Below are positions 1-64,000 of a stretch of 64,000 nucleotides of DNA, piece after piece. The stretch lies in the sequence record OQ828465.1; one strand, 5' to 3'. Below the pieces are notes generated by a model. That model had not been told where the DNA came from. It saw nothing but the letters and a program-made list of their open reading frames with translations, and ran no database searches. How positions within the stretch are numbered: the stretch's first letter is position 1; every line of letters begins with the position of its first letter. The translations under genes were made by a program, and so were the position numbers.

Positions 1-2
1 GT

Positions 3-1922
3 TTTCAGAATAACTATTATCAGCAGTGGGCTCAGAAAGTTATTGACTTTCTAGAGTTTCTATTTATTCATCGTCAAATGGTGAATAACCCACAGCAGGC
101 AATGCAGCAAGCTGCATCTCTAGTATGGTCTGGTTTTGTTGGTAAATGTGCTCAAACCTTCCCGCAGCTACAAAGTCTAGTTCAACATCTAATGCCGAAT
201 ATCCAACAGGCACTTGGTGTAATCGGGCAGATTGAATCAGATATCCAAAAGATGCGTATGGGTGGTAACACCATGATGCAGGGTGGATATCAACAACCTG
301 GTGTACAGCCTGGAAGTTTCCCTGGGATGGGTGCAGCAATGGGTCGTCCTGGCATGAGTTCACAACTACCTCCAATTAACGCAGGTATCCAACAGACCTA
401 TGGTCAACCGGCTACCATGGCTAATCCGCAGCTGAACATTCCAGGGGCATATACACCAACAACTAATCATGACGCTGGTCCATCAATTGCAAATGCTGCA
501 TATGACGTACCTGGTTCTTCTCCTTTCCTGGAAAACAAACCAGTCATGCAACCTAAAGACTCTTGGGGTGCCACTGTTGAAGTATCTCCAAATAGTAGTT
601 ATGATACAATCCCTGGTGGAGGTGATGTAATGATTCTACCTGAACTACAACAAAATGCAAATACTGTAACTAATGATAATACGGATCTACCCATCCCTCA
701 AGATGTGAAAGAACTCGTATTCGATCCGAACTATTATGTACCCAATGGATTTGTAATTAATAAAGATCGTCCGATGGATGTTATCTATAATCCAGGTGGC
801 ATTGAAATCCGACCTGCTCATCTAGTTGCAGATAAACCTGATTGGGTACGTACTGCTAGTTCAGCTAATCCATACAGCATCCTAATGGATCCGGCAGTAT
901 ATTGTCGCTTCCTTGCTAAATGGCCTGATAACACTGTACATGAAGTATATCGTAAGTGGGAGAATCACATGGAAATGGATTATCTAAAGCATGAGCTTCA
1001 AGATGATCTCCGTCGTCAAGCACATCGTGGTGGTGGTGCGCGTACTGCAACCAGTTATAAGCTATCTACCATTATGGGTGATGCCAAACCGGTTAAAGAA
1101 GTAGCCGAAGAGTTTTCACCAAATGATGCTGGGTTAACTGATAATCGTGAACATGATCCAGTTATCCTAGAAGGTTATATTGCTTGTGCAAATAATCTTG
1201 AAGCAGAAGCTGGTGCACTCAATGCAGTTCGTGAAGCACTTGAGCTAAGCGAAGATGATGTAGTTCCAGCACATGAGTATCGCGCAGCATCATCCCATCC
1301 ATTTGATGCTTCAACTGAAGTCATGTATGAGATCGAGGATATTCGAAAAGAACCCGATCCGCATCTAATTGCAAAGCGCCTTAAGCAACTAATGCTAGAT
1401 GGTAAGCTGGCTCAACGCTACTATCGGTTCCTAGTTGAAAGGCTCACCAGTGCAGTTAATGAGTTCCTGGCTGATTCAATGAGTCAGAAGGTAACCATTG
1501 ATGACTTCTGTGAAGATATCGGTGACCTTATCGCATATCTGATCGGTAAGAAGGGTAAGTCAGTAGCTGATAAATTTACCGCTAGTATTCCGTTTATTGT
1601 TGGACGGAGTATGTGTGTTAATATTGATCCAGAAGAAGGTAATTCTATTCTAGATCTATCAGTGCGTTTCCAAACTGGCTGGCGCCTTGAGGAACTATCC
1701 TGCCTAAATATTTATACCGAGAAAGCAGTGCTTATCAGTAAACTTACTGAACCTAAGATTACTCAAGTAATCATGGGAATGGCAAAGCGTCTAAATAGCT
1801 CTAAAGATTCAGATGATGCACGTACCCACAAAATGTACATTATCACTGCTGATGGATCTTATCTACAAGTTATTCGTGGCGCTCTTGTTGATAATGCTGT
1901 TCTACTTAAGCTTATCAAATAA
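3..1922 (+). CDS. Hypothetical protein (position of phiKZ gp124), 5'-truncated by the window; Q/G/P/M-rich low-complexity N-terminal region
   Basis: Frame is open from nt 3 (FQNNYYQQWAQKV...) into the 614-aa ORF at 78; followed by a UUCG hairpin. Confidence 0.85.
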   Translation, partial: FQNNYYQQWAQKVIDFLEFLFIHRQMVNNPQQAMQQAASLVWSGFVGKCAQTFPQLQSLVQHLMPNIQQALGVIGQIESDIQKMRMGGNTMMQGGYQQPGVQPGSFPGMGAAMGRPGMSSQLPPINAGIQQTYGQPATMANPQLNIPGAYTPTTNHDAGPSIANAAYDVPGSSPFLENKPVMQPKDSWGATVEVSPNSSYDTIPGGGDVMILPELQQNANTVTNDNTDLPIPQDVKELVFDPNYYVPNGFVINKDRPMDVIYNPGGIEIRPAHLVADKPDWVRTASSANPYSILMDPAVYCRFLAKWPDNTVHEVYRKWENHMEMDYLKHELQDDLRRQAHRGGGARTATSYKLSTIMGDAKPVKEVAEEFSPNDAGLTDNREHDPVILEGYIACANNLEAEAGALNAVREALELSEDDVVPAHEYRAASSHPFDASTEVMYEIEDIRKEPDPHLIAKRLKQLMLDGKLAQRYYRFLVERLTSAVNEFLADSMSQKVTIDDFCEDIGDLIAYLIGKKGKSVADKFTASIPFIVGRSMCVNIDPEEGNSILDLSVRFQTGWRLEELSCLNIYTEKAVLISKLTEPKITQVIMGMAKRLNSSKDSDDARTHKMYIITADGSYLQVIRGALVDNAVLLKLIK

Positions 1923-1928
1923 GCATGA

Positions 1929-1950
1929 AAGCCCCTCTTCGGAGGGGCTT
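1929..1950 (+). terminator. Intrinsic terminator-like hairpin AAGCCCCTC-TTCG-GAGGGGCTT
   Basis: Perfect 9-bp stem with UUCG loop just after the stop at 1922; A/T-rich tail containing TATG. Confidence 0.8.
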
Positions 1951-2002
1951 ATTTATGAGTAATGTATAGTTTAATCAAATATTGTAAAAAAGGAGTAATA
2001 CA

Positions 2003-2635
2003 ATGCTAGCTAAAATGAATAAATTCTTTAAAGAATTACTAAACAAAAATACGGTGAATATGGCAGGACTATTCGATGATGTGGTATTGATGAATAGTTA
2101 TAGTAACTATAAACCAGATTTTAATGACACTGTAGAAGTAAATACAAAATGTGATCTACCGGCAAATGGTAAAGTTCTAGTTCTATATGTCGTTCAAGAT
2201 ACAATGGATATGTATATTTGGGATGGCCAACAATATCTTTCTTATAATCCATATTCCACTGAGCAATTAGCACCAATGATTGATGACCCATCAGCATTTA
2301 TTCCATCAACCAAAGCTAATACTTCTCTAAAAGTAACTTATGGTATCTGGGCGCTTAAGAAAGATCTAGAAACTATCCAGAAGTATTCAATTGGAATGCA
2401 CACTCTTCTTGATAAACATTCACTAGCACGAGTTAATGATAAGAATCCTATTAATAAGGTATTCTTCGAAACATGTCATAAAGCCCTATATACTGCACTT
2501 CGTGAATCATACAAAAACAATATGGTTAAACCACAAATCGCAGATGCAGTTACCAAGGAAGGATGTTGGTTTGGGCGAGATCATCGATCTAATAAACTGT
2601 CATTTAAATGCGGTGAATTTAAGGTTGAATGGTAA
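2003..2635 (+). CDS. Hypothetical protein (position of gp125)
   Basis: 210-aa ORF with AAGGAG RBS. Confidence 0.85.
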   Translation: MLAKMNKFFKELLNKNTVNMAGLFDDVVLMNSYSNYKPDFNDTVEVNTKCDLPANGKVLVLYVVQDTMDMYIWDGQQYLSYNPYSTEQLAPMIDDPSAFIPSTKANTSLKVTYGIWALKKDLETIQKYSIGMHTLLDKHSLARVNDKNPINKVFFETCHKALYTALRESYKNNMVKPQIADAVTKEGCWFGRDHRSNKLSFKCGEFKVEW

Positions 2636-2649
2636 TAATTAAGTAATGG

Positions 2650-2682
2650 CATAAACCCCTCTCCGCATGGAGAGGGGCTATG
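2650..2682. terminator. Bidirectional hairpin CATA..CCCCTCTCC-GCAT-GGAGAGGGG..TATG between convergent genes
   Basis: 9-bp stem between convergent stops 2635 and 2701; T-run follows on +. Confidence 0.8.
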
Positions 2683-2700
2683 TCTTTATTTTTTTTTTAT

Positions 2701-3144
2701 TTAACTACTTTCAAATTCAAGAGTTACTGGTATTGTTGGTATCCACGACAAGTTATTAAAGTATGGATGTATCGTAACCGTATTCCCAGTAATAGGTTGC
2801 GGTTGTATCTCATCTATAATAAATGGAATACCGTAAACATCTCTTAATTTTTCAGCTACTTCTAAATTATCAGTATAGTCAGTTGGTTTACCCGGTACTT
2901 TTATACCAAGACAGTACTCTGGTAAAGAGCGTCTATTAAAGTAAATAACTGTCTCACCTTTAAAATAAAGTGAACTGGTCTTCGCTCTCATTGTTGTTTT
3001 GGCATTTGTACCAGTTGCTAAGAATGTATCAGTCCCTATAAATTCAACATCATCAACAGTTAAATCCCTAGGCTTACCATTATTATCTTTAGGTTTATTA
3101 GCCACATTCCAAGCAGCTACTAATTCAGCTCTTGTATCAGCCAT
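2701..3144 (-). CDS. Putative virion structural protein (position of gp126); member of a 4-gene paralogue family
   Basis: 147-aa ORF; shares Y/F-x-R-x-x-L and L..YGI.F..DEI-type motifs with 3153-4025, 21575-22108 and the N-terminus of 38349-39299. Confidence 0.75.
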   Translation of the reverse strand: MADTRAELVAAWNVANKPKDNNGKPRDLTVDDVEFIGTDTFLATGTNAKTTMRAKTSSLYFKGETVIYFNRRSLPEYCLGIKVPGKPTDYTDNLEVAEKLRDVYGIPFIIDEIQPQPITGNTVTIHPYFNNLSWIPTIPVTLEFESS

Positions 3145-3152
3145 TACACACC

Positions 3153-4028
<876 letters not shown>

Positions 4029-4035
4029 TCGCTCC

Positions 4036-6216
<2,181 letters not shown>

Positions 6217-6236
6217 TTACTCACTTTAAAATTTAG

Positions 6237-8936
<2,700 letters not shown>

Positions 8937-8947
8937 TTTCTAAACAA

Positions 8948-8979
8948 CATAATGCCCTCCCATTACGGGAGGGCTTATG
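8948..8979. terminator. Bidirectional hairpin CATA..GCCCTCCC-ATTAC-GGGAGGGC..TATG
   Basis: Between convergent stops 8936 and 8983; the 21-mer core is identical at 49683 and 54191. Confidence 0.8.
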
Positions 8980-8982
8980 ACG

Positions 8983-10269
<1,287 letters not shown>

Positions 10270-10363
10270 TTAGTCTCCATGGAATGATTGGACAATCCTA
10301 TGTGAATTTCACATCATTACGCTAACAAATTGCGCAATAGCGTTTTATTAAAGGAGGGCAACC

Positions 10364-12679
10364 ATGGCCCACGGTGAAACTGGGTTATATCCATTCGACC
10401 CCAATGGAACAAATCCCCAGAACTTTATTAAAGGTGAGCGCCAAACTCTCCAGGTACCAGATGGTGATGATTATTATTTCATTATACCATTTGCTGCACC
10501 TTTCTTTGTAGATTCATTACGACTATTTAACCCACTGACCAATCAGACTTATGTAGAAGGTGTTGATTACCTTATTGGGCATTGGTTTATTGAAGCTATG
10601 GAATCGATAGGTAGACCTATCGCTGGATCTATACGTATCATGAAGCGTTCGATAAACGCTATGATTGGTATGGATTATCGTACAATAGGTGGGCAATGGG
10701 GATTTAGTAATCAGCAGATCCTGGCTGAGCTTGCACGCAAACAGTATAACCCCTTGATTCGGTCATGGGGTGCAATTGGTCCATTACCTGCTTCTTTCCC
10801 ACCTTTAGAACACAATCAACCTATTGATTCATTAGTAGGTAGTAAAGAGATTCTTGAAGGTATCGAAGGGATTATAGAAGCTATCCGTGCTGCGGCTGCC
10901 GGTACAACTGACCAACATATTCGTGATTATAATAACCCACACAGGGTAACTAAAGCACAAGTTGGCTTGTCACTAGTTCCAAACTATGCAATGGCAAGTG
11001 ATCAACAGCATTTAGATGCTAATCGTAATGATCTATTTACGAACCCACGTGGTACATTAGCATTAGTTAATAAGTTTGCCGTAAATCCGCTTAATGCCCA
11101 CATAGCGGCTAGGGGTAACGTACACGGTCTAACAGCAGCTGATATTAATTTAGGTAATGTTCCTAACTACCCAGCTGCAACACCAACTACTGCGGTAGAC
11201 GTAACTAATGATTCGGTATTATTAACACCTTATACTGCATCTATTCTCTATAGTCAGATTGGTGATGCTTCTAGAATTAATGAACTAGAAGAGAAACTTA
11301 ATCAACATATTAGTAATGAAAATAACCCACACGTTGTAACTGCCGACCAGGTTAATGCATATACTAAAACACAAGTTGATCAACTACTGGCAGGACTAGG
11401 TGGTGGTGATGCTTCTACCTTTGGTGGATTAACACCTGAGCAATGGAAAGATGAATTCCCATCATTCGGTGATATTGAAAGGATGGCAGCCGGCTATAAC
11501 GCTAACTGGGATGATGTACAATTAAAGATAGATACATTACCAGTTATTGTGGATGATACTAGTGAATATGACCGAATGGAATTAATTCAAGGTGTCACGG
11601 CAGGTTTCCATGCTTATGCTGGATTTAATAGTTGGTGGGATTGTACAATTGTCAGAGATGACTGTGTAGTTCATCCTAAATCGCCAGCTAACCCTTATGC
11701 TGTTATACCAGAGCGTTTAGGATATGCTCAGGAATCCTGGGTATCTCACCGATATGGTCAGTATTGGGTAGAGAATGGTGTAGCCAAGTCAGCATGTATC
11801 GATGAAACTAAAGTCGATGAGATGATACCAATTCCAGTAGAATGGACTGCACCTATAGATGGAAATATTCCTTCAAGTATCTGGGCGAATAAAACATCTC
11901 TGTATATGTTAACAGGTAAGTTCATCTTTAGTTCAACAGGTGAATCAGCAATCTTTGAGCACCAAGATCTTTATCGTTGTGTTAAAGGTGGTACATCTGA
12001 ACTATTAGTACCTGCTGTTAATAAACCATGGGCTATATTTACCAATACTGAAGACACCTATCCTGGTGAAATGACAGTTGTTGTAAACATAGGTCCAGCT
12101 AGCAGTGCTGACTATGTATATACAGCTTATGGTATCCCAAGCTTCATTAGTGCTTTTAATGATTTTGTTAACAACACAATTAAACCATTGAATCATGTTA
12201 TTGATTCAATGTCAATTGGTTGCACCCACATCATCATGCATTCAATAGATCCATTAGTTGCTCCTGAAGATTATACATCTGAATCTAGTAAAGTACATGT
12301 CATGGAAATCATCCGCAATGGTAATGATACATCCTTTATGGTTATCTCGCCATTATGGTTTGATGGACGTGGTAACGATGTAACTGCTAATGTAAATAGT
12401 AACCCAATTGGTGGTGTATCAGGATTGTACACACATTACACAGTGATGTATGGTGATGGCCAAATCGCTTTCTTCGGAAATAACGATAATGGACAATGTG
12501 ACGTAGATGACCATGCTGGACCATATATTCAATTGGCAGCAGGGCATAATTTCACTGTGACAGTAAATACTTTGAATCAAGTCATGTTCTGGGGAGATTC
12601 ACCTGATAACTCCTTATTATGGAATGGCAGGGGTACACGTGTGAAACATATTGAACCAACTCCACCCACTGGTCCATAA
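10364..12679 (+). CDS. gp131: Tail-tip/fibre receptor-binding protein with a C-terminal beta-propeller
   Basis: 771 aa; three H-x5-NPH-x-VT-x2-QV repeats; RCC1-like blade (GNNDNGQC...LAAGHNFTV) at the C-terminus; AAGGAGG RBS. Confidence 0.85.
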   Translation: MAHGETGLYPFDPNGTNPQNFIKGERQTLQVPDGDDYYFIIPFAAPFFVDSLRLFNPLTNQTYVEGVDYLIGHWFIEAMESIGRPIAGSIRIMKRSINAMIGMDYRTIGGQWGFSNQQILAELARKQYNPLIRSWGAIGPLPASFPPLEHNQPIDSLVGSKEILEGIEGIIEAIRAAAAGTTDQHIRDYNNPHRVTKAQVGLSLVPNYAMASDQQHLDANRNDLFTNPRGTLALVNKFAVNPLNAHIAARGNVHGLTAADINLGNVPNYPAATPTTAVDVTNDSVLLTPYTASILYSQIGDASRINELEEKLNQHISNENNPHVVTADQVNAYTKTQVDQLLAGLGGGDASTFGGLTPEQWKDEFPSFGDIERMAAGYNANWDDVQLKIDTLPVIVDDTSEYDRMELIQGVTAGFHAYAGFNSWWDCTIVRDDCVVHPKSPANPYAVIPERLGYAQESWVSHRYGQYWVENGVAKSACIDETKVDEMIPIPVEWTAPIDGNIPSSIWANKTSLYMLTGKFIFSSTGESAIFEHQDLYRCVKGGTSELLVPAVNKPWAIFTNTEDTYPGEMTVVVNIGPASSADYVYTAYGIPSFISAFNDFVNNTIKPLNHVIDSMSIGCTHIIMHSIDPLVAPEDYTSESSKVHVMEIIRNGNDTSFMVISPLWFDGRGNDVTANVNSNPIGGVSGLYTHYTVMYGDGQIAFFGNNDNGQCDVDDHAGPYIQLAAGHNFTVTVNTLNQVMFWGDSPDNSLLWNGRGTRVKHIEPTPPTGP

Positions 12680-12691
12680 GAGGATTTAAAA

Positions 12692-13024
12692 ATGGCAGAA
12701 GTTACACGTCAAGAGATGGATGCTCAAATAAATGCTTCTATTAGTAATCAAGGCTTATTTACTAAGGCAGTCCTTAATAAATTCATAGCCGTTATTAATA
12801 GGATCAATGGGCATATTGCAGCTAGAGGTAACCCACATAATCTGCAACCATCGGATATTGGTCTTGGTAATGTGGCTAACTATCGTCCAGCTACTAAGAA
12901 GCGTGCACAAGAAGGTTTCAATAACACTACGTACATGACTCCTAAACGGACAGATGATTATAATCGAGTGCACATATACGGTCCACTTGCGAAATTATTT
13001 AATGACGCAGCAGACCGTCTATAA
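12692..13024 (+). CDS. Short gp131-family fibre paralogue (position of gp132)
   Basis: 110 aa with HIAARGNPHNLQPSDIGLGNVANY repeat. Confidence 0.8.
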   Translation: MAEVTRQEMDAQINASISNQGLFTKAVLNKFIAVINRINGHIAARGNPHNLQPSDIGLGNVANYRPATKKRAQEGFNNTTYMTPKRTDDYNRVHIYGPLAKLFNDAADRL

Positions 13025-13040
13025 ACATCTGACCCGGCAT

Positions 13041-13072
13041 AAGAGACACAGCCAAAAGCTGTGTCTCTTTTT
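13041..13072 (+). terminator. Intrinsic terminator AAGAGACACAGC-CAAAA-GCTGTGTCTCTT-TTT
   Basis: 12-bp perfect stem with U-tract after gp132. Confidence 0.8.
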
Positions 13073-13098
13073 GCTGTTTCAGTTAAAAGGTATTTCTT

Positions 13099-14487
13099 AT
13101 GTATAATCCTATTTTACAATTACCATTTGATCCATTAGGTACAAATCCAGATTGTTTCATTGGTAGCGAGCCTCATACTCTAGTTCAGTATCAGGGATTC
13201 GACTATAGAATCATCAAGTTATATCATGGTGGATTCTATACAAAAGGGTTAGAAGTTTATGATGGTAAATATAATCGTTTAGTTAAAGATATTGATTATA
13301 TTGTTACTTATTATCACAAAGATGCTAGTGCGTATGTCGGTCAAGAAATATGTTCAGCAATTGTTTTCTTAAAAACACCTAGTACACCAATAGTGTATAC
13401 TTCAGCTCACATGGTAGGCGGTGATCTAGCGTTTAGTTTCACAGTTATCGACGATTATATTAACTGGTGGAAAACAAATGGTAAGCCAAAGCCAAAAGAT
13501 CTCGACTACACTGGTAACGAACCATATTGGAAAGACGGTGAGTTAGTTGGCGAACGATGGCATCTTGATACGTATCAGCCTTATAATAACGAGATGGAGT
13601 GGATAACACAGGCACTCATGGCTGGTGATACAAGCGGTGAAGATGAATACCGTAGTAAAGTTAAAGAGATTTATGATGAGTTCTTAAAGAAATTTAATGA
13701 TCGCCTAGAAAAACATATTCAAGATAAAGCTAATCCACACAAGATTACCCCAACTAATGTTGAACTAGGTTTAGTTAATAACTTTCCATTGGCTACTCCA
13801 GCCATTGCTCAACTAGGTCAATCTAATGCACATTATCTAACACCGCAGTTAGCATATGGCGTATTAGATGAAATAGCTATAAAACCACTTAATGCCCACA
13901 TAGCTCGCCGTGATAATCCACATAAAGTCAAAAATACGCATGTACAGTCGTATTTGAAAAGTGATTTTGATTCACGAATTACTGGTAAATATTTAAAGAC
14001 TGATACAGTAGCTAATACTAATATGGTTTATTATAAACCTAAAGGGCAACCAACTGCTACTTTAATGGGTTATAGCGATCTTATTTGGTGGATGCGTAAG
14101 AACTTTGACACAGACGTGAACTTTACAGCTGGCGATGGCCAGAGTAATGTCATCAATATAAATCGGATTGGTTCCGGGGCAATGGGACAATGGAAAGCAC
14201 CACTCCGTGGGAATGGTATTTTTACACACTTTGATCAATTAGCCACAGAGTATTCATATCCGGTTAAGTTAAAGTTTTATGCACTAGGATTACAACCATC
14301 CGTGCAAGCAGCATTAGATTTCTGTAGAACTAACTTCACTAATCCAGATGCATGGCCTATTGGATCTACTGTATTCTTCACTATTAAAGAACAGAAAATC
14401 CAGGCAGCTGGTAACGGATTGATTTTCGTTGATTATACTCCTAACTACGTGTGTTTCCGTTCACAAGGTGGCTGGGTAATTCCATAA
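13099..14487 (+). CDS. gp131-family tail-fibre paralogue (position of gp133)
   Basis: 462 aa; shared N-terminal LPFDP.G.N domain and two NPH repeats. Confidence 0.8.
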   Translation: MYNPILQLPFDPLGTNPDCFIGSEPHTLVQYQGFDYRIIKLYHGGFYTKGLEVYDGKYNRLVKDIDYIVTYYHKDASAYVGQEICSAIVFLKTPSTPIVYTSAHMVGGDLAFSFTVIDDYINWWKTNGKPKPKDLDYTGNEPYWKDGELVGERWHLDTYQPYNNEMEWITQALMAGDTSGEDEYRSKVKEIYDEFLKKFNDRLEKHIQDKANPHKITPTNVELGLVNNFPLATPAIAQLGQSNAHYLTPQLAYGVLDEIAIKPLNAHIARRDNPHKVKNTHVQSYLKSDFDSRITGKYLKTDTVANTNMVYYKPKGQPTATLMGYSDLIWWMRKNFDTDVNFTAGDGQSNVININRIGSGAMGQWKAPLRGNGIFTHFDQLATEYSYPVKLKFYALGLQPSVQAALDFCRTNFTNPDAWPIGSTVFFTIKEQKIQAAGNGLIFVDYTPNYVCFRSQGGWVIP

Positions 14488-14498
14488 GGATAGTTTAG

Positions 14499-15872
14499 AT
14501 GAATCCATTACTTTTACCTCTTCCATTTGATGAAACTGGAGAGAGTTATAGTAACCGAACAAAGGGTGAATACCATTCACTAGCAAAACAGAAAGGATTC
14601 CCCTATCGCATCATCGTGATGGATAAGGGTTACTTTTACACTAAAGGAATGGTTATCAGAGATGGTAGGCAGAATGAGTTAAATCCAGAAATGGATTATC
14701 AGTGTACTGGTATTAATCCAGAAGTAATCGAGAAGACTGGACTTGAAGCGTGTTCAGTAATTGTTATTACAAAACAAGATGTCCACGAGGATATTTACAT
14801 TGATGCTCAGATGTGCGGTGGTATATACTGTAACCTTGCCCCTTCCATATCTGAGCATGCTAACGCTCTTTTAAATAATACCCGTAAACCACATTGGTCT
14901 AATATTTTAGATATTCCTGACCAATTTAAACCTAATGGACATATGCATGCCTATTGGGAACTTTATGGTTTTACGCCTAGAGTTGTTAAGTTAAAAGAAA
15001 TAACTGACTTATTAAAGAAAAGCTCATCAGACTCATATGACTCCATTTTAGATGAGTTTAAATATCAGTTAAGTCTAATAGAAGCTGATCTTAATACAAT
15101 TGAAGCACGACTTACTACACACATCAATGATACCACCACTAACCCACACCAGACACGTAAAGGGCAAGTGGCATTAGGTAATGTTTATAATGCTGGCATT
15201 GCAACTGAAACACAAGCCAAACAGCCAAATGGTGCTATCATGAATGTCTATGCTACGCCATGGTCAATGAAGTTATCAGTTGATACCAATTATACAGTTC
15301 AATACCTGGCACACGTTAATGATGTCACCACTAACCCACACAGGGTAACGGCTGAACAATTAAATACGTATACTGTTACTCAAGCTAATATTTTACTAAA
15401 TCAAAAATTAGATAAAGGTAAAACAGCCAATACGTCTAAACTTTTATTTGGTCAAGATGTTTATAGCATGGGTGAAACAGTACGTGCTAAAATGCCTTTA
15501 AGTGTATTGACGACTGGTCGACTAGCACCTGGTAGGATTGGTAATTCAGCTACCTGGCCAGGCCGTGATTGGACATTGATGCCTAATGGTCAATGGACTC
15601 ATTTCGGTTTTATATTTAATCGCTTCCAAAAAACAGGAACGATGGTCCACTGGAATAACACCAACTTTAAGTCTATTCAAGAAGCAATTGCTTTCCATAA
15701 CACATACTTCTCAGATCCTGAACAATGGTGGCCTGGTTCGTTAGCTATTTGCCATTACGATCAAGAATTCGTTATTGGACATGGCAATGGTACAACAGCT
15801 ACTTCCTATAGGAATACTCTATTCCTACGTAAAGTTGGATCAACGTGGACTAATATAGGGGAACCGGCATAA
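14499..15872 (+). CDS. gp131-family tail-fibre paralogue (position of gp134)
   Basis: 457 aa; LPFDETG N-terminus and two NPH repeats. Confidence 0.8.
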   Translation: MNPLLLPLPFDETGESYSNRTKGEYHSLAKQKGFPYRIIVMDKGYFYTKGMVIRDGRQNELNPEMDYQCTGINPEVIEKTGLEACSVIVITKQDVHEDIYIDAQMCGGIYCNLAPSISEHANALLNNTRKPHWSNILDIPDQFKPNGHMHAYWELYGFTPRVVKLKEITDLLKKSSSDSYDSILDEFKYQLSLIEADLNTIEARLTTHINDTTTNPHQTRKGQVALGNVYNAGIATETQAKQPNGAIMNVYATPWSMKLSVDTNYTVQYLAHVNDVTTNPHRVTAEQLNTYTVTQANILLNQKLDKGKTANTSKLLFGQDVYSMGETVRAKMPLSVLTTGRLAPGRIGNSATWPGRDWTLMPNGQWTHFGFIFNRFQKTGTMVHWNNTNFKSIQEAIAFHNTYFSDPEQWWPGSLAICHYDQEFVIGHGNGTTATSYRNTLFLRKVGSTWTNIGEPA

Positions 15873-17263
15873 TGATTACTTTTTTACCATTAGATCTAAA
15901 AGCTAAATTAGCATCTAATTACATTGTAGATGAGGATCACACACTTATTCAAGTCAATAATAAAACACATCGCGTACTTATGTGTACACATGGTGGTTTT
16001 TATACTAAGGACTTTAATCTACGTGATAAGAAGACTGGTTTATCTTTAAACAAAGATCAATATAAAACAACCTATCTTTATTCACAGTTATCTGAAATGA
16101 CTGGCTTAGAAGTAATGGGTATTGTTGTAGTAACTGATCCTAATGTTAGTCCTAATGTCCAAGTTACATATAGAGCAGTTGGTGGTTTCTTTAGTATTTC
16201 AGCATTAGAACTTAAAGCTGTTTTTGATAAACTTGAATTAGATGAATTAAGTTTCACTTGGGATGATATTATTGGTAAACCCGATGCATATCCGCCTGCA
16301 CCTCACGGCCATGAATATTGGCAGATTTATGGCACAGATACAATGGTAACTGAATTAAACCGAATAGCACACGCTTATCGGGTCGGTAGAAGTGCCATGG
16401 ATAATGCTGCCGATGATTATTATAAAGTTTATCTCACTGATGCAAAAACCGCTGTGGACGATTATAGAGATCGAGTTACAGCACACTTAACTGATTATAA
16501 TAATCCGCATGCTGATGATCGATTCAAGTTAATTCCACCGCTTGATAAGATATCCAACTGGGGTTTTGCTACTGAAGCTGAGTCAGTTAATAGAAACGTA
16601 AATAATAAATACATGCCAATTGGTGGTATTTATCGTATTCTTAATATTGATACGTTGGCTAAACTTGCAGCACATATTAAAAACTTTAATAACCCACATG
16701 CTGTCACAGCTGACCAAGTTGGATCATATACCAAACCAGTGATGGATTCTAAAATAACTCCATTATTAGGTATTAATGAACAAGCTGCTAATGCGACCAC
16801 TATTGGTGCTACTACTAATAGTCAGGGTTATCCAGTTACTGGAACAGGTAAGGTATATCAGAATTTCTGGAATGATGTTCGAAAAGATATTCCAGCTGAA
16901 GAAGTAACTAGTGGCGTATTTAAATGGAATGCATTAGGTAAAGGTAATGCATCAATATTAAATGACCCTGAGAGATATTATCTAGCGAGCGATGGTACTT
17001 GGCAAGACTGGGTTGAAGCTTTTAAAGAGTGGAACAAAGATAAGATTAAAGCCATTACCTTAGGTCAGGTAAATAGTGAAGCAGAAGCATTAAACACGTT
17101 AAATACGATGTTTACAGATAATACCAAATATCCTGAAGGCACTTACGCTGTTGTAGGTGTTAGAACTAATACCCCCTTTGAAGCCTATTATTACCAGCAA
17201 TATGTAGCAGTTAGAAATAATGGTACATGGCGTTGGATGATTCGAGCTGGAGCACTTGTATAA
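15872..17263 (+). CDS. gp131-family tail-fibre paralogue (position of gp135)
   Basis: 463 aa; TAATG coupling to the previous gene; two NPH repeats. Confidence 0.8.
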   Translation: MITFLPLDLKAKLASNYIVDEDHTLIQVNNKTHRVLMCTHGGFYTKDFNLRDKKTGLSLNKDQYKTTYLYSQLSEMTGLEVMGIVVVTDPNVSPNVQVTYRAVGGFFSISALELKAVFDKLELDELSFTWDDIIGKPDAYPPAPHGHEYWQIYGTDTMVTELNRIAHAYRVGRSAMDNAADDYYKVYLTDAKTAVDDYRDRVTAHLTDYNNPHADDRFKLIPPLDKISNWGFATEAESVNRNVNNKYMPIGGIYRILNIDTLAKLAAHIKNFNNPHAVTADQVGSYTKPVMDSKITPLLGINEQAANATTIGATTNSQGYPVTGTGKVYQNFWNDVRKDIPAEEVTSGVFKWNALGKGNASILNDPERYYLASDGTWQDWVEAFKEWNKDKIKAITLGQVNSEAEALNTLNTMFTDNTKYPEGTYAVVGVRTNTPFEAYYYQQYVAVRNNGTWRWMIRAGALV

Positions 17264-17865
17264 TGAATAATCCGTTATCACTCCAAGAACTATCTTTAGC
17301 TACTGCACCTACTGAAGATAAAGTAAAAGTACTATTAATGTTTAACCGTACTTCTGAGGTATTCCTACAAAGCGTGGGCTATCTACCTTTAGATGCATTT
17401 GATGCTAAGTCACGTGAGCACACCATTTTTGTTGAAGCCGAAATGGGTACTTATGATGTAGTCGTAAGTAATACACCTGGTAAACAACCTACACTTTCCG
17501 ATTGGAAGATTGTTCCTAAAGAAGAAGCGCCACAAGTGATTACTGAAGATCACTTAAATAGTAAAGTGGCCTACAAAATTACTGAACGCTATCCAGTGAC
17601 TGAGCAAATTAATATCCTTGCACGTGCAATTAAACAGCTAGCTGAAAAATATGGTCAAGAGTTAGATGAACTAGAAGAAATGCTTGATTATATTGATCTT
17701 GTTAAACGAACTAATCGCGCGCATAAGGAGGCCCTAATTGAGAGCCCAGACGTTATCTATAAATCCAGGGAAGATCTCGACGCTGAGAAAGCACATCGAT
17801 ATGCAGGCGGCCTGCATGAGCTTATCGGCCCACGAAAGATCGACCAAGGACGTGTTTTCAGCTGA
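17263..17865 (+). CDS. Putative tail-fibre assembly/chaperone-like protein (position of gp136)
   Basis: Start most likely at TAATG 17263 (GGAG at 17249); KITERYPVTEQINIL motif resembles fibre-adjacent chaperone-type proteins. Confidence 0.55.
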   Translation: MNNPLSLQELSLATAPTEDKVKVLLMFNRTSEVFLQSVGYLPLDAFDAKSREHTIFVEAEMGTYDVVVSNTPGKQPTLSDWKIVPKEEAPQVITEDHLNSKVAYKITERYPVTEQINILARAIKQLAEKYGQELDELEEMLDYIDLVKRTNRAHKEALIESPDVIYKSREDLDAEKAHRYAGGLHELIGPRKIDQGRVFS

Positions 17866-18298
17866 ATTTGCAGCTGACCTTGTATCTTATCTGGATACAC
17901 TGGGAGATTCCTGGTGGTTTAATCGGAAAAAAATTAATAGTATCCCAACCAAAGGTATCACTGAATGTGATTATTGGTTTTTAGGGCATAACCAAATGCC
18001 AATGGAATTACGGGAATTACTATTTCATATTGCACCTAAGGTAGAAGGTGCTTGGTTAGGCGAAGTTCTAATCAACCGATATGAAATTGGTACAGGTATG
18101 CCTGAACACATCGACCAAGCTGTTTATCGTTACAACATGGTTATTGCATTAAATGACAATGGCGATGGTATAACGATCAATGGTGAGTTTTATCAGGATG
18201 TACCAGGTAGGGCTACTATTTTTCCAATCCGTTCAGAGCCACATGAAGTCCCTCCAGTTAAAAATAAAAGATACGTCCTTATATATCTCTACGAGTAG
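17801..18298 (+). CDS. 2OG-Fe(II) dioxygenase-fold protein (position of gp137); start uncertain (17738 or 17801)
   Basis: INRY..G..M.EHID (HxD), later PHEV (distal His) and KRY (2OG-binding Arg) in canonical order. Confidence 0.75.
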   Translation: MQAACMSLSAHERSTKDVFSAEFAADLVSYLDTLGDSWWFNRKKINSIPTKGITECDYWFLGHNQMPMELRELLFHIAPKVEGAWLGEVLINRYEIGTGMPEHIDQAVYRYNMVIALNDNGDGITINGEFYQDVPGRATIFPIRSEPHEVPPVKNKRYVLIYLYE

Positions 18299-18306
18299 GG
18301 TACAAC

Positions 18307-18795
18307 ATGGCAATTAAACTTAAGACTTTATCTAAGACAGAACTAAAAACATTAACAAAGCTTAAAGGTGAAGTTTCATTTAGAGACTCATATGGCCACC
18401 GTATGCGAGTTGGCACTAATGGCCTTAAAGCATGTAGTGTTTATAATAATTCAAAATGGTTTAATTGGACTGCTAAACAGCGTAAAGAAATTAAACCAAT
18501 TTTAGGCGAAGAACTATTTAACAAAGCACTGCAAGTATGGTTTTTAGATTTCCCCAAAATAGATGGATTTCTAGATGAGATGAATTATTGGGTAGATAAA
18601 CCCGAGTCCGGTACTATTCTTGCTTGGAATATTGGACCTGATGCTAAGTTCATTTTAGATGGTGAGGAACTATTAATTGGAAAAGGTGAAGGATTAGTAT
18701 TCCATCTATCCCAATTACATGAAGTAAAACGTTCCCATAATGGACAATCATGGATCTGTGTAATGGTACGTGGTGCTCCTGAAAAATTTGCTTAA
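18307..18795 (+). CDS. Degenerate 2OG-Fe(II)/cupin-fold paralogue (position of gp138)
   Basis: GEGLVFHLSQLHEV...WICVMVR strand pattern retains the distal His; HxD is not retained. Confidence 0.55.
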   Translation: MAIKLKTLSKTELKTLTKLKGEVSFRDSYGHRMRVGTNGLKACSVYNNSKWFNWTAKQRKEIKPILGEELFNKALQVWFLDFPKIDGFLDEMNYWVDKPESGTILAWNIGPDAKFILDGEELLIGKGEGLVFHLSQLHEVKRSHNGQSWICVMVRGAPEKFA

Positions 18796-18824
18796 CAGCA
18801 TAAATCCCCTCCATGTGGAGGGGA
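18794..18824 (+). terminator. Hairpin AACAGCATAAA-TCCCCTCC-ATGT-GGAGGGGA
   Basis: 8-bp stem right after the stop at 18795; same AACAGCATAA leader as at 34084 and 43711. Confidence 0.65.
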
Positions 18825-18860
18825 ACTCTTACAAATTTACTCAATAGTACAGTGTACTAA

Positions 18861-19787
<927 letters not shown>

Positions 19788-19789
19788 AT

Positions 19790-20353
19790 ATGCTTAAGCT
19801 TCCAGCGAGTGATGAGCCATTTCGGGTACTAGCATTAGACCCTGGTTCACAAAACCTCGGCATAGCTATTCTGGAAGATAAGTTGGATGGAAGTAATAAG
19901 GTGGTACGTAATGCATTTACCTGCCACCTTAAAGATACAAATCCGGCATATGCTGCCATCTCCGAGGTTCATGGTAGTAGATTTACTAGAATGCAGCAAA
20001 TGAGTGATGTGGTACTAAATATACTACATACTGAAAAACCACATGCAGTTATTGTAGAGTCTAACTATCTTGGTAAGTTTGCCCAAAGCTTCGCTGTACT
20101 TGTAGAATGTGTGACCTATGTACATAGAGCATTATACGAGTATGATAGATTTATACCTTTATACATGATTGATCCTACTACAGTTAAAATCAATGCGGGT
20201 ATGAAAAAAGTAAAGGGTACTACTAAAGATGATGTTAAAGAAGCAATGCGTTCTCGTACTGACATCACATGGAACATCGATATAGATAGTCTAGATGACC
20301 ACTCTATGGATGCTTGTGCGATAGCTTACTACTACCTTACTAGGATTGTTTAA
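19790..20353 (+). CDS. ruvC: RuvC-like Holliday junction resolvase (position of gp140)
   Basis: VLALDPG, VIVES and DDHSMDACAIA acidic tetrad pattern of RuvC. Confidence 0.8.
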   Translation: MLKLPASDEPFRVLALDPGSQNLGIAILEDKLDGSNKVVRNAFTCHLKDTNPAYAAISEVHGSRFTRMQQMSDVVLNILHTEKPHAVIVESNYLGKFAQSFAVLVECVTYVHRALYEYDRFIPLYMIDPTTVKINAGMKKVKGTTKDDVKEAMRSRTDITWNIDIDSLDDHSMDACAIAYYYLTRIV

Positions 20354-20368
20354 CAATTCGAGGTAACA

Positions 20369-20875
20369 ATGTTCCTATTAGCAGGTATACGAAAAATAAT
20401 TGGTAGCGTGCCATTGCATATATGGTTACTATTAGTTATTCTGATAGGTGCCTTAATTGGTATCATATATTACAAAAATAGTTATGAGACGGAACTTGTT
20501 CGCTCTACAGATTTAATTGGAAAAATTAAATCTTATGAAGCGGCAGAAAAGGTTAGGATTGAATCAGATCGTATCTCCGATAAAATTCAAGCTGAACTAA
20601 TTACTAAAAAGAAAGAGATACAAAAAGAGCAGGCGCAATCACGCACTGAGGTGATTGATGAGTACATTAGTTTATCAGGTCGTGGATATACTCCACCTGT
20701 ATGGCCTGAGGTTAAAGCTAAAACAACTAATGGGGAAAGCACCACTACTGAGATTAAACATGAAACTGACACAAAAAAAGATAACATTAATAAGTCTATT
20801 AATGCTATTGCTAAACGGATGTACGAGCACTACTGTGCCGCCTCCCGTGAAAATACCAGTTGCAATCCCAAGTAG
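20369..20875 (+). CDS. Putative inner-membrane spanin (i-spanin)
   Basis: N-terminal TM (WLLLVILIGALIGIIYY), coiled-coil, two C-terminal Cys; overlaps a lipoprotein ORF. Confidence 0.7.
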   Translation: MFLLAGIRKIIGSVPLHIWLLLVILIGALIGIIYYKNSYETELVRSTDLIGKIKSYEAAEKVRIESDRISDKIQAELITKKKEIQKEQAQSRTEVIDEYISLSGRGYTPPVWPEVKAKTTNGESTTTEIKHETDTKKDNINKSINAIAKRMYEHYCAASRENTSCNPK

Positions 20876-21122
20876 TTTACTTCTCCCTTGCGATGTGGAA
20901 GCCCCACCTACAGCTAATGAGATCATCAATGCATTAGATAGATATAAAGCTGTTGGGGTTACTGATGAGAATGAAGCACGTTTCTTACTTATGACCGAAC
21001 ATTGGCTTTTACAAACTGATGCACTTGGACTATGTAATATCCAAGTAGACAAATTGCGTGAATGGAACGAACGTCAACGTAATTTGGAGAATAGTCATGA
21101 CCCTAGAGGACGTTCTGATTGA
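20760..21122 (+). CDS. Putative outer-membrane lipoprotein spanin (o-spanin), overlapping the i-spanin gene
   Basis: MKLTQKK..LLMLLLNG-C signal/lipobox; Pro-rich region IPSSLLLPC; late LGLCN motif; start at ATG 20760 within the i-spanin gene. Confidence 0.75.
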   Translation: MKLTQKKITLISLLMLLLNGCTSTTVPPPVKIPVAIPSSLLLPCDVEAPPTANEIINALDRYKAVGVTDENEARFLLMTEHWLLQTDALGLCNIQVDKLREWNERQRNLENSHDPRGRSD

Positions 21123-21492
21123 GATCGATGGTAATCCTTTATCTTCTTCTAAAGACTATGGAAAGAAGATACGTACCTATTTGAATAGTGTATTGGAAAA
21201 GGAACAACGTATAAATCTAAGTATAACTGGTGAGGAAGTACTTAGTCTAATTTATGCTATTACCGATTCAGATCTTCAATATAAAATTCTCAGCCGGGAA
21301 ATTGCTGAAGTGAAGGCTAAAGATTCTTACCGTAATGCGGTATTGGTATTAGCTGGTGGCGTTACTCTTATTGGGGCATCAGTATCTACTATGGTAGTTT
21401 TATCTGGTGCACCTATGTCAGAAGAAAGTGCCAATGTGTTAAAGACTATTGTGCAAGGTACCTTTGAATTAATAAAGATGCTTATGCAATAA
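21097..21492 (+). CDS. Membrane protein, holin candidate (position of gp142)
   Basis: ATG 21097 with GGAGA RBS; C-terminal hydrophobic segment AVLVLAGGVTLIGASVSTMVVL plus amphipathic helix; lies next to spanins and near the endolysin. Confidence 0.45.
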   Translation: MTLEDVLIEIDGNPLSSSKDYGKKIRTYLNSVLEKEQRINLSITGEEVLSLIYAITDSDLQYKILSREIAEVKAKDSYRNAVLVLAGGVTLIGASVSTMVVLSGAPMSEESANVLKTIVQGTFELIKMLMQ

Positions 21493-21502
21493 AAACTATA
21501 AT

Positions 21503-21530
21503 AGCCTTCCTCTTCAAGAGGAAGGCTTTA
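21503..21530 (+). terminator. Hairpin AGCCTTCCTC-TTCAA-GAGGAAGGCT
   Basis: 10-bp perfect stem after the stop at 21492. Confidence 0.75.
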
Positions 21531-21574
21531 TAATGCTATGTGGATTAAACATTTTACCACTATAGAGGTTTGAC

Positions 21575-22108
21575 ATGCAGGATATCTTTCCGTATGACAT
21601 GGCATCGAGGAATGCGCTAGTAAAACTTGCGCGGGATGATTTAAAAATAAACTTCAAACCAGAAACAGTTACATTTGAAGATATGTTTTTTAGTCCAACC
21701 ACGATTGAGCCTGGACGTACATTTATTGAAATGATCGACATTACTACTGACATTAAGTACATGTTAACTTACCGTCGGTTAGATTTTGCTGATCCACGAG
21801 CTATTGGTGAAGGATCTATCCTTAAGATAGTTGGTACTTTAACACCTAAAGCGATTGCTGAAGAAATTAACCGTTCACGAGGTTGGAAGCTTGGACCAGA
21901 TGATATTTCATTCGATACAACACCAATCAATGCAACTACGGATATTGTTCCATACACGATAGTAGCTATGTCGAGTAGTTATGCTTACTATGGTGAATGT
22001 AATATACTAATTCAACGTATTGATGATACGTCAGATACTATCCGACTATTAGAGAATGGTGCAGCACGTTATCTAGAAAATGGTCAAATCCGTTATCTAG
22101 AAAGTTAA
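21575..22108 (+). CDS. Putative virion structural protein (position of gp143), gp126/127-family paralogue
   Basis: 177 aa; TYRRLDF motif; AGAGG RBS. Confidence 0.7.
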   Translation: MQDIFPYDMASRNALVKLARDDLKINFKPETVTFEDMFFSPTTIEPGRTFIEMIDITTDIKYMLTYRRLDFADPRAIGEGSILKIVGTLTPKAIAEEINRSRGWKLGPDDISFDTTPINATTDIVPYTIVAMSSSYAYYGECNILIQRIDDTSDTIRLLENGAARYLENGQIRYLES

Positions 22109-22111
22109 GTA

Positions 22112-22952
<841 letters not shown>

Positions 22953-23035
22953 GATGTAGCAATAGAATGGAGTCTATGGTATCATGTGAAACTTCCCCTC
23001 ATGATAAACCACATCTTGTGTCAATGTAACTTTTT

Positions 23036-23060
23036 GAGAGTCCTTCGGGACTCTCTTATG
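23036..23060 (+). terminator. Hairpin GAGAGTCC-TTCG-GGACTCTC-TTATG
   Basis: 8-bp stem with UUCG loop downstream of the endolysin. Confidence 0.75.
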
Positions 23061-23157
23061 TTGTTAAAATATTACTCATTAGCAATAGTACATTACTGTA
23101 TGAGTCTTCTTCGAAAGACTAACATGTTAGTGTTTCTTATACAGCAAGGAAATAAAA

Positions 23158-25527
23158 ATGGCAAATGCTACAGACAAAGGCAAGATCAGTCAACTGCCGG
23201 ATCTAGCTACTCTTAACGATAGCGAGTATATTGAATTAATTCATACCGATGCAGCTGGTCAAGTCGATAACTATAAGTTTCTGCTGTCAAAACTACAGAC
23301 TGGAGCACCCGGTCTTAGTGCGTACGAGATTGCCGTTAAAAATGGTTTCCAGGGAACTGAAACCGAATGGCTTGATTCGCTTAAAGGTAAATCTTCTTAT
23401 CAAATCGCAGTCGATCTAGGTTTCGTTGGTACTGAAGAAGAGTTTATAGCATCCCTTAAAGGTGATGCTGGTAAGAGTGCATATGAAGTAGCTGTGGAAA
23501 ACGGTTTCCAAGGTACTGAACAGGAATGGTTAACATCACTGCATGCAACCATGACTGCTGAACTACTCCAGTCGCTCTTAAATCAACAAGGTTACACAGT
23601 TAAAGATGTACTGCGTGTAACTGGCAAGAATGGTGGATTATCATCCAACGCTGCTTTCCATAACTTTGCTTTCCTGTTTGATAAGCGCCTAAATCAAGAT
23701 GACTTAACCGCTGGTGATAAAGTACCACAGCGTATGATGGAACAAGGCCGTATGGAAGCAGAAGGTTATTCTTATCTAAAGAACGCCTCTGCACCCACTA
23801 CGCAAGGTGCATTACCCGAATTACCTGAGTCTGAAATTCGTATTTACGACAATGGTGAATTCCAGATTGGTAGTTTAACTGATTACATTGCATTCAAGAA
23901 TGACGGCAATATCCGTATTGTTGAAGGCGCTGATGAATCAACTGTTGATCTTAAGAACCTTCCTAAAAATGAAGGTATTAGTGGCGGTGTATTCGTCAAA
24001 GATGTACAAGCAACTGACCCCAGTCAGAACGTAGGTAGTATTGTGCGTACCCCCGATGGGCACAGCGTACAGTCATGCCTATCAACTACTAGTAATGTTC
24101 GAGTTATCGTTGATGCAATAACTGGACATTCTAGTTATGTACCTAGTGTTAAAATCAATAACATAGATGCAGTTGTAACTCCTGGCGTTAATCCACCTAT
24201 GTGGATTGCTACTGCCGATATTGATCTTGGTGCACCCACTACTGAAGGTTATGCTGATATTGTTGTAGAACACGCCGATGGGGCTAAATTCACTACTAAG
24301 GTATTAGCCGATACTCCCGCTAATATTACTAGTGCTGTATTTACTGGCGGTTATCCGTTAGGTCAAACAGAACTTAAAGAAGATGACCTTGTTGCAATTA
24401 AAGTAGTTACTGATGAAAATATAGTAGCATACGAAATTGCTGACTTTGGTGCACTGAAAGAAAGTAGTGGTACTGTTGCACCTACTAAAGAACTAGAGGT
24501 TACTGGTCTTTACGTAGCTGACCGTGGTAATACTACTAAGGCATATGGTTTCCGTGTACGTGTTCAGAAATCCACTGGTTCATGGTCAGAATGGTTTACT
24601 TCCAGTGATGCTGGTTCCGAAGATAAAATTAACACCATGCAGTTAAACGATCTTCGCCCAGTTGTTAATATTGGTCAAGTAACTTATCCGTCTGGTCAAA
24701 GTGCTATTAAAGTAGGTGAAACTGCCACTGTAGCCAATACAGTATCTAATGCTGATAGTGTGGTTTATTCCTCACCAAATGATCAGCTCACTATAACCAG
24801 TGCAAATGAAGCAGAAATTGCTAAGGTAGTTACTTATAAGTCTGGTACTTATAACGACAGCACTAATAACCTATTAATTACTGCTAAACGTGCAGCTAAT
24901 GGTAGTGTAGCTACGGCTACTGCTGTTGTAGCTATTGCAAATGCGGTACCTACTGCGACGGTTACCTACCCTGCTGCTCGCCTTCGTTCAGGTGGTAACT
25001 TTGGAACCCAAGTACAAAGTCATGTCATTACTTTAACCTCTACTCAGAAACTAAGTGCAGCTCCGGCCATGAATGCGCCTGGCGGTAAGTGGGCTACTGA
25101 GGATTGGAAATCTGACGCCACTGGTAAGGTATGGACACGTGCGTTACTAGTACATGACGATGATCCTAAAGGAACCTACGATTTTAACAGTGTGGTTCTA
25201 AAAGGTTTAGCTGGTGTTGAAGCTAATAGTGTAAATGGTGGTACTTACGTACTAGGTGGATTTGTATTCCGCACTCTAAGTGTGGCTGCTTGGCCGAACC
25301 GTGAAACTGATATTGGTACTGAAGTAACCAATACTGGTAAACTACGTTGCAGTAACCTATCTAAAGGTTCTACTGGTAGCTTAAACTTCACTTATAAGGC
25401 AGATGATGCGAATCAAGTTGACACCTACACCATCAAGGATGGCAATAAGTGGTATAACTGTGACTCAGCAAACGCTGTATCCAATACCACTGGACTGATG
25501 AAAATCGAACTTGAGGAAGTAGTATAA
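23158..25527 (+). CDS. gp145: Tail-fibre-associated structural protein (position of gp145)
   Basis: 789 aa; three SAYE/Q-I/V-AV..GF.GTE.EW..SL repeats; T/A/V/S-rich beta-sandwich-like C-terminal half. Confidence 0.75.
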   Translation: MANATDKGKISQLPDLATLNDSEYIELIHTDAAGQVDNYKFLLSKLQTGAPGLSAYEIAVKNGFQGTETEWLDSLKGKSSYQIAVDLGFVGTEEEFIASLKGDAGKSAYEVAVENGFQGTEQEWLTSLHATMTAELLQSLLNQQGYTVKDVLRVTGKNGGLSSNAAFHNFAFLFDKRLNQDDLTAGDKVPQRMMEQGRMEAEGYSYLKNASAPTTQGALPELPESEIRIYDNGEFQIGSLTDYIAFKNDGNIRIVEGADESTVDLKNLPKNEGISGGVFVKDVQATDPSQNVGSIVRTPDGHSVQSCLSTTSNVRVIVDAITGHSSYVPSVKINNIDAVVTPGVNPPMWIATADIDLGAPTTEGYADIVVEHADGAKFTTKVLADTPANITSAVFTGGYPLGQTELKEDDLVAIKVVTDENIVAYEIADFGALKESSGTVAPTKELEVTGLYVADRGNTTKAYGFRVRVQKSTGSWSEWFTSSDAGSEDKINTMQLNDLRPVVNIGQVTYPSGQSAIKVGETATVANTVSNADSVVYSSPNDQLTITSANEAEIAKVVTYKSGTYNDSTNNLLITAKRAANGSVATATAVVAIANAVPTATVTYPAARLRSGGNFGTQVQSHVITLTSTQKLSAAPAMNAPGGKWATEDWKSDATGKVWTRALLVHDDDPKGTYDFNSVVLKGLAGVEANSVNGGTYVLGGFVFRTLSVAAWPNRETDIGTEVTNTGKLRCSNLSKGSTGSLNFTYKADDANQVDTYTIKDGNKWYNCDSANAVSNTTGLMKIELEEVV
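23311..23545 (+). repeat. Three tandem ~25-aa SAYEIAV..GF.GTE.EW..SL repeats
   Basis: Visible in the translation; a fourth copy lies in gp146 at 26691-26768. Confidence 0.85.
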
Positions 25528-28500
25528 TGGCTTCTGCATTTGAAGATTATGTAAACGGGGAACTCCCCAAACGGGTATCATCAATTGATGAACCCACTTC
25601 TGTAGTTAATGGACACATCCCGGTTTCTACCGGGGTGGGTCTTAATACCACTTTCGTTGATCCTGTTACTATACCTGGATTAAAGGGTGAAGATGGTCAG
25701 CCGGGTAAAGATGGCGATCAAGGTCCCCCTGGCCCAGTTGGTCCGGCTATTAACATTATCGCTAATGTTGATCTAGCAACATTCGAACAAGATATTAAAC
25801 CATTAGATACGCATAATGTCGGTGATGCTTGGTTCGTTGAAGATCGGCTATGGGTATGGGAATCACCGCTAGGTAATGAAGATCCCCCTGTAAAAGGTCG
25901 TTGGGTTGAAACAGGTTCACTTCGTGGTCCAGATGGTACTGGTCTGGTTATCCGTGGTCGTTGGCCTAATAACTTAGAATTACCTAAGACTGAAAGTAAT
26001 AAACCTGGAGATGCTTACTCATGGAATAATCAACTCTGGGCGTGGATGCTTATCTCAGGTAATAATCCGCCAGAGAATCCAACTATTGATGACTATGATT
26101 GGTTCCCAGTTACACCACAGGGTGAACGTGGACCTGAGGGCCCTGAGGGTCCGCAAGGTAAAGATGGTGAAATTGGTCCTGAAGGTCCTCAGGGTGAACC
26201 AGCAATGCCGTTTACCATTAAGGATTCACTACCATCACCAGCTGATTTACCTGATCCATCTGTAGCTAAAGAATCAGAAGCATACTTAGTTACTATGGAA
26301 GCTGGTAAACCAGAACATCTATTCATCTTTGTAAAAGGGGCATGGTCAGACCTAGGTACTTTCCAAGGCCCTGAGGGCCCACAAGGTAAACCAGGTAATA
26401 CAGGTGATCCGGGTCCCGATGGTAAACAAGGTGAACCTGGTCCACAAGGTCGTAACTTAGAAGTAGTTAAAGCAGTTGAAACTGCTGATGATCTATTAAC
26501 CACCACTGGTGTAGAACAATACCAAGGTGTTTCAGTACGTTCCACCAATACGGTTTATGTACTGACTGGCCAAGATCCGACTGTTGATATCTCATGGACA
26601 GCCATGGGTTCATTCCGTGGCCCGCAGGGCCCTGAAGGTCCGCAAGGTGAAGATGGCGATCAAGGTCTACCTGGTGAACCAGGGGCACAAGGTAAATCGG
26701 CTTTCCAAGTAGCATTGGACAATGGCTTCACTGGTACTGAGGGTGAATGGTTAATCAGTCTACATGGTAAGAACGTAGTTATTACTGGTGCTGTTGCCAA
26801 TGAGGCAGCCCTGCCGGCAGATGCTCCTGATCAGGCAGCGTACTTCACACAAGACACATCTACCTTATTTGTTAAGATAGATGGTAATTGGGTAAATAGT
26901 GGTACACATCGAGGTCCTAAAGGTGAAGATGGCGCACCTGGTAAAGACGGTGATCAGGGACCAGAAGGACCCGAGGGACCAGAAGGCCCACAAGGTCCCG
27001 CTGGTGAACCTATCCAGATCATCGCAGCGATTGACACTCCTGAAGATACCCCACCAGAAGCACTTGCCGATAACCAATGGAAAGCATATACTGTTAAGTC
27101 CACGGGCGAAGTATTTGTTAACATGGACGGTAGTCGCTGGACTAGCATTGGTATTATGGCAGGTCCGCAAGGTAAACCGGGTGAAGGTTTAAACATTAAA
27201 GGTGTTTTAACCGATGCTTCACAACTACCAAAGAAAGACACTGATCCTGACTTAGTAACTGGTGATTCATACTGGGTTGAAACTAACGAAGGTACAATGC
27301 TCTATACTTACCAAGGTCAGGAAATTGATGGCTATATCGGCCCAATTAATCTAAATGGTGAGCAGGGTATCCAGGGTGTCGAAGGCCCACAAGGTCCTGA
27401 AGGTAAACAAGGTGGTGGTCTATTAATTATCTATGTTGGTGATGATGCTGGTAAACCAGTAGCATCTGCTGATAACGTAGGTAAAGGTATTGCCATTCGC
27501 ACCAATACTGAAGGACAAGTAGAAGTATTTGTAAGTATCGATACTGAAGGTACATTTACTTGGGAAAGCCTAGGTGTCTTAGCCATGGGTCCGCAGGGTC
27601 CTGAAGGTCCTGAGGGCAAACAAGGTGTTCCAGGTATCCCTGGTAAAACCGGTCAGAAAGGTGAACGTGGATCCTCTTGGGTAATTCTACCTGAAGGTCA
27701 AACTGCACCCACTTCTATCGATGGTAATCGTGGTGACTGGTGTATCGACAAAACTGGTACCGTTTGGTATAAAGATGCTAACTGGGTTGTATTCTACAAA
27801 TTAATGTCAGTTCCAGTTAGTGAAGTCGATCCAGAAGATGTCGATAAGAAAATGGTTCGGTACAAACTCGGTTGGACTGAACTACCTGTTGATGAGGTGG
27901 TAGATGCTGAAGTAGGTGTCTTCTATGGTCGCCGTAAAGCAACCGCTGACGGGGCTGTTGAATGGACTGCTATTGAATTACCAACACCTGCCATTGATGC
28001 TGTACCTAGTCCAGTTGTTAATGCACAATACGTTCGTAAAGGTATTGCAGGGGGTGAAACTGAATGGGCTACCATTACATTCCCAGAAATTCCTTCAGAT
28101 GTAGTACGCGATACTGCACAAGCTACTAAGCCTCAAGGTCGTGTAGCTGGTAACTGGGTTGATGTAGCACCTCTGCAAACCGATGATACTCTAATGGGTA
28201 TGCAAAATGGTGAATGGGTAGCTGTACCAGCCGCAGTTATTGGTGAAGTACCTAGTGAAGGTGCTAATGGCACTAACTATGTACGTGAGAAAACAGCTAG
28301 TGGTTCTAAATGGACACCTGTAACTATTATAGTTGATCAAGCTGATGCTACTAGTGGACAACTATTCCTACGTAATGCTGCGGCTAAATCATGGACTCTA
28401 TTCCAAGGGCCGAATAATGATGTAACCGCTGATGGTGATTGGCTACGTAGCCGTACTGGTACTAATATTACTTGGAAGAAGCTAGATAAATCATTCGATG

Positions 28501-28808
28501 CATATAGCCTAAAATCAAGTACATTCACTGGTACAGCTTTAACTCTAACACCAGCTAACCAACAGTGCTATAGGGTTCAAACTGCTGCTAACCAAACCAT
28601 TACACTAGAGAATGGACCTGTTGATCGTATGATCACAGCTGTTCTTGTATTGCTTGGTAAGGTAGCTATGCCAACACTTTCTAGTGCAGTGTTACAATGG
28701 AACAATGGTACTCCAGTAATAGTAGATGACCTAGGTGATACTAAAACAGTTCTTACCCTCTTATGGGATGGTACTAACTGGATAGTTTCCAAAGGTGCTG
28801 TTATTTAA
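25527..28808 (+). CDS. gp146: Collagen-like long tail-fibre protein
   Basis: 1093 aa; several G-X-Y blocks (GPEGPQG) alternating with ~45-aa modules; C-terminal YVR..W repeats; TAATG coupling to gp145. Confidence 0.85.
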   Translation: MASAFEDYVNGELPKRVSSIDEPTSVVNGHIPVSTGVGLNTTFVDPVTIPGLKGEDGQPGKDGDQGPPGPVGPAINIIANVDLATFEQDIKPLDTHNVGDAWFVEDRLWVWESPLGNEDPPVKGRWVETGSLRGPDGTGLVIRGRWPNNLELPKTESNKPGDAYSWNNQLWAWMLISGNNPPENPTIDDYDWFPVTPQGERGPEGPEGPQGKDGEIGPEGPQGEPAMPFTIKDSLPSPADLPDPSVAKESEAYLVTMEAGKPEHLFIFVKGAWSDLGTFQGPEGPQGKPGNTGDPGPDGKQGEPGPQGRNLEVVKAVETADDLLTTTGVEQYQGVSVRSTNTVYVLTGQDPTVDISWTAMGSFRGPQGPEGPQGEDGDQGLPGEPGAQGKSAFQVALDNGFTGTEGEWLISLHGKNVVITGAVANEAALPADAPDQAAYFTQDTSTLFVKIDGNWVNSGTHRGPKGEDGAPGKDGDQGPEGPEGPEGPQGPAGEPIQIIAAIDTPEDTPPEALADNQWKAYTVKSTGEVFVNMDGSRWTSIGIMAGPQGKPGEGLNIKGVLTDASQLPKKDTDPDLVTGDSYWVETNEGTMLYTYQGQEIDGYIGPINLNGEQGIQGVEGPQGPEGKQGGGLLIIYVGDDAGKPVASADNVGKGIAIRTNTEGQVEVFVSIDTEGTFTWESLGVLAMGPQGPEGPEGKQGVPGIPGKTGQKGERGSSWVILPEGQTAPTSIDGNRGDWCIDKTGTVWYKDANWVVFYKLMSVPVSEVDPEDVDKKMVRYKLGWTELPVDEVVDAEVGVFYGRRKATADGAVEWTAIELPTPAIDAVPSPVVNAQYVRKGIAGGETEWATITFPEIPSDVVRDTAQATKPQGRVAGNWVDVAPLQTDDTLMGMQNGEWVAVPAAVIGEVPSEGANGTNYVREKTASGSKWTPVTIIVDQADATSGQLFLRNAAAKSWTLFQGPNNDVTADGDWLRSRTGTNITWKKLDKSFDAYSLKSSTFTGTALTLTPANQQCYRVQTAANQTITLENGPVDRMITAVLVLLGKVAMPTLSSAVLQWNNGTPVIVDDLGDTKTVLTLLWDGTNWIVSKGAVI

Positions 28809-28813
28809 AACGA

Positions 28814-28847
28814 CATATTGCCCTCCCTTCGGGGAGGGCTTTATTTT
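28814..28847 (+). terminator. Intrinsic terminator GCCCTCCC-TTCG-GGGAGGGC-TTTATTTT
   Basis: 8-bp GC stem, UUCG loop and U-tract after gp146. Confidence 0.85.
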
Positions 28848-28899
28848 GTCTTTTAAGGTTGATTCATTGTTAACCATGCCGTCATACCAGTTATATCTA

Positions 28900-28934
28900 A
28901 AAAAAGCATAGAAAGCCCTATTAGGGCTTTCTAT
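28900..28934 (-). terminator. Terminator of the gp150-gp147 run: 13-bp perfect inverted repeat ATAGAAAGCCCTA-T-TAGGGCTTTCTAT
   Basis: 28908-28934 palindrome followed on the - strand by GCTTTTTTT. Confidence 0.8.
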
Positions 28935-28940
28935 TGGGTA

Positions 28941-29657
28941 TCATGGCTTAAACATGGAAAAGTATTCAGCATCGATGAAATCAAAGTCGATATTAAGTTT
29001 ATGCTTTAACTGGAAATCCATGATAATAAACTGTTTATCTTCAACAGCTAATTCACTTACATCTTTCTCAAATAGCTTTGGACCAATAATAGTAAAGTCA
29101 GGCATCAACACTTGTCCTAATTCAAGAACATGGGTTTTACACCATTCTCCAAAATTATACATAATCGCCATTGAATAGATAGAGTTTAATCTAGAACAAG
29201 TAAGGTCTGTTAATGGAGTATTAATCAGGGTGATCTGAATATGATCACCAATGTACTTATGTAAGCAGTATAGTAATTCATCTTGAGCATCTGGTGTCAA
29301 TTCATATGGCCAGATATTGACTTCAAGACATGTTTCAAAATTAGCATTAACTATACCATCTAATCTATTCAAATCTGATTGGGCTATTAATTGAATAATA
29401 AATGGAATGATACCAGTGAATATAGAACTATTGATAGTGTCAGCAGTATTTTCACCACCACGTTTAGAATAAGCTTCGACAAATTGTTCATTAGTTACTA
29501 AACCATCTGTTAGTTTAGTCCAATCATCCATTTCCCTATGCCAGTAAATTTGACCATTGGTAACAAGCTTATTAGCTGCATCTTTATTTAGTAACCTAAT
29601 GGTTCCTAACCGTGTATCTAATAGTGAGTCAAGATCAATTAAGATTTTACGAAACAT
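28941..29657 (-). CDS. Hypothetical protein with a HAD-like N-terminal DxD motif (position of gp147)
   Basis: 238 aa; KILIDLDSLL resembles HAD motif I. Confidence 0.6.
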   Translation of the reverse strand: MFRKILIDLDSLLDTRLGTIRLLNKDAANKLVTNGQIYWHREMDDWTKLTDGLVTNEQFVEAYSKRGGENTADTINSSIFTGIIPFIIQLIAQSDLNRLDGIVNANFETCLEVNIWPYELTPDAQDELLYCLHKYIGDHIQITLINTPLTDLTCSRLNSIYSMAIMYNFGEWCKTHVLELGQVLMPDFTIIGPKLFEKDVSELAVEDKQFIIMDFQLKHKLNIDFDFIDAEYFSMFKP

Positions 29658-30153
29658 TATTATTTACCGCCTTCTTTTTAGATGGCTTAGCTTGAACTGG
29701 GATAGATTCAACCATATTAGTAATATAACGGATATTTAAACATTGGCAAATAATCCAAACTAACCAATCATTTTGGTATAAAATGTCAGTTAATTCTTTT
29801 CGTGGAATTAATCGCGCTAACATTTCTTGGTCAACAATAGTTGAATTAGGCTGATAAGGATAAATAGAATCAGCTAGTAATTTCACCACACCATCCCAAT
29901 CATTAACAGCCATCTTAAATCGACTAACTAAACTTAAGATAGGTTGAAGACGATTACCTTTATTACGGAATAAATTCCAGATATCCCTAATAACTGTTTT
30001 ATCAGCAATGTGATACCAATGAGTATTGGTACTCCAGTTATTTAGTAAATCCAAAATATCCGCAATGATTTCAGCACTGTATCCATTTACTAACTCAGTA
30101 TTAGATACAATTAAAGCTTCGCACATATCTTCATAAATCTGGCGATTATTCAT
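29647..30153 (-). CDS. Hypothetical protein (position of gp148)
   Basis: 168-aa ORF coupled to its neighbours. Confidence 0.8.
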   Translation of the reverse strand: MNNRQIYEDMCEALIVSNTELVNGYSAEIIADILDLLNNWSTNTHWYHIADKTVIRDIWNLFRNKGNRLQPILSLVSRFKMAVNDWDGVVKLLADSIYPYQPNSTIVDQEMLARLIPRKELTDILYQNDWLVWIICQCLNIRYITNMVESIPVQAKPSKKKAVNNNVS

Positions 30154-30155
30154 AA

Positions 30156-30830
30156 TTACACCAAGTTATTTTGTAGCATCATGCCTTTTAGATAACATGC
30201 AAATGTTTTATTAGATTGCACAGTAGTATCATAAGTGGACATGATGGAATCAACAGAAGCACTACCAGTTTCGATAATAGAGCGGTTCATTGCATTATAC
30301 GCCTTCTGGTCGCCACCACGCAGTTTCATGAATTCGATCATGGAATAACGGAGACCTTTTGAAGCGTTAACTTGAATCTCTGGTGCAGACATACGGGATC
30401 CTTTAGAATCACCAGTTACCTGCCCTGACCTCTGGTCAATCACGTGACTAGAACCTGGAATACTTTTCTTTTTCTCAAGCATTTGTACTTGACGACGGAT
30501 TGGTATTAAACCAACTAAATGTTTATTAGCAGTTCGATATACCTGGCCAGTACCTGGATCAGTTAAAATGATGTGTTGGAATAAATTATGACCAATCGCT
30601 TTAGCAACTTTATAATTTTGCTTAATAGTTAATTTAGGCTTAGTGCATAAGTTAGGAGCATATAATGCCAACATCTCTTCACCAGAATCTAACTTATTAA
30701 TCCACTCCTCAAATTCCTCATCATTCATTCGTGCAAACATTTCTTTATAGATATCAACATTACTACTACCAGGTAGAAACATGTCAATAATCCATAGGCA
30801 TTCTTTTTCTACCAATTCTCGTTTAGTCAT
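30156..30830 (-). CDS. gp149: Virion RNA polymerase beta-subunit C-terminal fragment
   Basis: 224 aa; GDSKGSRMSAPEIQVNASKG corresponds to the beta GGQRFGEMEVWAL region; completes gp178. Confidence 0.85.
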   Translation of the reverse strand: MTKRELVEKECLWIIDMFLPGSSNVDIYKEMFARMNDEEFEEWINKLDSGEEMLALYAPNLCTKPKLTIKQNYKVAKAIGHNLFQHIILTDPGTGQVYRTANKHLVGLIPIRRQVQMLEKKKSIPGSSHVIDQRSGQVTGDSKGSRMSAPEIQVNASKGLRYSMIEFMKLRGGDQKAYNAMNRSIIETGSASVDSIMSTYDTTVQSNKTFACYLKGMMLQNNLV

Positions 30831-30862
30831 GGTAATTTCCTTTAAGGTTGTTTAACATACCA

Positions 30863-31183
30863 TTAGCTTGAGCGAGATACCCCTTGATAGACAGGTATTG
30901 AATTCTGGTCAGTACATGGAGGTAACCTGTGCCTCTTAAGAATTGGTAATATGTTGGCTAGAAAATTAGCATACCATACTTCAAAGGTGACTGAATCATC
31001 AATGGTGGTTCTAGCTGTCAATGTCTGACTAGGGTATTGAGCTAATAGTTGCTGAAAGCAAGCTGATAAAGTGGGTACGTCTGTACACACTGGTAATCGA
31101 CGTAATAGATCTTCTGATAGTTCAACATCAAACATTCGTAGACGTTGACAAAGTGTTAAACGATAATCTTCTGTAGTTTTCAT
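30863..31183 (-). CDS. Hypothetical protein (position of gp150)
   Basis: 106-aa ORF with AAGGA RBS. Confidence 0.75.
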   Translation of the reverse strand: MKTTEDYRLTLCQRLRMFDVELSEDLLRRLPVCTDVPTLSACFQQLLAQYPSQTLTARTTIDDSVTFEVWYANFLANILPILKRHRLPPCTDQNSIPVYQGVSRSS

Positions 31184-31206
31184 TATAGTTCCTTAGGGTC
31201 TTTATT

Positions 31207-31557
31207 TTACTTTGATATCTCACCACAGTAAATGACCTCTGTTTTTGTTTCAAGCCATTCTACTAATAAATGCCGGTGACAGAAATTACCAGCGCGACAA
31301 TAACAACCTAATGCTACTTCCTCTAATTGGAAGAACCATTTAAAGAATTCTGGATTATCAATCAATGATTGCTCTAACATACTGAGATATGCTTCAGTGT
31401 ATTCATCACTTGATATAATTCCTTTCTTATGTCCCATAACCATTAACCACGTAGGTGCGAGTTGATATGCACCTGATTTAACAGTTATGTCTAGCGGTTT
31501 TATTCCTTTCTCTATAACTAACTTATATTTAGCTATCTGATAAGTGTAAACATTCAT
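31207..31557 (-). CDS. DUF488-like protein (position of gp151)
   Basis: LDITVKS, LAPTW and VALGCYC...FCHRHLL motifs typical of DUF488-type proteins. Confidence 0.6.
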   Translation of the reverse strand: MNVYTYQIAKYKLVIEKGIKPLDITVKSGAYQLAPTWLMVMGHKKGIISSDEYTEAYLSMLEQSLIDNPEFFKWFFQLEEVALGCYCRAGNFCHRHLLVEWLETKTEVIYCGEISK

Positions 31558-31570
31558 ATACCAAACCTGA

Positions 31571-31602
31571 CATAACTAGGGATCTTATTGACCCCTAGTT
31601 AT
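31571..31602 (-). terminator. Hairpin ATAACTAGGG..CCCTAGTTAT followed by TTATG on the - strand
   Basis: 10-bp stem between gp152 and gp151. Confidence 0.6.
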
Positions 31603-31633
31603 TTTAAAACTGGCGATAACATCTATACTAACA

Positions 31634-33073
31634 TTAAGCTTTTGCTTTAGCTAGTTCAAGAGGTACAATTTTAGCTTTTTCTTCGTCAGTCATCCAGTAT
31701 GGTTTATATTCACTTTTACGCATGCGTAGTAGGTCATACGTGGATAGGAATTTTTTATCACTAAATTGTTCGTCTTCTTCGAACATCCAATAGCCACGGG
31801 TATTATTAAGAATAATATTCCAATCATAACCCATTACTTTAAGATCAGCATATAGTTCGGCTGGAGTTACTACATAATCTCCAAGATTCCAACGTTGGAA
31901 TTGAATTAATTGTAGCATTTCAGATTGGATTTCAACAGCTCGTTGTAGAGCAGGGTTATCCATCAATTTCTTACGAACAGTGGTTCGGCTTAGTTTGATA
32001 TCAGGACATAGCTCAACGAAGTAGTTAATGTTATTACCACCAATCCCCCAATCATTTTCACGGCAATAATGGAATTCCGATAGTGATGGAAGAATACCTT
32101 CAGTCTGTGAAACAATGAGATGGAATGGTAGACCAGTAATTCCACCTTTACCACGTAAGTTAATAACTTCTAGAATACGTAGATCTGTATCGCCTTCAAT
32201 AGCAGTTGAATTGTCAATTGGATATAAAGGCATTTTTTCTTTATTGACTAACGGTTTATTAGATTCAATAGAAAACACATTATTCGGCAGAGAGTAGAAA
32301 CCACCTGATACCCCTTTAAGAACCGTATCCTTCTTCATATGCGATAGATTACGTTTATCAGTAGGGTACATCTCAATTTGAATAATATCTCCAACGTGTG
32401 CAGTGAGAATCATGTATGTACTGGTTTTAGCACAGATCTGCGGCAGTTGGTTAAATAACTGATTCTTGGCTTTACCATTAGTCATCGCATCAGTGTTTAC
32501 TTTAGAATCACCGATAGCATTTTTAGCATACATTTCAGACACAGCTGAGACAATGAACTTTGAGAAACTATCAATGAATCCACCAGTTGGGTACAGTGCT
32601 TTCTTATTGTTACCATTCACATCAAGAAATGGGGTAGTGCGTAGATAATCTTTTTCAGCTTTCTCTTTTTCAGATAATGCATCTCGGAAGATTTTGAACC
32701 ACTCATCCCCAGTATAACGAGATAAGTCAGTAAACATGTATTGCTCATCATTTTCCCAATCGATAGCAGCTAGCTCAGGATAAGCTTGTGCTAAAGATGT
32801 AAATCGAGCACCTGGGTTTAATGTACCTTCTGTATCGTAAGTCATTGCATGTGCACCGGGGAAAGCACGGCGCATCATTGCCATGAGGTAGATACCTAAT
32901 GCAGTTTTAAAATTGTTAGGTCGTGAAGCAATACCAGTTAGTGATCCCATACCACCATTTAGAATCATTTCACCATGCTTACCTTGTTCATACTTACCAG
33001 TTGAAATGTCCATAAGGCATCCGATGTTAAGAGCCGGTCGGAAAGCTGGACGTTCGAAATGTTTACCAAACAT
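31634..33073 (-). CDS. gp152: RecA/UvsX-like recombinase
   Basis: 479 aa; variant Walker A (GIASRPNNFKT), YDTEG, Walker B (GGFIDS), ILTAHV. Confidence 0.8.
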   Translation of the reverse strand: MFGKHFERPAFRPALNIGCLMDISTGKYEQGKHGEMILNGGMGSLTGIASRPNNFKTALGIYLMAMMRRAFPGAHAMTYDTEGTLNPGARFTSLAQAYPELAAIDWENDEQYMFTDLSRYTGDEWFKIFRDALSEKEKAEKDYLRTTPFLDVNGNNKKALYPTGGFIDSFSKFIVSAVSEMYAKNAIGDSKVNTDAMTNGKAKNQLFNQLPQICAKTSTYMILTAHVGDIIQIEMYPTDKRNLSHMKKDTVLKGVSGGFYSLPNNVFSIESNKPLVNKEKMPLYPIDNSTAIEGDTDLRILEVINLRGKGGITGLPFHLIVSQTEGILPSLSEFHYCRENDWGIGGNNINYFVELCPDIKLSRTTVRKKLMDNPALQRAVEIQSEMLQLIQFQRWNLGDYVVTPAELYADLKVMGYDWNIILNNTRGYWMFEEDEQFSDKKFLSTYDLLRMRKSEYKPYWMTDEEKAKIVPLELAKAKA

Positions 33074-33170
33074 GTTGACTCCATTTTTTAAGTTAAACAG
33101 TCAATTAATTGATTTGGAGAGTAATTTTATGTCTACATATTCAACAATCCTTGCGCAAGGAAATTAAGAC

Positions 33171-34085
33171 ATGTTTAACATCCATAAATACGCTAAAAGT
33201 ATTTCACTAGAAAATGATTGTCAGGATCTAATTGAATCTGATAATATTGTTAATGATGATATTAGTTTAGTACAAGTTGATCCAAAACAACAGCTTGTAG
33301 ATATTACTGAGACTATTTCTCAAGAAGCTAATTTCGCAACAAACGCTATTAACATTATCAATAAACGCGGTGCTAATTTTGCTATCGCTGCTCGTAATGC
33401 ATTTACGTCGATGACTAACTGGAGTAATCAAATTATTCCTGAGTTCCATCCAGCGCAGATGCGCCATTTAGTTTCACACATTGATTATTTAGAAGTAGCA
33501 AATACAATCGTGCCACAACCAGTTGGTTTTAATGGTGAGATTCCAGACTATGTTGATTATCTATTAACAGAAGCTAAGGAAATGGCCACTATTATTCCAG
33601 CGGTATTAGACCCGGTTAAAGCACAACTTGGATATTATCTACAACAGCGTGCTGATCGAATGGATAAGCGTGGCTTTGCTAATTCATTTGCAATGGCATC
33701 GATCAATGATCTTGCTAAAGATGCTTCTTTCTATGACAGTGACAACCGGTCAAGTACAGCTGAGTTTGGTAAGCTTTACCCATCATTAAATTCATTTGTT
33801 GACGCAACAAAGAAAATGAACGATATTCGTAGCATTTTATCACGGGTTCGTCCAAATGATGTAAAACGTGCTTCAGAAGCGCTTAGTCAATTAATTGATA
33901 GCTTTATGGAGGATGTTAAGGATAGTAACTCTGACACCTCTCCAGAGCTATTACAGACATTAATTGAAGGGGTTACATGGGCAGCAGACCATGTTGAACG
34001 TTATTCAACACTCTTTACCAAGATTGTTGAGACTGCAAACACAATGAAAGCCACTGAAGATATTCTTCGTGAAATCATTGGATAA
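33171..34085 (+). CDS. Virion head protein processed by the prohead protease (position of gp153)
   Basis: 304 aa; N-terminal SISLE motif; AAGGA RBS. Confidence 0.7.
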   Translation: MFNIHKYAKSISLENDCQDLIESDNIVNDDISLVQVDPKQQLVDITETISQEANFATNAINIINKRGANFAIAARNAFTSMTNWSNQIIPEFHPAQMRHLVSHIDYLEVANTIVPQPVGFNGEIPDYVDYLLTEAKEMATIIPAVLDPVKAQLGYYLQQRADRMDKRGFANSFAMASINDLAKDASFYDSDNRSSTAEFGKLYPSLNSFVDATKKMNDIRSILSRVRPNDVKRASEALSQLIDSFMEDVKDSNSDTSPELLQTLIEGVTWAADHVERYSTLFTKIVETANTMKATEDILREIIG

Positions 34086-34121
34086 CAGCATAAGCCCTCT
34101 CCCAAAGGAGAGGGCATTATG
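34084..34121. terminator. Bidirectional element AACAGCATAA-GCCCTCTCC-CAAA-GGAGAGGGC-ATTATG
   Basis: Between convergent stops 34085 and 34131. Confidence 0.8.
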
Positions 34122-34130
34122 TCGTACCAA

Positions 34131-34550
34131 TCAATTTGGAATACACTTCTCATGTAAACTTAATTTAAAGAGGGTTTTTAAATCCTTTAAAAAAGTTGCA
34201 TCATCAGCATATTTCATCCAACACGGAGTCTTACGAATAAGCCTCATGAAAAATTGATCAGTGGTTAGATCTGCTTTATCAATCTTATCGATTGCTATCA
34301 CGCCTTTCCATACGTACGGCCCATAATGAATAGGGAGTCGTAAGGCAGCTTCATCGCGTACTAGTTTCATGTTAGAATTCAAATGAGAGATCTTTTCACA
34401 CTCATTTGTCTTACACTGTACTATAACGGAGTACAGTGACGCCATGACGCACATCCGCTTTAGTTCGGGATCAGCATAGTCCCAGAGCTTAATCCAAATT
34501 GCCCTGAAACCATTCTTAACCGACTTTTTGAATCTGCTAATAAGGTTCAT
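34131..34550 (-). CDS. Hypothetical protein (position of gp154)
   Basis: ORF; start MNLISRF at 34550 chosen to avoid overlap with gp155. Confidence 0.7.
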   Translation of the reverse strand: MNLISRFKKSVKNGFRAIWIKLWDYADPELKRMCVMASLYSVIVQCKTNECEKISHLNSNMKLVRDEAALRLPIHYGPYVWKGVIAIDKIDKADLTTDQFFMRLIRKTPCWMKYADDATFLKDLKTLFKLSLHEKCIPN

Positions 34551-34560
34551 GGAATACCCA

Positions 34561-36009
34561 CTATTTTGGGAGAATAAATTGTGTATAGGGTGATTGATAA
34601 ATAGCTGAACCATCATCAGTCACGAACACAATTGAATATGAATAAGAATATGGGCCTTCAGCTACTACAAGAATTTCCATTTTAACTTTATTAGCTCCAA
34701 TACGAGCTAATTGGTTTCTACTTGGAATATCGATATTTAATACAAGCTTTAATTTTATCTTACGATCTTTAAATGTGATCGGAACTTCTACAAAGCCTGT
34801 ATTAGATGTAATCGTCTTAAGTAGTTGATAGCCAACTTTCTTACCCTTTGCGACTTCCTCGAAGAAGTGCTCGGTAATATCAATAATACCAACCGACTCT
34901 CCAAGTTTACCAGCCAAGTAATCTTCAAGACGACTGCGCATAACATTAAATGTAGCTACAGCGTCATTTGCCATACGTGGTGGATTAAGAGTCCGACTAA
35001 TGAGTTCATCTGTTGGCGTCGACAAAACATTGATATCTTTCCATACGACTAGAGCAGGTAGTCCCATGGATTCAATTTTCTGTCGAATGGTTGCACGGTA
35101 TGCGTTTGCCAAATTGATGATACCCAGTTCTGGATTTTCAGTACCCAGTGCTTCTGTATGCATATTAATTAGTAACTGGAGATACTCATCTGGCTCATTT
35201 GCCTTATATACACTGAAGGTTGCTTCAGAGATACGACGCCCTAAAATTAAATCAGCTTTAGCTAATTTATCTTTAGCAGTGTCTTTTGGTTTATGACCAT
35301 AGTTATGCATACGACCTAAATTATAGGTGTAATAGAACCCATCTGGTTCTTCTCCAGAGTTAATGGCGAAGAGTAACCTACTTTCGAGGATAAGTGGATT
35401 AACAACTTGTTTTTTAAGTTTGTTAATTTCTTCGCCTTTAACCGAAACCATCACTGGCTTATCATTATTCTGTCCCGAACCAAGCTTAGCATTAGCATCA
35501 GCTTTTTCATTACCAATGTCTCCGTTATGTCCACGGACCCATTGGATGCTTAATGGTTTATTAGTTTCTTCCCATTTAGCTTTTAGTTCGACCATCTGTT
35601 TCCATAGGTCCTGGTTTGCTACCGGCGTGCCGTCTGATTTAATCCAATTAGACTTAATCCATTTGGGTAAATATGCGGTCATACCTTTTCTAACGTATTC
35701 ACTATCCATGAGCATCGTTAGTCTAGGAGCATCTGCTTCATGAGCTATTTTGAAAGCCTCAATTGCAGCGGTTAGCTCACCTGTATTATTAGTAGGGTTA
35801 TTAGTTACACTACCAAATGCATCAATATAATTTAAAACAGTGCATGTCTCATCTGCACCTACATCTAAGTATCCCTTAGCTGTTGGTTGCTGTTTGGTGG
35901 CTGCTTTAGATTTCATTGCAACATTTTCATAGGTATAACCATGAATACCCCAACCAGCTTTACCCTGTCGGAATGATCCGTCAGTGTATAAAACCATACC
36001 GTCTGCCAT
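34561..36009 (-). CDS. gp155: RNase HI-like protein with a long C-terminal extension
   Basis: LYTDGS, TNNTGEL, MDSEYV, VANQDLW, WVRGH..DIGNEKAD: complete RNase HI D-E-D-D set. Confidence 0.92.
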   Translation of the reverse strand: MADGMVLYTDGSFRQGKAGWGIHGYTYENVAMKSKAATKQQPTAKGYLDVGADETCTVLNYIDAFGSVTNNPTNNTGELTAAIEAFKIAHEADAPRLTMLMDSEYVRKGMTAYLPKWIKSNWIKSDGTPVANQDLWKQMVELKAKWEETNKPLSIQWVRGHNGDIGNEKADANAKLGSGQNNDKPVMVSVKGEEINKLKKQVVNPLILESRLLFAINSGEEPDGFYYTYNLGRMHNYGHKPKDTAKDKLAKADLILGRRISEATFSVYKANEPDEYLQLLINMHTEALGTENPELGIINLANAYRATIRQKIESMGLPALVVWKDINVLSTPTDELISRTLNPPRMANDAVATFNVMRSRLEDYLAGKLGESVGIIDITEHFFEEVAKGKKVGYQLLKTITSNTGFVEVPITFKDRKIKLKLVLNIDIPSRNQLARIGANKVKMEILVVAEGPYSYSYSIVFVTDDGSAIYQSPYTQFILPK

Positions 36010-36064
36010 TATTGTTTCCTCATGTGATCGATTACTAAACTAGATAATAATTCTAGCAAGTAAA

Positions 36065-36466
36065 TTACTCATCACACTTTGCACGCCATTCTTCATATGC
36101 TTGCTCAATTTTAGCGCGCTCAGATACAATATGTGACTTTAATTCTTTTATATAGTCAGTCAACAAGATATCGATTTGTTCCGGAGTTTCTATAAACTCT
36201 GTAATAATCGGTGTTGGCGGTACCGGTTTCTTTCTTGGTAGTTCGAAAACCATACACTTCTTACTAGTATCCTTACTATATTTTTTAGGTGTAGGCAGAA
36301 CTTTTTGTATTACCTCTTCTTTAGTTGTAACAACAGATGTATGATCATCTGTAGAAGAGGAGTGTTCATATTGGACCACAGTCGTGTTGTGCGTGTGGTA
36401 CTCATGTGGCGTATAAACACAGCCACTTATAAGTGGTAGGAGTATTAGAAAGAACTTTCTTGACAT
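36065..36466 (-). CDS. Lipoprotein, o-spanin-like (position of gp156)
   Basis: MSRKFFLILLPLISG-C lipobox; Pro-rich ELPRKKPVPPTP; two further Cys; helical C-terminus. Confidence 0.7.
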   Translation of the reverse strand: MSRKFFLILLPLISGCVYTPHEYHTHNTTVVQYEHSSSTDDHTSVVTTKEEVIQKVLPTPKKYSKDTSKKCMVFELPRKKPVPPTPIITEFIETPEQIDILLTDYIKELKSHIVSERAKIEQAYEEWRAKCDE

Positions 36467-36486
36467 GTGATCCACCAATTTGGTAC

Positions 36487-36777
36487 TTACTTTAGCAAGT
36501 CATTTAAACGACGGCGGCGCTCAAGCATTTCAGCCTTCTCAGGCGTCATTTTCTTGAGTCGATCCATTTCGGCTTTAACGGCCCAGTTGCTTGCTTTAAC
36601 TGACTTCAACTCACTAGTCACTATGAATAAGGTACCTAGTAATATTACGACTAGGATCAACATCGCCGTGACGTGTTTGTTTTCCAGCAACACTTCCTTA
36701 ATAGTTCTATCACCAAAGATAGCCCTCTTAAGGAATGGCCAAACGAAGAGCAAGGCTTTAATAGTCAAACCGAGCAT
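36487..36777 (-). CDS. Small membrane protein with coiled-coil tail, i-spanin-like
   Basis: TM MLILVVILLGTLFIV followed by a charged coiled-coil; AGAGG RBS; directly upstream of the lipoprotein. Confidence 0.65.
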   Translation of the reverse strand: MLGLTIKALLFVWPFLKRAIFGDRTIKEVLLENKHVTAMLILVVILLGTLFIVTSELKSVKASNWAVKAEMDRLKKMTPEKAEMLERRRRLNDLLK

Positions 36778-36952
36778 GATGACCTCTGTTAGTACTATGC
36801 CTACCCATAAAAGCCAGTATTGGCATTTCTATCAATAGACTGTTACAAGGGTATTACGTAAAGCTCATAATACCAGACTTTTTATTTTAACACAACTAGA
36901 ACAGACTGATTTTATAGATGGAAACCCATCGCGCTCTAATTATGAGGATTAA

Positions 36953-38293
<1,341 letters not shown>

Positions 38294-38295
38294 TG

Positions 38296-38330
38296 CATAA
38301 ATGAGAGAGGGCAAAGGCCCTCTCTTATAT
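38296..38330 (+). terminator. Hairpin GAGAGGGC-AAAG-GCCCTCTC-TTATAT
   Basis: 8-bp stem after gp157. Confidence 0.7.
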
Positions 38331-38348
38331 TAATCTAAAGGTGGCGCA

Positions 38349-39299
38349 ATGCGTAGATTCACTCTTAATCTGGCGGATAACCCGCGTGGACAAGATCCAC
38401 GAATAGGTTTCTTCAAAGCAGTTACAACAGCATATCCGGATTTAGGTTTATCTGAAGATAAGTCCATTATCGTAATGGTAATGGATAGTGCAACTATCGA
38501 TGAGCCTAATAGGGCATTTGTTCGTATTCAAAAAGATGCAACTAATAGTGCTGTTTATTACGACTTTCTTTATAATCGTTTTAATGTTAATGATTATATT
38601 AAAAATCCATATTGGACAGCATCGGAAGTAACGGTTGTTCAAGGATTAAAAAATAGCGAAGCTTTAGTTGCGTATGTTGCTAATAAAGCTAAATTAAATT
38701 TTACTGCTAGTGACATATGGTTAGAAATATCTAATATAACGTATACCGGTGGTAAGAAACAACCAAACTTTTTATTTAAAGCTATTGATTCATCACTATG
38801 GTGGAGAGGATGGTTAAATCTATGGTTACATTCAGGTGGTGATGTTGACCCTGATCCGCCGGACCCAGATCCAGATCCTGATCCAGAACCAACAGATGGC
38901 TATCAGATATTCCCGCAATTGCTTGTACCATTTACAATTACAGTTGATAATGAAACAGGTAAATTTGGTAATTGGATTTGTCCGCCTTATGATCAAGCTA
39001 TAGGTAGGCTATTGGTACTAATGCCTAAACCAGATGATGCTCAAATAGCAGAGTCACCTAAAGGTGTTATACTACCTTCTGGCAATAGCGAGAAACTTAA
39101 GGCTGGTGCTGAATATCGAATACTGAATTTAACTAATGAAGATGTTGATATAGCTACTGCTTATCAACAGAGTATCATTAGGCCAATGTATACAAGTACT
39201 GGTTTCTTACCTAATAATGGCTATACTCGATTTATCTGTTATAATGAAACAACTAAAGCGATGTATACACTTGGTCTGTCATGGTGGATGCAATCATGA
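38349..39299 (+). CDS. Two-domain structural/decoration protein with a PD-repeat linker (position of gp158)
   Basis: N-terminal gp126/143-like domain, GGDVDPDPPDPDPDPDPEP linker, beta-rich C-terminal domain. Confidence 0.7.
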   Translation: MRRFTLNLADNPRGQDPRIGFFKAVTTAYPDLGLSEDKSIIVMVMDSATIDEPNRAFVRIQKDATNSAVYYDFLYNRFNVNDYIKNPYWTASEVTVVQGLKNSEALVAYVANKAKLNFTASDIWLEISNITYTGGKKQPNFLFKAIDSSLWWRGWLNLWLHSGGDVDPDPPDPDPDPDPEPTDGYQIFPQLLVPFTITVDNETGKFGNWICPPYDQAIGRLLVLMPKPDDAQIAESPKGVILPSGNSEKLKAGAEYRILNLTNEDVDIATAYQQSIIRPMYTSTGFLPNNGYTRFICYNETTKAMYTLGLSWWMQS

Positions 39300-39700
39300 G
39301 CGAATTCTGTTATATCTACCCACCTATGAAAGTAATTGACACGTCTAAAGCAACTGGACGTAAGTTTGATATTGACTCAACTTATCTTAATGCGCACATT
39401 ATCGTTGAAGATCCTAATTATACTGATAATGATAATTCAGATAGTCCATTTATAGTAAATTTACCAGCTACTGCCTATGATACTAAAAAAGGTAAATATG
39501 TATTTACTATTGCCAATAAGACAAATGGATTATTGGTGATTCGTGCTTATGGTAATCGTTTAGTTGGTAACCGTTTATTCAAAGTTGACTGTCAATTAAA
39601 CAAAGGTGAGGCATGTGAATATAGAACGGTTTATGATTCATTAGAAAATGAATTATACTGGTCTATCGAAGGACGTGTAATGACGGATGTACAGGAGTAA
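39296..39700 (+). CDS. Hypothetical beta-rich protein (position of gp159)
   Basis: ATGA overlap with the previous stop; VNLPA..YVFTIANKTNG pattern resembles the gp158 C-terminal domain. Confidence 0.75.
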   Translation: MSEFCYIYPPMKVIDTSKATGRKFDIDSTYLNAHIIVEDPNYTDNDNSDSPFIVNLPATAYDTKKGKYVFTIANKTNGLLVIRAYGNRLVGNRLFKVDCQLNKGEACEYRTVYDSLENELYWSIEGRVMTDVQE

Positions 39701-39703
39701 ATC

Positions 39704-40177
39704 ATGGCAGATACATCAAAATGTGATAATTTCATTCCTGGTGCATTTTACACAACAATAAATAAATATCCATTAAAAATGAAACACCCTCTTTATGGAG
39801 ATGATGTTATTTATAATCTGTTAGATGTTAAAGATTATTTTGATACTAACATTATCTTTAAAGAAGAAGATGGATATGTATCATCACCAACAACACCTAC
39901 ATTTATTGGCACTGTTATTAAATATAATACATCATTGCCAAATGGATTTACTTTCGTATTGAGTTTCTATGAAAAAGATCCTATTAATGGCAAAGAGACT
40001 AGGGACTCATTAAGTTTTTGGGCACAAGACAAAGATGGTAAATTAGTTATACCTAGAGGTTTTCCATTTGAAGATGCTTCTGTGCGCGGTACGGTTGGAC
40101 AACGATTTATATTAGTCAGACCTAATGGCCAAACAACTGGTGATTATATTTGGGTTTGTCCTGGTCAAGCATTTTAA
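39704..40177 (+). CDS. Hypothetical protein (position of gp160)
   Basis: 157 aa; AGGAG RBS. Confidence 0.8.
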   Translation: MADTSKCDNFIPGAFYTTINKYPLKMKHPLYGDDVIYNLLDVKDYFDTNIIFKEEDGYVSSPTTPTFIGTVIKYNTSLPNGFTFVLSFYEKDPINGKETRDSLSFWAQDKDGKLVIPRGFPFEDASVRGTVGQRFILVRPNGQTTGDYIWVCPGQAF

Positions 40178-40182
40178 TTTAA

Positions 40183-40216
40183 AGCGGATCTGCTTTAAAG
40201 TGGATCCGCTATTATT
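40183..40216 (+). terminator. Hairpin AGCGGATC...GATCCGCT with A/T tail
   Basis: 8-bp outer stem just after the stop at 40177. Confidence 0.6.
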
Positions 40217-40251
40217 TCGTCTTAAAGTAACTATAGTGCTCAATTGAATGA

Positions 40252-40911
<660 letters not shown>

Positions 40912-40946
40912 CAACCTTATGAACTTTAATACTCCGGAGTTTTAAA

Positions 40947-42515
40947 ATGGCTAAGAAAAAAACAGTTCCCGCAATGGATTTCTTTGCAAGTCTTGAGCGC
41001 GTTTCTGATGCTGAAGATAAGAATGTCAATCTTGATGTTGGTAAAGAATTACCAGAACAATTAAAAGATGATGAAGATGGTAAAGTAAATCCATGTGATG
41101 AAGTTACCAATGTCGTTACCAATACCCCAATTGACGTATGCAAAGGTCCAGATGTTGATGGAGCTGCTGATAAGATCAATGATAAGAAGATTCATGTTAG
41201 TCAAGGGCTAAAAGAATTCCAAGTAGCTAAAGGTGATCGTGTTGAAAACGAAATCACTGAAACAGCTGATGAAATGATCACTAAAGTAAGTGATACTAAA
41301 GATCTTAATGTTAGTACCAAAAAACCACACCAAATTGCAGATGTCCCATCGAATGAAGACATTTCTATTATGGAAGCCAATGAGACTGAGCAGCTAGACC
41401 ATGGCTATGATGCCACCGCACTACTGGAAACTACTGAAGATATCATCACTGGTGAACTAGATGATCATCTAGAATCATTATCAGTTGAAATGTTTACAAT
41501 TGTAAATGAACTGACTAAAGTAGAATCTGTTCAAACTGCATTAGAAAACTATATTGGTTTAGTTAGTAACCGCCATCATCGCGGGCATGATGTCGATCAT
41601 GATCTAGCTAAAGCTATTAGCATCGCGCTAGAGTCATTTGACTATAAATATTTTAATAACACTGTGCCATCAATGGAATCCTTTATATCACCGCTAACTC
41701 GGCCTAAAGCTTCTATTGAAGTATTAGATAATCTACAAGCTAAAGCAAAAGAAGTATCTACTGTTGCATTAGATTTCATTAAGAAGCTAATTCGCATTGT
41801 TGTAGAAACTTATCAACGTATTCGCCAGAATGTCAGTAATCAAATAGAACGCGTTAATAAGATCATGAAACGCGTTAAAGAGAATGAACTACCCGATGAA
41901 GTTCGTACTATCGCAATTCCACGCGATCTGATTCTAGGTGACACTGGTGAGAGTTGGGTTGGTGTAGACCCTGTTCAGGGGGTTACTGTAATCCGTAATC
42001 TATTTGACAGCATTGAAAAGAATGGACTGCGTGCTCTTAAAGCAGCCTTAGCTGGAAAAACAACTGATGATAAAGCACTGGCTTTAGCTAAAGGTATGTT
42101 TGGAACAGCTACCAAAATTAATGCTAATGGTGTCCGATATGCTAGCCCGGTTGTGCCCGGTAATCGTGTTTATACCTTTGGTAAAGACAAAGCTGCGGTA
42201 GACTTCTCCATTCTTGATGCACCGGGTAAACCCAACTATGGAATTACTGTTGAACTATTAGTTGATAAGAATGTTGTTATGGCTCAGCTAAAAGCAGTTC
42301 ATAACCTCCTAAATCATCTAAATAATATTCGCGGTATCTCTAAAGAGTCAACTGCTGAAATCATTGCACAGATGACTGATAAAGAAGCAACCAATGTTGG
42401 TAAGGCTTATCTAACTGGCACCACTGAAGCTAGTAATGATCTGTTTAAATGTGTGATGATCTGGATCACCGTACTTGAGAAACTAGTTGATAGTGAAATC
42501 AAGGAAACTGAATAG
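40947..42515 (+). CDS. gp162: Inner-head (inner body/ejection) protein with an acidic propeptide
   Basis: 522 aa; several S/A-x-E sites (ASLE, SVE, ALE, SME); LAKAISIALESFD motif shared with gp163. Confidence 0.75.
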   Translation: MAKKKTVPAMDFFASLERVSDAEDKNVNLDVGKELPEQLKDDEDGKVNPCDEVTNVVTNTPIDVCKGPDVDGAADKINDKKIHVSQGLKEFQVAKGDRVENEITETADEMITKVSDTKDLNVSTKKPHQIADVPSNEDISIMEANETEQLDHGYDATALLETTEDIITGELDDHLESLSVEMFTIVNELTKVESVQTALENYIGLVSNRHHRGHDVDHDLAKAISIALESFDYKYFNNTVPSMESFISPLTRPKASIEVLDNLQAKAKEVSTVALDFIKKLIRIVVETYQRIRQNVSNQIERVNKIMKRVKENELPDEVRTIAIPRDLILGDTGESWVGVDPVQGVTVIRNLFDSIEKNGLRALKAALAGKTTDDKALALAKGMFGTATKINANGVRYASPVVPGNRVYTFGKDKAAVDFSILDAPGKPNYGITVELLVDKNVVMAQLKAVHNLLNHLNNIRGISKESTAEIIAQMTDKEATNVGKAYLTGTTEASNDLFKCVMIWITVLEKLVDSEIKETE

Positions 42516-42524
42516 GTAAACATA

Positions 42525-43712
42525 ATGTCCACATATGCAGAACTATTAATTACCAATAATGAACTCAAAGAGGCTATTGTTTCTGTTGAAGCATATCGCC
42601 ATCGATTAGCTCGTTATCAAGATCTGCTAGATGGACGTGACGTAGCATCTGAAGACCTGTCTAAAGCGATGTCATTTGCTTTAGAAAGTATCGATCCCGC
42701 CTTCTCCATAAAAGAAGGCGGTATAATTACACTACGTGCTTTAAAAGATGCATTAGTTCGAGCTGCTAAGGCTGCACGAGATATTGTGCGGATGGTAATC
42801 GAAACACTCACGGCATTCTACGTCAAGTTTACTGGCAGTATTTCACATGTGCGTAAAACACAGCAAAAATTATCTAGGCGACTTGCAAAACTAGGTAATC
42901 GTACGACTAATACTCGATTGACTGTTTCTGGTTTACAGCGATTATCTATTAACGGTGAATTCATTGGTGATCGACCAGATAATCTTTTAGATATCAAAGA
43001 AGTCACTAATTATATTTTAATGACTTATCCTAAAATGACTTCTAATATTGCTCGAAATATTAGTAGACAAGCATTGAATATCTTAGATAATCAAGGCGAA
43101 GATACCACTACAGAAATCATTGATGAGTTATTACAATCTTTTGCCGATATAGTGCGTCGTGATTTTAAAGCGCCGCCAGGGGATGAGCCATTAAAGAAAG
43201 GTGAGACTACTTCTACTGGTACCCATAGAAGTTATATTTTACCAGCTAATCGTGCATTTGTTTATACTGATGCTGACCATATAGCTACATCAGTTACTAA
43301 TAAACAATCTGCACTAGAAATGGTTCGCAATACATTTACAATGGAATTTACAGAGTTACAAATCAATGCAATTGATAGCACTGAACGAGATATAGAAGTA
43401 CCTTCTGTAACTACGCTAAGTGATATTGTAACTGGTATTGCTAATATTTTAACGATCGCTGAACGTGCTAAACAAGGCGAAGTAGAATATAAAACAGTTA
43501 AGGTAGTTGTAGATGATTCAATTCGACAGCTAGCTGAACGTAGTGAGTTATTGGGAAGGGCAAATGGCGAGGCAATTAATATGCTCGCTGAGATATCCCG
43601 AAAATTAGCAGAACCTGTTGGTAACTACACCCATTGGTTAGCAGTAACTCTTAAAGTCTGGTTAACATTTGTTAGTCACTGCATTACTCATTATGAGAAT
43701 GAAGGTATTTAA
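42525..43712 (+). CDS. gp163: Inner-head protein, gp162 paralogue
   Basis: 395 aa; LSKAMSFALESID motif. Confidence 0.75.
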   Translation: MSTYAELLITNNELKEAIVSVEAYRHRLARYQDLLDGRDVASEDLSKAMSFALESIDPAFSIKEGGIITLRALKDALVRAAKAARDIVRMVIETLTAFYVKFTGSISHVRKTQQKLSRRLAKLGNRTTNTRLTVSGLQRLSINGEFIGDRPDNLLDIKEVTNYILMTYPKMTSNIARNISRQALNILDNQGEDTTTEIIDELLQSFADIVRRDFKAPPGDEPLKKGETTSTGTHRSYILPANRAFVYTDADHIATSVTNKQSALEMVRNTFTMEFTELQINAIDSTERDIEVPSVTTLSDIVTGIANILTIAERAKQGEVEYKTVKVVVDDSIRQLAERSELLGRANGEAINMLAEISRKLAEPVGNYTHWLAVTLKVWLTFVSHCITHYENEGI

Positions 43713-43747
43713 CAGCATAAGCCCTCCCATAGTGGGAGGGCATTATG
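43711..43747. terminator. Bidirectional element AACAGCATAA-GCCCTCCCA-TAG-TGGGAGGGC-ATTATG
   Basis: Between convergent stops 43712 and 43752. Confidence 0.8.
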
Positions 43748-43751
43748 TTCT

Positions 43752-44924
<1,173 letters not shown>

Positions 44925-44973
44925 TTACTAGGGTTATTAACTCTATAGAGTAAGACATTATTAAGGGTTAATC

Positions 44974-47466
44974 ATGCAGATCAAGCTACTTAAGCTAATT
45001 GGCTATACTAGGTTGATGGCCAATAATACACATTATTTTGAATGGACTCCAAGCAAACAGATGATGGTTATACTTGGTAGTAATGGTTCTGGCAAATCAT
45101 CTATTATTAGTGAACTGACACCTGTTGTATCTAGCAGTTCAAACTTCAAGCAAGGTGGCGAGAAACATTTCCATTGTCATGCAAATGGTAAAGACTATAA
45201 ATTAATTTCTAAATATAACCGTGGCACTGGACATCATTCCTTTTTATGTAATGATGAAGAATTAAATAGTGGTCATACCTTTAAAGAACAAGAAGAACTT
45301 GTAATGGCGCATTTCGGGTTAAACCGAGAACTGCATGAAATGTTGACAGGTAAGATGCGTTTTACAAAGTTAAAACCTAATGAACGTAAAGCATGGTTAA
45401 CTAGAATGTCTGTAGTTAACCTTGATTATGCATTTAATGTTTATAACAAAGTACGTAAAGAATTGTCTAACCAGCAAGGTACTGTTAAAACAATTAATAA
45501 GCGATTGGTCACAGAACACCATGGGGTATTGAATGATTCAGAAATGACACAGTTGAAAGAAGTGAAACAACGGTTAGTTAGTCGTATTGATTTACTTTAT
45601 AAAACACGTGATAAGAAAGGTGTCCTTCATTTTAGAGATGAAACCACTGCACGTAAAGAATTAGATTCTATCTTAGATGAAGCTCGTTCATTGTTAATGT
45701 CATTTCCAATGTTACCTATTCAAGTTAAAGTAGATGGGTATGAATCTTTCTTAGAACTAAATAATAAGAAGATTGAAGAATATAAATCTATACAAGCAGT
45801 TATTGCACGTTTAGTTGAAGAATTAGAAGAATTAAAAAGCTCTAATCCGAATACAGCTGAACGTATGTCTCCAGAAGAAATACAAGAACTTAAGGACAGA
45901 CATGAACATCATACACGCATTGCTGAAGAAGCTATTAGTAAATATAAGAAGTATACCGGTAGATTTCCTTTGGTTGACATTTCTGTTAACGGTGATCCAT
46001 CTGGTAAACTTACTGATCTCTCAGATCGTTGGATCAAACTTCTCACTACATTTCCTAATAATGAGAATGGTTACTTAAGTAAAGAAACTGCTATTAAAAA
46101 TGCAGAAAGGCTAAAAGAATTAAAAAGTAAATATTCAACCATGGAAGGCATGTATTTACAAATTAATCAACGCCTAAATTCATTTAAGGAATGTGCATCT
46201 ATTATTTGTCCATCGTGCACTCATTCATTTAAACCTGGTGTTAGTGAACAAGATATCACAATAGCAGAAGAGCGCAAAGCTAAGTTAGACGAAGCAATGG
46301 ATAGCTGTTCAAATGAGATCAAGGTTCTTGAACAGTACATGACTGATTTCAATGAATATGTAAGTTATGTACATGGCTACGTTCAATTAACGAAAGAGTA
46401 TAATGAATTTGATACGCTATGGAACTATGTAGCTGAGCATATCGTAATGTATCGCACACCAGCAAAATATATAAATGATGCATTAGACTGGCGAGATGCA
46501 ATGCAGCAACTCATTGTCTCTAAGCAAGCTCATGCGGAAGCTACTTTATTAGCTCAACGACTACGTGTTATTGCTGAGATGGATCAAGATGCATTAGGAT
46601 TCATTAAGGCACGTACAACTGCACTAGAAACTGAAATTAATAATAAAACACATGTAGCAACTGACTTACAAAGAAAAGCAGCTCATTTCAATAAAGCTGG
46701 TAATGCTATTCGTGAATGGGAAGATAAGTATCATTCTTTTATTGAACGGTGGGAGCAGTTTATTAAAAAGATAGTGGATACAGCTGACAACTTTGTAGAT
46801 AAGGCATACCAAGCGGAGATTGATGCTGTTAACTTAGAACTATCTAGTGTACATAGCCGTTTAAGTGAAATGGAACGTCATGAAGAACGTATTAAAGTTT
46901 TAGAATCAGAAGTTAACCATGCACAACAAATGGCTACTGATTTAGCTATTCTTGAAAAAGCACTATCGCCAAAAAGTGGTATTCTTGGTCGTTATTTATT
47001 AGGTTTCTTACAAGGAGTAGTTAAACTAGTAAATGCATACATCAATGAGATTTGGACTTATAGGTTAGAAGTATTACCTTCTAATGTTGACAAAGATGGC
47101 ATGGATTATAAGTTCCCAATGCATATTGCAGGTGGCGATGTTCAGCCACCGGACATTGAATACGGGTCTGACTCACAATTAGAGATTGTTGATTTTGCTT
47201 TTAGAATGGCTATCTTGAAATTTTTACATCTAGATGACATGCCCCTTTTCTTAGATGAATTTAGCAGGACTTTTGATGAACAACATCGAGCCAATGCTAT
47301 TCCATTCATTAACAGGTTAATTGAAAATGGCATTGTTAATCAAGTGTTCTTCATCAGCCACTTTGAATCAACACACGGTGCATTTAACCAAGCTGAATTT
47401 ATTGTACTTGATCCAGCTAATATTAGTACTCCAGAAGTATTTAATAAAAATCTAGTATTAAAATAA
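44974..47466 (+). CDS. gp165: SbcC/Rad50-like ATPase
   Basis: Walker A GSNGSGKS, long coiled-coils, CPSC zinc hook, Walker B LFLDE, ISH switch. Confidence 0.92.
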   Translation: MQIKLLKLIGYTRLMANNTHYFEWTPSKQMMVILGSNGSGKSSIISELTPVVSSSSNFKQGGEKHFHCHANGKDYKLISKYNRGTGHHSFLCNDEELNSGHTFKEQEELVMAHFGLNRELHEMLTGKMRFTKLKPNERKAWLTRMSVVNLDYAFNVYNKVRKELSNQQGTVKTINKRLVTEHHGVLNDSEMTQLKEVKQRLVSRIDLLYKTRDKKGVLHFRDETTARKELDSILDEARSLLMSFPMLPIQVKVDGYESFLELNNKKIEEYKSIQAVIARLVEELEELKSSNPNTAERMSPEEIQELKDRHEHHTRIAEEAISKYKKYTGRFPLVDISVNGDPSGKLTDLSDRWIKLLTTFPNNENGYLSKETAIKNAERLKELKSKYSTMEGMYLQINQRLNSFKECASIICPSCTHSFKPGVSEQDITIAEERKAKLDEAMDSCSNEIKVLEQYMTDFNEYVSYVHGYVQLTKEYNEFDTLWNYVAEHIVMYRTPAKYINDALDWRDAMQQLIVSKQAHAEATLLAQRLRVIAEMDQDALGFIKARTTALETEINNKTHVATDLQRKAAHFNKAGNAIREWEDKYHSFIERWEQFIKKIVDTADNFVDKAYQAEIDAVNLELSSVHSRLSEMERHEERIKVLESEVNHAQQMATDLAILEKALSPKSGILGRYLLGFLQGVVKLVNAYINEIWTYRLEVLPSNVDKDGMDYKFPMHIAGGDVQPPDIEYGSDSQLEIVDFAFRMAILKFLHLDDMPLFLDEFSRTFDEQHRANAIPFINRLIENGIVNQVFFISHFESTHGAFNQAEFIVLDPANISTPEVFNKNLVLK

Positions 47467-47476
47467 TTATAAGCAA

Positions 47477-47508
47477 CATAAGCCCTCCCGCAATGGGAGG
47501 GCATTATA
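47477..47508. terminator. Bidirectional element CATAA-GCCCTCCC-GCAAT-GGGAGGGC-ATTATA
   Basis: Between the SbcC stop 47466 and the convergent small-ORF stop 47509. Confidence 0.8.
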
Positions 47509-47685
47509 TTAGTAACTATCTTTATAAGTGCTATTAAGTGAAACACTTTCAAAACTCTTTTTATTTTTATCAGCCTCAACAAAGTCTTTACCAACTGATT
47601 GTGGTACACCAACTTTCTTAGCAAACTTCTTATCATTGGCTACAGCAGCCATGAAGTTATGTTGTTTTTTACTTTTACTAGGCAT
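47509..47685 (-). CDS. 58-aa basic protein MPSKSKKQHNFMAAVANDKKFAKKVGVPQSVGKDFVEADKNKKSFESVSLNSTYKDSY (below the ORF-track cutoff)
   Basis: Hand-translated; AGAGGA RBS; stop abuts the bidirectional hairpin; resembles a widespread small phage protein family as recalled. Confidence 0.75.
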   Translation of the reverse strand: MPSKSKKQHNFMAAVANDKKFAKKVGVPQSVGKDFVEADKNKKSFESVSLNSTYKDSY

Positions 47686-47711
47686 CGTATATTCCTCTAA
47701 GTTTTCACAAC

Positions 47712-47742
47712 TACACTAAAAAATAATTAAGATATATATTAC
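47712..47742 (+). promoter_or_regulatory. Early (virion-RNAP) promoter TACACTAAAAAATAATTAAGATATATATTAC
   Basis: Ends in TATTAC, the recalled phiKZ early core; 27 of 31 identical to 48228-48258. Confidence 0.75.
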
Positions 47743-47776
47743 TACTATGCATACAATATCTTAAGAGGTTAATGAC

Positions 47777-48172
47777 ATGTTTAATCAACAATATAATCCA
47801 AATAGTTCAGCTAAGGTAATGGAGACATTACATGCCTGTGCTAAACTTATTAAGGAAATGTTTTATTATAATGATCAATATGTTCAAGTAGAATCGGCTT
47901 ATACAGATGATCCAATCCAAGCATCCATTGAAACAGTAAATGATGGGTATTACAGATTAGTTATTCAAGACACCACACCAGATAGTACGTGGCCAGTGTG
48001 GGCAGTTGTTTTTATCAGACAACGTGGTGGAGATATTAAGTGTCTCCATATTATCAATCGTATTACTGGAGTATCTGCAAATATAGATACGCAATTCAAC
48101 TGTGATTCTTTTTACTCTGTTATTGATTTACTATTAGATCATTATCGAGTATTAACTTCGATGGAATACTGA
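47777..48172 (+). CDS. Early hypothetical protein
   Basis: 131 aa; AGAGG RBS; behind an early promoter and followed by a hairpin. Confidence 0.8.
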   Translation: MFNQQYNPNSSAKVMETLHACAKLIKEMFYYNDQYVQVESAYTDDPIQASIETVNDGYYRLVIQDTTPDSTWPVWAVVFIRQRGGDIKCLHIINRITGVSANIDTQFNCDSFYSVIDLLLDHYRVLTSMEY

Positions 48173-48176
48173 TATA

Positions 48177-48210
48177 CATATTACCCTCTCCTTCGGGAGG
48201 GGGTTTATAT
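48177..48210 (+). terminator. Hairpin ACCCTCTCC-TTCG-GGAGGGGGT-TTATAT
   Basis: UUCG hairpin right after the stop at 48172. Confidence 0.75.
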
Positions 48211-48227
48211 CGCATTAATTTTTTTAT

Positions 48228-48258
48228 TACACTAAAAAAAGTTTAAGATCTATATTAC
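48228..48258 (+). promoter_or_regulatory. Early promoter TACACTAAAAAAAGTTTAAGATCTATATTAC
   Basis: Near-duplicate of 47712-47742. Confidence 0.75.
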
Positions 48259-48313
48259 AGACATGTATCTATATTGGATACTTATTAAAACTTAATGATT
48301 AGGAAAATAGAAA

Positions 48314-48520
48314 ATGAAAGTACTAAAGATCGCAGCTGCAATTATCTCAACTGGTGCCCTCGCTGTTGCCGCTATTAATCTATATAAGGCCGTTTCTAAA
48401 TCAACCGTTATTGATGACACCGTAGCTGATGATGATACGGTACTAGACAGTGAAGTAGATATTCTAACTGATGAGCTAGATAAAATCGATATTGATGATA
48501 GTGCTCAACAAGTCGATTAA
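48314..48520 (+). CDS. Early 68-aa protein: N-terminal hydrophobic anchor and very acidic tail
   Basis: IAAAIISTGALAVAAINLY followed by a D/E-rich tail; AGGA RBS. Confidence 0.75.
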   Translation: MKVLKIAAAIISTGALAVAAINLYKAVSKSTVIDDTVADDDTVLDSEVDILTDELDKIDIDDSAQQVD

Positions 48521-48538
48521 ATAATAGGGTTATCGCTA

Positions 48539-48967
48539 ATGGCGGCATTCACTTTAGCAAACTTAATGGGTGAGCTAAAGAAGAGTTCCGTCATTGACTT
48601 ATTCAACGATGGAAAGGTCAAGGCAGAACTCTATCCAGCTCATATGACATATATGGGTAGTGTGGTTGACTTACATCGTGTAGGCGATACATTCAGCTTC
48701 TATGTTGCAGATGGACATGGAGGCGTCACACGCTATCCATGTAGTAATCAGATTCTTGAATCGATAACATTAGAACCAGATGTTTATTATAAGTTAACTG
48801 GTAAAAAAGTTATTGAGAAAAGAATTGAATTACCAGCTGTTACAGTACCAATTGAAGAACCCGCTAAGCGCATGCCGCTGGAAACAATCACATCAGTTGC
48901 TGTTATTGGCGGGTTTATTTTGTACGTTGGTACACGGTTTTATAAAGCATGTAAAAAATTAAAATAA
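48539..48967 (+). CDS. Early protein with a C-terminal TM anchor
   Basis: 142 aa; TITSVAVIGGFILYVGT followed by a basic tail. Confidence 0.75.
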   Translation: MAAFTLANLMGELKKSSVIDLFNDGKVKAELYPAHMTYMGSVVDLHRVGDTFSFYVADGHGGVTRYPCSNQILESITLEPDVYYKLTGKKVIEKRIELPAVTVPIEEPAKRMPLETITSVAVIGGFILYVGTRFYKACKKLK

Positions 48968-48974
48968 TACGGTC

Positions 48975-49673
48975 ATGCAGTATACTTTAGGTACAATAAC
49001 CCTAGAGGAAACTGCAATGGCCGTATTAGACCGTCAATTTAATATTCGTTTAAATGGTGCTGATTTAGATAAACAAAAGCGAATTATTAAAGAAATTTAT
49101 ACCAGGATTGCAAATGTGAATAACACAGTAATCAATGGTACTACTGTAAGACTGATTTTATTTGTTAAAGCTAATGGCCAAGTGGCTACTGGAAGCGATG
49201 CTATTAAACTAATCAACGATGCAGAAACTAATCTACAGGCGTGGGTTCTTTCTAATCGCTTTATCTTTAAATGGATGTTTAGCCATGCTAGTGATTTTGG
49301 TGCAATCTCTTCCAATTTTGAAGAAGTTTCACCAGGTGTTTATGATTGGAGTAAACGCCGTAGCTTTAATAAAGAATTTGATGATGAGCTAGCTAAAGCA
49401 AAAGAACGAAAACTAATTCGTCAAAATAAACCTACTCTATTTAAAACTATTAAGAAAGTAGGTAAAGCTGCATATGAAACTATTTCAGATAACTCAACTG
49501 CAATCGTAAGTTTAACTGCTATTGGACTATTAGCTCTTAAAGTAACATCTGATCATAATCAAGTTATTAACCAAATGAATGTTATTAAGAAATCAATTGG
49601 TAATATTGAGCTACCACCTGTTGAAGTAATCGTAAATACAGTTGGTGATGTATTAGATATCGATTTGTATTAA
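48975..49673 (+). CDS. Early protein with a near-C-terminal hydrophobic segment
   Basis: 232 aa; TAIVSLTAIGLLAL segment. Confidence 0.75.
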   Translation: MQYTLGTITLEETAMAVLDRQFNIRLNGADLDKQKRIIKEIYTRIANVNNTVINGTTVRLILFVKANGQVATGSDAIKLINDAETNLQAWVLSNRFIFKWMFSHASDFGAISSNFEEVSPGVYDWSKRRSFNKEFDDELAKAKERKLIRQNKPTLFKTIKKVGKAAYETISDNSTAIVSLTAIGLLALKVTSDHNQVINQMNVIKKSIGNIELPPVEVIVNTVGDVLDIDLY

Positions 49674-49676
49674 GTG

Positions 49677-49709
49677 CATAACGCCCTCCCATTACGGGAG
49701 GGCTATATG
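49677..49709. terminator. Bidirectional element CATAAC-GCCCTCCC-ATTAC-GGGAGGGC-TATATG
   Basis: Between convergent stops 49673 and 49719. Confidence 0.8.
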
Positions 49710-49718
49710 TCGTTAATA

Positions 49719-50234
49719 TCAATCGTTTTCTAATTCTTTTTCTCGTGCAGCATCCATCCGCTCCATAAATGCATTGGATTCCTCCATGATGATACCGATT
49801 TCAGTTTCACCTTCTTCAATAGTGTAATTCTCAAATTCCTCATCAGGAATATCTGGAATCTCACGTGGTGTTGCAGGGACATCATTCGGATCACGTATTA
49901 ATGGATTACGGTTCATTTGCATCTTAACGAATTCAGCAAAGCCTTCAGCAAGTTCACGGTTAGAGCGTGCACCCTCAGAATCAACTTGAATACGACGGTT
50001 AGCAATTGTTGTCTTATCCATTGAATCTGTTAATTTAAGAATCATATCAACTGATTCTTTATCAGTAGGTACTTTACCAGTTGTATTTTCTAATACAGCT
50101 TTTAGTACTTTCTCTTTAACTGATTGTGTATACCGTATCTGCTGCTCATATTCTAGATCAGCATATACCTTTTCTTCTGTAGTTGATGATTTCTTTTCTA
50201 AAGGCTCATCAGATAAATCTGCCCCATGGAACAT
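49719..50234 (-). CDS. Hypothetical acidic protein
   Basis: 171-aa ORF with AGAGGA RBS. Confidence 0.8.
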   Translation of the reverse strand: MFHGADLSDEPLEKKSSTTEEKVYADLEYEQQIRYTQSVKEKVLKAVLENTTGKVPTDKESVDMILKLTDSMDKTTIANRRIQVDSEGARSNRELAEGFAEFVKMQMNRNPLIRDPNDVPATPREIPDIPDEEFENYTIEEGETEIGIIMEESNAFMERMDAAREKELEND

Positions 50235-50313
50235 TTTATTATCCTCTAATTAGTAATAGTAATACCTAACATACTTACCATATGCTAAGTATCTGAAAAA
50301 TAGGTCCTATATC

Positions 50314-50838
50314 ATGTTTAAGAAACTTATTCAATATTTCCGGGGCTTCCAAAAGGAAGTTGGTAAAGAACAACTTCTAACTGAATTAGAACGGATAGAT
50401 AAAGATATTATTTCAGGTGAAGAACGATTAAAAGCTATTAATAATTTCTGGCAATTAATTAATCTGGATGAATTAAAAACTCTGACCATCAGGAAGATGA
50501 TAGGTGTTCCTGTCTATCTAAGACATTACAGTATTGGTTATTTATTAGATGCTCTAACTAGGTTAAATGATCATATTGCAAATGAAGATGATCTAAAGAT
50601 TAGTGAAATGTGTCGTACTGAGTTTATCGACAGGAAATCAATTGACCTTGATGAATATTTTATAAACAGTAATGATAGTTTTATTGATGTATGTAAATCT
50701 ATTGAAACTATGCGTGACTTAATTTGGCAACAAACTGAATATCTTGAACAGATTAACCATCAAGCATATCAGCGCCAGATGGATAGAATGTACTATGATA
50801 TTATTGAACTATCAAGAGCAATTATTAAGTTACTATGA
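50314..50838 (+). CDS. Hypothetical helical protein
   Basis: 174-aa ORF. Confidence 0.8.
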   Translation: MFKKLIQYFRGFQKEVGKEQLLTELERIDKDIISGEERLKAINNFWQLINLDELKTLTIRKMIGVPVYLRHYSIGYLLDALTRLNDHIANEDDLKISEMCRTEFIDRKSIDLDEYFINSNDSFIDVCKSIETMRDLIWQQTEYLEQINHQAYQRQMDRMYYDIIELSRAIIKLL

Positions 50839-50908
50839 GGTGCAGACTATACAAGTATAAATTAATATAAAGTGTGTTTATTATCAATTCACCGTAGGTG
50901 TAAAAAAG

Positions 50909-51670
50909 ATGGAATCTGTAAAAGACTTATTAAGCGATCCTCAAAAAGGATTAAGGCAGGCAGAAGGGGTTTTGTGTTATGTTTTCCGGGAAGTACTACT
51001 GTGGCGTAATATGACACAGTTTGCTTGGGATAAACGTTTGAATGCATACTTTCAAAAACCACATAACAAGAATAACCCAGATAAAGGTAATCTTAATAAA
51101 GCACTTAAAGCTGATACAATGAGTTGGGATGGCTTTAAGAAAGCTATTGATTTCTTATCACCTGTTAAAGCAACATTAGAGGTACGTCTGATTTGGGGTA
51201 CATCAAAACCTGATTCAGTTTATACGATCAATATCGATCCAACTGAAGATGAGGTAACTTGCTCTGCAAATGATTTCCCCTATGAAGAATGTGAAATTTT
51301 TAAGAATCAAAAACCAGCTACAACTACAATGGCCCATCTGTATAGGCATATTCTCTGGAAAGAAGGAATTAACCAGGAGAAGTGGGATAAGCTATGGGAA
51401 GAGTTTTTAAATAATCCAGTCAACCTTGTAGGATTGGATAAAAAGAAACTTACCTCATTGGCTAATACACAAAGGCGTGGTTTACTATCGCCCAATATGT
51501 CTTGGAATACATTAAGACGTGGATTCCTACTACTACGGCCTAAAGAGGAGAGATACACTCTTTCTCTACAATGGACTGATGATCCTAATCTTCGAGATAA
51601 ACTAGAGGACAGTGTGCATATTGTTCCTGTACCTGATCCTCATTGGGTGGAGCCTAATTCAAATGAATAA
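50909..51670 (+). CDS. Protein with an internal tandem duplication, possibly DNA-binding (about the position of gp171)
   Basis: Two ~110-aa repeats (WDK.....F...P.N ... MSW......L.P ... L.W). Confidence 0.75.
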   Translation: MESVKDLLSDPQKGLRQAEGVLCYVFREVLLWRNMTQFAWDKRLNAYFQKPHNKNNPDKGNLNKALKADTMSWDGFKKAIDFLSPVKATLEVRLIWGTSKPDSVYTINIDPTEDEVTCSANDFPYEECEIFKNQKPATTTMAHLYRHILWKEGINQEKWDKLWEEFLNNPVNLVGLDKKKLTSLANTQRRGLLSPNMSWNTLRRGFLLLRPKEERYTLSLQWTDDPNLRDKLEDSVHIVPVPDPHWVEPNSNE

Positions 51671-52103
51671 TCCAGAAACCCCATGGGTACAAAATAATTA
51701 TCCTGTAGATAGCATCATTGTAGATCAGAGCGGTAATACACCGCTTCCTGATCTATTTCAGTTTAATGGAAAAGAGAAGAAGACCACACTTGATAATGAG
51801 AATTTCTTTTCATTCAAAGGTCTTCGGATGTATCTCATCACTGGTAAAAAAGAAAAGGCTTTTCTTCAACCAGAGGTTAATTCCCATTATAAATTAGACT
51901 ATGGTTTAAAGTATCAATACGTAGATGGACTTACCAATATCCTTCGTGATACCCTATTATTAAATCTTAATAGTCGACCATTCGTTTTATTTAAAGCAAA
52001 AAGTTTTGGTCCATTAGTTTTATCAGGAGCAAACCTAACCATTCAAGAAAAAGAATGGTTTGAAATTGTTTGTGATGTTATTAAATCAATCAAACAGAGA
52101 TAA
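51663..52103 (+). CDS. Hypothetical protein
   Basis: Start at ATG 51663 overlapping the previous stop; GGAG RBS. Confidence 0.75.
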   Translation: MNNPETPWVQNNYPVDSIIVDQSGNTPLPDLFQFNGKEKKTTLDNENFFSFKGLRMYLITGKKEKAFLQPEVNSHYKLDYGLKYQYVDGLTNILRDTLLLNLNSRPFVLFKAKSFGPLVLSGANLTIQEKEWFEIVCDVIKSIKQR

Positions 52104-52107
52104 CTTA

Positions 52108-53034
52108 ATGCATACTGAACATAGCCTTAAAATCAGTAAAAAGATTAACTTCCTTGTGCAAGTAGAAGCACGTATTAATGAACTATATCAGCAAAGACAA
52201 AATATGTCAATTGATCAATTCTCAAAAGAATTTTTCAATGAATCACCTGATGTAGTTAAACAAGCTATCACTGAGCTATATACAACATATCCATTCCAAG
52301 ATGAAACTAATCCAAAACGGCAAAACCTTCGTTTAGCTATATTTATCCACGATAATGATGTTAGTTGGATTAGTTCAATTCTAGGCGTAGATGAATTTAA
52401 TAATGTTTTAAGGCACGCAGATATTTTTTATAATTATGTTAGTAGTTGCGAGACTGTTGTTCAGCGTAATTATTATGCGTCTTTACCAGATTACCGTGGC
52501 TACATGTATGCTATCTATGAAGAGGCATTCAACCGCGTTGCCCCACTAGTCAATAAGTATTTAGATATTGATGCACATGACAGTGTTTCATTTTTAGAAA
52601 CACCCCATGTTCTACCAAAAAAGAGTGTATCTATTAAAGATATTATTGATCCATTTGGTCCATATAAACCTAATTACTGTATTAGTGATATTTATAGTGC
52701 ACAAGCTACACAAGTAACAGAAAATACATATATCGCAGTTAATACATTTATCCGCACTGAGGTATATGAAAGACTATGTGCTGAAGGCGATACTGTAGAT
52801 AAGATTGTTATTTCAGATAAACAAAGTATTATTAATGATGAGGATTATATTAAACTAGTCCAAGATAAGATTAATGCATTCCATAAAGAAATGGTAGATA
52901 ATGATTTTATACTTTATGCGCCGTTTAATATGTCCAGGTTAATTTATGTAATGAAGGCTAAATATCCGATTAAAGTTACTATTAGTTGTAAGGGATTCAA
53001 GCATATTGGAAAATTTATTGCTTATAAAAAATAG
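52108..53034 (+). CDS. Hypothetical protein
   Basis: Long ORF following the previous gene by 4 nt. Confidence 0.8.
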   Translation: MHTEHSLKISKKINFLVQVEARINELYQQRQNMSIDQFSKEFFNESPDVVKQAITELYTTYPFQDETNPKRQNLRLAIFIHDNDVSWISSILGVDEFNNVLRHADIFYNYVSSCETVVQRNYYASLPDYRGYMYAIYEEAFNRVAPLVNKYLDIDAHDSVSFLETPHVLPKKSVSIKDIIDPFGPYKPNYCISDIYSAQATQVTENTYIAVNTFIRTEVYERLCAEGDTVDKIVISDKQSIINDEDYIKLVQDKINAFHKEMVDNDFILYAPFNMSRLIYVMKAKYPIKVTISCKGFKHIGKFIAYKK

Positions 53035-53045
53035 TAGTTTTTAAT

Positions 53046-54182
<1,137 letters not shown>

Positions 54183-54185
54183 CAG

Positions 54186-54233
54186 CATAAGCCCTCCCAT
54201 TACGGGAGGGCATTATGTCTTTTTTTTATTTTT
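54186..54233. terminator. Bidirectional element CATAA-GCCCTCCC-ATTAC-GGGAGGGC-ATTATG plus T-run
   Basis: Between convergent stops 54182 and 54232. Confidence 0.85.
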
Positions 54234-55044
54234 AACGCATGAAGCCAGGGCGCCTATGTTTAACTGGTGAAATATCCCAGCCAAGACTTTTCGCTAGATC
54301 TGTCACATTGGTGATATCAGAACATTCAAAACCCATGTTAATTTGACGTTCACGTTCACGCTGTACCTGATATAGAGTATCAGGCGTGATAACCATTAAT
54401 TGATCTTCATAGTTCTCTAATGCAGGGGAATTCCATTTATTAGCACCGTAAATACCACCTTCCCCAACCATATCCCAAGTTGAAATCTCACGGGTATATT
54501 TGATACCGCGCATAGGATCATCTTGAGTTATTGACCTTACCGAGCAATAAGTATTCTGAGAAGGATTGGTAATAGATGCTTCGAAGTACTTACCAAAAGG
54601 ACCGTATGGTTTGCATTTGCCAAGTACTAGTTTAATAGGAAGACCTTTCTCATCTGTAGAATCAACCAGAATAAGTTCCTTAATATGCGCACACACACGA
54701 TCATCATCGATTTGACGAATTCGCATTAGGTACTCATGTTCATTCATCCGTGTGCCATCTTTACGATAGGGTTCAGGGTGTTTGTATTCCATGAATAGAA
54801 CACCCTTTTTAACACGGCGCATTAAAGGTGAGTCTGGATTAAACATAGATACGCCGGATGCCATTTCATAGAACATACCAGCTGAATTTCGGGTACCATA
54901 AGCTCCTAGTGGAGTTAGATAGTAACCATCCGCATCAGGTACTAATACACCTTTTTTATTAGTACCGGCTAACATATCACTGCCGATAACTACTTGGTTA
55001 TTAGTACGCTGTTGCAAACCAGAAAAATTAGAATATGGTTGCAT
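54232..55044 (-). CDS. gp175: Prohead (head maturation) serine protease
   Basis: 270 aa; MEYKHPEP (His) and YCSVRS (Ser); C-terminal self-cleavage-type PALE/GFE sites; synteny. Confidence 0.85.
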   Translation of the reverse strand: MQPYSNFSGLQQRTNNQVVIGSDMLAGTNKKGVLVPDADGYYLTPLGAYGTRNSAGMFYEMASGVSMFNPDSPLMRRVKKGVLFMEYKHPEPYRKDGTRMNEHEYLMRIRQIDDDRVCAHIKELILVDSTDEKGLPIKLVLGKCKPYGPFGKYFEASITNPSQNTYCSVRSITQDDPMRGIKYTREISTWDMVGEGGIYGANKWNSPALENYEDQLMVITPDTLYQVQRERERQINMGFECSDITNVTDLAKSLGWDISPVKHRRPGFMR

Positions 55045-55055
55045 AACGCAACTCC

Positions 55056-55784
55056 TTAGGTCCTGAGGAGTTCTTCAATAAGCTCTACTGACTCAGATGG
55101 GTTAACAAGTGCTGATGTGATACCTTGATCAAAATAAGCCCCATTGAGTTTTGATGTTGTGTCTGAAGTATTCCAGATAACTGAACGGAATGGTACGTCG
55201 ACTGGTGGATTATCCACGATATCACTGTGTCTAGTTAACACATGTCGATATAGTTGTGATATATCATCCGAGGCACGCTGAGTGGTTGAAATAATAAGTT
55301 GTAATGTAGGCCATCCACCAAGGTTAACACCAGCGTGTAAATTAGCTGTCTCAAATAATTTGGCTTTGTCATAATAGTTAATATACCAAGGGAAGTTTCC
55401 TTTGTTAATTAACTCATCATAGACATAGTAAGTTAATGTATCATTAACAACTAAGTAAGTATTCTGGAAAATCTTACTACCTTTATCAAAATGAAATTCT
55501 AGATAAACTTCACCATTGATGTGGACGCGTTCAGTAGAGATTGGATTTATCCGCATCATTGCAATGGTATTATTTACTGCGTAATATTCATCATTAAAAA
55601 TAATAGGAAATATACCAATAGTGAATACTTCACTACCAATAACAGCTAGATGTCTTCCTGTAAATCTTTCTGGAATCTGTATTTTACATGGGGCATTAGT
55701 TACTACTGAATTATCTTCTAAATCAGTTAGATGACTGTGGACCCGTTCTGGATCCCGTCGAAGAGAACGTACGTCCATTATCAT
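55056..55784 (-). CDS. gp176: Virion protein, probable fifth subunit of the virion RNA polymerase
   Basis: 242 aa; position matches gp176, whose SPN3US counterpart is recalled as a vRNAP subunit. Confidence 0.65.
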   Translation of the reverse strand: MIMDVRSLRRDPERVHSHLTDLEDNSVVTNAPCKIQIPERFTGRHLAVIGSEVFTIGIFPIIFNDEYYAVNNTIAMMRINPISTERVHINGEVYLEFHFDKGSKIFQNTYLVVNDTLTYYVYDELINKGNFPWYINYYDKAKLFETANLHAGVNLGGWPTLQLIISTTQRASDDISQLYRHVLTRHSDIVDNPPVDVPFRSVIWNTSDTTSKLNGAYFDQGITSALVNPSESVELIEELLRT

Positions 55785-55857
55785 GTCCTAATTGTTCATT
55801 TATGTAAAGATTAAAATACTTAATCAAAATCATGCACCTTTAAATATTCGCTGTATT

Positions 55858-55885
55858 ACTCCGGTATCCTTCCAAATACCGGAGT
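55858..55885. terminator. Hairpin ACTCCGGTAT-N8-ATACCGGAGT between gp177 and gp176
   Basis: 10-bp perfect stem; no clear U-tract on the - strand. Confidence 0.45.
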
Positions 55886-55931
55886 TTATCATCGATTGCA
55901 TGTTTTAATGATTATTAACCATTAAGATAAT

Positions 55932-57491
55932 TTAATTAGAAACTTCTTCTTCGATTTCAACATCATCTAAAGTTTCAGTGCTATCATCTTCTACAGTTTC
56001 AATAACTTCTTTTACTGGTAGTTTTGCATAAGGATCAACAACACCAGTGAACCGCTCAACTTTAATCTGTTGAGACAGCCATGCTGCCATTAGTGAAATT
56101 AGTGATTGTGTATTGAGTTCACGTAGAGTGGCCTCAGGATACATTTGACTAAATTCATCAACTGCTAGCAGATATTGCCAGTAAACATTTTCTGTAAAGA
56201 ATGTTTTACAGATAAGTTTACCAAAGGTGATATAAGGATTCTTAAGATCTTCAGTCGTCATCGTACTCATTGCTTCTTTAATACGATATTCGAGTTCATT
56301 AACATGGCGATCTTTAAGTTCAGTATTAATGACACCATCCATAAATGATTCATGAATGTCATTGCGTAGTTTACGTAAACCTTTATCCATAGCCGATTGT
56401 TTAATCAGCGGATATACTGATAGCCAACGTTGAATAAACTGTTCTGAGTTATTAAGAATCTGTTCTAGGTAAATGTTATTACTACCTGCTACAGCTGCAC
56501 CAAGGATAGCTTGGATGTCACCACCGGCTAATTCAAATTGAGGTGCAACATCACCATTAATGATTACTTTGCAACGAGAATTAGCAACTACATTATTAGC
56601 TTCTGAGGCTAGGATGAGTAGACCTGCATCACGATCAGCTTGACGACGTTCATAAGCACGCTTGAGATAGAATCCAAACATCTCATGTAGTTTACGAATA
56701 GTTAGTGACCATGTTTCTAGGTCAACATCACTCTCGCCAATAACTTCAACCGGGTTATCGATGTAGTGACCGCAAATCATGTAAGCCAGAGCTAGTGAAT
56801 CAACAGTGAATGGGAAGGACCTACCCACAACATATTCAAGTTCACCTGGAATGAGAAGACGACCATCATTGAAGATAGAATTCCACACACCTTCAATAAC
56901 AGCGGCACTATTAGGAATAGATAGTAGCCATTCTTCAACTTCAGTTTGATCTAGATGCGGATTACCCATTGACACTAACCGAATAATTTCATTAGCATCA
57001 ATTGATTCTAGAATAAAGGTACGATACTCAGGTAGCGGCTGTAAATTATTGTATCGTGTACTAACGTGTGCAGTTAAGCGTGGATCACTATGAACTGCAT
57101 TATAGTGGTAGAATGTAGCGCTTACATCTGGTTGACAACTAATGCTTTGACGCTCATTAAAAACACGTACCATATATTCAATTGCAGGGCAAATAACATT
57201 CTGCGTATTGAATTGGATCTTTTGTAATGATGAGCAGACATGTGCAATCAGAGCTTCTTGCTCTTCTTCTACACTAACAGGTTGCTCTTGGTTAGCTTCC
57301 TCGAAGAACTCTTCTACAGATGCTTCCAGCTCTTCAGAGAGGGCAACTTTATTAGAGTTGCCATCTACACTGAAACCATCTGCAAAGACCGCAAGGGGAT
57401 ATGTTTCATTAGGGATAACTAGAACAAGGTTATCCTCAGTTAGACTACGTGCTGAGCCAACAATCGCAGCTTGGGTTTCTTTACAGAACAT
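55932..57491 (-). CDS. gp177: Inner-head/ejection protein
   Basis: 519 aa; N-terminal acidic segment with ALSEELEASVEE protease-type sites; synteny. Confidence 0.7.
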   Translation of the reverse strand: MFCKETQAAIVGSARSLTEDNLVLVIPNETYPLAVFADGFSVDGNSNKVALSEELEASVEEFFEEANQEQPVSVEEEQEALIAHVCSSLQKIQFNTQNVICPAIEYMVRVFNERQSISCQPDVSATFYHYNAVHSDPRLTAHVSTRYNNLQPLPEYRTFILESIDANEIIRLVSMGNPHLDQTEVEEWLLSIPNSAAVIEGVWNSIFNDGRLLIPGELEYVVGRSFPFTVDSLALAYMICGHYIDNPVEVIGESDVDLETWSLTIRKLHEMFGFYLKRAYERRQADRDAGLLILASEANNVVANSRCKVIINGDVAPQFELAGGDIQAILGAAVAGSNNIYLEQILNNSEQFIQRWLSVYPLIKQSAMDKGLRKLRNDIHESFMDGVINTELKDRHVNELEYRIKEAMSTMTTEDLKNPYITFGKLICKTFFTENVYWQYLLAVDEFSQMYPEATLRELNTQSLISLMAAWLSQQIKVERFTGVVDPYAKLPVKEVIETVEDDSTETLDDVEIEEEVSN

Positions 57492-57502
57492 TTTAACACT
57501 CC

Positions 57503-57700
57503 TTAGATATTGAGGTTCTTCATTAAGCGAGCGTTTAAAGCTGCTGCAATATCAGCCTCAGTTAAAAACTCCCCATTCAGAGATGGGGAGCTGGTGGTGC
57601 CACCAAGCGATTGTAGAATTGCTTGAGTACCTAGTTTAACAGCAGCATGAAGAACAGCAATGTTCTGACCATGTGCTACATTATTACTTAGCTTTTGCAT
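57503..57700 (-). CDS. 65-aa protein between gp178 and gp177
   Basis: AGAGGA RBS inside the gp178 3' end; fills the intergenic gap; overlaps the gp178 stop. Confidence 0.65.
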   Translation of the reverse strand: MQKLSNNVAHGQNIAVLHAAVKLGTQAILQSLGGTTSSPSLNGEFLTEADIAAALNARLMKNLNI

Positions 57701-60700
57701 TAGTGTTTCCTCTATATACAGCTACAAGATGTTTTCCAGCTGCCCACAAGATACCAGTTGTTGTAGCAATGATTTTAGGAGATAGAACCATTCGTTCTTC
57801 TACCGATGTATTACCGAATAGTAGATCAATATTACGGCCATCTTCAGTTTCATTACGTCCAGTCATTACACGGGAGAATACCGTTTTCATCTGGTTAGCT
57901 ACTACGCCTTTATCTCCAACACCACATGGGATATCATGATCGATATACACTCGAATAATCATGTGGTCATATTCTAAGGCTCGTCCTTTCACTCGATAGT
58001 TAGCATCTACTTGTCCAGTGAAAGTAGGTTCTTTCAATGATTTAGCTCGTTCAGCGCGTTGTTTATCTGACGTATTAGCTAATGCTTGTAAACTTGGTGT
58101 CATATCGTCTATTTCACCATGATAGAAGCATTCAATCTTTGATACTGTACCTACGAGCTTAGCACGTGGCGAATATGCTGATAGTTTGCGTAATGTCTCA
58201 ATAGATGCCTCGTCATATAGTGAGTGAGCAGCTGTTTCAGGATCTTCAATTATACATAGAATTGAATTTAAGTCGACATGATCCCCAACTTTCACCATAT
58301 CTCGAATAGTCTGATCAAACCTAACATCGATATTCTTGATTGCAGTTGTTTGAGTATTTAACCTTTTAGCTAGGTCTTCAGAAATAACTGAACCGTCTTC
58401 TAAAGTGTCAAGGTTATCATCAAATGCTACAACAGCCATACAACCGGCTTTCCATAATACTTGCCCAGGCGTATACCTATCTTCAGAGAAATAACGTTTG
58501 TTATATGTGATAGTATCTCCACGTTTAAACTTATCACCTTTCTTTAATGAGGTAACAAGAATGTGTGGGTAGTTAACACCAGCTGCTGTGCCATGAACTG
58601 TACCTAATTGATATCCAAATACATTACCATCAGCATATTTAACTTGGATACCATATTCATCAATAGCTACAACTTCACCATCTTGTTCTGCTGCTACAGC
58701 AAAGATAGAACTAGTCCTTTGGGCTATGATTTGTTCATAGCCTGTACGAACTGGTGTAACTGTATACCCATCAGCATAAATACCTTGCTGCTGCTGAATT
58801 GATATAAAGTTAATTCGCTTAGGGTCATCATGTTCGGTTGCAACACCAAGCAGTGCACTAGTTGAGAGTAGTCTAGCTGGCCCATCTGTCTTTGGATCAA
58901 ACATACGCGTAACACCACGCATGTTTACAAAGTTAGCATCAGGTACTAAGTAAGCAATAACACCAACGTCACCTGAGTCCACAGTTGATTCACTAACCAC
59001 ACCAACATCCGCTTCACCGTAAATACGTGTACGTGCAACCATTGAAGTTGGACCGCGTCCACCATCTCCACGATAAGTCATCGCTTCTTGTTCACGGATA
59101 TTTGCAATGGGGTTAGAATCTTCAATAGTGGCTACTGTCGGATCTTGTACAATCTTGCGCCAGATCACGTGTGGATCTAACTCGACAGTTTGCACTGACC
59201 CACCATTACGCATATTAAATACACGTACCGCTCTATTGAGTTCATTAAAAATAGCCCCTGCCATGCGCTCATAACCACGATAGCGCATATATGCACCATC
59301 TACTTCTGCTGGACTCCAGTCGTTCGTTAATAACTCGACAGACCGATAAAGCAATCCTTCAAAAGTAGTTGGTTCACCCATCTCCTTGAGTAGACCCTCA
59401 GTGATTGGATCGACCCATGCTGAGAAGAGTGTATCAATATCACGTGTAAATCTATTACTTAATCCAGCTTCTTCAAGAACCCTGAAGTAAACATCTCGTT
59501 TATTGAAATCATAAACAGAATAACGCCGCAGTGATTTATGATAACGTTTGAGTCCACTTAATACAAGCATTGCTTTATAATCAGCTCGATCAAATACTAG
59601 GATCTCATCAGCGAACGCTAATGTATAATCCGTACTATTGACAACAATCCTGGTACCACGCTGATGACGCTGATAATTAACATTCAACTTCTTAAGTAGA
59701 TTGTTTAAGCCATGGTGATATGCTAAAATGAAACCTAATGGTAGCTCTTTACCACCAATTGACATTAGAATAGCTTCTAACGGCGCTTTGGTTAGATCTA
59801 AGCCAAGTATATCTGTAATGGTACCAATAGGTTCTAGCTCATTACCTGTTTTCATGTAAAAGATGGAATTCTTATCTAACAAGATAGCATCAGTGCCATT
59901 GAACCCCACCATTATCAAATCATCAGTTTCATAATCTTCGATATGTAATCCTTGTTTTGCAAAGAATTCATTACGATCTTTGAAATTAAAATAGAACACA
60001 TTACGGTGATTATGGAAGCCTTTAAAAGCTGTTCCTAAAGTAGTGTACACCCTTGGTAGAACATAGTTGGATTGATCTAATTCAGCATAGGTAACTGAAT
60101 GTACAGACATATCACTTCCATCTAATGCACGGTTGGTAATCGCTCTGATTAACCAATTATCAAAGTTGTTTTCAGCACGTTCAGATCTGGTCACAAAGGT
60201 CTTATTATAATAAGAGGTCAATGCAACTTTACGTGGATTAACTTTACGAATTGGAATATCAGCACGTTGTAAACGTTGGCGATATGTTACCCCATTAGAC
60301 ATGAACCTACCGTCATTATCAATGACAGGGATACGGAACATTACTTGTGAACTTCTACCACGAATAGGCTTTAATGTAACTTTGTGGATTTGGTAATGGT
60401 TACCAGAATCGCGTACAGTTTCAATTTTGTAATTAGTTACTGATACGCCTTGTTTCTGAACAGATAACACACTGTTTAAAATATCTTTCTTTAATAAGAC
60501 CTTGTTGTATTTGCGTTGGATGGCTTTTAACTTACTACCCAACATTGATTTATCAACAATGGTTGGCTTATCTTCAAAAGTGGTGTCTTCTGGAATCTTA
60601 AGATCATCTGGATGATATTCCATCGCCTCAGCGATCGTCATAGGTTCTACTGATTCATCATTAGGATCGGTAAATGGATCAGGTAGACGACGATACATAA

Positions 60701-62039
60701 TCGAATCTTCTTGAGCTTGCTCGAATGTATTCGCAGAAATCATATTCACGCGATACATGTCGTATGCTTTAGCTCTAATGGCATCGATTAGTTTATCTTC
60801 TTCATCAACTTCAGTATTGATGAATAACTCATCTTCTGGTACATCTGTTACAATGAGTTCCTTCTCTTCTTTAATTTGGCGAGAAGGTGAAGATTCCAGT
60901 GGATCTTTTTCAATGATAAGCTTTGTTACCTCAAGATCACTTTCTGGTGGTGGGGTATATGTTACCTCAATTGCGCCAATATCAATTAAGTTAGTTAAGT
61001 TGGTTGGGTCAAATTGAACATCATCAATAACATCAACTTCAGTTACTTCTTCTTCAACGTTATTAGACTCAACATCCTCAACCTCTTCTGCTTCACCTTC
61101 TTCATAACTAACCGGAGTTTCTTCATCAACAATAATATCTTCATTAAAGATAGGCGTATCTTCTTTAATTAATGAAGTATTACCTTGGTTATATTCAACC
61201 ATCGCTGATACTAGTGAAATAAGGCGCCTAGCTATTTGCTGGGTATCATAACCTTTATCATCTTTAATTTCTGGATCACGACGCCATTGATCAAGCATCC
61301 CTAAGTTAATAACAAAGAATGAACTTTGTACACGGAATAAAAGATTAATGTTACCGTAATACTTAGCATCGATGACATTCATGAAAGAACTTTCACGATC
61401 ATCAGAAACCCAGCGAACTAAATCAAATATATTTAGAATATCAGGTGTATTGAATTGATTAGCTAGATCTTGAGTTAAACCCCCTCGTAGTTTATTAAAA
61501 GAAGAAGGAGGTGGAACTAACTCAGGTAAGTGTACATCAATGAACTGGTTCCAACCAGGAAAACGTTCACATGCAGCCGCTACGCCACTCCAGAATGTAC
61601 GCATGTCATTTGACCAACGGAACCATGTAGCTTTATAAGAAGCCATATAATTCCATTGAGGGTTAATTAAATTATAATTCATTACCAGAATGTTCTGGTT
61701 TGATAATTTAAAACCGGTATCACTGCGTAAAGGTTTAAAGAAACGGTTCTGGCGGCGAAACTCTTGAATCATTGTTGCTGGGATATTTGAAGTCCTACGT
61801 GGATTACCTTCAAATGTAAGCATATCAGTAACATGCTCAATATATACTTTACCTTGATGTTTGGAGAATAATGGGTCTGTTTGACTAGGACCCATTACTG
61901 CATTATTACCATCGAAGAACTGATAAATGGATTCGAAAGGTAGATCAAGTTTATTTAGAGCATGCAACTTAGGTGACTGAAGTTTAGCATATTCGCGTAC
62001 ACTATAATTTTTCAGAAACTGTGTAATATTTAAGCGCAT
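57684..62039 (-). CDS. gp178: Virion RNA polymerase beta-like subunit
   Basis: 1451 aa; DDPKRINFISIQQQQGI and GDKGVVANQMKTV correspond to beta motifs DDANR..QRQA and GDK..RHGNK. Confidence 0.92.
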   Translation of the reverse strand: MRLNITQFLKNYSVREYAKLQSPKLHALNKLDLPFESIYQFFDGNNAVMGPSQTDPLFSKHQGKVYIEHVTDMLTFEGNPRRTSNIPATMIQEFRRQNRFFKPLRSDTGFKLSNQNILVMNYNLINPQWNYMASYKATWFRWSNDMRTFWSGVAAACERFPGWNQFIDVHLPELVPPPSSFNKLRGGLTQDLANQFNTPDILNIFDLVRWVSDDRESSFMNVIDAKYYGNINLLFRVQSSFFVINLGMLDQWRRDPEIKDDKGYDTQQIARRLISLVSAMVEYNQGNTSLIKEDTPIFNEDIIVDEETPVSYEEGEAEEVEDVESNNVEEEVTEVDVIDDVQFDPTNLTNLIDIGAIEVTYTPPPESDLEVTKLIIEKDPLESSPSRQIKEEKELIVTDVPEDELFINTEVDEEDKLIDAIRAKAYDMYRVNMISANTFEQAQEDSIMYRRLPDPFTDPNDESVEPMTIAEAMEYHPDDLKIPEDTTFEDKPTIVDKSMLGSKLKAIQRKYNKVLLKKDILNSVLSVQKQGVSVTNYKIETVRDSGNHYQIHKVTLKPIRGRSSQVMFRIPVIDNDGRFMSNGVTYRQRLQRADIPIRKVNPRKVALTSYYNKTFVTRSERAENNFDNWLIRAITNRALDGSDMSVHSVTYAELDQSNYVLPRVYTTLGTAFKGFHNHRNVFYFNFKDRNEFFAKQGLHIEDYETDDLIMVGFNGTDAILLDKNSIFYMKTGNELEPIGTITDILGLDLTKAPLEAILMSIGGKELPLGFILAYHHGLNNLLKKLNVNYQRHQRGTRIVVNSTDYTLAFADEILVFDRADYKAMLVLSGLKRYHKSLRRYSVYDFNKRDVYFRVLEEAGLSNRFTRDIDTLFSAWVDPITEGLLKEMGEPTTFEGLLYRSVELLTNDWSPAEVDGAYMRYRGYERMAGAIFNELNRAVRVFNMRNGGSVQTVELDPHVIWRKIVQDPTVATIEDSNPIANIREQEAMTYRGDGGRGPTSMVARTRIYGEADVGVVSESTVDSGDVGVIAYLVPDANFVNMRGVTRMFDPKTDGPARLLSTSALLGVATEHDDPKRINFISIQQQQGIYADGYTVTPVRTGYEQIIAQRTSSIFAVAAEQDGEVVAIDEYGIQVKYADGNVFGYQLGTVHGTAAGVNYPHILVTSLKKGDKFKRGDTITYNKRYFSEDRYTPGQVLWKAGCMAVVAFDDNLDTLEDGSVISEDLAKRLNTQTTAIKNIDVRFDQTIRDMVKVGDHVDLNSILCIIEDPETAAHSLYDEASIETLRKLSAYSPRAKLVGTVSKIECFYHGEIDDMTPSLQALANTSDKQRAERAKSLKEPTFTGQVDANYRVKGRALEYDHMIIRVYIDHDIPCGVGDKGVVANQMKTVFSRVMTGRNETEDGRNIDLLFGNTSVEERMVLSPKIIATTTGILWAAGKHLVAVYRGNTNAKAK

Positions 62040-62041
62040 GA

Positions 62042-63694
62042 TTAATCCCTTTGTTTGGGTTCCCCAGTCATGTACCGAAGAGTTAAATTGAGTGTATGGA
62101 TACCAACACTAAATGCCAGTCGACCATCGGCATGTATATATGCAATACGTTTCTTAAAGAAAGCATCTGTTTCAGCGATAGCTTCCTCTGAATAAACTGC
62201 GTTAAATGATACAGTGTCCCCGTCGAAATCCGCCCCCAATGGCGCGAGAATAGAAGGAGAGATGGATACTGAGTCATGCCACTGGGCTGGTTTATTTAAT
62301 TCAAACACAGGGAATTCTAAGGCTGGTTCCAACGTATCATCACGTTCCCATTGATCATTTAACGGATAACGTAATTCACCCACTACGGTTGTTTTAACAT
62401 ACATCTTACAGGGGATAGAGCTATTGTAGTTTTCTACAGGATATCGTGTAACAAACGCTGAGTTTGTTCGCCACATACTTAATCCACTAAGGTAAACTAA
62501 TTCGGCATAAGTAATAGGTCTAACAAATTTCTTATTTAGATTAGTAGGTAACTCATCGATGTTGCGGAATATTTTAAAATTCTGTTTATCATCAACGTAA
62601 ATAAGGGCTAGATAATGATCAGCAATTTCAATTGCACGTGAACGTTTTTCAATGACATCTAACTCATTGATGATTTGTTCTTGCCCTTCAGGAGTTCCCC
62701 ATAGATCCATATCTTCGTTAGAGATATCAACCCATTCTAAACGTAGTGTTTTCTTATTGATGAGCTGTACAGTGTTAGTAACTGTATCAAACACTTCACC
62801 AACTACACCTTGCCTTAGTGCAAAGATTGTACGCGGTGCAACTGAACGAGCTGCTTGATGTAAGCCAACTACGGCATCTTTGAATGTTGGTCGATTAGGT
62901 GAATCAAGATCAGCAGCATTAGTATCTAGCGAACTAATGACGTTACGTGTACCATTGGCAATACGACGGGATGCCCATTTAGATTGAATGTATCCACGTT
63001 TACCGGATAGCAGTCGTTCATAATGTTCATAAATAGCTAATACGGTGTTTTGCATTGCTACTCGTTTGCGATCATAGATACTCAAGTCATCATTTGGTCC
63101 AAAGCTATCAGGTACACCAAACGACTGATTTAATAGATACCTATAGTGTTCATTGATCTCATCCATCTCAACACGATTATTCTCATCAATCTCTGCATCA
63201 CGATAAGCGGCTGGTGTTACAAGCATGTCTTTAAAAATACAGTTATCTTTATATTTTTCGATTAATTGTAACCTTGATAGCCGAACCCCTGACTTAGTGG
63301 ACCCAAAGTCAATTCGTTTCCAGTTATCAAAAAAGAATGTATAACCAGTTTTACCAGTTAGTTCATCGGCGCGGATAAAATCTTTAATAGATTCGTCAAA
63401 TACTGCAAATGCCTTACCAAGAATAATTTCTTCATAGAAAGCTTTTAATTTAATTAAGTTTCGATATACAGCTGGATGGATAAGTTCTAAACCTAAATGA
63501 ATATATCCAAATAAACTCTCACGATCAGTTGATCCAACTCTTCCAAAAATGGAAACAGAGAACAAACCATCTTCATGAAAGTTACCACCTAAACCTTCAA
63601 ATATCTCATGACTCTTTACTTGACCTAAGAACTTTAATTGTTCTTTAGTAGGAATAAGTAAAGAAATATTAAAAGGAACTAATGCCTTCTTCAT
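62042..63694 (-). CDS. gp180: Virion RNA polymerase beta'-like subunit carrying the catalytic motif
   Basis: 550 aa; GADFDGD catalytic motif; LLSGKRG and FVTRYP beta' motifs. Confidence 0.92.
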   Translation of the reverse strand: MKKALVPFNISLLIPTKEQLKFLGQVKSHEIFEGLGGNFHEDGLFSVSIFGRVGSTDRESLFGYIHLGLELIHPAVYRNLIKLKAFYEEIILGKAFAVFDESIKDFIRADELTGKTGYTFFFDNWKRIDFGSTKSGVRLSRLQLIEKYKDNCIFKDMLVTPAAYRDAEIDENNRVEMDEINEHYRYLLNQSFGVPDSFGPNDDLSIYDRKRVAMQNTVLAIYEHYERLLSGKRGYIQSKWASRRIANGTRNVISSLDTNAADLDSPNRPTFKDAVVGLHQAARSVAPRTIFALRQGVVGEVFDTVTNTVQLINKKTLRLEWVDISNEDMDLWGTPEGQEQIINELDVIEKRSRAIEIADHYLALIYVDDKQNFKIFRNIDELPTNLNKKFVRPITYAELVYLSGLSMWRTNSAFVTRYPVENYNSSIPCKMYVKTTVVGELRYPLNDQWERDDTLEPALEFPVFELNKPAQWHDSVSISPSILAPLGADFDGDTVSFNAVYSEEAIAETDAFFKKRIAYIHADGRLAFSVGIHTLNLTLRYMTGEPKQRD

Positions 63695-63769
63695 TTTCTA
63701 TTTTCCTATTTTGGTAATACTAAGTTAAACAACGATATGATACTTTACTAATCGTCAATGGAGTTTAAT

Positions 63770-64000
63770 ATGGCCAAGAAGGTAACATTGCCCAAAGGTC
63801 AAACTGGTGCAACCGGTACAACATTAGGGCAAGCCGGTAATATTCTTGACTTAAGTGATATCGATGATATTTTTGGTGATACACCGAAAGCTAAAAAGGG
63901 ATCACCTGTCACTGAATTTTTTAATGGTATTAAACAAGGACTCTTTGACTCTGTTAAACCACAACAAGCTTTAAAAGCATTCATGCGGTCTGCGGCACCA
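63770..64000 (+). CDS. gp181: 5' end of the large tail (tape-measure/lysin) protein, truncated by the window
   Basis: ATG 63770 with GGAG RBS; open to the window end ([16 protein letters not shown]...); divergent from gp180 as in phiKZ. Confidence 0.75.

Follow-up and report, generated by a model that had tools for sequence, protein, structure and literature searches.

The window analyzed here, 64,000 nucleotides of sequence record OQ828465.1, comes from a jumbo phage of the phiKZ species, and our finding spans three of its genes, PHIKZ136, PHIKZ137, and PHIKZ138, which we refer to together as the trio. They close a unit running from gp133 to gp138, the upstream boundary of which is marked by a plus-strand hairpin resembling an intrinsic terminator (13041-13069, between gp132 and gp133), the 12-bp stem of which leads into a T-rich tail with a T-run. 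Behind this hairpin, three tail-fiber subunits are encoded on the plus strand: PHIKZ133 (13099-14487; PMC13250141), which matches our HMM of the fiber C-terminus at E = 2e-35, PHIKZ134 (14499-15872), a paralog of its two neighbors by BLASTP (E = 4e-27 to gp133 and 2e-31 to gp135), and PHIKZ135 (15872-17263), the final fiber gene 5' of the trio, which matches phrog_2163 at 6e-141 and the C-terminal HMM at 9e-32. The trio follows on the same strand. Its first gene, PHIKZ136 (17263-17865, 200 aa, phrog_13209), had been proposed to be translationally coupled to the last fiber gene, and we observe that its ATG (17263-17265) shares exactly one base with the gp135 stop codon (17261-17263). The second gene, PHIKZ137 (17816-18298), encodes a 160-aa Fe(II)/2OG oxygenase and shares its first 50 nt with the 3' end of gp136; its start is annotated as the ATG at 17816 in the RefSeq phiKZ record and as the GTG at 17852 (148 aa) in KTN4 and SL2. 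The third, PHIKZ138 (18307-18795), encodes a 162-aa paralog with a degenerate 2OG-oxygenase fold, as judged from its fold match and loss of residues. The unit was also thought to end in a hairpin near position 18805, and such a hairpin is present at 18805-18824 (no strand assigned), with a G+C-rich 8-bp stem (-18.2 kcal/mol, z -3.8) and no T-run on the plus strand.

An ordered, coupled trio directly behind the last tail-fiber gene is the new observation here; our literature search found no published description of a fiber-linked trio, of gp137, or of a phage fiber-linked oxygenase. Besides the window, we read 20 related loci: 18 of them show the same order directly 3' of a tail-fiber gene, and in 17 the oxygenase is preceded by a gp136 homolog. 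These loci include Pseudomonas chimalliviruses, the T4-like Otagovirus, the 115-kb phage QdP_Psa3, and metagenomic myoviruses with other baseplates, and the trio genes in them overlap by 4-50 nt, a sign of translational coupling. At every trio locus whose flank could be read, the upstream gene is a tail fiber by Pfam/PHROG. The exceptions to the order are L010, a distant family member in which a lone oxygenase stands as a single gene in a bacterial-looking context, and L015, in which an oxygenase and a pseudo-oxygenase stand in tandem. By tblastn, gp136, gp137, and gp138 are found in 71, 72, and 72 phage records, respectively, all of them Pseudomonas phages (isolates). From these sequence comparisons, we read the trio as a putative mobile cassette that travels with fibers across unrelated Pseudomonas phage lineages. 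The preliminary description had placed the oxygenase genes in the fiber unit, without a link to DNA metabolism, and this placement is borne out by their fiber-adjacent position in several unrelated lineages; because the trio recurs behind a fiber gene in this way, it probably matures or modifies the fiber tip.

Its residues and modeled structure indicate that gp137 is a compact, catalytically intact 2OG-Fe(II) oxygenase. The motifs INRY, EHID, PHEV, and KRY, from which a complete 2OG-Fe(II) signature had been proposed, can all be read in the protein as quoted, and the proposal holds at the level of individual positions: the metal triad His-x-Asp...His and the basic residue for the 2OG C5 carboxylate are present as H98, D100, H143, and R152. 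Together with N87 and Y89, these residues are invariant in 14 close relatives, and across 65 family members, R152 remains invariant while the other five catalytic positions are kept in at least 90%. The Pfam match to PF13640 (E = 1.8e-5, 26.1 bits) falls slightly below the cut-off of 27. The AF2 model (pLDDT 95.6) is a double-stranded beta-helix with eight core strands, the cupin-type fold that had been anticipated for this protein. A fold search with this model returns 293 PDB matches at E ≤ 1e-3, the best 50 of which are all Fe(II)/2OG oxygenases; within these 50, the closest solved folds are PPHD-EF-Tu, PBCV-1 vCPH, PHD2, and the mimivirus and human lysyl hydroxylases, the top Foldseek matches having E of about 1e-6 and TM of 0.55-0.72. 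The comparison with P4H and AlkB folds suggested earlier has a divided outcome: protein prolyl and lysyl hydroxylases come out on top, but AlkB types score almost equally, with E-values no more than about tenfold away among the best 50 of the 293 matches. At the profile level, vCPH matches the gp137 family weakly (E = 1.7e-3, 45 residues). Our literature search returned no biochemical data on gp137 turnover.

The fold search places gp138 in the same superfamily, and together with its residues, it identifies gp138 as a pseudo-oxygenase paralog of gp137. Although Pfam gives no match for gp138, its AF2 model (pLDDT 79) matches ALKBH7, PPHD, and PHD2 in the PDB at E of 1e-6 to 1e-5 (Foldseek). The gp137 model also superimposes on the BFVD model of PhiPA3 gp157, a gp138 ortholog, with TM 0.73 and rmsd 3.2 over 161 columns, and hhalign of the two families yields a local match around the distal histidine (E = 4e-4). 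A word-based search with gp138 gave only the protein's own cluster, and its relatives were gathered by tblastn and profile searches. In 14 sequences spanning all lineages, this distal histidine (H138) is invariant, whereas the histidine of His-x-Asp and the arginine after the distal His are absent from every one. The second paralog had been described as keeping the distal His and lacking HxD, and that is what we find: gp138 has the oxygenase fold without the metal triad or the 2OG-binding residue, and since the distal His alone is kept, we classify it as a pseudo-oxygenase.

The near-equal AlkB scores raise the question of whether the pair belongs to nucleic-acid chemistry. An AlkB-like dioxygenase for the repair or demethylation of DNA or RNA, whether of the phage or of the host, its position in the tail module being accidental, would be the sense nearest to the database label "DNA endonuclease." AlkB/ALKBH proteins (PF13532) have the strand I-II motif and an arginine after the distal His in common with gp137, and the gp137 family profile matches ALKBH8, ALKBH6, ALKBH2, and AlkB over this motif with E of 3.5e-5 to 0.1. 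PF13532 matches gp137 itself only at E = 0.13, and at E ≤ 0.01, it is matched by 22 of the 65 family members, as compared to 26 of 65 for PF13640. For gp138, the 50 best fold matches are headed by ALKBH7, NMAD-1, and ALKBH5. However, the ALKBH2 and AlkB matches cover only positions 50-100 of gp137 (about 50 residues), and gp137, at 148-160 aa versus about 200 for AlkB/ALKBH2 chains, is about 50 residues shorter. AlkB/ALKBH2 enzymes carry an N-terminal nucleotide-recognition lid, for which the length of gp137 leaves little room, and gp137 gives no full-length AlkB match that includes it. Protein hydroxylases moreover score slightly better by fold (best 50 of 293), and the post-fiber position, a context of fiber assembly rather than repair, is conserved in unrelated phages whose genomes otherwise differ. 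We therefore consider a nucleic-acid substrate highly improbable. As for the label itself (phrog_2297 and RefSeq), Pfam, NCBIfam, and PDB sequence and fold searches detect no nuclease in gp137, and in the absence of such a motif or fold, "endonuclease" is unsupported. Many of the phage records listed carry this label.

The remaining member of the trio, gp136, represents a conserved family of unknown fold (phrog_13209), for which Pfam, PHROG, and PDB profile searches detect no relative of known function. It had earlier been called chaperone-like, and we can trace no observation behind that name. A likeness to SUMO was considered and rejected: single-sequence matches to Smt3 tags (E = 1e-3 to 0.07) disappear when a 12-sequence family profile is used, and we take them as chance.

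What appears to travel with the trio is the distal end of the fiber. In gp133, an N-terminal part anchors the protein to the baseplate and the shared distal module occupies the C-terminal ~110 aa. The first ~300 aa of gp134 are present in chimalliviruses of many hosts, while the full-length protein occurs only in Pseudomonas phages; in the chimalliviruses of Erwinia, Serratia, Ralstonia, Klebsiella, E. coli, and Aeromonas, nothing of gp134 beyond this part is kept, and both the fiber C-terminal module and the trio are absent from chimalliviruses of non-Pseudomonas hosts. The fiber N-termini upstream of the trio are of at least four different types. BLASTP gives no match between fibers of different lineages, and the C-terminal module is visible across them only by profile methods. 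By hhalign, the chimallivirus C-terminal profile matches the QdP_Psa3 fiber with a probability of 93% (E = 3.7e-7, 80 columns) and the Otagovirus fiber weakly (33%, E = 4.6e-4). The C-terminal HMM likewise gives weak matches in Otagovirus and L016 (E = 1e-3 to 7e-3) and detects no module in L017, L018, L019, L020, or L022. When searched against 813 ORFs, this HMM matches the genes directly upstream of the trio and no others. Across 12 chimallivirus fiber C-termini, we find no strictly conserved candidate target residue, a single glycine being the only invariant position.

Two other substrates had been put forward in the preliminary description, and neither survives comparison across lineages. 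The first is gp146 (25527-28808), which is indeed collagen-like, with seven G-X-Y runs of 7-11 triplets each. In 201phi2-1 and Noxifer, however, the G-X-Y runs of the gp146 relatives are nearly proline-free, and no proline-rich collagen run is found on the annotated strands of QdP_Psa3, yet all three phages keep the trio. Collagen-like repeats are no conserved neighbor of the trio. The second candidate is the His/Asn-rich motifs of gp131-135. Asn-Pro-His occurs twice each in gp131, gp133, gp134, and gp135 and is absent from the trio-adjacent fibers of other lineages, and we reject it as a target. The evidence instead favors, as the putative target of the trio, the C-terminal module of the fiber encoded just before it rather than gp146.

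The trio is produced during infection, MS of infected cells having detected each of its three proteins, and on present records it has no place in the virion. In 201phi2-1, MS identifies gp216-220 as virion proteins and does not identify gp221-223, and the RefSeq phiKZ record tags gp134 and gp135 with ESI-MS/MS and gp136-139 with RNA-seq only. A cryo-EM atlas of phiKZ, which describes the fiber complex and reports 40 constituent virion proteins, makes no mention of gp136 or gp137 (PMC13250141). In a Grad-seq table, 83% of gp137 is found in the pellet, whereas the maxima of gp136 and gp138 lie in light fractions (PMC10914614), a distribution that gives no sign of a stable complex of the three. 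These data also bear on whether gp136 and/or gp138 could be minor virion components, for example adhesin-like accessory subunits at the fiber tip. Consistent with that idea, the KTN4 record annotates the gp136 and gp138 orthologs as "putative virion-associated" proteins, and the pellet holds 46% of the gp138 Grad-seq signal (PMC10914614). Nonetheless, given that neither protein was identified in 201phi2-1 virions, that neither carries an MS-detected tag in the phiKZ record, and that the atlas is silent on gp136, we view a virion role as very unlikely.

Taken with the gene order and the shared fiber C-terminus, we favor the view that the trio is a mobile accessory cassette for the distal, receptor-side fiber module and that gp137 oxidizes the fiber C-terminal domain, to which we assign a probability of roughly 45%. 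In this scheme, the trio would be co-transcribed and translationally coupled with the fiber genes gp133-135, made in the infected cell, and left out of the virion. There, gp137 would hydroxylate or otherwise oxidize a residue in the C-terminal domain of the new fiber, while the inactive gp138 and the unrelated gp136 may serve as substrate-holding or assembly partners, and the modification would be required for folding, oligomerization, or receptor binding of the fiber tip. The folds, the catalytic residues, the order of the genes and its occurrence in several lineages, the C-terminal module common to the fibers, and expression are observed directly; that the fiber is the substrate, that hydroxylation is the reaction, and that the three proteins act jointly, we infer. 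Counting against this view, no residue is on record as modified, and the 2026 phiKZ atlas leaves the distal fiber density unresolved, the tips being the only part of the tail of which this is true (PMC13250141).

A variant of this scheme without chemistry would have the trio act as purely structural chaperones for folding or oligomerization of the fiber tip, with the oxygenase fold serving as a scaffold. Genes for fiber-tip chaperones usually sit after fiber genes and are exchanged together with them, gp138 is, by its residues, already catalytically dead, and the lack of a virion record would fit such a role. Conservation in gp137 is what makes this variant unlikely: its six metal- and 2OG-binding positions are kept although the family has diverged to 20-30% identity, which is unexpected for a scaffold, and gp138 provides an example of what these positions look like once relaxed.

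The trio could also accompany the tip while acting elsewhere, if the oxygenase pair modified a small molecule or a constituent of the host envelope that corresponds to the tip's receptor specificity, for example masking receptors so that superinfection is prevented or progeny are not lost on debris. Such a target would account for co-transfer with the distal fiber module and for the restriction to Pseudomonas phages, and it agrees with the non-virion status of the trio. Receptor-blocking genes adjoin receptor-binding genes in other phages, as with T5 llp, and gp137 shows a weak signal for the Pfam Asp/Arg-hydroxylase family, which includes lipid A hydroxylase (E = 0.077; below 0.01 in 3 of 65 members). 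On the other hand, no signal peptide or membrane segment is seen when gp136, gp137, and gp138 are read by eye, gp136 and gp138 behave in sedimentation as soluble proteins of the light fractions, and the coupling to fiber genes in every lineage better suits a stoichiometric role in assembly. The restriction to Pseudomonas is also shown for isolates, as distinct from the metagenomic loci. An envelope or small-molecule target is thus improbable, albeit with an appreciable chance of being correct.

Returning to oxidation of the fiber tip as the favored reading, several known systems offer partial parallels. Fiber assembly and chaperone genes such as T4 gp38/gp57A and Mu/P2 Tfa lie after fiber genes and are exchanged with tip modules. 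The trio resembles them in its post-fiber position, coupling, co-exchange with the tip, and absence from most virion inventories; we find no likeness in sequence or fold, however, and none of them is an oxygenase. With PBCV-1 vCPH (5c5t), PPHD on EF-Tu (4iw3), PHD2, and mimivirus lysyl hydroxylase (6ax7), gp137 shares the fold and the His-x-Asp...His/basic-residue site, and the giant-virus hydroxylases are, like gp137, virus-encoded and adjoin structural genes. In contrast to these prolyl and lysyl hydroxylases, to which it is 12-19% identical, gp137 is shorter (148-160 aa versus 180-230), has an arginine and an Asn-x-Tyr strand-I motif that are more like the AlkB clade, and is paired with a dead paralog and a third protein. 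The pairing recalls Tpa1/Ofd1/OGFOD1, ribosomal prolyl hydroxylases built of two oxygenase domains, of which one is active and the other degenerate. Here too, an active module is accompanied by a paralog without metal ligands, except that the modules of the trio are separate adjacent genes; no Tpa1/Ofd1/OGFOD1 structure appears among the 50 best fold matches of gp137 or gp138, so that the resemblance is purely conceptual.

Among jumbo phages, phiKZ is the principal model, and it is also a candidate for therapy. If the favored reading is correct, fiber maturation can require chemistry beyond chaperones, and the movement of distal fiber modules between phages as blocks of at least four genes would be accounted for. 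A broader proposal, that a dedicated active/pseudo-oxygenase pair with an adaptor, exchanged along with the tip, writes an O2-, iron-, and 2-oxoglutarate-dependent modification needed by many Pseudomonas phage fibers, we hold as tentative and somewhat doubtful. If true, it would be the first case of a post-translational "writer" devoted to a phage receptor-binding protein, and it would make the quality of progeny virions depend on oxygen and metabolism in the infected cell. At the level of annotation, the trio can be used to recognize where a fiber module has its receptor-side end, and the "DNA endonuclease" name of the gp137 family is corrected. Finally, the trio gives a testable context for many orphan phage 2OG oxygenases. 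After the gp137 orthologs, the closest viral BFVD neighbors of gp137 are oxygenases of Synechococcus phages (S-CAM8, S-T4, and S-RIM50), which at 11-19% identity are, like gp137, small 2OG-Fe(II) phage enzymes.

The genes gp136 (PHIKZ136, 17263-17865), gp137 (PHIKZ137, 17816-18298) and gp138 (PHIKZ138, 18307-18795), hereafter the trio, lie directly 3' of the paralogous fibre genes PHIKZ133-135 in the phiKZ, KTN4 and SL2 records. Positions 17000-19000 match the Pseudomonas phages PaSz-1_45_270k, PaZh_1 and PA_ZH1 without a difference (100% identity) and KTN4, SL2 and PA7 at 99.3% identity, and the gp136 and gp137 proteins of phiKZ are identical to those encoded here. All sequence statements of the preliminary description were borne out on re-check, including the coupling of gp136 to the fibre gene, where its ATG overlaps the gp135 stop by one base, and the hairpin at the unit's end (18805-18824, 8-bp stem, z -3.8), which is without a T-run on the + strand. 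The gp137 start is placed at ATG 17816 in RefSeq phiKZ (+ strand, 160 aa) and at GTG 17852 in KTN4 and SL2 (+ strand, 148 aa), and its relatives are mostly 150-160 aa. Because a clear terminator-like site precedes gp133 (13041-13069), the hairpin follows at the 3' end, and the intergenic distances from gp133 to gp138 are short or negative, these genes look like one unit. Further downstream, a RuvC-like Holliday-junction resolvase gene (19790-20353; phrog_159, 1e-38; Pfam RuvC below threshold) sits in the tail/lysis block, flanked by the genes for gp139, a virion protein (DUF7208), and gp141, which is spanin-like.

The three families recur in the same order 3' of the last tail-fibre gene in several phage groups, with overlapping or abutting reading frames: the Pseudomonas chimalliviruses PhiPA3, 201phi2-1, Noxifer and PA1C, T4-like Otagovirus phages (with gp13 on one side and, on the other, the short fibre that comes after gp11), the 115-kb phage QdP_Psa3, and metagenomic contigs whose baseplates are of other types. 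Searches with an HMM for each family confirmed the order in 18/20 loci, counting L009 although its contig stops after the oxygenase; the exceptions are L010, with a lone distant oxygenase on a bacterial-looking contig, and L015, with a tandem arrangement. The latter, a metagenomic locus, encodes within 1-2072 a cut oxygenase-like protein, a pseudo-oxygenase-like protein of 220 aa, an oxygenase-like protein of 167 aa and one more gene product of 221 aa, with no gp136-like gene in that stretch. The pseudo-oxygenase-like proteins of L015 and another comparison locus, L016, carry a ~35-residue insertion. Oxygenases of this type, giant-virus protein hydroxylases and fibre chaperone cassettes are already known; what is new is the context, as the searched literature holds no description of an oxygenase, pseudo-oxygenase and third protein linked to the distal module of a fibre in several phage lineages.

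Independent models identify the genes upstream of the trio as fibres with differing N-terminal parts (phiKZ gp133 type, the tail-collar fibre N-terminal domain PF12571, phrog_910/972, or the Phage_fiber_2 repeat), and BLASTP finds no match between fibres of different lineages. A profile built from the C-terminal 110 residues of chimallivirus fibres (twelve sequences) nevertheless matches the C-terminus of the QdP_Psa3 fibre (probability 93%, E 3.7e-7, 80 columns) and, more weakly, the Otagovirus short fibre (E 4.6e-4, 32 columns). Among 813 ORFs from the loci and the window, the corresponding HMM matches, apart from the fibres it was built on, no genes except those immediately 5' of the trio. 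The module is undetected in five of the metagenomic loci, which leaves a C-terminal module common to trio-adjoining fibres established only in part; no family of Pfam or PHROG extends over the region. Of 50,697 phage records, 71 contain gp136, 72 contain gp137 and 72 contain gp138, all of them from Pseudomonas phages. The fibre gp134 matches 166 records, and in Erwinia, Serratia, Ralstonia, Klebsiella, E. coli, Aeromonas and other chimalliviruses only its first ~300/457 residues are found, the remainder being confined to Pseudomonas phages. Given this shared restriction of the gp134 C-terminal part and the trio, the baseplate-proximal part of the fibre appears lineage-bound, while the distal part and the trio appear host-bound and mobile, the pattern expected for a receptor-side module with accessory genes.

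These observations are best fitted by a mobile fibre-tip maturation cassette with a predicted working oxygenase at its centre. The trio would act on the distal domain of the adjacent fibre, with hydroxylation as the likeliest chemistry (probability roughly 0.45). The strongest rival, a receptor-matched function on a host component, would explain co-transfer with the fibre tip equally well, but we consider it rather unlikely.

The maturation reading turns on gp137, in which the 2OG-Fe(II) motifs quoted in the preliminary description are present. Against PF13640 it scores just below threshold (26.1 bits, gathering score 27, E 1.8e-5). Fourteen relatives (53-64% identity) all share N87, Y89, H98, D100, H143 and R152 (160-aa numbering); in a wider set of 65 family members, with identities as low as about 20%, R152 never varies and the other five residues are each retained in at least 90%. 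A search of 1.84 billion cluster representatives with the gp137 profile returned only 72 clusters at E<=1e-3, the full-length members all being about 150-190 aa and shorter entries resembling fragments; the family is small and compact. One distant member (L010 1481-1978, profile E 1e-6) stands alone next to genes for DUF1120 and PEGA-domain proteins, in a context that is bacterial-looking rather than phage-like. The AF2 model (pLDDT 95.6, pTM 0.90) is very confident, and its top solved-fold matches are the EF-Tu-bound prolyl hydroxylase of Pseudomonas putida, a functionally uncharacterised Shewanella oxygenase, the collagen prolyl hydroxylase of a Chlorella virus, PHD-type enzymes, and lysyl hydroxylases from mimivirus and human, with AlkB and ALKBH2 close behind. 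By sequence profile, the best PDB match is the uncharacterised Burkholderia oxygenase 6n1f (1.8e-6), followed by ALKBH8, ALKBH6, vCPH and ALKBH2. Assignment to the 2OG-Fe(II) oxygenases is certain at the superfamily but not at the subfamily level. Nucleic-acid repair by gp137, one of the less likely readings, seems very improbable. The product name 'DNA endonuclease', given to gp137 or its orthologues in phrog_2297, RefSeq and many of the phage records listed, was rejected, as no nuclease feature supports it; the phage Churi record names its orthologue a 2OG-Fe(II) oxygenase.

The second oxygenase-fold gene, gp138, had been described as an inactive-type paralogue, and this holds: fold and distal His are retained, and the His of the His-x-Asp site and the Arg are lost. 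gp138 has no match in Pfam or NCBIfam, and a word-based protein search returns its own cluster only; by tblastn it occurs in as many records (72) as gp137. Its AF2 model (pLDDT 79, loop 31-42 poorly predicted) has the strand order of gp137 and matches ALKBH7, PPHD, PHD2, NMAD-1 and ALKBH5. Independently, the BFVD model of its orthologue PhiPA3 gp157 aligns with the gp137 AF2 model over 161 columns (TM 0.73/0.72, rmsd 3.2); among viral matches that are not orthologues, this TM is one of the best and the rmsd the lowest. When the profiles of the two families are compared, 34 columns align round the distal His (E 4e-4, probability 34%). In 14 gp138-family sequences from all lineages, this His is invariant, with no conserved His at the His-x-Asp site and no Arg after the distal His. 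With fold matches to oxygenases and only the distal His kept, gp138 is a degenerate paralogue of gp137. That the trio consists of non-catalytic chaperones is hard to reconcile with the strict conservation of all catalytic positions in gp137 when its paralogue has lost them, and we judge this quite unlikely. The best-conserved gp138 positions, Arg34, Gly36 and Ser44 (each in at least 13/14 sequences), lie in an N-terminal loop (residues 31-46, pLDDT below 50) that may serve as an interaction or pseudo-substrate loop. The first protein, gp136, belongs to a conserved family, phrog_13209, for which no relative of known function was found; a likeness of its residues 87-172 to yeast SUMO tags (E 1e-3 to 0.07, single sequence against PDB) was dismissed as chance because it is lost with the family profile.

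As for substrates, the proposal that the oxygenase pair hydroxylates virion proteins had included the collagen-like gp146 (25527-28808), which indeed contains seven G-X-Y runs, 7-11 triplets long, in which proline makes up about 20%. In the stretches compared, however, the runs of its relatives in 201phi2-1 (L012 12807-14330) and Noxifer (L013 13812-14390) are almost proline-free and rich in Thr/Asn/Asp or Asp/Lys, and the only run in the complete QdP_Psa3 genome (L025 19468-19575, 12 triplets) is poor in proline and lies antisense to the annotated gene CDS0110. Since all three phages retain the trio, we reject collagen prolines as its conserved substrate, although they may be an extra substrate specific to phiKZ. 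Two Asn-Pro-His motifs in similar local settings occur in each of gp131, gp133, gp134 and gp135, and one in gp132; the region (13099-17263, and L003 1549-4209 in a comparison locus) matches short stretches of several tail-fibre PHROGs. Trio-adjoining fibres of other lineages have no Asn-Pro-His.

In the 201phi2-1 record, gp216-220 carry a mass-spectrometry annotation as virion proteins and the trio, gp221-223, does not; in RefSeq phiKZ, gp134/135 are tagged with ESI-MS/MS evidence and gp136-139 with RNA-seq alone. A 2026 structural atlas, which describes gp131/133/134/135 as a hetero-hexameric fibre complex whose distal density could not be modelled, makes no mention of gp136 or gp137 (PMC13250141). 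A virion accessory role is also among the less likely readings, and distinctly improbable; as the KTN4 record lists two of the three orthologues as 'putative virion-associated', small amounts may still be present in virions. Infected cells, combined from 10-30 min, contained all three proteins (PMC10914614). In glycerol gradients, gp136 and gp138 peak in light fractions, 2-4, and 83% of gp137 from infected cells is in the pellet (PMC10914614, supplementary table 1); gp135 peaks in fraction 12 and was counted among 30S-cosedimenting proteins (PMC10914614).
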